DNA from: Rebecca billardiae RCC1528
Taxonomy: Eukaryota > Protista > Haptophyta
Reading direction: 5' to 3'
DNA: 64,000 bases
Assembly: GCA_965240325.2 (NCBI GenBank)
Contig: OZ251230.1
Coordinates: forward strand, 124,001 to 188,000
Each line of letters begins with the position of its first letter. The stretch's first letter is position 1. The translations under genes and the position numbers were made by a program. The notes below the pieces were generated by a model. That model was not told the origin of the DNA, searched no databases, and was given only the letters and a program-made list of their open reading frames with translations. This document shows, in pieces, positions 1-64,000 of this stretch.

Positions 1-519
1 CTCAACTCGGTCGACGGCGGCGCTGAGGTGCAGCAGCGTGAGGACGAGCAGCCAGCCAGTCCCGAACGCTCGCAAGACACTGCTGCACGCAAGCGGCGGC
101 CACGTAGCGCGAGGAGCTGCGCTGGGAATGCGCCGCGCGCGTCGACGCGGCGATCACCGGGCTGCAGGCCTCGGCCGTCGACGCGTTGCGCACCCTCGCC
201 GCCAGCCGCGACGAGTCCGCCGTCGAGCTGCAGCCGAGCTGCAGCCGAGCTGCGCGCGCAGATGGGCGGCGTCACAGGCACACAGACACTGACAGACAGG
301 CCGTGCATGCCAGCACGTGCGCGCGGAGGCGCTGTGCGCCGAGCTGGCGAAGCGCGACGCCGAGCGCGACGCGCTGCGCGACGCGGCGACGGACGCGCTG
401 GGCGCGCGCGGCGCCCTCGTCGCGACGCCCCGTGCAGCAGCTCGAGCAGCCAGCTGTGCGGAGTAGACGGCCGTCGAGGCGATCGGCGCCGGTTCAGGAG
501 CGCGCACAGGCTCCGAGCC

Positions 520-809
520 TGCCGTTGGCTGGCCGCCGCCGTCTTCGAGGCCGCCGACGCGGCGGAGGAGGCGGCGGGCGAGCACGGCGGCGCGGTGGAG
601 CAGGCGCGCACGCGCCGCGGCAGGCGCGACGCGCCGCTCGCCTCGTTCCACCCCGAGCTCCGCTCGCTCGGTCTCGGTGCGCGGCTGCGCAGCGGCAGGC
701 CGGGGCAGCCGAGTGGCGCGCGCTCTCGCTCTGCCGGCACGAGGCGCGCCGGCTGAGCGACCAGCGGCCCGTCGTCGAGCGCATGGCGCAGCGCGAGCAC
801 CTCAAGCAG
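520..809 (+). pseudogene. possible degraded coding fragment
   Basis: Protein-like stretches in two different frames (LAAAVFEAADAAEEAAGEHGG...LASFHPELRSLGL; RLSDQRPVVERMAQREHLKQ), followed by a CAG|GTGCGC donor-like site and intron-like CG-rich sequence. No complete gene model can be built. Confidence 0.25.
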
Positions 810-969
810 GTGCGCCCGCACGCGCGCACGCGCCGGCCCGCGCCGCGCGCCGCCTCTCGCCCTGCGCGCGCGCGCCGCCCCAGCGGCCGCTTCCCCGCGC
901 GCGGCCCGCGCGGCGACAGTCCTCAGGCGAACTGTTACACATGTCAGACTGACAGTGACAGCCGACGGC

Positions 970-1036
970 CGACGGAGGGTGCACCGCGGGCCTCTAACTG
1001 CGTTGGTTCTACGGAAGGACCGCGGAACGCGGTCAT
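970..1036. repeat. dispersed ~70-bp repeat ending in a GACCGCG-GAA-CGCGGTC hairpin (copy 1)
   Basis: Near-identical to 12416-12491; perfect 7-bp-stem hairpin at the 3' end. Confidence 0.8.
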
Positions 1037-1297
1037 ACTACGTCATCACGGAGCAGTGCCCCGGAGTCGTCGTTATCGGGCGGCGGCTCAGCCGGCAATC
1101 GCCAATCCCGAACTCCGCCGCCGCAACGACAGTTCTAGCTGCCAGCTCGGCAGAATAGGGCGCTCGGATGGATAGTGATGCGCCACTGCTCGCTGCTGCT
1201 CGTAGTCTGATGGCGCGCGCGTCATCCCGACGATATGATGACGACGACATCTATCTGCTTCATGTCCGCGCGCGATGAGGCTCCACGCGTCGCGGCC

Positions 1298-1951
1298 TCA
1301 CGCGACCCAGTCGCGCGCGCTCGCGCCGCCGCGCACGGCAATCTCCGCGATTGAGGGCGGCCGTGGTGGCTTGCCGGCGTGCGAGCTCTGGCCCTCGACG
1401 GGCCAGTATTTTTCGAAGGCCCAGTCGATCGCGTGCTCGCACGGCTCGTCGAGCAGCGTGGGCAGGAATGGGATCAGCGCGAGCCCCGTGACGGTCGGGC
1501 CCCACTTTGTGAACCGGCCCGCGCGCTTGAACATTGTGCCCGCGACGTGCACGGTCTGGTGGATCATCACGGCGGGGAGCACGAGCGATGCGCTCAGCTG
1601 GAAGAGCGTCGCGTGCGCCGCCGCGCGCGGCACGTTGGGCTCCGGCTTCTGCGCCTCCTTGTACGCCGTGTACCCGATGTCGCCCGTGATGTACGCGATC
1701 GCGAGGCCGTACGTCGCGTTCACCGCCCAGCGCGGCACGATGGGGCGGAAGGCCTCGCCCACGTCGCTCGCGTACGCGGTGTACCGCACGTTCATAAGCG
1801 CCGCGCGGCCCACCGTCGCCATCTTCACGTTGAACAGCTGCCGGATGCGCAGGCCGAACGCGGCGTAGCGTTCGGCCGACTCGTCGAGCTGCTCCGCCTC
1901 CTCCGCCTGCCCCTGCGCGTGCGCGAGCCCCATGTTCGTGTCCACGCCCAT
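1298..1951 (-). CDS. MTFP1: mitochondrial fission process protein 1 (MTP18 family)
   Basis: RYTAYASDVGEAFRPIVPRWAVNATYGLAIAY, TLFQLSASLVLPAVMIH and KWGPTVTGLALIPFLPTLLDEP are MTP18 family motifs. First in-frame ATG at 1951. Confidence 0.92.
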   Translation of the reverse strand: MGVDTNMGLAHAQGQAEEAEQLDESAERYAAFGLRIRQLFNVKMATVGRAALMNVRYTAYASDVGEAFRPIVPRWAVNATYGLAIAYITGDIGYTAYKEAQKPEPNVPRAAAHATLFQLSASLVLPAVMIHQTVHVAGTMFKRAGRFTKWGPTVTGLALIPFLPTLLDEPCEHAIDWAFEKYWPVEGQSSHAGKPPRPPSIAEIAVRGGASARDWVA

Positions 1952-2203
1952 GCCTGCGGGCGCGGGCGCGGGCGGCGCGCGCCGAAGTGGGAGGTTGAGC
2001 GCGCGCGCACGCGCGGGGAGCGCGGCTGGCGCGGGCCGCCCCGCTTCCCGCGCGACGCGCACCTCCTCCGCGCGTCAGCCCCAGACCAAACCTGCGCCGC
2101 GGATGCAGCGACGCCGCTCGCTGCTGAGCCAGCAGTGGCAGCGAGGCTTTCAGCTTGGCTTGTGCTCGACGCTGATTGAGGGAGCACGGCCGAACTCGGA
2201 CTC

Positions 2204-2279
2204 GTGTGAAGGTCCCTCCCACTGGGACCTTCACACGTCTCGAGGGACCTTCACACGTTCGACGAGTGAAGGTCCCTCC
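2204..2279. repeat. sub-terminal array of GTGAAGGTCCC motifs in both orientations (mirrored near 6745-6820)
   Basis: Four copies: GTGTGAAGGTCCC, GGGACCTTCACAC twice, GTGAAGGTCCC. Arrangement typical of transposase-binding motifs. Confidence 0.8.
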
Positions 2280-3039
2280 GCTGGCGCCGCCCGTTGGCGC
2301 TGGATGGGATGGCCGCGTGCGTGCGCGAGCGCCCGCCTCGCGTCGCGCGCCCCGCGCGCAGAGCGCGCGCTCGGCCGCGCGCGACGCGGCGAAGTCGAGG
2401 CTGACATGCCCCTGGCCCACTTCGCGCCGCGCAACGCCGCCCACGCCCATCGCCGCTCGCACGCGCAGGCCTGCCGCGCACGGCTTGGGCTTTTCAGCAC
2501 AGGCTGGCGGCGGCGCGCCGGGCCGAGGGCTCGGCCAGTGTTGTGCCCCTCGGCCAGGCCGAGACTTGGCGGAGGCGCGGGTAGTGCCATCGCCTGCCCA
2601 GATCCCGGGCCTCGCCGTCAGAGTGTGCACGCGAGGCGCGCTGTCGTGGTCGACAGGTGAGGCGCCGCGTGCTCGCCCTCGAGCGGGCAGCGGACATACC
2701 GGCAGGCGCGCGCGCACACAGCGGGGCTGTCGAGCTGCTTCCGGCTGGTTAGATCGACGGCGCATGCCCTGGCCCTGGTCTGGGAGGCGTGCGCGGGTTC
2801 GGAGGCCGGTGAACGCTCGGCGCGGACCCACGTGTCTTGCCGGGCACGGTTGCGCGACAGCTCTGCAGCCAGTCTCGAGGCTGAGTGGCATCAGAGCGCT
2901 TGCCGGCGTGCTGGCGGGCTCAGCCGCCGGGCCGATGCCCACGCCTTGGCCGGGATGCGACCGGCCTCCGCGTCCTCCGCAGCCGCCTGGAGCCGTCGAC
3001 CCGCTGCCCACGGCCCGCGGCCGGCAGGCCGCTTGGCGG

Positions 3040-3760
3040 ATGGCCAGAGGAGCAGGCGGCCGAGCCGGCTGGGCGGCAGCGAGGGTGGTGGGGATGGAGG
3101 CGGGCTCGGCGGCGGAGGCGGCGGAGGCGGGCTTGATAGCGGGCTCGGCGGCGGCGAGGATAGCAGGTTCAGTGCTGGCGATGACGGTGGGCTTGGCGGT
3201 GAGCTCGGCGGTGGCTGACGTGGCAGACTTGGCGGTGGGATCGGCTGCCGGCGGCTTGGTGGCAGCGGAGGCGGCGGCGACGGGATCGAGCTCGGCGGCG
3301 TGGTCGGAGGCGGTGCTGATGGCGGCGATGATGCTAGCGGGCTTGTTGGCGGCGATGTAGGCAGCGACGGCTGCGGGCTCAGCGGCGGGCTTTGTGGCGG
3401 CGATGTAGGCGTTGATGACGGTGGTGGGCTCAGCGGCGGGGTCGGTAGCGGCGACGGCAGCGGCAGGCTCGAGGTGGGCTTGGTGGCGGTGATGGCGGCC
3501 GGGCTCGGCTATGGACTTTGCGGCGGTGGGCTCGGGGGCGGAGTCGGTGGCGGCGAAGGTGGCGAACCCAGCGCTAGGCTTGGCGCTGGGGTGGAGGAGA
3601 CGGGCTTGGTTGTCCGTGGTGGGCTTGGTGGCGGCGATTTGGCGATGATGGCTGTGAGCGGCGGAGTGGCCGTGAGCTCGGCAGAGGTGACGGTGGCTCG
3701 GGAACGGTGGCTGGCTCGGCGGCGGCTTCGGCGGCCGCGACGGAGACGGGCTGTGAGGCG
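3040..3760 (-). pseudogene. degenerate Ser-Pro(n) (extensin/HRGP-like) coding fragment inside the element
   Basis: The plus strand is GGC/GGT-repeat rich; the reverse complement reads SPPPPPPPPSPPPSPPP-type repeats interrupted by stops and frameshifts. Confidence 0.5.
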
Positions 3761-4836
3761 GCTAGGGCGGTGGTGTGGGATGGGATTACTGCGTCACTGT
3801 TGCCCTCGGTCAGAGCTTGGCGGGGACACAGCGCGGCCAAGCTCCGGGCGTTGGCGCTGCCGCCAGGTCGGCCGCAGGCCACCCACTCGTCGGCAAAGCT
3901 TGGGCGGCAGCGATGCCCAGACATGAAGGAGGGCACTGCGGGATCGCTGCGTCACCTCGGGAAGGCTGAGTCCATGAGAGAGATGATCGGCACTGCCCCG
4001 TCTGGTGGAGTTCGATGAGCTGACTTAGACTACTTTTGCGACCGTAGGCTGCTGCTCGGCCTTGTCAGAGTCGTCATCCAACCTAGCGCCAGCGCGGCGC
4101 AGTACGTATCGATTGAGTCATTGCGCGGACCAGCAGCATGAGACGTCATCGCGACTCGGAGTTCGTCACGTGCCACTCAACCGCGTCCGACCCGCCCCAC
4201 TGCCACCTTGGGCAGGCGCCTGCAGACGATACGGCGGGCCAGCATCATAAGCTGCGCTCCTGCTGAGTGCTGGCTGATGATGACTGCGTCAGACGACTGC
4301 GCATTGCAGCCGCAGCCATACCGTACATACGCTCTCAGCGGGACTACGCGCGAGTTGTTCTGCCTTCTAGCGGTGCCGGCACGTGGCGCGACGATTCTGG
4401 CGTCATTATCACTTGACGACTCGACTGATCACGACGAGTGGCCCTTCTCAAGCAAGTGCAGCAGCATTAGAAGTATAGCCTACACTCGTCCGTCGTCGTC
4501 TGGTTCCCCTGAGAAGTCTTCTGGAATGCATCAGCGACATGCTCCCGCAGCCTGGTCAGTGGTCCAAGCCAGTCACATCCGGCAGCCTGACATCATCCCA
4601 CATGCCGCGTGGGCAGAGAGGCGCGCTATGCCCACGCGACTGGCTTCCTAGAAGCTGCCGTGACGGAACGAGTGTCAGCAGTGGACCGCCGGCCGGTGCC
4701 GCGCGCCGCACCGCCGGGCCCAATGGCAACGAACACCCGGTGGCCGGCGGTGCGGCCCTAGGCTAGTGCGGCGGATCTATCGCGTATAGAACGACCGGCC
4801 GTGACGCGCTCTGCACCACGTACATTCAGACGCGGC

Positions 4837-6470
4837 AATGAGCAGCATGCACCACCGTCCGGCCGTCTCAGGTCGCTGTCGTCGGCAGCCAGCCGGTGCC
4901 GGGCACGGTGGCGCCGGGCGCTCGTAGCTGAAGGACCGCGATCAAGGATTGATTGCCAAGTCGTCAGCCGACGACTGGGAAGTTGAGCCTGATGCTGCCC
5001 GCTGCCGGTTCGCGGGACGAATGACGAGCAGCCTATGGCCCGTGAACCTGCTTCAGCTCCTAGAACTCTTCCAGACGTGGTGAGGATATCCCTCACGAAC
5101 TCAGCCCTCTCGCGCTGACGCAGCGCGTCTTGCGGCCTGCTGCGTGCCGCGAGCTATCGGACAGCGCGGCCCGCCGGCCGCGGGCCTTGGGCGGCGGGTC
5201 GACGGCTCCAGGCGGCTGCGGAGGACGCGGGGGCCGGTCGCATCCCGGCCAAGGCGTGGGCATCGGCTCGGCGGTTGGGCCCGTCAGCACGCCGGCAAGC
5301 GCTCTGATGCCACTCGAGACTGGCTGCCGAGCTGTCGCGCAACCGTGCCCGGCAAGACACGTGGGTCCGCGCCGAGCGTTCACCGGCCTCCGAACCCGCG
5401 CACGCCTACCAGCCCAGGGCCAGGGCACGCGCCGTCGAGCTGCCCAGCCGCAAGCAGCTCGACAGCCCCGCTGTGTGCGCGCGCGCCTGCCGGTCCGTCT
5501 GCTGCCCGCTCGAGGGCGAGCACGCGGCGCCTCACCTGTCGACCACGACAGCGCGCCTCGCGTGCACACTCTGATGGCGAGGCCCGGGATCTGGGCAGGC
5601 GATGGCACTACCCGCGCCTCCGCCAAGTCTCGGCCTGGCCGAGCCTGCCACAACGAGCAGCATGCACCACAGTCCGGCCGTCTCAGGTCACTGTCGTCGG
5701 CAGCCAGCATTCGCCGGGCGCGATGGCGCCGGACGCTCGCGCGCGATCAAGGATTGATTGCCATCAAGTCGTCAGCCGTCGACTGGGAAGCTGAGCCTGA
5801 TGCTGCCCGCTGCCGGGTCGCGGGACGAATAACGAGCAGCCTACGGTCCGTGAACCTGCGTTAGCTCCTAGAACGCTTTCAGACGTGGTGAGGATCTCCC
5901 TCACGACCTCAGCCCTCTCGCGCTGACGCAGCGCGTCCGCTGCCACTCTACGGCCCTGCTTCCTGCTGCGTGCCGCGAGCTCTCGGACAGCCCGGCCCGC
6001 CGGCCGCGGGCCGTGGGCAGCGGGTCGACGGCTCCAGGCGGCTGCGGAGGACGCGGAGGCCGGTCGCATCCCGGCCAAGGCGTGGGCATCGGCCCGGCGG
6101 CTGAGCCCGCCAGCACGCCGGCAAGCGCTCTGATGCCACTCAGCCTCGAGACTGGCTGCAGAGCTGTCGCGCAACCGTGCCCGGCAAGACACGTGGGTCC
6201 GCGCCGAGCGTTCACCGGCCTCCGAACCCGCGCACGCCTCCCAGACCAGGGCCAGGGCATGCGCCGTCGATCTAACCAGCCGGAAGCAGCTCGACAGCCC
6301 CGCTGTGTGCGCGCGCGCCTGCCGGTATGTCCGCTGCCCGCTCGAGGGCGAGCACGCGGCGCCTCACCTGTCGACCACGACAGCGCGCCTCGCGTGCACA
6401 CTCTGACGGCGAGGCCCGGGATCTGGGCAGGCGATGGCACTACCCGCGCCTCCGCCAAGTCTCGGCCTGG
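4837..6470. repeat. diverged tandem duplication (~813-bp unit) inside the element
   Basis: CAATGAGCAGCATGCACCAC at 4837 recurs as CAACGAGCAGCATGCACCAC at 5650. 5170-5645 is a diverged copy of the inner part of the right TIR. Confidence 0.85.
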
Positions 6471-6970
6471 CCGAGGGGCACAACACTGGCCGAGCCCTCG
6501 GCCCGGCGCGCCGCCGCCAGCCTGTGCTGAAAAGCCCAAGCCGTGCGCGGCAGGCCTGCGCGTGCGAGCGGCGATGGGCGTGGGCGGCGTTGCGCGGCGC
6601 GAAGTGGGCCAGGGGCATGTCAGCCTCGACTTCGCCGCGTCGCGCGCGGCCGAGCGCGCGCTCTGCGCGCGGGGCGCGCGACGCGAGGCGGGCGCTCGCG
6701 CACGCACGCGGCCATCCCATCCAGCGCCAACGGGCGGCGCCAGCGGAGGGACCTTCACTCGTCGAACGTGTGAAGGTCCCTCGAGACGTGTGAAGGTCCC
6801 AGTGGGAGGGACCTTCACACGAGTCCGAGTTCGGCCGTGCTCCCTCTGATTGGCCGGGCGGCGTGCGCAAGCGGAAGAGGCGTGAGGGTGAGCGCCGGTT
6901 GGCCGACGCTGTTCGGCGAGGGCGCCGAGACCGAACGAGTCCTGGGCGCGCCAACACACGCGCCGCAGCC

Positions 6971-8722
6971 ATGGCCGCCGCAGCCGAGCCCAACGCCTCG
7001 GTCGAGGCGACGGAGGCGTTGCTCAACGGGCTGTGCGAGGCGGCGGACGTGCTCCTCGTCCCCATCCCGCGCAGCGCCCTCGCGTCCAGCCCGTCCGAGT
7101 CCGACGCGTCCGCGTGCGCCGCGGAGATCTCGCGACTGCTCGGGCACGTGGCGGCCTCGCGCGCCGCGGGCAAGGGCGGCGGCGCGGCGGGCGCCGAGGA
7201 GGGCGCGGACTTTGTGGAGCGCGCGCAGGCGGCGCGGCTGAGCCAGCAGCTCCGCGCGCTCCTCCTCGCCCGCGGCGCCGAGCTCGTGCAGCACGCGCCC
7301 GACGTGTGCGTGCTGCGCGCGCGCGTGCGCGAGCTCACCGCCGCGGTCGACGCGCAGCTCGACCTGCTGGAGGACAACCGCACGCAGGTGCTCGAGCGGC
7401 TGCGCGACGCGTCCGAGCGCGCCGAGTCGCTCGCCACGCAGCTCCGCGACGCGCGGCGCGCCCTCTCCGACGCGGACGACCGGCAGGACTTCCTGGTCGC
7501 CTCGCTGCTCGACGCGGAGCGCGCGGCGAGCGCGAGCGCTGCGCAGCGGGACGCGGCGGAGGCGGCGGTGCACGCGGCGGAGGGGCGGGCGGGCACGCTG
7601 GAGGCGCGGCTGCGCGAGGTCGAGGCCGAGCTCGCCGCCGCGCGCACCGCCGCCGCCGCCGACCGCGCCGCGCGCCTCGCCGCGCGCGAGGAGGAGGTGG
7701 GCGAGCGGCGGCGCTGCCGCACGCTGCAGCTCGAGCTGGGCGCGCAGCGGCAGCGCGCGACCGAGATCGGCGGCGCGATCGACGAGACGTGGCGCGCGCT
7801 CTCGGCGGTGAGCGCGAGGGCGGCGGGCGCGCTCGAGCCCGCGCGCCGCGCCGCAGTCGACGCCGCCGCCGCCGCCTCGCTCGCGGACGCGGACGCGGAC
7901 GGCGCGGCGCCCGCGGCCGCGCGCGCCGCGCCGCGGCCGCGCGCGCCGCGCGCGGCCGCGGCCGCGCCGCCGTCGCGCCTCGACGCCATGTCGAGCGCGG
8001 TGGTGGTGGCCGTGAAGCACAACCTGCGCATGCTGCGCGCGAACACGGAGGCGTCGGCGCAGCGCGTCGCCGAGGTCGTCGCCGTCGAGCGCGAGGACCT
8101 CCGCCGCCAGGCCTCGCGCGACGACGCGGCCGCGCGCCGCGCGCTCGCCAAGGCGGCCGCGGCGGTCGCAGAGGCGAGCGGAGGCGCGGCCGCAGCCAGC
8201 GGGGCGCCGTCGCCCGCGGGCTCGTGGGCCGGCTCGCCCGCGCGGCCGGCGGGCGCGCGCGCGAGAGAGAGCGGCAGCGCCGCCCTCGCGCCCGCGCGCT
8301 CGCCCCGCTCGCCCCGCTCCCCGCTGCCGCACTCGCCCCTCGGGCTGGAGGCCAACCTGCACACGCGCGATGCGCAGCTGCAGCCTCGCGATGCGCAGCT
8401 GCACACGCGCGAGGCGCGGCGCGAGGCGGCGCTGCGGCAGGAGCACCGGACGGGCGGCGCGGGGAGCGCGGGGCGGGCGGCTGGCGAGGCGGGGCGCGGC
8501 GGCGAGGAGGTGGGCGACGGGACGGATGGCGGGCGCGCGCGCGCGGCTGGGGCGCCGAGCGGTGCGCGCGAGGACGGGCCCGAGGAGGACGCGCCCGAGA
8601 GCCCCGCGGCCGCCGCCGCGCCGGGGGCGGCGGCGGCGCCGGCCGGTGCGCCGCCGAGCGCACCCGAGCCGCCGCCGATCGGCGGCAGCCTGCGCGCGCA
8701 GAACGCGAGCATCGAGGAGTGA
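6971..8722 (+). CDS. uncharacterised coiled-coil protein
   Basis: Long single-exon ORF, GC3-biased codons, heptad-like E/R/A/L-rich segments; GCCATGG start context at 6971. Confidence 0.75.
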   Translation: MAAAAEPNASVEATEALLNGLCEAADVLLVPIPRSALASSPSESDASACAAEISRLLGHVAASRAAGKGGGAAGAEEGADFVERAQAARLSQQLRALLLARGAELVQHAPDVCVLRARVRELTAAVDAQLDLLEDNRTQVLERLRDASERAESLATQLRDARRALSDADDRQDFLVASLLDAERAASASAAQRDAAEAAVHAAEGRAGTLEARLREVEAELAAARTAAAADRAARLAAREEEVGERRRCRTLQLELGAQRQRATEIGGAIDETWRALSAVSARAAGALEPARRAAVDAAAAASLADADADGAAPAAARAAPRPRAPRAAAAAPPSRLDAMSSAVVVAVKHNLRMLRANTEASAQRVAEVVAVEREDLRRQASRDDAAARRALAKAAAAVAEASGGAAAASGAPSPAGSWAGSPARPAGARARESGSAALAPARSPRSPRSPLPHSPLGLEANLHTRDAQLQPRDAQLHTREARREAALRQEHRTGGAGSAGRAAGEAGRGGEEVGDGTDGGRARAAGAPSGAREDGPEEDAPESPAAAAAPGAAAAPAGAPPSAPEPPPIGGSLRAQNASIEE

Positions 8723-8980
8723 CGCGCCCGGCCGGGGCGCTGCGCTGCCCGGCTGGTGTGGGCATGGGCATGCGAGCACGAGGAGTGACGGTGAGCTGAC
8801 GATGCCGTATAATACTGTACGCCTCGGACAGTCTCACCAAGGGGGTTCAGTCTGAAGAACTCATCAGTCCGGCGGCGATCTGGACTGCGGTGGGACTGCG
8901 AAAGGAAACGCCCCGGCCCGCGCCCGGCCCGGACGACCGGCCGACTCGCGAAGGTCGCGCGTTGCGTGTTTTCGACGCCG

Positions 8981-10564
8981 ATGACGACGGCCGCCCTGCT
9001 CGTCGCGCACGCGCTGTGCGCGGGCCTCGCGCTCGGCCGGCCGTCGGCGCTGGGCGCGCCGCCGCGCGCCGTGGGCCCCGCGGCGCGGCGCGCCACCGTC
9101 CTCGCCACGGCGCCGGGCGCCGCGCCGTCCGAGCTCCCGCTGCCGCCGGGCAAGGCGCGCGGCCCCCTGCGCGGCGTGCGCGAGACGCTCGCGTACCTCA
9201 AGGACCCGATCGGCTTCGTGCGGGCGCGCGTGGAGGAGTTCGGCCCGGTGTTCAGCACGACGATGTTCTTCCGCCCCACCGTCGTCGTCGGCGGCCCGTC
9301 CAACGTCGACGAGTTCCTCTCCAAGGAGGCGGGGCTGATCGAGCAGTCGTCGCTGCCGCCCATCTTCACCGAGCTGCACACGGAGTGGGGCGCGCTCAAC
9401 CTGCAGGGCGCGGCGCACATGGCGGCGCGGCAGGCGTACGCGCCGCTGCTCTCGCAGGCCGCGCTCGTGCGCTACCTGCCCACCGTCGAGGCGCGCGTCG
9501 CCGAGCTCGTCGCGCGCGCGGCGGCGCACGAGGGGCGCCACGAGGGGCGCGGCTTTGCGATCGCGGCCGAGGCGAAGCCGTGGGCCGTGCAGCTGTACGC
9601 CGAGCTGTTCGTGGGCGAGCAGCTCGAGCCGTCGGAGGTGCAGCTGCTGCTCGACTACAACGACGGCCTCCTCGCCCTCGGCCGCTGGTCGCGCGCGTAC
9701 CGCAAGGGGCGGCGCGCGCTGCAGACGCTGCGCGCCGCCTTGCTCGAGCGGCTCGCGCGCGCGCGCTCGAGCGGCGCGCTCGAGTCCGAGCCTCGGTACC
9801 ACTTCTTCAGGGCGCTGAGCGGCGCGGTGGACGAGCGCGGCGAGGCGTGGCCGGACGAGCGCATCGCCTCCGTCGCCGTCCTCTTCGTCTGGGGCGCGTA
9901 CGCCGAGACCGCCGCCCTGTTTGCGGAGACTCTCGTGCAGCTGGCGGAGCGGCCGCTCGTCGCGGCGCGCGTGCGCGCGGAGGCGGAGGCGGCGGGCGTG
10001 CGCGGCACGGACGCGGACGCGGACGCGCAGCGGCGGCTGGCGCAGTGGGACTCGCTCGCGTACACCTCGGGCGTGCTCAAGGAGTGCCTGCGCACGCAGC
10101 CCCCGACGGGCGGCGGCTTCCGCCTCGCCTCTGCCGACCTCTCCCTGGGCGGGTACCGCGTACCGCAGGGCTGGGTGGTGAGCGCTGACCCGCGCGTGCA
10201 GGCGCTCGACCCGGACCTCTTCCCCGCGGCGGAGCAGTTCGAGCCGGAGCGCTGGGTGAAGGCGTCGGCGGCCGCCGCGCCCGCCTCCGCCTCCGGCGGC
10301 TGCCCGTTCGCCGGCTCCGCCGCCGCGCTCGGCCGCACCGAGTGGTTCCCCGGCGGCACCGGCCGGCACGCGTGCCCCGGCGTGCCGCTGAGCGAGCTCG
10401 TGTCCAAGGTGTTCCTCGCGAGCTGGGCGCTGCGCTTCGAGAGCTGGGCGCCCGCGGACGGCGTGCCCACGTACGTGCCCGTGCCCATCCGGATGGTGGA
10501 CGACAGCTTCACGCTCACGCTCACCGAGCGCGCGCCCGCCGCGCGCGCCGCGCCGGCGGCGTAG
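8981..10564 (+). CDS. cytochrome P450, CYP120/CYP26-like, with N-terminal targeting extension
   Basis: LPLPPG hinge; ETLAYLKDP..F...RVEEFGPVFST; I-helix GAYAET; ExxR (ECLR); FEPERW; heme motif FPGGTGRHACPG. Confidence 0.92.
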   Translation: MTTAALLVAHALCAGLALGRPSALGAPPRAVGPAARRATVLATAPGAAPSELPLPPGKARGPLRGVRETLAYLKDPIGFVRARVEEFGPVFSTTMFFRPTVVVGGPSNVDEFLSKEAGLIEQSSLPPIFTELHTEWGALNLQGAAHMAARQAYAPLLSQAALVRYLPTVEARVAELVARAAAHEGRHEGRGFAIAAEAKPWAVQLYAELFVGEQLEPSEVQLLLDYNDGLLALGRWSRAYRKGRRALQTLRAALLERLARARSSGALESEPRYHFFRALSGAVDERGEAWPDERIASVAVLFVWGAYAETAALFAETLVQLAERPLVAARVRAEAEAAGVRGTDADADAQRRLAQWDSLAYTSGVLKECLRTQPPTGGGFRLASADLSLGGYRVPQGWVVSADPRVQALDPDLFPAAEQFEPERWVKASAAAAPASASGGCPFAGSAAALGRTEWFPGGTGRHACPGVPLSELVSKVFLASWALRFESWAPADGVPTYVPVPIRMVDDSFTLTLTERAPAARAAPAA

Positions 10565-11978
10565 CCCACACGACGGCTGCAATCTTGACTCGATCTACTG
10601 CTGCTGCTACCTACGTAGTACGTTCCATCCGCATCGGCCATCAAGCATAGTGAGCGCACCGCACTGCCGGCCACCGCACGGCCGTGACGGCGCATCGTCA
10701 CCATTGGCAGGCCAGCATCGGGCACTGCTAATCTACGGCGGCCTCGACTCCACGCCGCGCACGTACGACTGCTGCGCAAGTGTTATAAAGTCGCGCGTGA
10801 CACGTATATTATGGCCCGCGGTGCAGGGCGGAGCGCGCAGCGTGGAGCCCGCACCAGCGGGCCCGAACAACGTTTCAAAAAGATCTTTGATCAAGAAAAA
10901 AGCAGGGACGGGGGACGATTTTCATGGCTGCGGAGGAGACCGAGTTTCGAATTTTGAGACCCTCTCTAACATGCATCAAGGCCGAAAAAGGTCGCGCCCA
11001 CGGCAAGTTCATAGTAAAGCGTGGAGTGACGCCCGTCCAAAAAACTTCACGCCCTTTAGGATCCCTAACGTAACGAACCGTTACAAGCGATTTTTCCGGC
11101 CAATGAGATTGCAGCAAGGTCCAAGGAGCGATGACGTATCTAGATAGATTGCCGCGAACCGATGTGACCATGTACGTCCCTTGAATCAGTTGAATCAACT
11201 ATTCAATCGCGCCGTGTCTCAGTGTCTGTATCAGGAGCCGACAGAGGCAAGGGTCAGTAGCCGATGGGCCAACCTCGGCGAATCTCAATACTATCTGACG
11301 CGAACGGACTTGGTTGGGCGCGCGCGTGGCCCCGGGCGGCGGCCCACCAGAGGCGGCCCGCGTTTGGAGGCGAGCCACGGGCACGAGGCTCACGAGCGAC
11401 CGACGGTGAGGACGGCGATGGGCAGGTGCGCGCGGCGAATGGCGCCTGGAGCGCGCGGCTGCGGCGGGTCCCGACTGCCGTCGACATCGCGTTCGTCGTG
11501 CCCCCGCTCACTCCGCGCGCCCCCGCCGCCCCTGCCGCCCTGTCGATGCCTCGGCGCGGCCTTGCGCGGCCCCGGCGTGTCCGCGAGCCGGCGCCGCAGC
11601 CGCCGCCCTGTGTTCGGGCTCTCGCAAGCTCGGGGGCAGCGGCGCCTGATGCCGGACTGATCGATCTCTGAGCCTTCGACTTCACCACGCGCCGCCCTTG
11701 CCATGCCTTTCCGGGGTCTCCCAGAACTCTTCTTGATTGAGAGAGAGCAGGCGCGCCGACGATCCGAGTCCATCGTCGGTCGACTCTGAGCGAGGGCTAC
11801 GCCTCGGAACTGAACGGTACTCTACGAGGAGGACGAGCTGCGCGGGCGACGGTGGTGCGTGACGTCCCCAGAGCTGGCCGTGCCTCTGCAACGCGTGCCG
11901 AGCCTGATCGAGGTGTGTCAGCTGCCCGTGCACGCGCGGCGAGTGCGCAAACCGGATCACCGGTGCCCTCGCACCTCG

Positions 11979-12281
11979 GCACCGTGCTCCCTCGGGCTGT
12001 CAGCTCCGCGTGGCCTGGCGTGCACGTAGAGTTGCGCTCATGCGTCGATCACGCCTCACGCCCGCCTGTCGGCCGTCGCGCAGGCGCTGGTCGAACCCTA
12101 CTCGGACCCTACTCCTCCAGCCCTACTCCCGGGCGCTGCCGGCGCGGGGGGTGACCCCGGGGACAGCGGTCAGCAGCAGCGGCCCGAACGAACTCCGCGG
12201 CCCCGCACCGTGCTCCCTGGCTGTCAGCTCCGCGTGGCCTGGTGTGCACGTGGAGTCGCGCTCATGCGTCGATCACGCCTC
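11979..12281. repeat. two ~78-bp direct repeats (11979-12057, 12205-12281)
   Basis: GCACCGTGCTCCCT...GCTGTCAGCTCCGCGTGGCCTGG...GCTCATGCGTCGATCACGCCTC occurs twice. Confidence 0.85.
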
Positions 12282-12415
12282 GTCGCATCCGCCTGTACAC
12301 AATCGGCGCCGCGCCGGCGGCTGCAATGGGCCCGCCCGGCGCGGCGGGCGGCGGCGCGCCGCTGATGGAGTCTAGTTGTACGGGCATATGCAACTGGTCT
12401 GTCAATAGACGACTG

Positions 12416-12491
12416 CGACGGAGGGTGCACCGCCACCGCGGGCCCTGAACTACGTTCGTTCTACGGAAAAAGGACCGCGGAACGCGGTCAT
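12416..12491. repeat. dispersed hairpin-ended repeat (copy 2)
   Basis: Matches 970-1036 apart from small insertions and a few substitutions. Confidence 0.8.
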
Positions 12492-13306
12492 TATATAACT
12501 GAGCAGACGACTACTGCTGCGATGCCACTGACGTGTCTCACAGCAGTGAGTGGTAACAGTACTTAGTAACAGTCGTCACGACGTCTCGGACTACGGACCG
12601 GACTCCGCCGCTGTCCGGACGTCCGTGACCGTGCTGATGTGCAGGAGTACCGGCGGGCAGCATCACCGATCGCCTCGCGATATCTATCCGGTCACTCGTA
12701 CTCGTAGCACTATATAGCAGTAGTCGTCGTCGCATCCGAGCCACGACCGCGGTACATATATTATTACGCGCGCCCGCGCCTGGCGAAGCAGCCAGGGGGC
12801 GCCGGAAACAGCAGATCTCCGCGGCGACAAACCCGGACAGACTGTTTGTCCGGGAGCAGCGCTTTGAGGCGATGGTCTGGTAGAGGGCGATGTGGCTGAT
12901 GAGCGGCGCTGGCGCCCGGCGTTCTTGTCGTCCTCTTAGACAATCAGTTATTGTACCAATAACCCCACATATATCAGCATTTGTCATCTGTCGGATCGCG
13001 ATCTGATGCTGCCTGCCGCTAGTGCGCGGCTAGACCATCGACTACGTCGTCAGCGACAGCGGGCAGTGCCTCAGCCGCCGCCATCATCAAGTGTCGCGGC
13101 ATCGGGCTGCGGACCGTGATGGATGGCCGCCGCGCGCGCTGCCTCCGGACCGTCGGATTCCCGGCTGGCAGCAGGCAGCGCGGCGAACCGCCTAACGGCG
13201 CGCTGCTCATCAGCGCTCGCGCCGCCCGCCGTGCACGGTGCAGCGTGCTGGCGGCAGCGCTGATGTGAGCGATGTGCCTCGGGGCGTGCGCCGCACTCCC
13301 CGCCCC

Positions 13307-16300
13307 TCACGCCCTCGGCTTGGTCCCAAACTTGACGAGGTTGTCAATCTGCTCGCGCATGCTGCCGATCGTCACCTTGAACTGCGCCTCCGCCTCGGAG
13401 AGCTTCTTGCGCTCCTGCGGTGCGCGCCGCGATGCCGGCGGTGAGCGCGCGCGGGCGGGGCGGCGGGCGGGTGCGGCTGCGCGGCTGCAGCGCACCTCGT
13501 GCAGCTGTGCGCTCAGCTCGTCCTTCTGAGCGGCCAGGCGCTCCACCTCAGCCTCGAGGCCGAGCGCACCCTCCTCCGCCTCGACGGCGCGCGCCTCGAG
13601 CTCCTGCGCCGCGCCCTCCGCCTCGTCGCGCTCGCGCCGCAGCCGAGCAATCAGCTGAGCAGTCAGCACACACGGGGCGGGCGCGCGCGGTGGGGCGGCC
13701 GTCAGCGCGCACGCCCTCGCGCGCGGCTGCGGCGCGCGCGAGCGCCCGGCGCGCGCGCGCGCCGGGGCGCCCACGGCTTGGGTGTGCCGCCCGCGCCCGC
13801 GCCCACGCCGCCCCCGCAGCCGCCACGAAGCCCCGCCGCGCCGACAGCCCGCCTGCGCGCGCGCGCGCACCTTCTCGTCCTTGCGCGCCCTGCGGTGCAG
13901 CCGCTCGAGCTCCTCCTCCGCCCCAGGCCCCGCCGGCCCCGCGTCCGAGTGGTGTGCGGAGGAGGCGCGCTCGGCTGCACGCGCCGCGCGGGGGCAGGGG
14001 GAGGGGCGCCGGGCGGTGAGCGCGGCCGAGGCGCGGGGCTCTGCGGCGCGCGCGCGGCGCGCGCGAGTCGGTGGCGGCGCGGCGCGCCGCACGCACCGGC
14101 CTGCGCGGCCGCCTCCGCCATCACCACCGCCGCCCACGCGCGCAGCGCCCACGCCATGCGCGCGCCCACCGCGGCGCGCAGCACGCCGCGCAGCACGCCG
14201 CACGCCGCCATCTCCTGCATCGCCGCGAGCTCAAGAGAGAAGCCGTCGAGCGTGTACGCCACGCCGCGCCCCGCGCCCCCGCCCTCCTCCGCCGAGATCG
14301 CGATCTCGAGCGTGCCGGGCACGCCGGGCGCGAGGAGCAGCGCGCAGCCAGCGGAGGAGGGCGCGGGCGCGCCCACCGGCGAGGCGGCGGCGGTGGTCGC
14401 GTCCGAGGCGGCGCCGTCCGACGCGGCGGCGTGCGAGGGCGCGGGCAGCGCGGCGAGCGGGTCCGGCGCGCTCTCGCTTCCCTCCTCCTCCTCGCCTCCC
14501 CCCTCGCCCCCCGCCTCCGCCCCCGCCCGCCTCCTCGCCTGCGCGGTGGGGAAGCGGTAGTGGGGGTCCATGCCGCGCGCGCTGTAGCTGTGGCGCACGG
14601 CGGTGGCGGCAGCGGCGGTGGCGGCAGCGGGCGCGGGGCTGCCGAGAGGGGCGCCGGTGCTCGCGGCGAAGGCGGCGGCGGGCTCGAACGGCGCCGAGTC
14701 GCCAAAGCCGCCCGCGCCGAAGCCAAACCCCGTCGAGCCCGAGCCGCCGAACGAGACGTCGAAGCCGCCGCCGCCGCCGCCGCCGGCCGCGTCGGCGGCG
14801 CGGTCCGCGCGGCCGGCGGCGCGGCCGGCGGCGCGGCCGGCGGCGCGGCCGGCGCGCCTCCCGCCGCCGCCGCCGCCGCCGCCGCCGCCTTCGCCCTCCT
14901 CGTCGGAGAAGGCGTCCTCCTCCTCCATGTGCTCCAGCGTGTGCTCCAGCGCCGCCGCGGAGGCGAGCGCGAGCGGCGACGAGCGCATCTCGGGCGACAT
15001 GGAGCCGAACTGCGTCACACCGGACGGCCCGTGGGACGGGCCGTGCCCTGAGCGCTCGGCGGCACACGCGCCGCCGCGCAGGCAGTCGGCGGCGCCGCCG
15101 GCGGCGCCGCCGCGCGCGGCGCGGCGGCGGTCGAGCGCGCGCTGCGCCTCGGCGTGCTTCTCGGCGAGCAGCGCGGCGATCTCCTCCTCCGTGCCCTCGC
15201 TGAACACGCGCTCCTCCTCCGCCGCCTTGCGCCGCTGCCGCTCCGCCTCGGCCGCGCGCCGCGCCGCCTCCTCCTCCGCGCGCCGCCGCGCCGCCTCCTC
15301 CGCCGCGCGCCGCGCCTCCTCCTCGCGCCGGCGGCGCGCCTCCTCCTCGCGCCGGCGGCGCTCCTCCTCCTCGCGCCGCCGCCGCTCGAGCTCGAGCTCC
15401 ACCTGGTAGTCGTCGTCCTCCGCCTGCGCCACCAGCTCCGCCTCGACGCGCTTGCGCGCGGCGGCCATCCGCGCCGCCTCCTCCGCGCGCCGCCGCGCCG
15501 CCTCCTCCGCCGCGCGCCGCGCCTCCTCCTCCGCCGCGCGCCGCGCCTCCTCCTCGCGCCGGCGGCGGACCTCCTCGGCGCGGCGGAGCAGCTCCTCCTC
15601 CTCGCGCCGCTGCCGGTCCTCCTCGAGCTGCCGCACCCGCTCCGCCTCCTCGCGCTTCCGCCGCGCCTCCTCCTCCGCCGCGCGCCGCGCCTCCTCCGCG
15701 CGCCTCGCCTTCTCCTCCGCGCGCCGCCGCGCCGCCTCCTGCTCCGCCAGCAGTCGCGCCTCCTCCTCGGCGGCGCGGCGGCGCTCCTCCTCCTCCGCGC
15801 GGCGGCGCGCCTCCTCGAGCTGCCGCTGCCGCTCCGCCTCCTCGCGCTTCCGCGCCGCCTCCTCCTCCGCGCGCCGCCGCGCCTCCTCCTCCGCCGCGCG
15901 CCGCGCCTCCGCCTCGGCCGCGCGCTTCGCCTCCTGCGCCGCGCGCGCGGTCGGCGCGCGCAGCGGCGCACAGAGTGAGCCAGCGGGCGCTAACCCTAAC
16001 CCTAAACCCTAACCCTAAACCCTAACCCTAAACCCTAACCCTAAACCCTAACCTAAACCTAGGCGCACAGAGTGAGCCAGCGGGCGCGCGGCGGCGCGTG
16101 GGGCGGCGCGCGCGCGCGCGCGCCCGGCGTGCCGCGGCGCACCTCCTCCTCCTTGGCGCGGATCGCCGCGCGCACGGCCAGCCGCTCCGCCACCTCCTGC
16201 GCGCGCCGCGCCTCCTCCTCCGCCTCGCGTGTAAGCCGCGCCGCGCGCTCCGCGGCCGTCTCGTCGAGCGGCGAGCGCTGCTCCTCGAGCTGCGGCGAGG

Positions 16301-18824
16301 CGAGCGCGTGGGCAGCGGGCGCGTGCAGCCCGCCGTGCGCCGGCGACGGCGGCGCAACCGCCGCCGGCAGCGCAAACCCGCCGCCGCCGCCGTCGAGCAG
16401 CGCGCGCTCCGACGCCGCGGCGGCGCTCGCCGCAGCCGCCGCGTGCCCTCCTCCGCCCGCGCCCGCGTGCGCAAGGCTGAGCGCGCTGCCCGACGGCGAG
16501 ACAGAGACGTGCTCGGCGGCGAGCTCGACCGGGTCGAACGGCGCGGCGGCGACCGAGCCGGGCCCCCGCGAGCCGCCGCCGTGCGACGCCTCGATCTCCC
16601 ACGGGTGCCGCGAGAGCGCCGAGTGCACCGAGCGCGCGCCCCCGCCGCCGCCCACCGAGCTGGCGCTCAGCGGACTGGAGGGCGCGCCGCTGCCGTTTGC
16701 GCCCGCGCTGGCGCACCCGTCCGCGTGCTGCGCGGACGCGCCGCCGCCCGCGCCCTCCGGCCCCAGCCCGCCGCCCCCGAACCGATCCGAGCCCGCGCGC
16801 TCGCGGCCGAGCGACGCCGCCGAGCCGTGAGACGGCGGGCCGCGCGCGGGCAGCTCACCCTCTCTCTCTCTCTCGTCCGCGTGCGGCTGCGGCTGCGGCT
16901 GCGGCTGCGCGCCGTGGCGCGGGGCGGCGTACGCGCTCCCGCCGCCGCCGCCGCCGCCGCCGAAGCCGAGGCCGCCGTCCAGCGGCGGCGGCGAGCCCGC
17001 CCGCTGGCTGTGCGCGCCGCCACCGTCCCCTCGGGAGGAGGAGGGCGGCCCGCTCCCCACCGCGGTACCCACATTACCCACATTACCCGCATGAGCAGCA
17101 TGAGCCGCGTGACCCACCGACGCGTCGGCGCCGTGTCGGGAGCGCTCGTCGTGCGATCGCGAGGCGCCCACGTCCACGGCCAGCCGGCCGCCGTCCTCGG
17201 CTCGGCGGCGGTCGGCGTCGAAGCCGCCGCTGCCGCCAAACCCGCCGCCGCCCCCGCCGCCCCCGCCGATCGAGGAGGGCGGGCCGGAGGGCGAGGCCGC
17301 ACCGAACATGTCTGCAGGGAGGGGCGCGCCGCCCACGCCCGAGCCGGGCACGGGCGGCGGCGGCGGCGCCTGCGTCGGCGGCGGCGGCGGCGGCTCGTCG
17401 AGCATGCCCAGCAGGTCGGGCAGCGCGCCGACGCTGCTCCCGCCGCCGCCGACCGAGCCGCCGCCGCCGTAGCCGCCGCCGCCGCCGTAGCCGCCGCCGC
17501 CGCCGCCCGCGCGAGCCGCGCCGCGCGAGCGCGAGGGCGCGGAGGGCGCGGGCGCCAGCCCGACGCCCTGCAGCCCGCCGCCGCCGGCGGTGGCCGGCTT
17601 GGGCCGGTGCACCGTGAGCTTGACGAGCGGCCCGGCGTTCTTAATCCGCGCCTTCGCCTCCGCCAGGCTCATCCCGCACCGGTCCGTCCCCACGATCGCG
17701 CCGTCGATCTTTGTGACGGTGTCGCCCACGCAGAAGCGGTGCCGGTCGTCCGACGCGTCGCTCTGCGCCAGCACGTCGATGTACACGCCGCCGTGCGCGT
17801 CCTCCTTGATGAGGAACTTGAAGCGGCCCTCGCTGTCGCGCAGGAGCGAGCCCTCGATCGTGCCGCTGCTCGCGCCAACGCTCGCGCGCCCGGCGGAGCC
17901 TCCATGCCGCTCCGAGCCGCGCGCCGAGCCGCCGCCGCCGCCGCCGCCGTATCCCGAGCCGCCGTGCGAGGGCGGCTGGTGCGCGGAGCCGCGGCCGCCA
18001 GCGTCGCCGGCACGCCCGCCGTCGCCGAAGCCGCCGCCGAGCGGCGGCGCCGCCCCGCCGCTCCGCCCGCCCTCGCCGAAGCCGCCGCCGAGCGGCGGCG
18101 GCGGCGGCGAGCGGTGCGGCGGCGGCGGCGCGCCGCCAGCGCCGTGGGGCGGCGCTCGGCCGCCCGTGGGCACGCGCAGCTCGGGGTGCGGCGTGCGCAG
18201 GTTGGCGCCCTCGAAGACGGCGGGCACGTGCTGCACCAGGCAGCCCAGCGCGGTGAAGTGCAGCCGCTCGCGCTGCCGCTCGCTGAACTCGCGGCCGACC
18301 GGGCCGGGCGCGCGCGCGGGCACGATCGCGTCGGCAAACACCGCGACCACCTCGGCGAGCTGCTCGTCCGTGCCGCCACGGCTCGCGCCGAGGTGCGCGA
18401 GGCAGGCGCACAGCGCGTGCAGCACCTCGCGGTGGCTCGCGGGCAGCGCGTCCACCGCGCGCACCAGCCCGTCCACGCGCGCGTCCACGTCGGGAGCGCC
18501 GGCCGCGACCAGCAGCCGCCGGTACTGCGCCGACGGCACGACCGGGTCGGGCAGGTGGCGGACGTAGGCGCGGAGGGCGGCGGCCGCGCGCTCGGGGGTC
18601 GCGACCGACATGGCGTCCCGCCCATACTCGATCGCCTCGAGCAGCTCGTCCACCTCGCCGCCGCTCACGCGCGCCGCGTCGCACACCGTGTCCGCGCACG
18701 CGCCGCGCTCCTCAAGGTAGCGCATGAGCCACGTGAGCGCGCGCGGGACGCGCTCGCCGCGGTCGAAGGTCTCCTCGATCGACGGGATCGGCCGAACGCC
18801 CGAGTAGTGCCCGTCGCGCGCCAT
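13307..18824 (-). CDS. RhoGAP-domain + PDZ-domain protein with ER/K single-alpha-helix region and C-terminal coiled coil; 5 exons (18824-16143, 15933-14097, 13974-13871, 13654-13496, 13414-13307)
   Basis: RhoGAP: VPRALTWLMRYLEERG...AAALRAYVRHLPDPVVP...VDALPASHREVLHAL. PDZ: LLRDSEGRFKFLIK...VYID...VGDTVTKIDG...MSLAEAKARIKNAGPLVKLTVHR. EEEARRR repeats. All four GT-AG introns keep the frame. The 3' end could extend if the GTGAG at the stop is a donor. Confidence 0.82.
15991..16061. repeat. interstitial telomeric repeat (alternating CCCTAA/CCCTAAA) within an intron
   Basis: 71-bp array flanked by an exact 26-bp direct repeat GGCGCACAGAGTGAGCCAGCGGGCGC (15965-15990, 16062-16087). Confidence 0.95.
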
Positions 18825-19419
18825 CCTCACAGCCCTGCCCGGCTCAGGCGCGCGCGCGCTTTGGCGTGCACGGGGCTGGCAGATGGCCAGCAGGCGCAGC
18901 GCCGACCTTCGTCTCGAGGCAGTCGAGCAGCAGATGGGCGGAAGTCCGGCCGGGATGATCCCCGATCTGAGATCCGGGATGGATCCACCAATACCATGGC
19001 GGGACAACCAGCAATAATGTCAATGGTGAACGCGCCTCCGCAGTGGTGGCGGGTGAAGAAAGGCATGGTCATCCTAGCCATGACACGATCCACGACACGG
19101 TGCCACTACCGCTCTAGCGTTGCAGCCTATCACGCCATCGCCGAGGGCGTCTGACACTGCGCAGCGGCATGCGACTGCCATTGACGCACTCGTCGTCGCT
19201 GCCAGTCCGCCGTGGCGGCGCCCGGCGCTGGTGGCTACTCGGTACTCCGAATCCGATGCTGAGACTGCGCGCCTGGCCCTGGCGGGGGGAGCGGAGTCCG
19301 AGCAGAGCTGAGAGCGGAGCTGCCCGCGGGACGAGCCATCGACGGCAAGTCGAGACACCGCTCGCAGTCTACGGCGCCGCGCCGCCGCCCAGCCGCGTGC
19401 GCTCTCCCCCTCGCTCTGC

Positions 19420-21027
19420 TCACAGCTTGATGAGCCCGCACGTGTACAGACTGGCGAGCACGCCGATGATCGCAGCCACCACCATCAGCACGCTGCGCCG
19501 GAAGCTCGCGGCCGCCGAGTCGGCGGTGAGCGAGATGATGTGCTTGCACACCTTGCGCGTGCGCGCCGCGCTCGGGTCGCTCTCCGGCACGCGCGCGAGG
19601 ATCTGCACCGCGAAGTGGTGGAACCACGACTCGATGCCCTGCAGGTCGCCGCACGTCATGATCATCTTGACCGCCAGGCCCTTCCGAATCTGCGCACGCA
19701 GCGGCGGCGCGCAGGCAGCGCGGCGCGCGGAGGGCGGGCCGCGGCTGAGCCACGCGGGCCCGCCGTCGGGCGGGAGCGCGCGAGCGCGCGCGCGCGCCTT
19801 GACGACGCCGCTGAACACGTCGCGGTTGTTGTACACCTTGTCGAGCGTGGCGATGGCCATCACCTGCGGGATGGCGCAGAAGCGGAAGATGTCCGGGTGG
19901 CTCAGCATCTTCATGTACGAGATGCAATCTGGCACGAGCTCGAGCGCGTCGGTGACCAGGTGGTTGAGGCACGCGAGCGAGCGCAGCTCGGTCTGCGAGC
20001 CCGGCTTCGGGTACGCGAACTCGCCCAGAGACTTGGTCTCCGTCGCGTACTGCGCCCACACCTCCTGCGCGCGTGCGGCGCGGCGGCGCCGAGGGCTGGC
20101 CGGCTCAGCCGCGCATGCGCGCCCGGCGCGCGCCGCGCCGCGCGCGCGCATGCGTGCGCGCACGGCGCCGCGTCCGTCGCGCGCGGCGGGCGTGGCGCGT
20201 GCCTTGGGCCAGAACGCGCGTCCGTCGACGTAGTCCTCGAGGTAGTCGCGGATGATGTTCGTCTTCTGCAGGAAGAGGCCCATCGACTTGTCCAGCCCGC
20301 CCTGCTTGTGCGCCGCCGTCACGTTCGCGCTGTCGAGCGCGCCCTTCTCGAACTCGAGCGACTCGTAGCCGCACGCGTGGAAGAGGCGGGTCAGCCCCTC
20401 GCCGACGAGGCCGGCCACGTAGTAGCAGTACCGGTTGTACTCGTCCACCGTCTGCGTCCCCTCGCCGAGGTCCTTTGAGACGAACTCGCCCATCCCCTCG
20501 CCCATCCGCTTGGTCACGTCGGCGATCACCGCCTTGGACATGGGCGTGAGGCGCTGGTACACGCGCGTGCACTTGTCGAAGTGCTGGAGCAGCTCCTTCT
20601 CGTCGCCCTCGCCCACGCCGTCCATCGTCCACGTCTTGTCCTCCAGCGCCACCTTGTAGAAGGTGTTGAGGTGGCCGATCTTGGTCGCGTGGCTCTTGCC
20701 AAACGCCTCCATGTCGTCCTCGATGGTGTCGAGCGCGCGGAGCACGAGGTAGAAGATGAGCACGTCCAGGCAGCACTTCTCGGGCAGCTGCCTGATCACC
20801 GCGGCGAACGAGCGCGACACAGCGCCGAGCTTGTCGTCGCAGAACTTTGTGTCCTCGTCGGGCACGCTCAGCTTCGACGTCAGACCGCCCGACACCTTGT
20901 AGTAGAGTGCGTAGGCCACCTCGTCGAGGTGCAGCAGCTGTGAGGCCTTCGACTCGCCGTGCGTCCGCACCTTCCCATACGCACCCTGCTTCTTCAGCAG
21001 CGCCTCGCGTGCCGGGCTCGACGACAT
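19420..21027 (-). CDS. FDFT1: squalene synthase; exons 21027-20203, 20064-19798, 19689-19420 (two GC-AG introns)
   Basis: VSRSFAAVIRQL, FYLVLRALDTIEDDM, YCYYVAGLVGEGL, MGLFLQKTNIIRDYLED, FRFCAIPQVMAIATL, VK|IRKG, C-terminal TM anchor. Confidence 0.96.
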   Translation of the reverse strand: MSSSPAREALLKKQGAYGKVRTHGESKASQLLHLDEVAYALYYKVSGGLTSKLSVPDEDTKFCDDKLGAVSRSFAAVIRQLPEKCCLDVLIFYLVLRALDTIEDDMEAFGKSHATKIGHLNTFYKVALEDKTWTMDGVGEGDEKELLQHFDKCTRVYQRLTPMSKAVIADVTKRMGEGMGEFVSKDLGEGTQTVDEYNRYCYYVAGLVGEGLTRLFHACGYESLEFEKGALDSANVTAAHKQGGLDKSMGLFLQKTNIIRDYLEDYVDGRAFWPKARATPAARDGRGAVRARMRARGAARAGRACAAEPASPRRRRAARAQEVWAQYATETKSLGEFAYPKPGSQTELRSLACLNHLVTDALELVPDCISYMKMLSHPDIFRFCAIPQVMAIATLDKVYNNRDVFSGVVKARARARALPPDGGPAWLSRGPPSARRAACAPPLRAQIRKGLAVKMIMTCGDLQGIESWFHHFAVQILARVPESDPSAARTRKVCKHIISLTADSAAASFRRSVLMVVAAIIGVLASLYTCGLIKL

Positions 21028-21406
21028 CGTGCACGCGTCCAGCGGGCGGCCGATTACGTCGCACAAGATTCACGGCCAGGAATTCAATGGAGGGCGGCTG
21101 CCCAACGGGATCCACCAGAGTGGGTGGCTTTTTGCATCGGACTGGTCCTGAGCAGCCACCCGGACTTGAGACTAGGCGGCAACCCAGGACCGCTTTTAAA
21201 ATACTGCGCACACAGCCACAGTCACAGAGTCACACAGTCACAAACAGATCTGTATGGTCGATGGTCCTTTGCTGTGACTGTGTTCTAACCAGCATTATCC
21301 AACTCGGCCGGCACCTGGTGAGCAGCTGCGGCACCTGCTGACGACGCGTGTGGCGATGCTGACTCTGGCCAGACTCGGGGACAAAACGGGAGCGGGGAGA
21401 GGCCCC

Positions 21407-22222
21407 CCGTTCTGAACGTTCTCCAAACGCGTTTGGGGCCTCGCCGTTCCGAACGGTTTGCTGAACGGCTGAGTCCGGATCGCACATGAGTGGTCGGTTG
21501 CCATCCGGACTGCTAGCTGTATAGACGCGCGACTGGCAGGCTTCGCGGCGGGCTGTGCGCCGGCTGGCGCGCCTGTAGACGACGACGCGAGCGCTGACGG
21601 CCAGTCGTGGCGAGGAGGCCCTCCGAGGCCGACGAAATGGCTATGCTAGTGGCAATCTGAGCTCAGCAGACAGCAGCGTGCTCGTCAGCAGCGCCGAGCC
21701 CGCGCCCGGCCCAGTGCATACGCCCACCCGTAGCGGCGAGGGGCTGCGGGCGGCGGCCGGAGCTGAGCCACGTGGCACGTTAGGCAGTCATAATACTATT
21801 GTCATTAAGTTAATAGCTAACGCGCGCGATACAACCCGAACCGCCGCGGACTGGGCGGCGCCGCCGCCCGATCCGCCAGTGACCACGTCCGCACTGACCG
21901 CGGACCGTGGTCCTGCGAGTGGCACGGCTGCACCGTTAGACTAAGACTGACAGAGTACTACTGTTGCCGCTGTTCAAGAGACTCGGCCCGTACCGGGAAC
22001 CGTGTCTAGTGACAATCTGAGCGTACAACTCGGACAATGGACGTACGAATGACTTACTCTCCGGCCTGGCCGCCGCTGGCGGCGCCGGCCAGCCAGCCCG
22101 GGCTGCACCGGCCGGCGGCCTGCGGCCGCCCGCCAGCAGAGCAGTGGCGGCCGATGGAGGCCTGCCGTTCTGAACGTTCTCAAACGCGTTTGATTGAGGC
22201 CTCGCCGTTCCGAACGGTTTGC
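21407..22222. repeat. two copies of a ~55-bp palindrome-rich repeat (21407-21461, 22165-22222)
   Basis: CCGTTCTGAACGTTCT(C)CAAACGCGTTTG...GGCCTCGCCGTTCCGAACGGTTTGC occurs twice. TGACTCTGGCCAG is also shared (near 21360 and 22238). Confidence 0.85.
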
Positions 22223-22827
22223 CAAACGCTCCCAGTCTGACTCTGGCCAGTCGCATGCAGCATATGCCATATCGGGCATATGGCGGACCGCGTACGTGAT
22301 CCGCCTGACTGACGGCTCCGCCGCACTCGGCCCGCGCGGCGCACTCCTCGTAGTAGTATAGTCCCATACTTGGAATGGCCTGACGCGTCACAGTATTGTA
22401 AGTCTTCTAAGTCGCGCGTACTGACTACGAGTACGAAGACTCAAAAGTCTGTTCTGAGCTGCGCGCGGCCGCGCGGCCAGCCGTCACTCCTTGCCGTGGA
22501 CGCATGTCGATGGCCGTGGACGCGGTCGCAGCGTTGCGTCGTCCCGCCCGCGCGCGGCGATACCGCCGGTCGCTGCTGCGGCTGCAGCACGCGCAACAAC
22601 TGCCGCGAGGCGGTGGCATAGCCGAGCAAACCCTGACCGCGCGCCCGGAGCAGCCCATGCTCGTCTCGCGCGGCCCGCATGGCACCGAGCACGTTGCGGC
22701 CAGGCGCAGGTCCGCGTGTGGATGCGAAGCGACGCACACAGCATCTCACGCGACGCCCCGCGCTCGGCCACGTCCTGTGAGCCCGGCCGACGCGCGCCCC
22801 TACCGGACGGCGCTCTCCCTCTCCGTC

Positions 22828-23223
22828 TCAGTTCTTTTCTTTCCTCGGCTTCAGCTTGATCATCGCAAACAGGTGCGAGACCGAGCCGAGCACGAGGATG
22901 ACGAACAGCGGGAACCGGTCCGCCTTCTCGGGCACGCCATATGCCTTGTACGTCTGCATGGCGAAGACCGCGGCGAAGAGGGCGGCGAGCAGGAGGTCGA
23001 GGTGCACGCCCGCCGCGACGCACTTCCGGTCAGAGGAGAAGGAGGCGAGGAACGAGCAGAAGAAGACGAGCGCGCCGCCGCCGACGCCGCCGTACAGCGA
23101 GTGCATGGCGCCCGTTGTCAGCGCGCCCCAGCATCCGCCGATGATGAGGAATAGACCGTACGTCGCGATCAGCCCCGACACATCGAGGCTTTCGAACAGC
23201 CCGGCGTGCGCCTCGCGCGCCAT
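22828..23223 (-). CDS. TMEM14/FAX family small membrane protein
   Basis: YGLFLIIGGCWGALTTGAMHSLYGGVGGGAL fits the TMEM14 GG..G...G...SL..G motif; four hydrophobic segments in 131 aa. Confidence 0.8.
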   Translation of the reverse strand: MAREAHAGLFESLDVSGLIATYGLFLIIGGCWGALTTGAMHSLYGGVGGGALVFFCSFLASFSSDRKCVAAGVHLDLLLAALFAAVFAMQTYKAYGVPEKADRFPLFVILVLGSVSHLFAMIKLKPRKEKN

Positions 23224-24503
23224 CCCTGCGCCCAGCCCGCACAGTGGCGAAGCGCTGGCTCCCCCTCGGCGGTTCTGATCAAGACCGGTGCAAAACGCGG
23301 ACGAAACTCGATCCGATCCGGGCCCAACGCCGCAACACGTCCGTCCTGAAGAACTCTTCTGATCGGAAACGGCGGCAAGCAAACGATCGGTCGGGAACAC
23401 GCACGTCGGGCGCAACGCATCTGAGGTCAACGCGACGCGGGCGCGAGCGAGCGCGCGCACGAGTGATCTGGCCGACGCCCGACCACCCACGTGTGCCCCA
23501 CCACCCGTGGCAACCGTACAACTACTAGCGGCGTCTGCCGATCTGACTCCCGATCGATGCAGCGCGCCGCTCCGGCTCTCGGCAGCGGGTTGACCGTGCA
23601 CCGGATGACTCCGGGCACTTCCTGGAGTGCACCGCGATCGCCGCTGGGAGGACGGCTGGCGGTCAGTCCATTGCCTGCGATTGATGTGATCATCTCATTC
23701 GTGCCCAAGCTCGGCACGGAAGCTGCCGCCATGGTTCTTGGCGGGGCTGCGCAAATCTGCGTGCTGCCTGCACTGCTGGCCTTTACTAAAAATTATAATA
23801 AATTAGTCGGACCGAATCATGTTGTTGCACCCAGTCTCGCAGGGCACACGGGGACGACTACATCACCGCCGGATCACCCGCTAGGGCCCAGCGGCTGAGA
23901 CGGCCGTCTGACATCCGGACCTGCACCCTCGCCCTCGCTCGGGGCACAGCAGGTCCATGCGAGCCGCGCAGCGCAGGTGGATCGCGCTCCAGCAGCTCAA
24001 GGCCGCGCTCAAGCCATTCGATCGCGGTTCAGGCTATGCTCTGCCACCAGCACCGACTTCGTGTCGACGATCGGGCTTTGCCGACGACGAATCAGGAGAC
24101 CTGCGCCGTCCTACCTGTGTCGTTAAATCATTCATCTATACAGTAGAATGAGTCTCACCGGGCCAGGGCGACCCCATCCACTATCTGCACCACGGCATCA
24201 ACTCAGTGAACTCGAACACGGCCTCGGACCGTCGACGCGTGCAACTGCATGATGACCAAGGCCGGCGACGACTACTGCAAATAGGCTACAGCAGCAGAGT
24301 CCTCAGACTGACTGGGCACCTTAGCTACTGCCCGTCCGTGTGATCGTCAGCATCGGCGACGACTACCAGTCACCCGCGGCCAACGCGCTCACATCCCCCG
24401 TCTCCAATCAGTACTTCGACAGACGAATCACTAGGAGAGCCGCGCCCTCGTGCCTGTGATGTCTTCATCAATAATAAAGCATATATATATAGAATATAAG
24501 CGC

Positions 24504-24506
<3 letters not shown>

Positions 24507-24544
<38 letters not shown>
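24507..24544. repeat. (GA)n microsatellite
   Basis: Directly visible. Confidence 0.95.
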
Positions 24545-24548
<4 letters not shown>

Positions 24549-24747
24549 TGACTGTCTGACTGACGGCAGCTCGGCCGCGGGGCCGGCTGGCCCAGCGGCG
24601 CCTGGCCGCGCGCGGATCGCCATCCTGCGCGGACTCTGGCTGATGCATGGTCCACCGCGGCTGCTGTGCCATCAGGCCAACGACGGCTGACATGGTGCCC
24701 GCGTCGTACGACTGGCGGCCGATTCGCGGATCATCATTAATTATGAC

Positions 24748-27261
24748 TCATAATATGAGCGGCGGACGACGATATAAGTCGTCTGGCGGTGGCATATCAT
24801 CATCATGCTCATCGCCGGCCCACCACCCGTCACCGGCCTCGTCAGTCTCGAGCTCGTCGTTTGACTCATCTGAGGTGTTGAGCAGCGTGGGCACCAGATG
24901 CTGCGTCCCAAGCAGCTGCGCTCGGCTGTAGTGGCCGTGCCGCGGCGGCCGCCGGTGCTGCGGCAGCGCGGGCGACCACGGCTCGCACGCTTGCTGCTGC
25001 ATCCTTTGGGCGCGGAGCGCGCAGCCGGTTGACAGACTCGCCAGGTCGGTGAAGACCATCTGCGCGACCAGCCGGTGGGAATCCGAAGCGTTGGGTGCCG
25101 CCAGCGCGCCCTGTGCCAGCAGGCTCAGCTGCGCTGTCGTCGGGGCTGGGGCTGCCGCCAGCAGCTCGGGCCCTTGGCCCCTCGTGCCTGCCACGCCGTC
25201 GCCTGCGGCCTCGCGCCCCGCGGTCTGCAGCGCGTGCTGCTGCTCCCCGAGGAAGGCGGCGAGGCGCTGTTGCGCGGGGCCGAGGCGCTGCCACGCGCGC
25301 TCTGCGCTCCACTCGGCCTTCCGCGCGGCGGCGGCGCGCGCGGGGATGGCGTGCGCGTGGATGGCCGCGAGCAGCCGCAGCCCGACGCTGTGCGGAGAGA
25401 AGGCACGCGCACCGCGCAGGCCGGCGCGCCCCAGCGCGCCGCGCGCAGCCGCGGACGCCGCGAGCTCGCGCAGCAGCGCGGCCACGCCGGCTGGCGTGCG
25501 CGCGCACGGCACGCGCGCGCGCCCGCCCGGCGCGCCCGGCGGCAGCCTGTACCCGTGCGCGCCCGCCACGTCGACGTAGCTGCTGTACGGGTAGAAGAGC
25601 GCGGGCACGCCGTGCGTCCACCACCACAGCAGCCGCGTGGGCGGGCGGTGGGCGGCGCTCGCGTTGCGCTGCAGCCGCGGCGGCCAGAGCAGCGCCACGT
25701 CCACCGCCTCCACCCAGGCCACGTCGTGGAACCGCCTCTGGGACGAGAAGTTGAACAGCGCCGGCATGTCGAGCAGCCGGCCTGGCGCGTCGGCGACGCC
25801 GCTCCGTGCCGCGGTGGCGGCGGCTCGTCGGGGCGACGTTGTTGCGGCCACGCGTTCGGTCGCGTCGTCGAGCTCGGGGGACTCGGCGACGGCAGCCTCG
25901 CCGAGTGCGGGGAGCGGCAGCAGCAGCCGAAGCGTTGCGTCGCCTTCGGGCGAGCTCGTCGACGCCGCCGCCGCGTGCGCGCCGCTCGGCGCGGCGGGTG
26001 CGCGCCAGTAGCGCGCGGTCGCGCGCGCATCGGCAGCGGAGGCGGTGGCGGTTGCAGCAGCTCCACGCGGCGCGTCGTCGGCGGGTGCGTCGGCCGCCGC
26101 GCCCTCGGCAGACCCGCTCGCGGCCGCGCTGGCCCCGGCATCCTCCGGCATCGCACGCCAGTTGTCTGGCTGCAGCAGCTCGCCCGAGCACAGGTACCGC
26201 TCGAACTGCGTGCTGCCGCCGCCCGCCCCGTTCTCAAAGACGAGCAGAAGCGCCGCGCCCGCGCTGCACGTGGCTGCGGCGAGGGCGCGCAGCTCAGAGC
26301 GCTCGGGCAGGTTGTGCTGCCCACCCACGAGCACGCCCACCACGCGCACGCGCCGCCGCGCCGCCTCCGCTGGCTCGCGCACGCGCCAGCGCCCCACGTT
26401 GGTGTGCTGGTGCGGGACGACGACGACGCTGTGCGCCGTCTGCTGCGCGCGCGCCGCGGCGGACGCGCGTGTGCTGTTGCTCGGGCTGGGCGCTGCCGCC
26501 TTGTTTCCGGCGTGCAGCGCGCGAGACAGCATGCGCGCGGTGTGCGCGCTCTGCACGACCAGCAGCGCACCGGGCAGCACCTGCTGGAACTCCAGCCGCC
26601 CGGCCTTCGCGATCCTGCGGATCTCGGCCACGTCGTCCATCAGGTCGTACACGAGGACCACGCACGCGCGCTCGAGCGCACGCAGGGCCTTGGTGACGAG
26701 CGCGCTGCGCTTGATGAAGAGCACGGCCGCGGGGGGGCGGGGGCCGTATGCGACGCTGCGGAGCCACGCCGTCTGGCGCAGGTCGCGTGCCGCGTTGCTC
26801 TCGCCCGGTCTGCGCGTGAGGTCGACCAGCTGCACGTCCGTGCGGCACCCAAGCGCCGCGCCCATCGCCTCCGCGTGCTGCACCATCGCCGCGAGCAGCA
26901 TGCGGCCGCGGAGCGCCTCCGAGCTCCTCCCGGTGACGAGGACGATGTCGACGCACAGCGGCGTCATCGCGCGCTCGGCTCCGCGCTCGATACCCCCGAT
27001 CGCGAACGCCACGGCGGCGGGCGCGCCGCTTGCGCCGACCGAGCGGATGCGTGCGCCGCCACCGTACGCGAGGGCGAGCAGGACGAGCTGCAGAGCGCCG
27101 AGCGCGAGGAGCGCGCCGAGCGCGCGCACTGCGCCGCGCGAGACACAGCGGCGATGTACGCTCATCACGCCCCAGGCTGCCCACCGCCGCGCGTGCCGCG
27201 GCAAGTAGCGCACCAGCCGTGCGCCCAGCGTCGGCGCCTCGTGGCGGAATCTGTACTGCAT
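24748..27261 (-). CDS. type II membrane protein, putative GT-B-fold glycosyltransferase
   Basis: Single N-terminal TM (ALGALLALGALQLVLLALAYG); VLFIKR, VLVYDLMDD, VVVVPHQH; C-terminal VDVALLW...RPPTRLLWWWTHGVPALFYPYSSYVD resembles the GT-B donor-binding segment. The start could be a downstream ATG. Confidence 0.6.
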   Translation of the reverse strand: MQYRFRHEAPTLGARLVRYLPRHARRWAAWGVMSVHRRCVSRGAVRALGALLALGALQLVLLALAYGGGARIRSVGASGAPAAVAFAIGGIERGAERAMTPLCVDIVLVTGRSSEALRGRMLLAAMVQHAEAMGAALGCRTDVQLVDLTRRPGESNAARDLRQTAWLRSVAYGPRPPAAVLFIKRSALVTKALRALERACVVLVYDLMDDVAEIRRIAKAGRLEFQQVLPGALLVVQSAHTARMLSRALHAGNKAAAPSPSNSTRASAAARAQQTAHSVVVVPHQHTNVGRWRVREPAEAARRRVRVVGVLVGGQHNLPERSELRALAAATCSAGAALLLVFENGAGGGSTQFERYLCSGELLQPDNWRAMPEDAGASAAASGSAEGAAADAPADDAPRGAAATATASAADARATARYWRAPAAPSGAHAAAASTSSPEGDATLRLLLPLPALGEAAVAESPELDDATERVAATTSPRRAAATAARSGVADAPGRLLDMPALFNFSSQRRFHDVAWVEAVDVALLWPPRLQRNASAAHRPPTRLLWWWTHGVPALFYPYSSYVDVAGAHGYRLPPGAPGGRARVPCARTPAGVAALLRELAASAAARGALGRAGLRGARAFSPHSVGLRLLAAIHAHAIPARAAAARKAEWSAERAWQRLGPAQQRLAAFLGEQQHALQTAGREAAGDGVAGTRGQGPELLAAAPAPTTAQLSLLAQGALAAPNASDSHRLVAQMVFTDLASLSTGCALRAQRMQQQACEPWSPALPQHRRPPRHGHYSRAQLLGTQHLVPTLLNTSDESNDELETDEAGDGWWAGDEHDDDMPPPDDLYRRPPLIL

Positions 27262-27331
27262 GGCAGCTTACGGTATCAAGATTCGTTGCGTAGCTAGTAT
27301 TTGAGCGGTAATACAGAAGCTCCGCCGCACG

Positions 27332-28582
27332 ATGGTGGCGCGCGGCCTGTCCGCGTGCTGCTCGTTTCTGGCGGGGATGGCGTGCTCGGCGGAGGCGCGG
27401 GCGCCGCGCGCGAGCGGCAACGCGTCGGCGCCCGGCGGCAGCGCGCCACTGCTCCCCGCCACGGTGCACATCGGCCCGATGAAGACGGGCTCGACCGCCC
27501 TCCAGTTTGCGCTGCGCAACGGCAGCCGGCTGCGGCAGCTCGCCGAGGCAGAGGACGGCCTCGACGCCGCGAGGCTGCCCGTTGGGTTGTTCGGCGGACA
27601 TTACCCGCTCGGTGGCGTGCTGCTGCATGGGCACAGCGAGCAGACCCTCGCCGGGCCGCGCGCGCCGGCCGCGTGGCGCGAGTTTGTGCGCGCCGTCGAG
27701 TTGGCGACCTCCCTTGGGCGCGCGCTGCTCCTCTCGTCCGAGAGCTTCTGCGACGCGCACGCACAGCCGCGGCCGCTGCTGGCCGCGCTCGCGCCGGCGT
27801 TCGACGTGCGCGTGGTCGTCGTGTACCGCCGCGTTTTCGACTGGCTCGTGTCCATGCACCAGCAGCTGTACCGCACCGACGGCTGGACCACCACCGTGCC
27901 TCGCAACGTGGTGGCCCGCGCCGCGCGCCACCACCGCACGCTCGGCAGCTGGCTGCACGCCAGGGGCGCGGGGGGCGCGCGGGCGGATTTCAAGCGGGCG
28001 TGGGCGGGCACCGGGTACGACGTGTGGAGCCGCGCCGGCGCGCGCGTCACCGTGCTCAACGTGCACCAGGGCGCCGAGGCGCCGCTGCTGCAGCAGTTTG
28101 TGTGCGGCCCAATGCGCGCGCCGGTCGCGTGCGCGTGGCTGCGCGCGAGCGCTGAGGGCCGCGCGCTCGCGCGCCGGCGCGAGAACCCCGGTGAGTCCGC
28201 GGAGCGCAGATACGTGGCGGACATCGGGTTCGCCGCCGTGCGGGCGGGCGAGGTGCCCTCCGCCGCGCTCGAGCGCAACGTCACCGACACGAGGCGGTTC
28301 GTCGACCGGCTGCTCGACGCGCGGCGCGCGGGCGTGGCGGCTGGAGCCGGTCTGCCGCTCGCGTGCGCGTCCGAGGCCGAGCTCGAGTGGGTGTGGCAGC
28401 TGAGCGTGCGCGAGGAGGCGCGGCTCGTGCCCGAGTGGCACGACGCCGCCCGGCTGCGCAGCGCGTACGAGGCGGCGCTCAACTCGACGGCCTTCTGCTG
28501 GGCGGACACGGCCTTGGCGCTGCAAGAGGGCGGCGCGTGGCTCGCCGTCCTCCGCGCCCTCGGCGCACCGCCGGAACAATAA
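27332..28582 (+). CDS. sulfotransferase-domain protein, secretory pathway
   Basis: VHIGPMKTGSTALQ (5'-PSB loop), LLLSSESF, VVVVYRRVFDWLVSMHQQ (3'-PB-like); hydrophobic N-terminus. Confidence 0.78.
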   Translation: MVARGLSACCSFLAGMACSAEARAPRASGNASAPGGSAPLLPATVHIGPMKTGSTALQFALRNGSRLRQLAEAEDGLDAARLPVGLFGGHYPLGGVLLHGHSEQTLAGPRAPAAWREFVRAVELATSLGRALLLSSESFCDAHAQPRPLLAALAPAFDVRVVVVYRRVFDWLVSMHQQLYRTDGWTTTVPRNVVARAARHHRTLGSWLHARGAGGARADFKRAWAGTGYDVWSRAGARVTVLNVHQGAEAPLLQQFVCGPMRAPVACAWLRASAEGRALARRRENPGESAERRYVADIGFAAVRAGEVPSAALERNVTDTRRFVDRLLDARRAGVAAGAGLPLACASEAELEWVWQLSVREEARLVPEWHDAARLRSAYEAALNSTAFCWADTALALQEGGAWLAVLRALGAPPEQ

Positions 28583-28933
28583 TAATAATGTACGCGCGAC
28601 CTGCTGATATGCATGCATCATGACGACGATGCGCGCGTGCTATATCTGATGCTGGGCATATGACATCTGATACGCGTGCTCGCATTCAACGCCCGCCAGA
28701 CGAGGTGAACTTATTAGAGCATCAGCAGCGGCGCGGGCTCGAAGCAGTTCAACTCGCCTGTCGCCCAATTTAACACACGCGGCGCTGGCGCGCACGGTCA
28801 CCCGCGGCGCGGTCCGAAGCGGCCAGTCGGCGATTGCATAGGTCGTATTAGCTATATAGCCTATATATATAGAACTACATCGCAATAATAACGACAGCGC
28901 AACTTACGCGGCGGCCGATAGAGCGCCAGGCCG

Positions 28934-31564
28934 CTACTCGCACGCGAGCGCGCGGTCGTGGCCCGTGAAGTTGACGATGCGCACGGCGCCCGGGTTGCAC
29001 GGCGCGGTGGTGAAGTTGTACCGGTACCCGCCGACCGGCGTGCAGCACCATTCCGTCACGAGCGCGCGCTCAAAGCTCGCCCGGAACGAGTCGCCGTTCT
29101 GCGCGCGCGCAAAGCCGCCAAAGAGGCCGTCGAGGGAGTCGAGCGCGAGGGCGGGGGCGTCGGCGAACGGCGCGAGCGCGGTGTGCAGCTGCTCGTCGGT
29201 GAGGCCGCGCGGCACGACCGCGAGCCGCGCCGCGCCGCCCGCCGCGCGCAGCTCGCGGTTCGCAGCGCCGAACGCGCCGGCGAGCCCGCCGTCCGCGGTG
29301 GCCGCGGCCGCGTGCGCGCGCGCGCACGCCGCCGCCGCCTCGTCCGGCGGCGGCTCGCTCGCGAGCCTGGCGAGCCCCGGCGCCTCGGGCGGCATGGCGG
29401 TGCGCCCGGCGCCGCACACGTGCACGCGCACCGCGCCCTCCCGCACGCGCGCCTCCACGTGCTCGCCCTCCCCGAACCCCGGCTCCCTGAACGGCAGCCC
29501 CAGCTCCTCCCAGCGCGGCAGGTCGTACACGTGGTCGAGCGGGCAGCGGAACGGCCGGCGCAGGGCGGACGGCCAGTACGAGCAGTTCCACGCGACCATG
29601 AAGGTCTTGTCGCACGCGCACGCGAGCGCGGGCAGCTCGAGCGTGCGGCGCAGCGCGCGCGCCAGCGCGAGCGCGCCCGCCACCTGCGCCAGCTGGTGCT
29701 GCACGAGCGCCGCGTGCCCGAGCGGCAGCCGGCTGTGCGCGTGGCTCGGCACCATCAGATCGACCGAGCGCTCGAGCAGCGCGCGCGACACGTGCAGCAC
29801 GGCGCGGAGCAGCCCGCCGCCGGCGGAGGGCGGCGTGGCGTACGCGCCGGCCGCGCGCGCGTCCACGCGCGCCCACGCGCCGCCGCCCAGCGCGCCGCGC
29901 GCGGGCGCGTCCGCCCACCACAGCCCGGCCTCCCTGAAGCGAAACCGCTTGCCGAGCGAGCCGTGGTACTGGTACGTGTTGTGCACGACGTACGGCGCCA
30001 CGCCCAGCTGCTCGTGCAGCCGCGAGACGAAGAAGCCGTGGCCGTGGGCGAAGGCGGGCGTGGGCAGCACGCCCACGCGCAGGTGCCCGCAGTACAGCTG
30101 CACCGTGCGGTCCGCGTGCGCCACCGGCATCGTCACGCCCTCCAGGTCGCGCGCCACCTCGTGCACGTGCCGCCCGACCGCGCCGGGCATCGTGAGCCGG
30201 TCGAGACGGCCGTTGCTCAGCCGGAAGCCCTTGCGCATCAGGTCGTTGAAGACGGACTGGTCCCACCCGCCCTTGGCGCGCGTGAGCAGGCCCATGTACT
30301 CCTCGATGAACAGGCGCATCGGCTGCGCGCGCGTCGGGGCGGGGGAGGGGGCGGGGTGTCGCGCGGAGTGGAGGGGGGGGGCGGCGCGCGAGGAAGCGCG
30401 GCGCGAGCGAGCGGCGGTCGCGCGGCGCGCGGCGCGCGCGCGCGCGCGGCGCACCACGCTCGGCCGCAGTAGCATCACGCCAATGTTGGAGCGCACGAGC
30501 AGCAGCTGCGCGTTCGCCACGTGCCCCACGTCCCACGTCGGGTCCTCCAGCCCGCCGTCCGCCGCGGCGAGCGGCTCGTCCGCGCGCGTGCCATCGCCCA
30601 GCCTGGACGGGCGCAGGATGTCCGAGGTGATCAGCAGGTCAGAGGCGGGGTAGCGCGCGAGGAAGGGGAGCGGGTCGCGGAGCCAGACGGTGTCCACGTC
30701 GCAGAGCAGCAGCTCCACGCCCATCGCGAGCAGCGAGCGCATCAGCACGCCCTTGTGCCGCCCCATCTGGTTGAAGAGCGGCGAGCCCCAGCCCCAGTGC
30801 GCGCGCGCGCCTGCCTCCAGCGCGCCGTCCGCGAGCATGCGGAACGTGTGCGCGCCGGGCACGCGGCCGCCGTGCGCGAGGAGCTCGAGGAGCTCGTCGT
30901 CGAGCGCGCCGACCAGGTAGTTGCGCAGCCCCAGCCGCTGCAGCGACAGCGCGAAGTTCTCCACGAAGTCGGAGAAGTGCGCGTTCGCCCACGTCACGAT
31001 CAGCACGCCGCCGCCCTCCGCGGCGAGTGCGCGCGCGCGCGCGCGCGTGAGCCAGCGCGCGTTGGCGGCCTCGAGCTGAAACGTCTCGTCGTGCGCGGCG
31101 GCGGTCAGGTTGGCGAGGCCCGCGACGTGTGCCTCGTCCAGGTGCCCGCACGTCGGCACGCGCGCGGGCCATCGCTCGCGCACAAAGGCGTCGAGCTCGG
31201 CGCGCAGCGCCGCGCCCGACTCCGCCCGCGTCGGCGCTGGCGAGGTTGCGCGCGCGGCCGCCGGCTCGGCGGTGGCGCTCGCGAGCGCGGGCTGTGCATG
31301 CGCGAGCGCCTCGCCGTCGGCTGCCGACGCAAACCGCTGCTCGCCCTCCACGGCGCCCACGGCCTGCGCCGCCTGCGAGACCGCGCTGCCGGCTGGCCGC
31401 GCGTGCGCGCCGCGGCCCGCGACCGCGACGGCGTTGTCGCTCGTCACGATCGTGCTCGTGCGTAGCACTGCGGTCACGATCACAACCAACGACACCACCG
31501 CCAGCGCCATCGGCCCGCGCGCAAGATTCGGCCGCGAGCGCGCGGGCACGCGCAGTGCCGCCAT
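28934..31564 (-). CDS. GT77 nucleotide-diphospho-sugar transferase, XEG113-like arabinosyltransferase; intron 30323-30454
   Basis: N-terminal TM; IVTWANAHFSDFVENF, NYLVGALD, FNQMGRHK, DVD motif in LLCDVDTVWLRDPLP, SNIG, WDQSVFND, PYVVHNTYQY..GKRFRFREAGLW, PFRCPLDHV. Confidence 0.88.
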   Translation of the reverse strand: MAALRVPARSRPNLARGPMALAVVSLVVIVTAVLRTSTIVTSDNAVAVAGRGAHARPAGSAVSQAAQAVGAVEGEQRFASAADGEALAHAQPALASATAEPAAARATSPAPTRAESGAALRAELDAFVRERWPARVPTCGHLDEAHVAGLANLTAAAHDETFQLEAANARWLTRARARALAAEGGGVLIVTWANAHFSDFVENFALSLQRLGLRNYLVGALDDELLELLAHGGRVPGAHTFRMLADGALEAGARAHWGWGSPLFNQMGRHKGVLMRSLLAMGVELLLCDVDTVWLRDPLPFLARYPASDLLITSDILRPSRLGDGTRADEPLAAADGGLEDPTWDVGHVANAQLLLVRSNIGVMLLRPSVVRRARARAARRATAARSRRASSRAAPPLHSARHPAPSPAPTRAQPMRLFIEEYMGLLTRAKGGWDQSVFNDLMRKGFRLSNGRLDRLTMPGAVGRHVHEVARDLEGVTMPVAHADRTVQLYCGHLRVGVLPTPAFAHGHGFFVSRLHEQLGVAPYVVHNTYQYHGSLGKRFRFREAGLWWADAPARGALGGGAWARVDARAAGAYATPPSAGGGLLRAVLHVSRALLERSVDLMVPSHAHSRLPLGHAALVQHQLAQVAGALALARALRRTLELPALACACDKTFMVAWNCSYWPSALRRPFRCPLDHVYDLPRWEELGLPFREPGFGEGEHVEARVREGAVRVHVCGAGRTAMPPEAPGLARLASEPPPDEAAAACARAHAAAATADGGLAGAFGAANRELRAAGGAARLAVVPRGLTDEQLHTALAPFADAPALALDSLDGLFGGFARAQNGDSFRASFERALVTEWCCTPVGGYRYNFTTAPCNPGAVRIVNFTGHDRALACE

Positions 31565-32628
31565 AAGCACCTGCCGCTTTGCTTTTCTCCCCAGCGGAAC
31601 CGCGAGCCGAGCGAAGGGACGACCAGTCGTGCCGCTGCGCTGCGCTGGCAACCCGGCAGCCGTTCGCGGACGCGAGTCTCCCGCTCGAGAAAAAAGGCCG
31701 GATTAAAAAAGCGCACGCGTCTGAACTGGTAGTTGTTTGGAGATGGCGACTGGTCGTCCCTTCGGTCGGCTCGCCACAAGGTGCACACCGCCCTTGCGCC
31801 GGCGACGCTCACGCGCGAGGGGAGTGCGCGCGGGGCTAGCGCGGGGCGGGGGGCGGGGCTACTCGACCCCGGCGACGCCTCCAACCCGCTCGTGGCGCGC
31901 GCCCGCCCCCCGCCGCCGCTCGCCAAGCCGCCAAACTTAGGCTCCAACAGGGGCCAAAAAGCGGCAGGTGCTTATGGTGATTCCGACGCTGATAGCAGCG
32001 CACAGGCGGGGATTTTTGATGATGCGGAAAAGACGAAAAGTGAAAAATCGTCTCGACTGGCTGTGTCAGATTCAACCTTGATGATTCAACAGTGCGCGCT
32101 GTGATGACGACTAAATCCGTCAGCCTGGCCAGAGCTCCGCCCTGCCAACGATCACTGTCGGCGTCCACTGTGTGGACTAGGTTCGATCGGCAAAGGCGAA
32201 GGTGCGGTGCCCGCGCGCCTGGGTCTGGCCTTGGATCCTGGCTTCCTGTGGCCAGCGATCCGGCTGGTGCGAAGCATGGAGGACGTCTGCGGCCTCTCGG
32301 GCACTACAGTCACAGAGCCTGCGGTCGTTATCGCATCATTATTGTCTGGCCCGCGAGGCGACGCATGCAGGCACTGCAGCGGCGTTCGGCGCTGTGGGCG
32401 CCTCGACGGCGTTGAGGAGGCCTGCGCCCGCGCGGCAGTCGTCCCCTGAGTCGGCCTCTCCGCGGCGTGTGGGGCCGCGGGGCGCGGGCCGCCGGGCGCT
32501 ACGGGTGCCATTAATGAGCTAGTTATTAGGCGGCGGTGTATATATTAACGACGTGGTATGCAACGGGCAGGCGTCAGAGTCAGCAAGCTGTAGCGGCAGA
32601 TCGAGCAGCAGAGACAAACACCAGGATC

Positions 32629-32732
<104 letters not shown>

Positions 32733-33139
32733 CGACGTGGCAGCATCGGACAAGCGTCAGGCTCAGAGTGCAACAGACACATAGAATGCGTCCGCGCCTT
32801 CCGACCAGGTCAGACAGTGCGCCACCCGCAGCCCTGCCCCCCTACGGGAGCGGGGCCGGGATGGAGCACCGCCTCGGCCTGGGGCACACGGCGGCGACGG
32901 CAGATGCCGCCGCGGCCGAGCGCCTTCCGGAGCACTTGGATGAGGGTGAGGTCGTAGTCGATGTCGCCGCCCGCCGACCTAGCGGTGAGCAGCTCCGGCA
33001 AGCGGCAGCCGCGGCTGTCGCCCCCGTGCGCCCGCGTGGGCGCCTGGATGAGGATGAGGTCGTAGTGCGCGTCGCCGCGCGCCGGCCAAGCGGCGCGCAG
33101 CTGCAGAAGAGAGGCTTGGAGAGTGAGCGCGCCGCCTAG

Positions 33140-33256
<117 letters not shown>

Positions 33257-33843
33257 GTTTTATAACAATGCGCCACCTGTTTTATTCATCAGTTTGGCGG
33301 ATTGGCGGTCCTTTGCGCATATTTTCCGTGACGTGTCAGTGTCCTCAGTGACCTCAGGGCAGGCGTCAGTCAGAGTCAGCAAGCTGTAGGCAGCAGATCG
33401 GGCAGCAGGGACAAGTGATGTGCCAGGATCAGCCGCTCCTCGCCGTCGTGATCATCCCCCCCCCGCCTCGTAGTTAGTCTGCCCATCACTCTCCATCGCC
33501 GAGCGGAAGCCCGACCGTGTCCGTCACCGACGCACCGTCTGGCGTCGACGCGCGTGCGCCACCGCGGTGGTCGCGGTGCCACGCGTCGTCTAAGCCGTCG
33601 TCTCGAAGTACTAAGTAGTCGTCGTGCGCAGCGCCCCCGCGGGCGCGTGCCCCCGGGCGCACGTGCGACCGAATAACGACCCGAAACTGCTTATAATTAC
33701 TACTATTATGTATGACGATCTTGAAACAGTACTATATCATCATCATACCGTACGTATTTTACTTGTATCGGCACGGAAGAAAATACTCCTTGCTGATTCT
33801 TGCCGCCGGGCCGGCCGGCGGGAGAAAAAGCTGAAGACGGTGA

Positions 33844-34707
33844 ATGAGAGCAGCCATGTCACGCGCTGGGCGCTCGTGCTCGTGGCGGCTGCTCGTAGGC
33901 GGATTGACTGCTGTGGGAATCGCGTCCGCCGCGCATGGCAAGAACTGCGAAGCAGTCGAGTGCTTTGCTGAGGTCGCCGAGCACATGCGCTTTGCCAGTT
34001 CACTCGCAGTGCCTCCATGCCGCGATGACTTTGCCACGATGGCGCAGCGGCATTTCTTCCGCACGGGCAGGGCGGCGGAGGTTGGAGTCTATCAGGGCAT
34101 GTTTGCCGGGAAGAACATACGAAAGTGGCTCGGCCACTACTATGCCATCGACGCGTGGGCTTGGCGACCGGCTGACCCTGCGGACAAGAACTACAGGAAT
34201 GAAAGTAGAAACATGGAGGTGATGGCGAAGGCTAAGGGCGTGATTGACCGCGCAGTGAATGGAGACACCTCGCGCTACACGATGGTGCGCGCTCTTTCGG
34301 CAGACGCCGCCTCCCAGTTCCCTGACGGATACTTTGACTGGCTGTACATTGATGCTCTGCACACACACGATGCGCTCACGCAGGACCTTCACGCGTGGTG
34401 GCCCAAGCTGCGTGAGGGCGGGCTGCTGAGCGGTGACGACTATGGGGACATGACGGATACCGAGTACATCACGAAGAAGCGCTACCAGACCAAGATACTT
34501 GCACCCAGCACGACTGCAGACGGCAACACGACACATGCTGGTCTCACTCCTTACGCTAGTAAGAATAGCTGGGGAGTGATCTCAGCTCTCCAAGACTTTG
34601 CGCGCACTCACTTTGCCACAGTGCATGTTACGTGGTCGCTCGATTGCTATGCATGGCCAGCGTGGTGGATTGTGAAGCCGCCGAACTGCCTCGCCGACTC
34701 GTCCTGA
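33844..34707 (+). CDS. class I SAM-dependent methyltransferase (Methyltransf_24-like) with signal/anchor peptide
   Basis: AAEVGVYQG motif I, YAIDAW, FDWLYIDALHT, DLHAWWPKLREGGLLSGDDY. Intronless and visibly lower GC than the neighbouring genes. Confidence 0.9.
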   Translation: MRAAMSRAGRSCSWRLLVGGLTAVGIASAAHGKNCEAVECFAEVAEHMRFASSLAVPPCRDDFATMAQRHFFRTGRAAEVGVYQGMFAGKNIRKWLGHYYAIDAWAWRPADPADKNYRNESRNMEVMAKAKGVIDRAVNGDTSRYTMVRALSADAASQFPDGYFDWLYIDALHTHDALTQDLHAWWPKLREGGLLSGDDYGDMTDTEYITKKRYQTKILAPSTTADGNTTHAGLTPYASKNSWGVISALQDFARTHFATVHVTWSLDCYAWPAWWIVKPPNCLADSS

Positions 34708-35307
34708 TCATCATGGCGTCTGCGCCGAACTCGGCCTCGCCGCCGCCACTCGTCCGCTGGTCACTCCGCTGCTGATTGATCCGGACCTCGGATCCGCGAC
34801 GGTCTGCATGAGTATTGAGCGTGTCACAGGGTGACTGCTGCGCATCAGCAGAGTGCCAGTCGGCGCTGCATTCGTCAGTAGCTGAGTACCGCAGAGTAGC
34901 TAGTCGACGATATATCTATATCGTCTATATATATTATTTATAATATATATATATATATATATATGTGTCTGTTGCACTCCGTGAGCCTGACGCTTGTCCG
35001 ATGCTGCCACGTCGTTAAATATATATATATTATATTTATTATTGCGCGCCGCCTATACTACGCGCGTCGTTATATATATATATATATATATATTCGGCTG
35101 GGCCTAGCTGGCTCAACTCGCCGCCCGCATCAGTCTCACAGTGAGCCCGCCGACTAATTGTCCGACAAGTGACTCAGACTACGTCTACGAGACACTGACT
35201 TCAGAATCAGAGCCGTACTGCCTCTGAGTCCGTGATGAGGCGCTGAGCGAGCTATATCATCGTCGTCGACCGCGCCCGAGCCTCTGCTGCTGACGAGATC
35301 GATGATC

Positions 35308-37772
35308 TCAACTTTCCGCCCGGACGATGCCATTGCCACTGAGACTCTGCGTGCTGATGCGGCTGCAGGCAGCATCTGCCGGCTGCACAGCAAGCAGCAC
35401 GTTCAGCACCGCCGCTGCGGCAGCCAGCACGAGGGTGAGCAGCCCAGACGCGAGGGGGCCTCGCCACGCGCGCGGGATGCAGCGCAGCCTCTGCGCTGCA
35501 GGGTGCAACCGACGTTGGAGGCCGGTGCCGACGCTCCGCTGCGCCGCAAGCGTCCACATGTCCAATCCGCGCTCTCGCTCTTGCGCGACTATCTGCAGTT
35601 TCTGGGTGCGCGCGCGCGGGGACAGCACGCTCGACAGGCTGCTCGCCCGGCGGAAGCTGCCCGGTGCTGGCGGTTCGTGCGCGTGAGCGCGCGCCATATT
35701 GCTGGGCTGCACGTGGCTCAGGTCGGGCGTGCGCTTGGGCGCGCTCTGCAGCAGCAGCACCGCGCGCTCGCTGAACCGAGGCAGCGAGCCGCACGCCACC
35801 TCGATCGCGCTCGCCAGCCGGTCGTAGTCCTCGGGCAGCGTGCACGAGCACTGGTCCACAGAGAAGGAGCCGACCAGGTCCGCGTCGAAGCCGGGCAGCA
35901 CCTCCATCTCGATGCGCGTGGCGGCCGTGACGCGCGGGTCTCGCCGGGTGGGAGTCGAGTCTGCGGACGTGCCGTCGGGGTGGTGCGGCTGCTTGCCGCT
36001 GCGGCCCGTCGCCAAGTGCTCACGGCTGCGCTGATCGACCCGGGAGCCCTGCGATGCAACGTCTGGCGGCTGTGCCACGGCGTGCTCGCGGGCCGTCATC
36101 TGGTCGAACACGAAGACCTCCGCGACGCACCTGCGACACGAGGGGCGCGCGGCGGGCCCGGCCGATCCGCGCGCGCCGAGCAGGTGAGCGCACGCACACG
36201 CGAGCGCTGAGCAGCGAGGCGCGCACAGGCCGCTCGCTGCGCCTCCGGCCTCCGTGCGCGCACCACAGCCGCGTGAGGTAGGTAGGGCCCGCGAGGATGA
36301 GCAGGCGCTGACACGACGCCAAGTACACGGGCACAAGCAGCAGCTCGGTCGCAATGTCGTCCTGATTGATGCAGCAGCGGTCTGCGGCGCCGCCGCGGCC
36401 AGCGCGGGTGCGCATGCGTCGGCACGGCGTTTCGCAGAAGCGCGCGCGCGCGCGCGCTTGAGCGGCGTGCGTTCTCAGCGCCGCTGCCGCACCGATCCAG
36501 AGGAGCGGCTCGCGCTCCTTGTTGCGAGCCTTGAACCTGGCCCGCCACTGCTGCAGCGCCTCCCACTTGTACGCCGGGTCGTCATGCCAGCTGGCGGCGG
36601 GGGATGCCCAAGACAGAGCACGCAGTCACGCAGCGCGCGGGCACCACACGCGCGCGTGGTGAGCCCAGGCGTGCGCGAGGCGGTCACGCGCCGGTGCGCG
36701 CGCGGGGCGAGCGTCGCGCGAGGGCGGCGGCGTACGAGTGCGAGACGAACGCGTCGATCTCGTCCAGCTGCACGCTCACGGAGCGCGCGTACCACGCCGG
36801 CTCTTGGCGCTCGGCGGTGTCGAGGCCGGGCTCCTCGCGCGCACTCCCGTCCGCGCGCGCACTCGGCGGACCAACGTCCGCCAGCTCGAAGACGGCACGC
36901 GTGAGCCGGTCCGCAGGGATGGCGCGCAGGCGCGCGCGCGCGCGCGAGATCGTCTGCGTCTCGTCCTGCCCGCTCAGCAGCGCCGCGATGCCTGCGGCCG
37001 CGCGCGTCCCCTCGTCCGCAGCCGTCAGGCACGCGTGCACGCCGCGCCGCACGCGCGGCAGCAGGTGGCCAAGCCCGACGCCAAAGGAGCCCGCTGCCAT
37101 CAGCAGGTTCCAGACGACATCGCCCGTGTGCACAAAACCGTCGATGAGCGCGAAGCCGAGCGCCACGAAGTAGACGAGCCCGAGCGCGGCGCGCATGAGC
37201 ACGACGCCCACCTGCCACCAGACCGCCTCGAGCAGCTGGCGTGAGCCGATGGCGGGCGCGCCGCCGCACGCGCAGCCATAGGACGCCATCAAAGCGCTGC
37301 CGACGCTACCGATCGCCGACAAGCAGGTGAGGCCGAAGAAGAGCCACACGTGGATGTACACCCACGTCAGCTCGTGCCGCTGCCGCGTGCCGCACTCGTA
37401 CAGCGTGCCGTCAGGCGGCGCGCTCGCGAGCGCGTTATGGGTTTGGGCCGCGCCGAACGCGGCGAACAGGGCGCACATGGCGAGCGCACACGCTCGGACG
37501 AGCAGGCTGCTCCGAGGCGGCACCGCCGTGTTGATCAGCAGGATGCTCACCAGGAGGAGGGTTGGCGTCGTGTACCAGCCTGCACTCCCGCGCGGGCTGA
37601 GGACCAGCCACACAACGCCGCCAATGAGGAGGGCGAGGCCTGCGGCGAACGGGAGGATCACGACACGGAGTAGCTGGGCACGCCCCGCCCGGCGAGACAG
37701 CGCAAGCTTTGCGCGGAGCTCCGCGTCCGGGTCTGCCGGCTTCGCCGGCGACACGACCCTGGGCGCGGTCAT
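35308..37772 (-). CDS. multi-pass membrane protein with cytosolic TIR/HET-like domain; exons 37772-36736, 36590-36493, 36381-36264, 36130-35308
   Basis: About 6 TM segments, then after splicing DAFVSHSWHDD..KW..L...PLLWIDRCCINQ...LLLVPVYLASCQRLLILAGPTYLTRLWCVAEVFVF. All three GT-AG introns restore these conserved motifs in frame. Confidence 0.82.
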
Positions 37773-38135
37773 TGCAACCGGTGAACCGGCAACCGCGCGT
37801 GGTAGATGATGATACTGTGCATACCCACCCACCCACATACTAATTGTATCCGATCTCAGGTTTAACCCCATTGATCTCAAATCCTTAACCGCGGCAAATT
37901 GAAAATGAGGGAAGATAGCTATCTCGGTCTCTCGGTTCTACAACTTACTCATTGAAGTACGTATCAGGCTCCATGGGTGTATAATACAGTATTGTATGTT
38001 GCGGGTAAGCTGACCAAGGACTGAACAGGACTCTCCGGCAGCCGGAGAGAGATTGGAGAGCTCCGGCCACGGCCCATCAAAGGCGAGCGCCCGGTGGCGG
38101 CGGCGCGCACGCGGCGGTCGCGCGAGGCGCGGCCG

Positions 38136-40479
38136 ATGGGGAACGCGCACAGCCAGCGGCGGAACGAGTCGGGCCTCGCGCCGCCGCACAAGCTCCCGCC
38201 TCCGCCCGCCTTTGAGAACCTCGGCGTGCTCGGCGCCGGCGCGTACGGCGAGGTGACGTGCCGGCGGCTCGTGTCGACCGGCGAGGTGATCGCGGTCAAG
38301 GCGGTGCCGTTCAACCTGCTGCACCCGGAGCGCCGCGCGAAGGTGCACCGGGAGGCGCGCGTGCTCGAGACGCTGCGCCACCCGCACGTCGTCTCCTTCC
38401 GCGGCGTCTGGGTCCACTCGGGCGCGCTCGGCATCCGCGGGCAGGTGCTGATCGGCATGGAGCTGTGCGCCGGCTCGCTCGGCTCGCTCTTCGAGCACGC
38501 GCCGCGCCGGGCGTACGCGCGGCGGCACGAGGCGATGGCGCAGTGCGCCGACGCGCTCGCGCACTGCCACCGCCGCGGCGTGATGCACCGCGACCTCAAG
38601 CTCGAGAACGTGCTGTACACGTCGACGGCGGGGCACACGTGCGAGGGCTGCGCCACGCTCACGTTCAAGGTGGCGGACTTTGGCGTGGCGGCGCTGATGG
38701 AGCAGACGGGCACGCCGCTCGGGGGCGAGGCGGACGCGTCGGGCGGGCGGGACGGCACGAGCCCCGCCGCCGCCGCCGCCGCCGCGCCGACCGGCCGCGC
38801 GGCCGGCCGCGCGCCGACCGCCCCGAGGCCGTGCGCGCGCGCCCCCAGCGGCAACGCGAGCAGCCTGCAGTCGCTGCCGTATGCGACGATGGCGGGCGGG
38901 CGGCGGACGATGGTGGTGGGCACGCCGCTGTACATGGCGGGCGAGGTGCGCGCGCGCCCTGCGGGCGGTCGGGCGGTCGCTCGCTCCCCGCCGTGCCGCG
39001 CCGCCTCGGCCGCGCCGCTCCCGCGCCGCGCCGCGCGCGCACGCGCACGCGCGCCGCGCGCGTCACGCTCCGCGCGCGCGCGCCTCCGCGCCGCTCACCC
39101 TGCACGCGCAGGTCTTCTGGTCGGACGAGTACGGCCGTGCGTGCGACATCTACTCGCTCGGCTGCGTGTACAGGGAGCTGCTCACGGGCACGCGCATGCA
39201 CGCCTCCGCCAACGTCGTGTACGACCAGCGCGCGCACGAGAGCGGGCTCAAGCCGGTGCACGCGCGGCCGGTGCGCCGCTGCTGGGCGCTGCTGCAGCTG
39301 TACGCGCTGCTCACGCTCGCGGCGTGCGCGGCGCCGGTGGGGCTCGAGTGCCTCGCGCCGACGAGGAGCGCCGCGCGCGCCGACGCGGGAGGCGGCGGGG
39401 CCGCGGGGCAGGGCGGCCCCGACGCCGCGCCGCCGCCGGCGCGCCCGCGCGCGCGGCTCTCCCTCGGCGCGCTCGGCTCGCGCATGCGCGCCTCCGTGCA
39501 GGAGGGGACGGGGCCGGGGGCGGGGGCGGGGGTGGACGCGCACGAGCGCCGACAGCACCGCGCCAGCGTGCACCACGCCAGCGCCGCGCCGCCCGCGCCG
39601 CTGGGGCACGGGGGCGGTGGCACAGCTGCCGCTGCGCTCGGCGGCTCGGCGCGGCCGCCGCCGCCACCGCCCCCCGCCCGGGTGGCCGAGCCGGCCCCGG
39701 CGGGCAGCGGAGGCGGCGGCTCGCCCTGGCTGCGGCCGGTGGCGCCGCTGGCGCCGGTGGTGGGCTCGGTGGTGCTCGTGCTCGCCCTCGTCGGGCTGAC
39801 GGTGCTCGCGCTCGCGCCCGCGCTCGCGGGCGCGCGCGGCGGCACGGCGGGCGGGGCTGCCGGCGACGCGGAGGGCCGTGGGGGCCGGCGCAGCGCGTGG
39901 GGCCGGCGCAGCTCGGCACGCTCGGCCGGCCGGCAGTCCGCCGTGCCTGGCGGCGGCGGCCTCGCGTGGACGCACGCACGGGACACGTCCGCGTGCGCGC
40001 AGGCCAGGCGCGGCGCGGGCGGGACGGCGCGCGCGCTGCTCGGCCTCTCGCTGCGGCTGCTCGCCCTGCTGCTAGCGCTGGGCGCGTGGCTGTGCGAGCC
40101 GACCGCGTGGGCGACGCTCCCGCTCAGCGTGCTGCTGTGCGCGCCCGCGCTCGCCGGCAGCGCGCACGAGCGCGAGGTGCGGCTACTGAACGCGATGATG
40201 GCCGACGCGCCCTCCGAGCGGCCGACGGTGAGCGAGCTCCGCGCGGAGCTGCGCAGGATCCGCGCGCTCCGTGCGCTGCACGCGGGGTGCCTGCTGGGCG
40301 CGGGCGCGGGCGTCGGCGCCCTCGTCCTCCTGCTCCGCCCGCAGCGGGCGGAGTGGCAGCCGGTCGCCTGCGCGTGGGCGCTCTCGGCCGCGGCCGCGCT
40401 CGCGGTCGGCGAGCTCATCCGGCTGGAGCTGCGAAGGAAGGAGGCGCTGCCGGCGGCGCCCGGCTACGTCGATGGCTGA
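38136..40479 (+). CDS. Ser/Thr protein kinase with N-myristoylation motif and multiple hydrophobic segments; exons 38136-38945, 39112-40479
   Basis: MGNAHS; LGAGAYGEV, IAVK, REARVL, HRDLKLEN, DFG, GTPLYMAGE|V, CDIYSLGCVYRELLTG; subdomain XI LLNAMMADAPSERPT about 330 aa later. Confidence 0.88.
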
Positions 40480-40855
40480 GGGGAATGGCGGGAATGCCAC
40501 GCGTCGTACTACTACTAGTGTCTAGTTAGTTTGTGACGCGTGCGTGATGAGTGGTACAGTAGTCGTCCGCTAAGTGGGCGCCGTGCGTGCGGGGGCACGC
40601 CGACGCGCGTCAGTCACCGCCTCTCTGACAGTCGAAATTCGGTGCGCAGCAGGACCCGACTTGGCCGACTGCTTTCTGAATCTGGCTCGGTCATCGTGAA
40701 AAATGGTCACGCTCGATATCATCGAACGTCTATGAGATTTCGCCCAAACTTCGATTCGAATATTTCAAGACCCAGTCATCGTCGTCATCAATAATGACAA
40801 GCTCGGGGCGCTTTTCACCGCCGCCACCTCGGCCGCCCCCCCCCCCCGACTCGCC

Positions 40856-41827
40856 ATGATGCCCGCAACTTCCAATGACCTTCGCACGACGCTGACTGGT
40901 GCGCTCATGGAGACGTCTGATGTCGCCAGCCCCCCCCCTAAGTGGACGACTTTGTGCTACATCGCCACCGGTGCCTGGCTGAAGTCTGGCAACGCAGGCT
41001 CGGATGATGTGCGCCAGCAGATCGTCGATGAGAATGTGAACGTCTCGCTGATGGCAGCGCTGCTGCTCACGATCACGACAGCGTACCTCTTTGCTATCGA
41101 TGAGCTCGACTGGGACTACATCGAGTCGATCTGGGGCGCTTCCTGGGCCATCGCACTGCACGAGCTCCAGCTCGCCCTTGCTCTCACAAGCACGCTCTTC
41201 TTCATCCTCGCCACCTTTGCCGCTGTGTTCCTCATGGTTGTCACTGGCGAAATCTCGTCCAATGCAGAGGCTTCCGCGTACGCGTCCAAGATGGGGCTCC
41301 GGCTCTCCTTTGCCTTTCAGAATCTGATCGCTGGCACCATCATGATCAGCATCATGATGCTGACGCACTCGGTGATATTCTCGCGCAACTTTTACGGCCT
41401 GTACGCGGCCCTCGGACCGGTGATCATCATGATCATCGTGTGGTGCTTCTATATCCTCACACCCATGGTGCACAACATGCTCGTGGTGAAGCGTACCTTT
41501 CAATTGGGAGCAGCGGTGAACCTCAGTGTCGAGGAGATCGGCAAGCACGCACAGGGCTTCTGTACCGCGTTTGGCCTGCACAGTCTCTCCGCCCCTTCGC
41601 TGGTCAAGTACATCTCGACGCAGATCGAGACGGAAAGCGGCACGGGGCCTGGCGCCCCGTCCTACGTCCCGACTGTGCTTTCTGTGCTGACTGAGCAGAT
41701 GGTGGCTGCATTCGTCCAAAAGACGCAAGATGCCTATGTCGCCGAGCAGTTCACGAAGTCTGGCAACGCCCTGGCAAACTCGCTGGTGCAGAAGTTTGGC
41801 GCAAAGCAGCAGCATCGTCGCACTTGA
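40856..41827 (+). CDS. uncharacterised 4-TM membrane protein
   Basis: 323-aa ORF with natural composition and four strong hydrophobic helices (NVSLMAALLLTITTAYLF etc.). Intronless and lower GC. Confidence 0.8.
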   Translation: MMPATSNDLRTTLTGALMETSDVASPPPKWTTLCYIATGAWLKSGNAGSDDVRQQIVDENVNVSLMAALLLTITTAYLFAIDELDWDYIESIWGASWAIALHELQLALALTSTLFFILATFAAVFLMVVTGEISSNAEASAYASKMGLRLSFAFQNLIAGTIMISIMMLTHSVIFSRNFYGLYAALGPVIIMIIVWCFYILTPMVHNMLVVKRTFQLGAAVNLSVEEIGKHAQGFCTAFGLHSLSAPSLVKYISTQIETESGTGPGAPSYVPTVLSVLTEQMVAAFVQKTQDAYVAEQFTKSGNALANSLVQKFGAKQQHRRT

Positions 41828-42236
41828 TCGTGGCACCTGTACTACGTTCGTCGTGACAAGCTACTGCCGCCTGCCGCACTCTTCGCCGCTGATGGCATCA
41901 GCAAGTAGCGTTGAGCAGTATGTGGACTCCCAGAGTAGTGTCGTGGCCCGAGCGCCTACCGTGTCCGCGGCGCCTACCGTGCGCTCTCGCCGCGCACCGC
42001 AACTCGGTGAAGTCTTGGTTCCTGCTCACCAAGTCATTGTACGCCGTTGAGGCTATTCTTGTATCAATTATTCAATTCTCGCGCGATCATTATTTATGCG
42101 CGAGCACACGTCCGCGGGCGGCCGGGGGCCGCCGCTGCCGCCGCCCAATCAGGCGAGCGGGATCAGAAGGGCGGCGGCGGGAAGCTCACGGCCGCCACCT
42201 TGCTGCTTTGCATCACGGTCGACGCGAGCGCTGAGG

Positions 42237-43949
42237 ATGGCGACGGCACTCATCGATGTGGCACGGACGGAGCCCGAGCTGCTCGCCGAGATCATCGCGT
42301 ACGTGGACGAGCCGCTCGAGCTCTCGGGCGCGCTGCGCGTGTCGCGCGCGTTCCGCGAGGCGGGCGCGCGCGCTCTCGAGCTGCGGTGCGCGCGGCGAGG
42401 CGAGGCGCTGCCGACGAGCCTCGGCGCGGGCGCGGCGAGCCTGGCGCACGAGCTGCTGCTGCGCGAGGCGGTGCGCGCTGGGGCGACCCGGTGCTCGAGC
42501 GTCGTCGGCCTCGGCGTCGACTTCTCCGCCTTTGTCGACGCGTGCGGCGCGCTGCTCACGTGCGGCGGCCTCACGTTCAGCGGCGCCTCGCAGGAGGACG
42601 AGAACTGGGGCGGGTACGCGCACGAGCGCGAGGTGGCGCCGCTGCTCGGCCACGGCATGCAGCCGGCGCACGCCCGGCGCTTCGCGTGCGTCCTCGCCCC
42701 GCGGCCCATCGCCTCGCTCCTCCACGCACGCGTGCGGATCGCGCGCGTCGCGTGCGGCGGCTACCACACGCTCGCGCTCGGCGCGGACGGCGCCGTGTAC
42801 TCGCACGGGCACGCGGGCGCGCTGGGCCACCCGGACGGCGCGGACCGGCACAGCCCGAGGCGGATCGAGGCGCTCGCGGGCGTGCGCGCCGTCGGCCTCG
42901 CCGCCGGCGGCGCGAGCAGCGCGGTCATCTGCTGCGCCGGCGGCGTGTACACGTTTGGCGCCGGCGCGGACGGCCAGCTCGGCCACGGCGAGCGCGAGGA
43001 GCAGAAGATTCCGCGGAAGGTCGCGGCGCTGGGCGCGGAGCGGATCGTGGGCGCGGCGCTGGGCGAGGGGCACTCGCTCTTCGTCGGCGTCGACGGCCGC
43101 GTGCACTCGTGCGGCCGAGGGCGCTTCGGCGTGCTCGGCCACGGCGACGTGCGCGCGCGGCTCACGCCCGAGCCGATCGGCGGCCCGCTCGCGGCCGAGC
43201 GCGCGCTGTGCGCGGCCGCGTCGTACGAGCACTCCGTGCTGGTGTGCGCGAGCGGCGTGGCGTACGCGTTCGGCCGGCGCGCGCCCGCGCTGGGGCTCGG
43301 CATGGAGTACTGCCGGCAGCCCGGCGTGCAGTCCGTCCCCGCGCCGATCACCGCCGTCGAGCCCTCTGGCGCGCCGCCGCCGCGCTTTGTGCGCGTCGCG
43401 GCCGCGATCAGTCACACGCTGCTGCTCGACAGCGAGGGCCGCGTGCACTCGTTCGGGCGCGACCAGGCGGGCGTGCTCGGGCACGGCCAGCTGCGGAGCG
43501 GCGTGTTCGGCGGGGGCGACGTGGCGATGCCGCGGCAGATCGAGTGGCTGTGCGACGACGCCGACGGCCCCCGCGCGCCGCGCATCCCCGCCTCGACCGC
43601 GCGCGTCGTCGCGATCGCCGCGGGCGGGCTGTCGACGAGCTGCCTCGTGTGCGACGACCGCAGTGCGTACACGTTTGGCGACGCGATGAGCGGCAGCCTC
43701 GGCCACGGGAAGCCCGTCTCGGCGGCGCGCGTCGACGTGCCCACGCGCGTGGCACGCCTGCCGCCGATGCTGCTCGCGGCGCAGCCCTCGCCGCCGCCGA
43801 ATCCGGCGTGGCACGCACGCTCACCCTCGTCCAGCCTCGCGAGCGAGTCGCCCGGCCCGACCCGGCCAGGCCTCGCCCTTGAGCCCGGCGCCGAGCCCCA
43901 GCCGCGTGGCGGCGGGGCCGATCCTGATTCCAGGCACGAGAGTCGGTGA
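42237..43949 (+). CDS. RCC1-repeat protein with F-box-like N-terminus
   Basis: Repeated VACGGYHTLAL..DGAVYS.G, FGAGADGQLGHG, GRFGVLGHG. N-terminus LIDVARTEPELLAEIIAYV...LRVSRAFR is F-box-like. Confidence 0.88.
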   Translation: MATALIDVARTEPELLAEIIAYVDEPLELSGALRVSRAFREAGARALELRCARRGEALPTSLGAGAASLAHELLLREAVRAGATRCSSVVGLGVDFSAFVDACGALLTCGGLTFSGASQEDENWGGYAHEREVAPLLGHGMQPAHARRFACVLAPRPIASLLHARVRIARVACGGYHTLALGADGAVYSHGHAGALGHPDGADRHSPRRIEALAGVRAVGLAAGGASSAVICCAGGVYTFGAGADGQLGHGEREEQKIPRKVAALGAERIVGAALGEGHSLFVGVDGRVHSCGRGRFGVLGHGDVRARLTPEPIGGPLAAERALCAAASYEHSVLVCASGVAYAFGRRAPALGLGMEYCRQPGVQSVPAPITAVEPSGAPPPRFVRVAAAISHTLLLDSEGRVHSFGRDQAGVLGHGQLRSGVFGGGDVAMPRQIEWLCDDADGPRAPRIPASTARVVAIAAGGLSTSCLVCDDRSAYTFGDAMSGSLGHGKPVSAARVDVPTRVARLPPMLLAAQPSPPPNPAWHARSPSSSLASESPGPTRPGLALEPGAEPQPRGGGADPDSRHESR

Positions 43950-44445
43950 GCGCGCTGGGACACAACGCGCACCCGTCCACGCTTTGCTGAGCTCCAGTGT
44001 GCGGGCCGGACGTGGCGGCGTGACTGATTCGTGTCGGAATACCCGAGTCCCGACTACGGCGACTACGTCTACCGAGTCCGAGTACCGCGCGGGCGTGCAT
44101 TCACGATCCAGCAGACTGCTCTGACGAGAGGCTAAATTATATCGTCGTACGAAGGAGTTTGGAGGTGATCCCTGCACCTCTAAACACACACACGCATATA
44201 TATATGGATAGTCACTGACGAGACGCGGGACGATCAGCTCTTTCAGACAGCCCGGACAACTGAACAATGTGCGGCGGCATGGCGCTGCACTGGGACGGTC
44301 CGACGGGGACTGAGCAAGACGTAGTGCGACTCTGTCCCGCCGGCCCTCGAGGCGTGAGGGCCGTCGGCGACGCCACCTCGAGGCAGTAGGTGGCAGTGCA
44401 GTGGGACGACGTCGTAGAGGCTTTGTGCGTGCTAAGGAGCTGTCA

Positions 44446-44688
44446 TCATCGCGCCTTCTCGCGCAGCTGGTGCTTCACGTACAGCGAGCGGCACGAGAAC
44501 GAGCAGAAGGTGGCGTCAAACGCAAGGAGCACGTCCATGCCGGGTTCGTGGCGCTGCTCGCAGGTGGTGCACCGGCGGAGGTCGGGGTAGCGATTCGGCC
44601 GGCCCGCAAGGAGGTGGAGGCAGTTTGGATCGGCGAGCGGCATCTCGAGAGCGCCCGGCACCTGTGTCGGCGCCTCCGGCGTGGTCAT
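44446..44688 (-). CDS. small FCS-like zinc finger (zf-FLZ) protein
   Basis: CTTC-EQRHEPGMDVLLAFDAT-FCSFSCR is exactly CX2CX17FCSX2C. 80-aa ORF from the ATG at 44688. Confidence 0.68.
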   Translation of the reverse strand: MTTPEAPTQVPGALEMPLADPNCLHLLAGRPNRYPDLRRCTTCEQRHEPGMDVLLAFDATFCSFSCRSLYVKHQLREKAR

Positions 44689-45782
44689 TTGGCCCGCTGG
44701 GTGATTGGCCCGCGGCGTTTGCCGTCGGCGGAGCCAGCAAACTTGGCGCCGGTCACTTCGCACCGCTTTGAAAAATCGGAGTATGATCGTGGGGAAGCAA
44801 AGGTGACTAGCTTTCAGGCTTTGCGCACAATGCGCGGCAGATCATTGGTCGCCGTCGCTTCCCCGCGTTTAGTCCTCGGCCTTGACGTGGAATTCGATGC
44901 GAACCTCGGGCACCCTCGAGTTATGTGCGCACGTGATTCGACGTAGCTGGGGTGAGCACGTCGCCAGTTCGCGAACCGCGAAACCAGTATTCTTGCTCGT
45001 TCAATCCTCGAACCGCGGGATGTATGATACATAAGCACTGCTGTTGATTCATGATGACGAATCATCAAGCCGCGGCCGCCGATCATTCTGGCATTTCAAG
45101 GTCGATCGGGCGGTGGTGATGAGCCCTCGATGGCCCTGGCCAAGGTGTTTGGCTCATTTGCATTGCCTTGCATGGGGTGTGCGCGTCGGAGCCTGCTCGA
45201 CTTCCTACGTTTCGCGTCGGTGGCAGTCGATCGGATCGCCCCGCGCCCCCCACATCTACTCAGCTGCCCGTGCGGCACCCGCCAGCCGCGAACGGCGCGG
45301 TCCGAGACGGAAGACCGGCACACCCGCACTCCAGCTGGCCAACTGCAAGGCACACTTTTGGACTTCTATTTTTGGAGAGAACCACTGATATGGCGATGTT
45401 GGCTTGTTGTAGATACACTAGGTCGCGACGCACGGCAAGTATGCTCACTGCCCTCGCGGCGCGAGCGCACGCACCGGCACTAGTTGAAGCGGGAAGTCGG
45501 CGGCGGCCCGAGAGCAAGCTCGGGCGAATATCTGGACCACCTGTGGTCCAAGCGCTATGATGCAGCGGCAGGGGCAAGACGACACGGAACTTTTTCAGTG
45601 CACCATGGCTCCTTCGCCGCCTCGCACGCGCGCGCGCCGCGAACTGGTGCCGACACCTATGGCGACCTGGCCACCTGGGTCCTGGGCCGCCATAGTTCTG
45701 AGGCCGGTGACGAACGACGAAACTGAAAACGGTCCCCCAGCCGGCCAGCCCAGGCTGCCCAGCCTTCCACGACTTTCAAACG

Positions 45783-47120
45783 ATGGTGCGCCAGCGGCCC
45801 GCGGCCGCCGCGGCCGCGCTGCCCGACGACGTGCGCCTGGCGCTACTCGCGAAGGATGAGCAGATCAGGTCGCTGCGCGAGGTGGCGAAGACTCTCGTGC
45901 GCACGCACAAGGTGGAGAGCTGGGCGCTCAACCTGCTGCGCCACTGCTACCGCTCGTGGGCCGACTACACGCTCGTGCGCTCGGTGCAGCGCGACGAGGC
46001 GGACCAGCTGCGCGAGCTGCGCGAGGAGCGGGGCATGAGCGGCGGGAGCCACGGCGGATTCCTCGTCGCCGCGCCCCCGCACGAGTTCGTCGACCCGTCC
46101 GACTTCTCCGAGCACGCGCAGCGCGCGCGGCAGGCGATGCGCATGAGCCAGCGCGTGCTGCTCCTCGAGCAGCGGCTCGACCAGCGCGAGCCGCCGTACG
46201 GCGCGGGCGCGGGCGGGCGCGCGCTCGTCGCGCGGGTGAGCGAGGAGTACGACGACGACGAGCGCGACGAGCTCCTCCGTCGCAACGCCGAGCTCGAGCG
46301 CGCGCTCGCGCAGGCGCGTGCAGAGCGCGACGCTGCGGGCGCGGACGCGCGGCAGCAGGCGGCGGAGGCGAACGCGGTGCGCGTGCAGCTGCAGGGCGTG
46401 CGCCTCGAGCTGTCGCTCGCACGCGAGGCTCTGGCGAAGGTCTCCAACGCCCAGCGCGCCGAGCGCCTCGCCGGTGCGCACGCCAGCGGCCTCAGCCGCG
46501 CCGAGCAGCTCGTGTGGGGCCGGCTCGTGAGCGGAGGCGCGGGCGCCGCGGCCGGCGAGAAGGGCGAGCGCGCGCCCGCCATCGAGCTCAGCGACGAGAA
46601 CGCCGGCCAGCAGCTCCGCCGCTCCACGCGGCACGGTGGGGGGCTTGCGCTGGTCGGTGGCCGCGCGGCCGCGTATGGCCTCCAGCCCGAGGGCTGGGGC
46701 GTGGTGGGGCGCGCCGGCGCGCGCGCGCACGACGGCGCGCAGACGGCGCGCGAGCTGCACGCCGCGCAGCCGCGCGCCGGTGAGCACGCGCACGCCGCCA
46801 CGCTCAGCGGGGCCGGTGGGGCGCGGCCGATGCTGCGTCGGGCCAACTCCTTCACCAAGCTGAGCGCGACGACCGCCCCCAGCTCGCCCTCGCGCCTCAG
46901 CGCCGCCGAGGGCCGAGGCACGCCGCAGCTGAGCGTGGACGACCTCGCCCTCACGCCGTCTGCGCAGCGCAAGCGCGCCGCTCGGGGCGAGCTCGAGGCT
47001 CCTGCGGCGTCCGTGGCGAAGCCACCGCCAGCGGTCGAGCGCGGCGAGCTGCTGGCGCGCACGCCGCCCGCCCACGCGGCGTGGTCGCGCGTGTCATCTG
47101 CCGCTGCGCAGCCGTGGTAA
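45783..47120 (+). CDS. uncharacterised coiled-coil protein
   Basis: 445-aa ATG-initiated ORF, GC3-biased, with heptad-like segments (LLAKDEQIRSLREV; ELLRRNAELERALAQ). Confidence 0.75.
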   Translation: MVRQRPAAAAAALPDDVRLALLAKDEQIRSLREVAKTLVRTHKVESWALNLLRHCYRSWADYTLVRSVQRDEADQLRELREERGMSGGSHGGFLVAAPPHEFVDPSDFSEHAQRARQAMRMSQRVLLLEQRLDQREPPYGAGAGGRALVARVSEEYDDDERDELLRRNAELERALAQARAERDAAGADARQQAAEANAVRVQLQGVRLELSLAREALAKVSNAQRAERLAGAHASGLSRAEQLVWGRLVSGGAGAAAGEKGERAPAIELSDENAGQQLRRSTRHGGGLALVGGRAAAYGLQPEGWGVVGRAGARAHDGAQTARELHAAQPRAGEHAHAATLSGAGGARPMLRRANSFTKLSATTAPSSPSRLSAAEGRGTPQLSVDDLALTPSAQRKRAARGELEAPAASVAKPPPAVERGELLARTPPAHAAWSRVSSAAAQPW

Positions 47121-47827
47121 TGCGTGCGGGCGCCGCGCCCGCGGCGCGGTACCCCGGCGTACCGGCGCGCATGCGACTGACGCCCGCGCGTGCATCACTG
47201 CATTTGCACTTGCAGCGGCGTCAGATCCGGTACGACTTCGCGCGTAGTCGTACTCGGGCGTCTCGGCGTACGTCCGATGGCGACTGACGACATCAGCATC
47301 ATATCGCGCTTGATATATGATTGACGAAGATATTTATTCAGCGCAGTCATCGCGCGTCGTTGATGAGTCAGTCCGGATGATCGTCGCGATAGAATGTTGG
47401 CGGCCACGACTGTCAGTCACACTGACACTCACTCACAGTCGTCACAGTGTCGCGCAACTTGTTGCTGCGGGACGACCGCCCTGCCGCGCCCGCGCATCCG
47501 CCAGATCCCAGGCCCAGCTGTCTGCGGTTGATGTCCGCGTTGGCTGAGCACGGGCCACGCGGGGCCATGCGACGGGCCTCGCGGTCCGCTCGCGGCCGAT
47601 GCGGAAGCCATCAGCAACGTCGATGAATCGACGCCGACGCTGGTCAAGCCGGCGCCGGCGCCAGACGCGCGATGGCGGCGCACGACGATGGTGAGCATGC
47701 GCATGCCGATGACGACGAGGATGCCTCAGAGAGCGCACAGTGCTGACGACAGCACGTGCGGCGTGCCTCGTGCGGCGGAGTGTCCGGTGGCCCGCTCGGC
47801 TGCGCGCCGCTCGTCCGCTCCTGCTCA

Positions 47828-50800
47828 TCATTCGCCGTCCATGTCCTCGCCGTAGTCCGCGTCGATGCCGGCGGCGGCCGGGCGCGCGGCGCCCGCGCCG
47901 CTCGCGCCGCGGCGCGCGCCCAGCTTGCTCGCGACCACCTTGCTGCGGCGCACGGCGCTGCCGGGCCCCGCGCCCGCCGGCGGCACGGCCGGGCGCTCCG
48001 GCTCTGCCGGTGCCATCAGCCCCGCCTGCGCGCACGCCGCGCGCACGCCACGCGCGCGCGCGGTGTGAGCAGCGCGCGCTCGGCCCCGGCGTGCGCGCCG
48101 CGCGCGCGCGCGGTGCGTGCGCGCACCGTCCTGAGCAGCCACTCCACCTTCTGCGCGGCCGGCGGCGAGGCGAGCGCGAGTGTGCCGAGCAGCACGCGCG
48201 GGCCCATCACCTTGGCCACCACCAGCAGCCCGAGCGCGGAGAAGGCGGCGAGGGAGAGGCCCTGCACGAGGAAGGAGGGGACGAGGAACTTGGGCCTGCG
48301 GGGAGAGGGGCGCGGGGAGAGGGGCGGGGCGAGGCCGACGGCTGAGCGGCCAGCGCGCCTACCGGGCGGCAGGGGCCCCTCCGCCCCGGCCCCGGCACAG
48401 GCCCAGCCCACAGGCCAAGCCCGCCCGCGCACGCACGCTGCGCCCGGGTGCCGCCGCCGTGCCGCCGCGGGCTCTGGACCCCGCTGCTGACGCTGACGCG
48501 CGCGCACACGGGCGCACGCACGCGCGCGCGCGCGCGCGCACATGAAGTTGAGCGCCTCGCGCGCGAGCACGAGGCCGAGCAGCCCCATCATCCAGAAGGG
48601 CGCGCGCGGCTTGGTCACGAGCGCGTCCTGCGCCTGCTTGGCCGAGAGGTACTGCGTGCGCGCCTCCAGGATCAGGTTCTGCAGCAGCCCCACCTTGGTG
48701 CCTTCGTCCACGAGAGTCACCTGGCACGCGACGGAGCGCGCGCGCACGGGCGGACGCGCGCGTCAGAGCCGCGCGCCGCGCGGGGCGGGGGTGCGCACGG
48801 CGCCGCGCCGCGCGGCGCCGCGGTGTGTGTCGCGCGGTGCGGTGCGCGGTGCGCCGTGCGCCGTGCTCGACAGCGCCGTGCTCGCACCTGCTCAAACTTG
48901 CCGTCCGCGGGCACGACGGCCAGCAGCTCGAGCAGCTTGCGCGCCGCGTCCTGCGCGGCCTGGCACTCGGCGTTGATGTCGTCCCCGCGCTGCCACACGC
49001 GCGGCAGGTTGTGCTCGTCGAACTTGAACGCCGTCTCGAACCGGCGGCGCATCTTCTCCTGCACGTGCAGCGCGGCCGAGCGCGCGGCGCCGACGATCGC
49101 GGCGCGCGACGCCTTCTCGAGCGCCGCGCGCGCGCCGTCGAGCGCCTTGCCCTCGACGCGCAGCGCGGCGAGGTCGGCGTCGAGCTCGCGCGTGGCGTTG
49201 GCGAGCGCCGCCGCGCGCAGCCGCGCGAGCCTCGCCCACACGTCCACCGGCGTCTCCTTCAGCAGCGCGACGGCGCGCGGCTCGACGCGCTCGGCCAGCG
49301 CCGCGCGCGCCTCTTCCAGCACACAGTCAGCCGCCTCGCGCCGCGCGCGCGCGTCGAGCCGGCTGAGGCGCTGGCGCAGCCGCTGCTCGCCCGCGGCGAA
49401 GACGTGCGCGAGCTCGGCCGCGCAGCCCGGCGGCGGCGCGTCGCGCGCCACCTGCTGGTACGCCGACGCCGCCGCCGCCTCAGCCTTGAGCAGCCGGTCG
49501 GCGAGGTCGAGCGGCGCGCCGCCGCCGCCCGACGGCGCGGCCGCCTCGAGCGCGGCGCCGTGGACCTTCTCGGCGCGGCGGATCGCGGCGTCGAGCTGCT
49601 TCTCGAGCAGCGCGCCGGCGATCTCGAGCGCGCGCGCGCGCAGCTCGCCGCGCTTCTCCGCCGCCACCTTCTTCGAGTACAGCGCCGCCACCTTGTCGTA
49701 CTTGGCGAGCGAGCTGTTGAGCAACGCGCCGAGCCGCGCGCCGAGCGCCGGGTACGGCTCGGCGCCGTTGTCGAGCGCGCGCGCCATCGGCGCGGTGGCG
49801 TTGCGCAGCGCGGCGCTCGCACCGTCGGCAACCTCGCCGCAGCGGAAGAGCGCGAGCATCTCCTGCTGCGAGGGCAGGTTGAGGTCCTGCTCCGAGCGGA
49901 CCGTGCCCCAGACGCTGCGCGTGTACGCCTCAAACCCGTCCGCGGGCACGGCGGGCTTGCCGCCGGGCGGGCCGCCGCCCACGACGGCCTCGCGCAGCGC
50001 GCCGAGCTCCGCCTGCCACCGCTCGCGCTCGAGCTCGTAGTGCGGCAGCGACGTCACCTGCACGTCGAAGAGCTCCTCGAACGCGCGCCCCGCCATCCCC
50101 TCGGGCTTGGGCACCTCGTCCCAGATGGTCTGCACGTCCGAGCGCACCATCTGCTCGAGCGCGGACAGCGGCGTGACCGAGCGCACGTGGTCGCGCACGA
50201 TGAAGAGGAGGCGGCGCTTGCCCGCGCCGAAGAGGCGCAGGTGCATCTCCACCACCGTGCGCAGCAGCGCCAGGTTCGCCGCGTTGTACCGCCCGAGGTC
50301 GTGCACCCACACGTTCACGACGAGCGTGTCCGAGACAGCGAGCGCAAACAGCGCGGACTGGCGCTCGAAGGTCTTGGACTCCTCGCCGCCCTCGCGCGAG
50401 TCCGTGCCCTGCAGGTCGAGCAGCAGCACGTCGCGCCCCTGCGCGCGCGCGAGCCACACGCCCTTCGTCGTCTGCGAGCGGCCGCGCGCCGCGTCCATCA
50501 CGTCGAACGAGGTTCCAAACAGAGCGTTCAGCAGCGTCGACTTGCCCGACGACTGCGGGCCGAGGACGGAGACGACGGAGTAGCTCGCGTCGCGCCGCAT
50601 GCCCGACGTGGCGAGGTAGCGCGAGAGCGACGCGTTCGAGAACGCGCCCGCGTCGTCGATCAGCTGCATGAACCGGCCGCCAGCCGCCGCGCCGCCGCGC
50701 GCGCGCACCGCCGGCGGCGCGGCGCACCACGGCGCGCAGGACGCCTCGGCCTCGCCCACGGCGGGCCTCTCGCGCGCGCGCGCGCCCACAGAGCCGAGAT

Positions 50801-51086
50801 CCGGGCCGCCCCCGCCGCCGCTGCCGACGCCGCCGCCGCGCACGCCGAGAGCGCCGAGCGCGCCGAGCACGCGCGACGCGCCGAGCGGCGATGGCGCGGC
50901 GCCGCGCGAGGACTGGCGCTCGCGCGACGCGGCGACGGGGCTCAGCGCGGCGAGCGCGGCGAGAAGCGCCGCCACCGCCACGCCGCCGCGCGGCGCGCGG
51001 CCGCCGCAGCCGCCGACGTGCCGCGGGCGCGTGCGAGGCACCAGCTCGGGCGGCACTGCCATCGTCATCACCGCCGACTCAGCCAT
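47828..51086 (-). CDS. SEY1: SEY1/RHD3 ER-fusion GTPase; exons 51086-48888, 48720-48542, 48295-48127, 48025-47828
   Basis: VVSVLGPQSSGKSTLLNALFGTSF, RSQTTKGVW, DLQGTDSRE, FERQSALFALA, LLFIVRD, DLNLPSQQEMLALFRC, FKFDEHNLPRVW, C-terminal TM hairpin. The exact start and the middle intron (possible micro-exon) are uncertain. Confidence 0.93.
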
Positions 51087-51326
51087 CGCGGACGACGACA
51101 CGTGGCGGCGGTCGTTCTTTCGAAAACCAAATAAAAAGCGACGGGGCCACGGGCGGAATTGGCCCTCGTATCGGTCCGGAGGTGTGAGCAGGGCAGCAGG
51201 CACCTCGATCCGGTGGCGCTTGCCGCCAAGGAGGGCTGCACGAGGGCGCGAAGCACAGGCGCGTGTGCACCTTCCTGCGGACCCCGGGCCAGGCGCGCTT
51301 GCTCGCCGGCGGCGCGGCGCGGCGGC

Positions 51327-54067
51327 ATGACGTCGCACAAGCCGGGGCGGCTGCACCAGCAGAATAAGCCGTTCAAGTCGCGGCACCGCTCGAAGGGCGC
51401 GCTCAAGGGCGCGTCGCAGGGCCGCGTCGAGCGCGCGTCGCTCAAGGGCGGCGGCGCGGCGATGGGCGCTTCGGGCAAGCTCGCGCGGCGCAACCAGGCG
51501 GCGCAGCGCAAGGCGGCGCAGCGCGCGGAGAGCCTGGCGCAGCGCCGTACCGGCGTGGGCGGCGAGCACGGCCCGCCCAAGTGCGTCGTCCTCCTCCCGA
51601 TGACGCGCGGCGCCGACTGCGCCGAGCTGCATGCGACGCTGCTCGCGCAGGTGCCCGACTGGCCCGCGCACGGCGGCGGCGGCGGCGCGCAGGGCGGCGC
51701 GCCGCCCGCAGCGCTGGCGACATTCACGCTCCGCGCGCCCGCGCGCCAGCGCGTCACGCTCGTCGCCGCGCCGCCGCCCAGCTTCGCCGCGCTCGACGCG
51801 GCGAAGGCGGCGGACATTGCTGTGCTGCAGCTGCACGCGGGCGCGGGCGTGGACGAGGCGGGCGAGGCGCTGCTGAGCGCGCTGTGCGCGCAGGGCGTGC
51901 CCACGATCGTGGCCGCGCTGGTGGGGCTGTCCGAGCTCCCGCCCAAGCAGCAGGCGCAGGCCATCAAGTACTGGTCCGCCTTCGTCGCCACCAAGTTCCC
52001 CGACGACTCTCGCACGCTGCCGATGCGCGCGCCCACCGACGCGGCCGCTTTGCTGCGGCACGTGGCGAGTGCGCGCCTGCGGCCCATCTCGTGGCGGGAG
52101 TCGCACGCGCACGTGCTCGGCGTGCGCGGCGCGTACGACGGCTCCACGCTCGTCCTCCGCGGCCACGTGCGCGGCCGCGCCTTCTCGCCCGGCGCGCTCG
52201 TCCACCTGCCGGGCGCGGGCGAGTTCCAGCTCGCGCGCGTCGTGCGCGGCGCAGAGCCGGCGGGCTCGGGCGCGCGCGGCCGGCGCGCCGGCGGCGGCGG
52301 CGGCGCGGAGGGCGCGATGCAGCTCGACGAGGGCGGGGGCGTCGTGCTGGAGCCGTCCGAGCGCATGTCGCTCAAGTACGACGTCGAGCCCAGCGCGCTC
52401 GCCGGCGAGCAGACCTGGCCGACGGCCGTGGAGCTGCGCGAGGCCGCGGCGGCCGGCGCGGCCGGCGCGGGCGCGGGCGCGGGCGAGCGCGCGCGCGGCG
52501 GCAAGGGCAAGCGCGCGCTCAAGCGCGACGACCCGAAGCTGGGCGCCGAGTACACCGCCGCGTGGGACGAGGACGACGACGCCGACTCCGACGCGGACGA
52601 CGACGCGATGGCCGACTCCGACGCCTCCGGCTCCGGCGAGGGCGGCTCGGACGACGACGAGGGCGCCGCCTCTGATGACGAGGAGGAGGAGGAGGAGGAG
52701 GACAGCAACCCTGTCGGGCGCTGGCTCGACCGCGACGACGCGGAGACGCAGGGCGGCGACGCGGACGCGGAGATGGCGATGGCCGTCGACGAGATCGACG
52801 CCGAGCTCGACGCCGCCCAGGCCGAGGCCGCGCGCCGCGAGCGCCGCGCCGCCTCGGACGACCGCGACTTCCCCGACGAGGTGGACGCGCCGACCGACGT
52901 TGCGGCGCGCGTGCGCTTCCAGCGGTACCGCGGGCTCAAGTCGTTCCGCACGTCGCCGTGGGACCCGAAGGAGAGCCTGCCGCCCGAGTACGCGCGGATC
53001 TACCAGTTCGAGGACTTCCGCGCGCTGCAGCGCCAGGTGCTCGCGGACGAGGAGGGCGCGGACGCGGCCGCCCCGCGCGCGCCCTCGGTGCTGGTGCCGG
53101 GCGAGTGCGTCGAGCTGCACCTGCAGGGCGTGGGGCCGGAGGTGGGCGCGCGGTACGCGGAGGGGGCGGTGCTGCTCGCGGTGCTGCTGCACGAGCACGA
53201 GAACAAGATGAGCGTGGTGCACTACAGCGCCAAGCTGCACCCGGCGCACCCCAAGGAGGAGGTCGTGCGGTGAGCGCGCGCGCGCGGCGGCCGCAGCGCG
53301 CGCCGCGCGCCCGCGAGCCGCGCCCGGCCGCGCGCGCGCTCACCCGCGCGCCCGCGCGCCCGCGCGCCGACTCCCGCGCCAGCTCGAAGCGCGACGCCAT
53401 CATCCAGTCGGGCTTCCGCCGCTTCATCGGCTGCCCCTCCTTCAGCGACCACGCGCCCAAGGCGAGCAAGCACAAGCTCGAGCGCTACCTGCACCCGGGG
53501 CGCGTGTGCGCCGCGTCGGTGTTTGCGCCCGCGCAGTTTGGCCCCGCGCCGATGCTGCTCTTCAGTCTGCAGCCGGGGTCGGCGCCGGCGGCGGAGCGCG
53601 CGCCCGGCTCGGCGCCCGCGCTGCCGCCCCTCGTGGCCACGGGCTCGCTGCTCTCCGTCGACGCCGAGCGCATCACCCTCAAGAAGGCGGTGCTCACCGG
53701 CCACCCGTTCCGCGTGCACAAGCGCAAGGCGGTCGTGCGCTGGATGTTCTTCAACCCGGACGACATCCGCTGGTTCAAGCCGGTCGAGCTCTTCACCAAG
53801 ATGGGCCGCGCGGGGCACATCCTCGAGCCGCTCGGCACGCACGGCTACATGAAGTGCATCTTCGACGGCCCGCTCATGCCGCACGACACGGTGGGCATGA
53901 GCCTGTACAAGCGCGTGTACCCCAAGTGGGGGCGCTTTCGCTTTGCAAACGACGGCGAGCTCATGCAGCCAGAGCCAGCGGGCGGCGGCGGCGCGGAGGG
54001 CGAGCGCGACGGCGTCGCGCACGGAGCCGAGGGCGCGGCCGGGCCGATGGAACGCGCAGACCATTGA
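51327..54067 (+). CDS. TSR1: pre-rRNA processing protein TSR1; intron 53270-53382
   Basis: QQNKPFKSRHRSKG, FPDEVDAP, ARVRFQRYRGLKSFRTSPWDPKESLP, LTGHPFRVHKRKAVVRWMFFNPDD, GHILEPLGTHGYMKC, LYKRVYPKW. Confidence 0.97.
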
Positions 54068-54291
54068 TGACAACGATCGTCATCAATGTTGTTGATCATA
54101 TCACGACACTAGCTGCGCCATGATGCCATCATCGGCATCATCATATTCGAAATCGTCAGCATATATCATCGTAGCAGCGTCATATTCGTCTGGGGGACGA
54201 CGATTCCGCCGCGGACGACGGATTCGCGTCATCATCGTCCTCATCATTCATCATCGTCGCATCATCGTCACGCGTCGTCGTCGCGCGCTCA

Positions 54292-56052
54292 TCATGAGTA
54301 GCAGCAGCCTCCGGCACCAGCAGGCGCAGTAGGGGCGACGAGGGCCCGCCGTCCGCCCCCTATCAACGGCGAAGGCGCCACCCCGACGGGCGGTGCTGCC
54401 GTCTCAGCCGCCTGGACTGCTGCCGCGGCAGCCACGGCGGCAGCCGCTGCGCCCCCGGCCGCCGCTCCGGTGACGGCCCGCCCGCCCTGACTCGGCTTTG
54501 GGCCGCCCCTGCATGCGCCGCCACGCACGCCGCCACCGCCGCCGGCGCTGGCCTCGACGCCGTCGGCCCTGCCCCCGCACGCGCCAGCCGACGCCCCAGC
54601 TGCGTCGGCGCAGCTACGCCCCGCCTCCGCGGGCTCCGCTTCGCTCCCCGGGCCCGGCCGCGCCGCCCGCCGCGCGGGCAGCCGCGCCGCCGCCCGTCCC
54701 GTGGCTCGGCTCGACTCGCCCGCGCCCGCGCCCAGCGCGCCCGCGGCGGCAGCGGCGCTTCTGGAGCTCGCGCGGCGGCGCATCCCGCGCCCAGAGCGCG
54801 TGGTCCGCCGGCCTGCGCCGCTCTGCTCCGCCGCGCCGCCGCCCGCCGCCGCCTCCTCCAGCACGCGCTTCTGCTCGCGCTGGCTGGCGGAGAGCGCGCG
54901 CACCGCGTCCCCCGCCTGGTTGTACGCGGTCGGCTCGGCGTGCGTGAGGATTGAGCTGAACGGCGGGAGCACAAAGATGGTGAACGGGAGCGAGAGCAGC
55001 CCGTACGCCGTCTTGGCCCAGTAGCACGTCGCGCGCAGCTGCCACGCGTGCTCCCCGCCCAGCGTGCCCGGCCTCGCCGCGTACAGCGCGACCCACGTGA
55101 GCACGAGCGCAAAGCAGCCCAGGTCGTACGCCATCAGCGGCCTCAGGTAGCCGCCCGCTGATGGCCGCCACTCGCGCAGCTCGTCCTCGAGCGGGGGCGC
55201 GTCGGCGCGCTCGGGGTCGGCGGTCTGGGCGTGCGTGCCGCCCTTCCGCCGCGAGCACGGCAGCAGCGCGAACGCCACCCACGCCAGCGCCGACTGCGCC
55301 AAGAACGCGAAGAACTGCCACCAGAAGTCGCGCGGCGAGCCCGGGCCGAGCAGGTCGCACGGCTGCCGCTCGAGCGATGCCGTGAGGCAGACGACGGTGC
55401 GCGCCGAGCCGACGAGCATGCCGGCGAAGCCGAGTGTGACGAACTGCAGCGCCTTAAACTGCAAGATGAAGTTGATCAGCGTGTACTCGTCCCGCTTGTC
55501 CATCAGCAGGAACATCGTCAGCCAGAAGGTGAACATGCAGCCGTAGTACGGGACCGCAGACCACAGCACCAGCACCCAGTACGACGCCCAGCGCAGCTGG
55601 CTGAAGAAGGAGCGGTCGAACGGGTAGTACGTGTACAGGAAGCGCGCGCGCATTCGCGCGGCCGCGGAGCGCAGCTCGCGCGGCTGCGCCCACTTGACGC
55701 GCGCGCCCTGCTTGGAGAGGCGCTCGTCCATCAGCAGCACCACCTGGCCCCGCACCTCCTCCTCCACGTCCGGCCAGACGGCGTCGAAGAGGGCGGTCTT
55801 CATCTCGCGCACGAGGCGCGGGGCCTTGTCGTCGTCGAGCGCCCGCTTGATGCGCTCGGCGGCGTAGCTCAGCGCGCGGTCCACCCGGCGCTCCGCGGCG
55901 CTCTTCACGCGGTTGCGCGCCGCAATCTTGACGCGCTCGCGCGCGCCCACGCGCACCTGCACGGGCGAACTGGCATCCGGCGAGCTCGGCCGGCGCTCCG
56001 GAGCTACCGGCGGCCGCGGCGTTTTCCTGCCTCCACGTATCCGCGCAAGCAT
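54292..56052 (-). CDS. uncharacterised multi-pass membrane protein, paralog A (intronless)
   Basis: RARFLYTYYPFDRSFF, DKRDEYTLINFILQFK, YWAKTAYGLLSLPF, LTHAEPTAYNQAG; homologous to the adjacent gene. Confidence 0.85.
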   Translation of the reverse strand: MLARIRGGRKTPRPPVAPERRPSSPDASSPVQVRVGARERVKIAARNRVKSAAERRVDRALSYAAERIKRALDDDKAPRLVREMKTALFDAVWPDVEEEVRGQVVLLMDERLSKQGARVKWAQPRELRSAAARMRARFLYTYYPFDRSFFSQLRWASYWVLVLWSAVPYYGCMFTFWLTMFLLMDKRDEYTLINFILQFKALQFVTLGFAGMLVGSARTVVCLTASLERQPCDLLGPGSPRDFWWQFFAFLAQSALAWVAFALLPCSRRKGGTHAQTADPERADAPPLEDELREWRPSAGGYLRPLMAYDLGCFALVLTWVALYAARPGTLGGEHAWQLRATCYWAKTAYGLLSLPFTIFVLPPFSSILTHAEPTAYNQAGDAVRALSASQREQKRVLEEAAAGGGAAEQSGAGRRTTRSGRGMRRRASSRSAAAAAGALGAGAGESSRATGRAAARLPARRAARPGPGSEAEPAEAGRSCADAAGASAGACGGRADGVEASAGGGGGVRGGACRGGPKPSQGGRAVTGAAAGGAAAAAVAAAAAVQAAETAAPPVGVAPSPLIGGGRRALVAPTAPAGAGGCCYS

Positions 56053-56449
56053 CGCGCAGCCGGCTGGAACGCGTCCCGGCGGCGCCGGCGTGCCGCTGCA
56101 GCAGCAGCCCGAGCGCTCCCGGCCCCGGATGGCGGACGGCACGACCAGAGGCGCTCGGACTGTATGTTAAGGAGTACAAGACCAAGACGTACAGTACTCC
56201 GTCCATACACTGTACGTACAGACTCACAGTCACAGTTTGAAGTTCAGCAGCCGCCAGCATGATAATGGCCGATCTCGGCGGCCACACCCACGTGCGCTGC
56301 GCGTGGCCGGTCCCAAGGCTTGCTCGGCCTTGGGACTGGCGCAGAAGACTCGGGTATACTAGGCATGCGCGGGCTAGCCGCGCGCGGCGGTGATGACTCG
56401 ATGCAGATAGATCTATGCCGATCACGGGCGGATCATTACGGTATATCGC

Positions 56450-57941
56450 TCACACGGCCACCTCGCGGTCCGCGTCGAGCGGGGCGTTTGCGCCGGGCGG
56501 CACGGAGCGCTGGGGCCCTGCCTGCCCGCCCGACAGCTGCGCCTCCTTCTGCGCGCGCTGCGTGGCGGAGAGCAGCGGCACCGCGTCCCCCGCCTGGTCG
56601 TACGCGGTCGGTATCGCGTGCGTGAAGATGAGGTTGAACGGCGGGATCACAAAGATGATGAACGGGAGCGAGAGCAGCCCGTACGCCGTCTTGGCCCAGT
56701 ACCCGGTCGCGCGCAGCATCCAGGCATGCTCGGCCGTGAGCATGTGCGGCCGGCGCGCGGTGAGGCCGATCCACAGCAGCACGAGCAGGAAGCAGCACAC
56801 GTCGTACAGCATCAGCTGAGGGCGCGGCGGCGGCGCGCGTGCGCGCGGCGGGTGAGCCGTGCTCGGCGCGCACGCGGGGGCGAGCGCGGGACCGGCGGCG
56901 CACCTTGCGCAGGTAGCCGCCGGCGGTCGGGCGGTAGTGCGAGAGCTCGATCTCGTCTTCGGTCGGCACGTGCTTGCTCTCGTGCCCCGCGCCGTCCATG
57001 TGCACGCCGCCCTTCGCCTTGGAGTAGGGCAGCAGCAGGAAGCAGATCCAGCTGAGCAGCGCCTGCAGCGCAAACGCGCCCAGCTGGTAGTAGAAGTCGG
57101 CCTGCAGCCCCGGGCCTGGGCGAGGCGGGCACGCGCGCGCGCGCGACGCGGCGGCAGGGCGGCGTCGGCGTGCGCGCTCACGGGCGGTGGCGGGCGGCGC
57201 GCGGGCGGCGCTGCCCGCACCGTGCTTGTCGCACGTGTGGTGCTCGAGGTTGTTGCTCAGGCAGTAGATCGTCATCGCCGTGCCGATCAGCATGCCCAGG
57301 AAGCCGAGCGTGACGAACTGCAGCGACTTGAACTGCAGGATGAAGTTGATCAGCGTGTACTCGTCCCGCTTGTCCATCAGCAGGAACATCGTCAGCCAGA
57401 AGGTGAACATGCAGCCGTAGTACGGGACCGCAGACCACAGCACCAGCACCCAGTACGACGCCCAGCGCATCTGCTCCCACAAGGTCTTGTCGTGCGGGAG
57501 GAAGGAGTGCAGGAACCATGCGCGTAGCTTGCCCAGGCCACGCACGACGCGCGGCTCGCGCCACGCCTGCACCGGCCCGTCGAACTGCTCGTACACACTC
57601 GCCATCACGTTGCGCCTCACCTCTTCCGCCACGTCCGGCCACACGGCCTCAAAGGTAGCGGAGGTGAAGTCGCGCACGAAGCGCGGCGCCTTCTCGTCGT
57701 CGATCGACGCCTTGATCACCCCGCGCGACTCGTTCATCGCCCAGTCCACCGAGCGCTCCGCCGCCGACTTGATGCGATTCGTGACGGCGGTCTTGGCCTG
57801 CTTCTTCGTCTCGACCGCCCTCGCGACGGCCGCCTTGGTGCGCTCAGACTCGCGCACGTCCTGGGCCTTGCGCGAGGCGGTCGATGCGGCGCCTGTGAGG
57901 ACTGACGCGGCTTTGGAGAGCACGCCACCGCCCTTCGTCAT
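56450..57941 (-). CDS. uncharacterised multi-pass membrane protein, paralog B; exons 57941-57221, 57115-56904, 56815-56450
   Basis: Same motifs as paralog A. Removing two GT-AG introns makes it collinear with paralog A. Confidence 0.87.
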
Positions 57942-58216
57942 GGCCGCGCGCTGGCTCTGTCCCGGCCTCGCTGGTGGCCGATGAAGAAAGCGGCGGGGCG
58001 CCGATGGAGGTCGGAGCCGGCTGCGCGTCAGATCGAGCGGATGAGTACGATTGTGACTAACAAAGTCCGGGCGGCGTCATTTCGAACGAATCCGGTCGAC
58101 CGGCGGAAGGTTGATGACGGTTTGTCACAAAGAGAGAGCGCGCGCTGCCACTGGTCATCCCGATCGCGAGAGGACGAGGCGCGATTTGACTTCGTCCTCG
58201 CCGGCGCTCGGCCGAG

Positions 58217-58833
58217 ATGAGCGAGCAGCGCGAGATGGCGGAGGCGGCGTGGGCCAAGGCGGCGGAAGCGCGCGAGCGCGGCGAGACGGAGAAGGCGATC
58301 CGCATGGCCGAGAAGGCGCGCCGCCTCTGCGACGACCTCGGTGTCGACTTTGACGGCTTCATCGAGGCGGTGCGCGCCGAGGAGGCGACGCAGGCCGCCG
58401 GCGCGGGCGCGCAGGCGTCCCCCGACGCGGCAGAGGCGGAGAAGCCGGACTCGAGGGACTCGCGTGGGGAGCAGAACACGGGCCCCGCCGACCGCGCGGC
58501 TGAGTCCGCGGCGCTCATCCAGCGGCTGCTCGCGCCGGAGCTGAACCTGTACGAGCAGCTCGAGCTGCCGTACACGGCGAGCGCGCAGGAGGTGGAGCGG
58601 CAGTACCGCAAGCTGTCCAGGGCGTGCCACCCGGACAAGTGCCCGCACGCGCGCGCGACCGAGGCGTTCCGCGCGCTCAAGGTCGCCAAGGACACGCTGA
58701 GCGACGCGCAGACGCGCGCGCAGTACCTGCGCGATCTCGTGAGCAGCGGCGTGCGCGCGGCGATGAGCGCGTGTGCCGAGGCCGAGGCGATGGCGGCTGC
58801 GGAGGCGATCTACGCGCAGCGGCGGCAGCAGGA

Positions 58834-58888
<55 letters not shown>

Positions 58889-59773
58889 CACCAGCAGCAC
58901 CAGCCACAGACGCAGCAGCAACAGCAGCGCCACCAGCCGCCGCCGCCCGCGCCCGAGCTGAGCCCAGAGGAGCAGACGGTGCGGCAGGAGCGCTCCGCCT
59001 TCATGCGCTTCTCGCTCGACGCGCTGCGGCAGCACTGCAAGCTGCTCGGGCTGCGCTCGACGGGGAACAAGGGGCAGCTGGTCGAGCGGCTCGTCGAGCA
59101 CAACCACAACCAGCGCATGGCGGAGCAGCGCGAGCGCGAGCGGCAGGAGGCGGCCGCGGCCGCAGCGGACGCGCACGAGCGCGAGGAGGCGCGCGCGGCC
59201 ATCGGCCGGAACAAGTACGTGCGCCAGTTCATGCAGGAGGCGTTCGAGCCCGAGCTGCAGCCGACGCGCGAGGCGCTCGCGCGCGCGAGCGAGGAGCTCA
59301 TGCGCGCGCGCGCCGAGCTCGCCGACGCGCACGCCAAGCTGCGCGCCGAGGCGGAGGCGCGCGAGGCCGCGGAGGCGCGCGCCGCCGCCATCGCGCAGCG
59401 CGCCGCCGAGGTCGAGCACGCCGCGGCGGCCGCGGCGGCGCGGGAGGCGGCGGCGCTCGCGGAGAAGCAGCGGCAGGCCGCGGCGCACGCCGCGGCCGAG
59501 CAGTCCGCCGCCAAGGCGCTCGCCGCCGCCTCCGCACGCGCCGACGCCGCGGGCAAGAGCGCGGGCAGCGCGCGGACGGCGCTGGGCAAGCGCACAAAGG
59601 CGCTCGAGGCGGCCAAGGCCAAGGCCGCCAAGCTCGCCGAGGAGGCGGCCGAGCTGCGCGCGGAGCTCGCGCGGGTGCAGAGCGCGGCGAAGGCGCGCGG
59701 CGCCGCGTCGCGCGCGAACGAGCGCAAGCCCACCGCCGCCGGCGCCGGCTCCAAGCGCCAGCTCGTGCTCGAC

Positions 59774-59807
<34 letters not shown>

Positions 59808-61910
59808 GCGGCGGCGGCGGTCGTGCCAAGCTGGCGCGCGCAGGCAAGGGAGGCAAGCGCACGCCGGGCCCGAAGCCCGCGGCGCGCGCGGCCGCGGCGC
59901 CCGCGTCGTCGGCCCGCCCCGCCCGCCCGCCCGCCAAGCCCGCGCACCCCGCCGCCGCCGCGCTCGACACGTTCCCCGTGCACGGGCTGGAGGCGGGACG
60001 GTGCGCCCTCGCTGAGAAGAACGTGCCCGCGGCCGTGGCGGAGGCGGCGGCGCTGGGCGCGGCCGCACCGGACGGGCGGCCGGTGCGCGCGCTGGAGGAG
60101 TGGGCGCTCTTCCACGCGGACGGCTCGGCGGCGGGGCTCGACGGCCTGCTGCTCGCGCGCGCCGGCGCCGCCGCCGACGGCGCGGACGCGGCTCCGGACG
60201 ACGGCTGCGGTGCGGGACAGGGCTACCTGTACGCAACAGGATGGCTGCCGGCAGGATGGCTGCCGGGCCACGAGCCGGCCGCGCGCCGCACCGCAGTCGA
60301 GCTGCGCCGGCTGCGCGCCGTGCGCGTCGAGGCGCTCGAGGGCGGCGCGGTGGGCGCGGGCGCGGGCGCGGCTGGCCTGCGCGTGCTCGTCCGCACCAAG
60401 GCCTGCTGGTACGCGCTCGGCGTCGCCGCGCCCTCGCACGAGCCGCACGCGGCCGCGCTGCGCCGAGGGCTGCGGCTCGGCCGCGCGCTGTGCGCGCTCG
60501 CGGACGGCGGCAGCATCGGCGTGCCCTCCGTCGCCGAGCTGCGCGCCGAGCGGCTGGGCCTCAGCCTCGACCTGAGCGGCAGCGCGCCCGCCGCCGGCGC
60601 CGGCGCCGGCGGCGCGAGCGCGGAGGACGCGCGCCACGTGCACTTCGACCTGGCGAGCGCGCTCGCGCACCGCGAGCCGATCGTTCACGTGCTGCGCGCG
60701 CACGCGGCGCACGCGCGCGGCCGCGGCGCGGACGAGGCGCGCGCGCTCGCGGACGAGCTGGCGCGGCCGGCGAGCGCGGCCGGCGCGGTGGTGGCGGCGG
60801 AGCTGCGCGCCGCGCTCGCCGAGCTGCCGGGCTGCGTGCGCGGCGGCGCCGACGCGCTGCGCCCGGCGCTCGACCTCGTGGCCGACCTCGAGGCGTGCGC
60901 GGCCGCGCCCGCCAACCGCTCGCACGCGGCAGCGCTCGACGCGGCGCGCGCGGGCGCGCGCTGCGTCAACGCGATCCTGGCCGCGCTGGACGACGCGGCG
61001 CCGGCGTCGATGCGGCGCACGCCGCGCCTCGCCGAGCCGGACGACGCCGCGCTCGGCGAGGCCGCCGAGGCCGCCCTCCGCCTCCTCCTCGCCAACGTCG
61101 AGCGGCTGCGCCTCGACGCGCGCGCGCACGCACACCCGCCGACGGCCACGCCCGCCGCGCACGCGCACGCGCCGCTGCGCGCGGCCGACGGCGCCGACGT
61201 CGAGATGGCGGAGGCGGCCGGGGCCGAGGCGGGTGCGGGGGGCACGCACAGCGCGGCCCCGCGCGCCGAGGCCGGCGCAGCGCCCACCACCCCCGCGCCC
61301 AACGCACCGCCAGGCGCGCGCGGCGAGGGTCTCGACACCGCGGCCGAGCGCGCCAACGGCCGCGCGGACGGCGCGCCGCCCTCGCGCGGAGAGGCGGAGG
61401 CGGCCGCAGTGCCTGAGGAGCTGCGCGCGCGCATCGCCGCCATCGTACGCGCGCGCGCCGCGCACCCCGCGCGCGCGCGTGCCGCGTGCGCTCGCCGCGC
61501 AGCGCCTGAGCCGCGCGCCCGCCCCCGCCCCGTGCGCGCGTCCGTCGGCGCAGGCGGAGCGCGTGGTGGGCGGCGCGCACGGCGGCGGCTGCAGCGTGAC
61601 CTTCAAGCACACGGTGCAGCTGGTCACGGCGCAGCTGGGCGAGGGGCACAGCAAGGCGGCTGTGAAGGCGGTGCTCAAGGCGGAGCTGCCGCGGATCGTG
61701 CTCGCCCGGCGCGAGCTGCTGCGCGCGAGGGCGGAGAGCGCGGGTGCGGCGGACGGCCCGGCGGGCAAGGAGAACGCCGAGGCCTCGGAGGCCGAGCACG
61801 CGCGCGACGCGGCGGAGCGCGAGGGCGCCGCGGGGCGGAGCGCGTCGTGCTCGTCGCGGCCTGCTCAGCCGCTGCCTGCGCTGCAGCCCAGCGCGGGCAT
61901 GGCGATGTGA
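58217..61910 (+). CDS. DnaJ-domain protein with polyQ, SAP domain, coiled coil, RFTS-like and DEK_C-like regions; intron 61445-61553
   Basis: J domain NLYEQLEL...YRKLSRACHPDK...AFRALKVAKDTLSD; SAP FSLDALRQHCKLLGLRSTGNKGQLVERL; RFTS-like RPVRALEEWALFHADG...LYATGW...VRTKACWYAL; after splicing ELRARIAAI|AERV...VTFKHTVQLVTAQLG...AVKAVL. Confidence 0.85.
58826..58928 (+). repeat. coding (CAG)n polyglutamine tract
   Basis: Directly visible CAG run, in frame with the DnaJ gene. Confidence 0.95.
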
Positions 61911-62308
61911 CAGGCGCCGAGAGGCAGCAAGCAAGACTCACGCGCGGCCAAGAGGGCCGACCTGCAGACGCCAGACTGTGCCAGCCGTGCCCGGGTGCGA
62001 TGTGGCCGTGCGGCGTGCATTCCTGTGGCCGCAGCCGCAGGGCCGCAGGCGCAGGCCGCGGGCCGCGCGCGGCCGCGCCCGCGGTCCATCAGTGGCATGT
62101 TGCGCAGAGTATGCACATTCTCGCTGTCGCATGTGGGAGTTTGGCACTGATTGTAGCAGTAGGTGCCGCTTAGACTGACTCTGAGCTCTTACCGGCTAGT
62201 CAGGGAGTCCGACGGCCCGCCCCGGCGCCGGCCGGCAAGCGCGCCGGCCACCGGACCATGGCCCATGCACCGCGCGGGCGGGGGGCGCGCCGACCGGCGG
62301 CGACCGGG

Positions 62309-62418
62309 CCCGGGCGGGCTGCTCGAATTCTCGAAAGCCGACGAGTTATTAATATTGGCCCGGGCTTGCCCGGGGCCCCGGGCGGGCTGCTCGAATTCTC
62401 GAAAGCCGACGAGTTATT
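62309..62418. repeat. two exact 42-bp direct repeats upstream of NSE4 (62309-62350, 62377-62418)
   Basis: CCCGGGCGGGCTGCTCGAATTCTCGAAAGCCGACGAGTTATT occurs twice. Confidence 0.92.
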
Positions 62419-62570
62419 GCGGCCATATTTTGGTCCAAGGGTGGGCAGTCCGGAGCCCTTCCGCTTTGGTTCCGGACGGGGGAGAAAGAAAGGCCGTTGA
62501 CCAACTCGCCGCTCACGCGCGCGGAAAAGCCAAAGCCGGAAGGCGGGCAAAGCAAGCGGCACTGGCGGAC

Positions 62571-63825
62571 ATGGCGCAGAGCGCGCAGCCCGACGCCGAT
62601 GGCGCCGATGTGCAGGACGCGGCGGAGGTGCGGCGGATGGTGCGCGAGAAGATGGCGGAGATGAAGGCCCAGGAGGAGTCGCTGACGCAGACCGACAACA
62701 CGCTCCTCAAGGACAAGGTGCAGGACCTCAACCGGCTGATGCAAAAGTCCAAGGAGGCGGCGGCGTCCGCGGTCACGCGCAACTCCGCGCTCGACTCGTC
62801 GGCGATCCTTGTGGCCTCCGGGCTCGGCGTCGCGCAGTCGGGTAACTTGCACAAGCGCACGTCCAAGGACTTCATCGTCGGCCTGAAGCGCAAGTTCGGC
62901 GTCATCGCCGACGAGCCGACGCAGGGTGAGCGGCCAGACGCGCTCGACTCGGAGAAGCTCGACTGGGACAGCCTCGGCAGCTTCGCGGCGCGGCTGTTCA
63001 AGCGCCCGCCCACGTGGGAGAACGCGTGGGATGCGACGCTGTACGAGCACCCCGAGAAGGTGCGGACGGCGCGCCGAGAGCGCAGACAGCGCGCGCGCCC
63101 GCTCGCCCGCTGACCACCGCTCGCGCGCGGCGGACCGCCGCGCCCCCTCGTGCGGCGCGCAGGTGCGCCAAAAGCAGCAGCGGCGCGCGAAGGGCCCGAT
63201 CGCGGAGGCCGTGCGCCCCGAGGAGCAGACGAAGGCCCAGGTCAACGAGCAGGAGGACCAGACGCAGACGCGCCGCACCAAGGTGATGCGCGACAAGATC
63301 GCCGCCACGCACGCCGAGCGCGTGCGCGCGCTGCGCGTGCCTGTGGACACGCCCACGATCAACTTCTTCCACCTCGTGCTCAACAAGGACTCGTTCAGCC
63401 AGACGAGTGCGCGCGCGCGCCGCTGCTGCCGGCTGGCCCGCTCGGCGCGAGCGCGCCCATCCGCGAGCGCGCGCCACGCTGACGCCGCTCGCGCTCCGCC
63501 GGCCGGCCTCGGCGGCGCCGCCCGTGCGACGCGCTGCGCGGCGGGTGCGCGCGCAGTCGAGAACATCTTCGACATCGCCTTCCTCGTCAAGGACGGCGTG
63601 CTGCACCTGGGGACGAGCAGCGACGGCGAGCCGATGCTCGCGCCGCGGAAGCCGCCCTCGCAGAGCGACTACGACGGCGGCCTGCAGAAGGTGCAGAACA
63701 TTCTGCGCATCGACCACCCCACCTACCTCGAGCTGTGCCAGCGCTACTCGGCAGAGCTCACCGACGCGCGCCGGCTGCTCAAGACGCGCCCGCCGAGCGA
63801 CGCGCGACGAGGCCGCGGTCAGTAG
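62571..63825 (+). CDS. NSE4: SMC5/6 kleisin subunit NSE4; introns 63060-63162 and 63407-63556
   Basis: TRNSALDS, LDWDSLG, and after splicing INFFHLVLNKDSFSQTIENIFDIAFLVKDG, the Nse4 C-terminal signature. Confidence 0.9.
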
Positions 63826-64000
63826 GCGCGCGGCGCGGCGCGGGGGCTGCGGGCTCACGCGGCTGGCGCGCTCAGGCCTGCATGACGCACGTCTGTGCGT
63901 GCGGCATCGGCCCTGACGACCCGCTGCGTGACCACGCACGCCGACGGGTGGCGAGACAGAGGGAGCGGCCAACAGTTACAGCTGGTGCGGTCCGACCTCT

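Follow-up and report, generated by a model that had tools for sequence, protein, structure and literature searches.

A pavlovophyte protein kinase with a catalytic domain divided by an insert of candidate transmembrane segments

Within a 64,000-nt window of contig OZ251230.1 from the haptophyte Rebecca billardiae RCC1528 (the whole stretch of DNA analysed, to which all coordinates refer), the plus strand carries a gene for a real, unusual variant of the eukaryotic protein kinase. Its product is probably a polytopic, membrane-embedded Ser/Thr kinase with a domain in two pieces, a member of a small family so far confined to pavlovophyte haptophytes. The two-exon gene model yields a protein of 725 aa: exon 1 (38136..38945; 270 codons) extends from the start codon to GTPLYMAGE, intron 1 (38946..39111) is a GT-AG intron of 166 nt (GTGCGC...CGCAG; 88% GC), and exon 2 (39112..40479) closes with a TGA stop codon at 40477-40479. 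Intron 1 was placed where the reading frame changes between the flanking ORFs, with GT and AG at the edges; codon periodicity is absent from it (GC1/2/3 = 0.91/0.91/0.82, against 0.73/0.58/0.985 in exon 1), and the splice join AGE|VFWSDEYG aligns with AAEVFDGGEYG of the homologues without a gap. This intron thus breaks up the catalytic domain only in the DNA; an insertion of 296 in-frame, stop-free codons (39271..40158) is translated and interrupts the domain in the protein between αG and αH. The sequence-only reading had recognized the interruption, and its coordinates hold: subdomain IX (CDIYSLGCVYRELLTG) ends at 39189, the subdomain XI motif VRLLNAMMADAPSERPT starts at 40177, and the frame is open in between. 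The length of ~330 aa that it gave was too long, and the true insertion measures ~296 aa, because TRMHASANVVYDQRAHESGLKPVHARP, the ~27 residues that follow subdomain IX, is conserved and represents the subdomain X/αG region.

In an exhaustive search of representative sequences, the family was found solely in pavlovophyte-type sequences, and the same split recurs there, with the insert retained at four further loci. One homologue is the 670-aa protein KFE25_011285 (P0045) of Diacronema lutheri, whose annotation was produced by BRAKER2 with RNA-seq guidance (PMC8379373); other genomic homologues lie in Pavlovales sp. CCMP2436 (L003) and on a Logan contig (L001). Additionally, a transcript of a relative (P0050; 'mmetsp' Transcript_23824; 633 aa) encodes, in one ORF, the kinase with its insert and subdomain XI followed by both C-terminal hydrophobic helices, and the transcript contig L005 (2111 nt) has a single ORF (73-1974), preceded by a stop in the same frame, and terminates at its 3' side in a run of A. 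Aligned end to end, the 725-aa protein is ~43% identical to P0045 and P0050 (E 1e-148 to 1e-158).

Hydrophobic segments of the insert and the C-terminus

Hydrophobic segments were scored by the mean Kyte-Doolittle (KD) hydropathy of 19 residues, with a cut-off of 1.5-1.6, and by the summed Hessa ΔG. The first candidate, TM1 (LLQLYALLTLAACAAPVGL; 39289..39345), is marginal (KD 1.83, ΔG +2.8) and starts ~6 residues past the αG region, a conserved position at which the homologues have an LPAL motif in common; its counterpart in a model of the D. lutheri homologue (see below) is a helix at 341-365 with a pLDDT of ~66-75. The loop between TM1 and TM2 (39346..39756) consists of 137 aa of low-complexity, Gly/Ala/Pro/Arg-rich sequence, is the most variable part of the insert in both length and sequence (89-149 aa among homologues), and falls below pLDDT 50 in the model. 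TM2 (VVGSVVLVLALVGLTVLALAPALA; 39757..39828) is the strongest transmembrane candidate, with a KD of 2.82 and a ΔG of -2.4 (VVGSVVLVLALVGLTVLAL) that 0 of 2000 shuffles reached, and with a conserved LAL(V/C/M)(G/A)(L/I)T motif. The following Arg-rich loop (39829..40035; ~69 residues by coordinates, 74 if counted from one 19-residue hydropathy window to the next) contains 12 K+R versus 3 D+E, and that of the genomic homologues is likewise K/R-rich (8-14 K+R versus 1-3 D+E), whereas in the MMETSP/L004 sequence it is balanced, with 6 of each. By the positive-inside rule, this K/R excess would fit a cytosolic location of the TM2-TM3 loop.

TM3 (LLGLSLRLLALLLALGAWL; 40036..40092) is again strong (KD 2.12, ΔG -0.5) and forms a tight hairpin with TM4 (WATLPLSVLLCAPALAGSA; 40108..40164), which is marginal in hydropathy and continues straight into αH. 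Specifically, TM4 of the 725-aa protein has no 19-residue window at KD 1.5-1.6, whereas its homologue counterparts reach 1.55-1.65; the motif AWA(T/C)LP is conserved, the TM3-TM4 loop of the homologues spans 2-8 aa without K or R, and residues 542-574 of the homologue model, which run from TM4 into αH, form one continuous helix that climbs to pLDDT 90. The two further hydrophobic stretches that the sequence-only reading had placed after the kinase domain were also found, namely TM5 (LHAGCLLGAGAGVGALVLL; 40276..40332; KD 1.88), which is conserved in position, and TM6 (VACAWALSAAAALAVGELI; 40363..40419; KD 1.87), next to which lies a conserved basic tail, RL.LR, within the basic C-terminal tail and stop codon (40420..40479). 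No hydrophobic segment lies N-terminal to the kinase, so that the helices fall inside and after the catalytic domain.

Taken over the 725-aa protein, five 19-residue windows attain KD 1.6 or more; only TM2 and TM3 have Hessa sums at or below zero, the sums of TM1, TM4, TM5 and TM6 being positive, and in L001 every segment is marginal. When the residues of each insert were shuffled, as many segments as observed turned up in 6 of 2000 cases for the 725-aa protein, in 1 of 2000 for P0045 and in 0 of 2000 for P0050, the test being weaker in L001 (52/2000) and L003 (78/2000). The four hydrophobic segments of the insert thus recur at conserved positions and are more clustered than composition alone would make them, and homologues share the hydrophobic stretches in the data at hand.

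A translated insert with such stretches need not cross the membrane. It could instead be a soluble or peripheral Ala/Leu-rich module, a set of monotopic hairpins of the kind that sit on lipid droplets or the ER surface, or low-complexity sequence driven by GC content, comparable to the hydrophilic inserts of Plasmodium kinases. The positive Hessa sums, which extend to all segments of L001, agree with such a reading, as do the shuffles of L001 and L003 that match the observed maxima fairly often and the pLDDT of only 57-75 for the helices in the model; the tight TM3/TM4 and TM5/TM6 hairpins, with turns of 1-10 residues, would suit monotopic insertion too, and large inserts in the catalytic domain are known in other kinases (PMC526369). 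However, the ΔG of TM2 is -2.4 in both the 725-aa and the MMETSP protein, that of TM3 is -0.5 and -0.6, and the first and last segments of P0045 score about -1 to -1.4, values that are typical of true spans. Moreover, stretches of 19-33 uncharged residues stand at the same alignment positions, with conserved motifs, in five divergent sequences; the MMETSP sequence, which is lower in GC, has more canonical segments with Phe and Ile; and most members have K/R-rich loops next to the segments. We therefore regard a module that does not span the membrane as unlikely and favor the polytopic kinase.

Extreme GC content favors Ala/Leu/Gly-rich stretches such as these. A fifth hydrophobic stretch occurs within the TM1-TM2 loop of the MMETSP protein and, if membrane-spanning, would break the even-number rule. 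Neither the insert nor the C-terminal parts had a significant match in Pfam (best, Tmemb_14 at E 0.05), and an ESM Atlas look-alike search with the insert and C-terminus gave no usable match. An internal duplication, either with TM1 as a vestigial αH or with the TM3/TM4 hairpin related to TM5/TM6, was rejected at hhalign probabilities of at most 2%.

The kinase core and the segment that follows the insert

Exon 1 holds the N-lobe GAGAYG, IAVK, the αC Glu (HREARVLE), HRDLKLEN, ADFG and GTPLYMAGE, together with a low-complexity insert of ~75 aa in the activation loop. Its product matches positions 2-152 of the Pfam Pkinase profile (PF00069) at 95.6 bits (cut-off 31.7), and the start of exon 2 matches positions 171-201; for P0045 the match amounts to 126.4 bits over 2 stretches. 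The αEF/αF part (subdomain IX, DIYSLGCVYRELLTG) and the conserved αG region up to KPVHARP (39112..39270) are kept in all homologues, and their counterpart in the homologue model has a pLDDT of 85-95. Clear affiliation to a kinase group was not found: identity is ~25-30% to PknB, CaMKII, Aurora-A, PLK1 and Wee1/Myt1, the best structural matches, and to GCN2, the best sequence match in the PDB. The Gly-rich loop, the VAIK Lys, the αC Glu, HRDLKxxN and DFG are conserved in P0045 and P0050, and with its catalytic motifs intact the kinase is apparently active. The change of APE to AGE reported by the sequence-only reading is real, and homologues have AAE or ANE, so that the Glu of subdomain VIII is retained and the Pro lost; its presumed salt-bridge partner, the Arg of an Arg-Pro located after the insert, is invariant in the five aligned family sequences. 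The N-terminal myristoylation motif proposed in that reading is also borne out by the PROSITE pattern M-G-{EDRKHPFYW}-x-x-[STAGCN]-{P}, to which the MGNAHS start conforms together with the N-termini of the D. lutheri and MMETSP homologues; MGNAHSQ, MGNRGSR and MGAAQSR were matched by regular expression, and MGASESR of L001 by eye.

The invariant Arg-Pro belongs to the putative αH/αI segment (subdomain XI, HEREVRLLNAMMADAPSERPTVSELRAELRRIRALRAL; 40165..40278), which is among the best-conserved parts of the family proteins. In hhalign comparisons against a profile of 27 kinases, the post-insert slice fell on the L..dP..R columns with a probability of 75-77% (E 1.9-2.5e-5), all other slices staying at or below 0.1%, and MAFFT by itself placed generic αH/αI fragments on this segment. 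As judged by this profile alignment, the post-insert segment is homologous to kinase αH/αI. To model its packing, the D. lutheri homologue was submitted to AlphaFold2 with alignment A10, which excludes generic kinase rows past αF and was checked row by row. The core of the model has a pLDDT of 85-96 and residues 561-600 of ~90, against 57-75 for the TM helices, and VIA-align superposes 245-262 residues on kinase chains of 259-269 residues (Z 25-26, rmsd 2.4-3.1 Å), the matches spanning model residues 19-600 and their ranges reaching 596-600. The model thus predicts that the αH/αI segment rejoins the C-lobe after the insert, at a pLDDT of ~90, the point on which the sequence-only reading had wanted its helix H/XI checked. 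A single-sequence AlphaFold2 run of P0045 was discarded (pLDDT 41), since even the kinase core came out as helices, and so were MAFFT alignments A4-A8 and part of A9, in which generic kinase tails were pulled onto TM1 or the post-insert segment.

The protein might also be a pseudokinase, or the product of a decaying lineage-specific gene, with a domain that no longer reassembles and a post-insert motif that is a relic. Such decay would account for the lost Pro of APE (AGE/AAE/ANE), for the large disordered activation-loop insert, and for the facts that the best sequence matches to solved kinases end at αF and that Pfam is blind to the post-insert segment. Nevertheless, GxGxxG, the VAIK Lys, the αC Glu, HRDLKxxN, DFG, the APE Glu, the IX Asp and the XI Arg are all kept in three lineages that are ~43% identical, coding periodicity and intact ORFs are found at all loci, and the well-conserved post-insert segment occupies its canonical place in the homologue model with high confidence. 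A decayed kinase is accordingly very improbable, and a two-piece kinase that reassembles is preferred.

Coding character of the insert

The insert is 84% GC, and 19% of its mononucleotide shuffles remain open, so that the open frame by itself is weak evidence of coding. Codon periodicity is stronger evidence: GC1/2/3 of the insert is 0.85/0.73/0.95, with a GC3 like that of the flanking exons, and the in-frame GC3 is high across every subsegment. Periodicity is lowest at 39541-39720, within the low-complexity TM1-TM2 loop, and because it is weak there a small in-frame intron is possible in that interval. At all four genomic loci the insert is open and of a length divisible by 3 (675, 867, 663 and 888 nt in D. 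lutheri, L003, L001 and Rebecca, respectively); composition alone would leave the frame open with a probability, in the same order, of 0.49, 0.07, 0.03 and 0.19, each to be multiplied by 1/3 for frame, which gives a joint chance of ~1e-6 if the loci are assumed to be independent. Judged by codon usage and conservation, the insert is exonic, coding and a genuine part of the predicted protein.

That it is instead an unrecognized intron or other non-coding DNA, open only as stops are rare at 84% GC and absent from a contiguous mature kinase, could draw on the 19% of shuffles that stay open, on the GC-rich GT-AG intron that the gene already has, and on a donor-like GTGCGC at ~39269 that could in principle be joined in frame to an AG at 40176, but it is largely refuted and the least probable reading of all, given an in-frame GC3 of 0.95 in every subsegment where a true intron has no periodicity, the open, frame-preserving inserts at 4/4 genomic loci, protein motifs conserved up to the putative acceptor (AWATLP...AAH.REV), and the relative's MMETSP transcript, from which the insert has not been spliced out. 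GC content drops to 58% directly downstream of the kinase stop codon. The upstream gene stands head-to-head with the kinase gene, and tblastn searches for synteny of this gene or the downstream genes in L001-L003 gave no match at E ≤1e-4.

Proposed architecture and relation to known kinases

The favored reading, a membrane-embedded kinase in two pieces, would assemble as follows. The first catalytic piece would run from the N-lobe through αG, and the second would comprise αH/αI; the ~220-300 residues between them would form TM1, the long variable loop, TM2, the Arg-rich loop and the tight TM3/TM4 hairpin, with a second hairpin, TM5/TM6, after αI. Because the insert has an even number of spans, both pieces would lie on the same, cytosolic, face and could pack as a normal kinase fold. 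The C-lobe would be fixed to the membrane at three points (αG-TM1, TM4-αH and αI-TM5) and the N-lobe held by myristate, and the kinase, with its orientation on the bilayer rigidly set, would most likely phosphorylate membrane-proximal substrates. Membrane insertion itself, the topology and orientation of the protein, and any regulatory coupling are inferences here. Thus, of the topology first suggested, in which an even number of TM helices loops out of the C-lobe, an exonic insert between subdomains X and XI stands, whereas its passage through the membrane is a prediction to which two of the four segments contribute marginally by Hessa sums. The accompanying proposal, control of kinase assembly by a luminal or extracellular loop, is unsupported, because the TM1-TM2 loop shows the lowest conservation, is low in complexity and falls below pLDDT 50 in the model; conservation lies in the helices and at the TM4-αH junction, and these helices, rather than the variable loop, may serve as an anchor, a partner-binding element or a sensor.

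A more speculative extension, which we think improbable, is that the catalytic domain incorporates the six-helix module as an allosteric input, making the protein an 'inside-out' receptor kinase with a core that is complete only after membrane insertion. With TM4 continuous with αH and TM1 only a few residues past αG, shifts of the bundle caused by lipid, membrane potential or tension, or a partner membrane protein might reshape the αG/αH docking surface or gate assembly of the C-lobe.

The kinase shares with conventional ePKs (PF00069) all catalytic motifs and the bilobal fold, and the homologue model superposes on them with αH/αI included (Z 25-26); it differs in having lost the APE Pro and in a non-contiguous domain, with ~296 residues and four hydrophobic helices in the αG-αH loop, where a conventional ePK has an unbroken domain of ~250-300 residues. 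Receptor and receptor-like kinases (RTKs, plant RLKs, TGF-β receptors, IRE1/PERK) are likewise integrated in the membrane with a cytosolic kinase domain, as is predicted here. Their TM helices are N-terminal, outside the catalytic domain, and they possess a folded extracellular or luminal sensor domain, whereas the helices of the pavlovophyte kinase lie within and after the domain and its sole exoplasmic candidate is the variable low-complexity loop. To our knowledge, TM helices of kinases always lie outside the catalytic domain. Src-family kinases and CDPKs are N-myristoylated, and Myt1 has a membrane-association motif; the pavlovophyte kinase resembles these lipid- or tail-anchored kinases in its MGxxxS motif and its predicted place at the membrane surface, and adds six predicted helices, four of which split the catalytic domain. 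With the kinases that carry large inserts, namely the PDGFR/VEGFR type with its kinase-insert domain and the ePKs and FIKKs of Plasmodium falciparum, it has in common a lineage-specific, partly low-complexity insertion in a surface loop. In these kinases the insert is hydrophilic, charged or polar and lies in or near the N-lobe or between the lobes, in contrast to the conserved hydrophobic helices in the αG-αH loop of the C-lobe described here; the inserts of P. falciparum kinases map to N-lobe hinge regions, and TM helices are reported only N-terminal to the domain (PMC526369). A word-based literature search, which proves nothing in itself, turned up no description of another kinase with membrane helices splitting its catalytic domain, and for TM helices inside kinase domains or the haptophyte kinome it returned no relevant paper save that on the Plasmodium kinome and its hydrophilic inserts.

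Few folds have been studied as thoroughly as the protein kinase domain. If the proposed architecture is correct, a C-lobe can receive its final segment after the chain has crossed the membrane four times, a bilayer can fix the orientation of a kinase rigidly in a manner not described before, and the αG/αH docking surface is mechanically coupled to a membrane module. It would also bear on co-translational folding and insertion, namely on how a cytosolic domain waits for its last two helices, and would provide a lineage-specific signalling component for pavlovophyte haptophytes, a group in which signalling is essentially unstudied. On the practical side, gene predictors and domain scanners shorten such proteins: the CCMP2436 gene model cuts the kinase short, and Pfam covers only the first two thirds of the kinase domain.

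Coding status of the insert

The GC-rich window (59-82% in 2-kb bins, 70-80% in most) carries eukaryotic, intron-containing genes, and the N-terminal and C-terminal parts of its kinase lie in different reading frames linked across a 166-nt GT-AG intron. Exon 1 (38136-38945, + strand) runs from MGNAHS... to ...GTPLYMAGE, the intron (38946-39111, +) reads GTGCGC...CGCAG, and exon 2 (39112-40479, +) extends from VFWSDEYGRACDIYSLG... through the stop. The predicted 725-aa product aligns end to end with KFE25_011285 of Diacronema lutheri (P0045, 670 aa; 43% identity, E 2.5e-148) and with an MMETSP homologue (P0050, 633 aa; 43% identity, E 1.5e-158). The kinase is likely active, as it retains every catalytic motif in intact form and all of them are conserved (GAGAYG, IAVK, the alphaC Glu, HRDLKLEN, DFG, the Glu of A-G-E, DIYSLG and the Arg-Pro of subdomain XI). 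Between DFG and GTPLYMAGE (38690-38900) lies an activation-segment insert of ~75 aa, low in complexity and Ala/Gly/Pro/Arg-rich; its MMETSP counterpart is shorter, and that of the D. lutheri homologue is modelled as disordered.

The sequence-only reading placed the end of subdomain IX at 39189 and the start of the post-insert motif at 40177, both of which hold, with an insert of ~330 aa between them. The insert is real but smaller: because the ~27 residues past subdomain IX are conserved alphaG-region sequence, the true insertion comprises 296 codons (39271-40158). At 84% GC, an open frame is by itself weak evidence of coding, as 19% of shuffled inserts also stay open, and the starting hypothesis was that the insert is a second intron. 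This was overturned by three independent lines of evidence: codon periodicity, comparison among homologues and a transcript. GC at codon positions 1/2/3 is 0.85/0.73/0.95 in the insert and 0.73/0.58/0.985 in exon 1, against 0.91/0.91/0.82 in the genuine intron (38946-39111), and in-frame GC3 within the insert is at least 0.85 in all 120-nt windows. Codon periodicity is lowest at 39541-39720, and a small in-frame intron may lie within the low-complexity loop of the insert. The homologues keep the same split, with inserts of 663 nt in a Logan contig (L001), 675 nt in D. lutheri (L002) and 867 nt in Pavlovales sp. CCMP2436 (L003), as compared with 888 nt in the window; all four are open, divisible by three in length and ordered GC3 > GC1 > GC2. 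Under a non-coding model with the loci taken as independent, four open in-frame inserts would have a joint chance of roughly 1e-6. Introns occupy different positions among species, and none falls inside the insert.

With regard to transcripts, a cluster look-up grouped the fragment P0047 with P0050, a 633-aa ORF labelled mmetsp Transcript_23824. In the corresponding 2111-nt contig (L005, Ga0186151_101818), a leader of 72 nt that contains an in-frame stop precedes a single unbroken ORF (73-1974), and the 3' end lies in an A-run. From its N-terminus the encoded protein has the myristoylation motif and the kinase, then the insert, which carries hydrophobic segments, then subdomain XI and finally the two C-terminal hydrophobic segments. 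The insert is kept in this relative's transcript, and in the window gene it is probably exonic too. L005 is a clean copy of the transcript seen in JGI contig Ga0186147_102406 (L004), where 10-N scaffold gaps at 396-405 and 990-999 shift the frame and leave the ORF in three pieces. The D. lutheri gene model derives from an RNA-seq-guided BRAKER2 annotation (PMC8379373). The CCMP2436 homologue adjoins an N gap of ~5 kb (L003 700-5700) and shows a 2-nt frame discrepancy at 5757-5760, between ...CVYRELLTS and TRLFDSRRV...; its annotated 333-aa model (P0048) is a truncated artefact whose start lies within the insert.

Predicted completion of the C-lobe

Pfam and phmmer kinase alignments reach alphaF only and do not cover the post-insert segment. 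When a five-sequence alignment of this segment was compared with a 27-kinase alignment by hhalign, VRLLNAMMADAPSERPTVSELRAEL fell onto the L..dP..R columns (probability 75%, E 2.5e-5). As a control, the family alignment was cut into alphaG/TM1, TM2, TM3-4, alphaH/I and TM5-6 slices, of which the alphaH/I slice alone matched the kinase profile (77%, E 1.9e-5), the remaining slices scoring 0.1% or less. Since no slice resembled another in hhalign, internal duplication is not detectable by this comparison. Likewise, MAFFT placed isolated alphaH/I fragments from generic kinases onto the post-insert segment unaided.

AlphaFold2 reached a pLDDT of 41 for P0045 from the single sequence. It was then given an alignment (A10) of family pieces and 22 generic kinases, with row placement checked; the generic kinases were cut after alphaF, so the network received no cue as to what follows the insert. 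The resulting model (pTM 0.61) has pLDDT 85-96 in the kinase core (P0045 20-190 and 272-340), about 90 in the post-insert segment (561-600), 57-75 in the hydrophobic helices and below 50 in the TM1-TM2 loop. VIA-align superposed it on the complete kinase domains of PknB, CaMKII, PLK1, Aurora-A and Wee1 (Z 25-26, rmsd 2.4-3.1 A), aligning 245-262 residues of chains of 259-269 residues, over a model range of 19 to 596-600 and chain ranges reaching the domain end. Because the part of the model ahead of the insert contributes just ~238 confident residues, the superposition must include alphaH/alphaI. Subdomain XI is therefore predicted to pack back on the C-lobe, as a fold modelled on a homologue 43% identical to the window protein. 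In the model, TM1 starts a few residues past the alphaG region, TM4 and alphaH form a single continuous helix (542-574), and TM5 directly follows alphaI.

Hydrophobic segments and putative topology

Family members share Kyte-Doolittle peaks (19-residue) of ~1.6 or more at the same alignment positions, with four peaks inside the insert and two past alphaI. Their hydrophobic residues also cluster more than in shuffles of matched composition, of which 6/2000 attained the observed segment count for the window protein, 1/2000 for P0045, 0/2000 for P0050, 52/2000 for L001 and 78/2000 for L003. TM2 of the window and MMETSP proteins has a clearly favourable Hessa value (-2.4), TM3 is at about -0.5, and P0045 gives about -1 for TM1 and about -1.4 for its last segment; the other segments are marginal on this scale, and those of L001 are all positive. 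The insert segments are putative transmembrane helices, and segment 4 of the window protein falls below the Kyte-Doolittle threshold (homologue counterparts, 1.55-1.65). Motifs are conserved in TM2, LAL(V/C/M)(G/A)(L/I)T, and TM4, AWA(T/C)LP, and in the lower-GC MMETSP sequence the segments are more canonical, with Phe/Ile.

Turns of 1-10 residues that lack K/R join TM3 to TM4 and TM5 to TM6, indicating hairpins. In the four genomic members, K/R residues predominate in the TM2-TM3 loop (8-14 K+R vs 1-3 D+E); the loop of the MMETSP sequence is charge-balanced, and the C-tail is basic for the most part. These loop features fit a predicted topology of kinase (cytosolic)-TM1-exoplasmic loop-TM2-cytosolic loop-TM3/TM4-alphaH/I (cytosolic)-TM5/TM6-cytosolic tail, self-consistent given a myristoylated cytosolic N-terminus. 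The MMETSP homologue alone has an extra hydrophobic stretch, IMVDLFAIVLGALSPALVA, in its TM1-TM2 loop (P0050 residues ~385-405); if this spanned the membrane, the span count of that insert would be odd.

The best-supported interpretation is that the window gene encodes a membrane-embedded Ser/Thr kinase whose C-lobe would be completed after four membrane passes, the kinase being attached to the bilayer through three junctions and an N-terminal lipid. The earlier proposal of TM helices looping out of the C-lobe gains support from conservation of the insert, the MMETSP transcript, the alphaH/I match and the predicted P0045 structure. Its suggestion that an exoplasmic loop controls kinase assembly is unsupported, because no part of the protein is less conserved, more variable or more disordered than the TM1-TM2 loop. 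Any regulation of the kinase by its membrane module would more plausibly involve the conserved helices and the rigid junction of TM4 with alphaH.

Known kinases, distribution and neighbouring genes

Receptor kinases have their TM helices outside the catalytic domain, whereas here they are predicted to lie inside it. The kinase-insert domain of PDGFR/VEGFR differs in being hydrophilic and elsewhere in the catalytic domain; likewise, the large catalytic-domain inserts of Plasmodium ePKs and FIKKs are hydrophilic and at other sites (PMC526369). Word-based literature searching, which cannot prove absence, found no description of TM helices within a kinase domain.

The relatives found are all pavlovophytes: D. 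lutheri, whose genome is 73% GC (PMC8379373), Pavlovales sp. CCMP2436 and an MMETSP transcriptome. From 1.84 billion cluster representatives, a search with a C-terminal-half profile retrieved five proteins in all, four of them clearly of the split-kinase family; a word-index protein search matched P0045 alone, and an Atlas search gave no match to the family. The neighbouring genes show no synteny among the kinase loci. In the window, a multi-pass membrane protein gene (35308-37880, - strand) lies head-to-head with the kinase, and tblastn (E 1e-4 or better) detected no homologue of it beside the L001-L003 kinase genes, indicating no conserved pairing at this sensitivity. In L001 the kinase gene is followed downstream by one of the peroxidase family (PF00141; 2703-3689), unrelated to the window's neighbours. 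Past the kinase stop codon, GC falls sharply from ~80% to 58-64% (40480-42000), a stretch that holds a 323-aa ORF with several hydrophobic stretches (40856-41827, +), and is followed by a long ORF (42096-43949, +) with repeated, RCC1-type-like G(H)G...(V/S)..G motifs.
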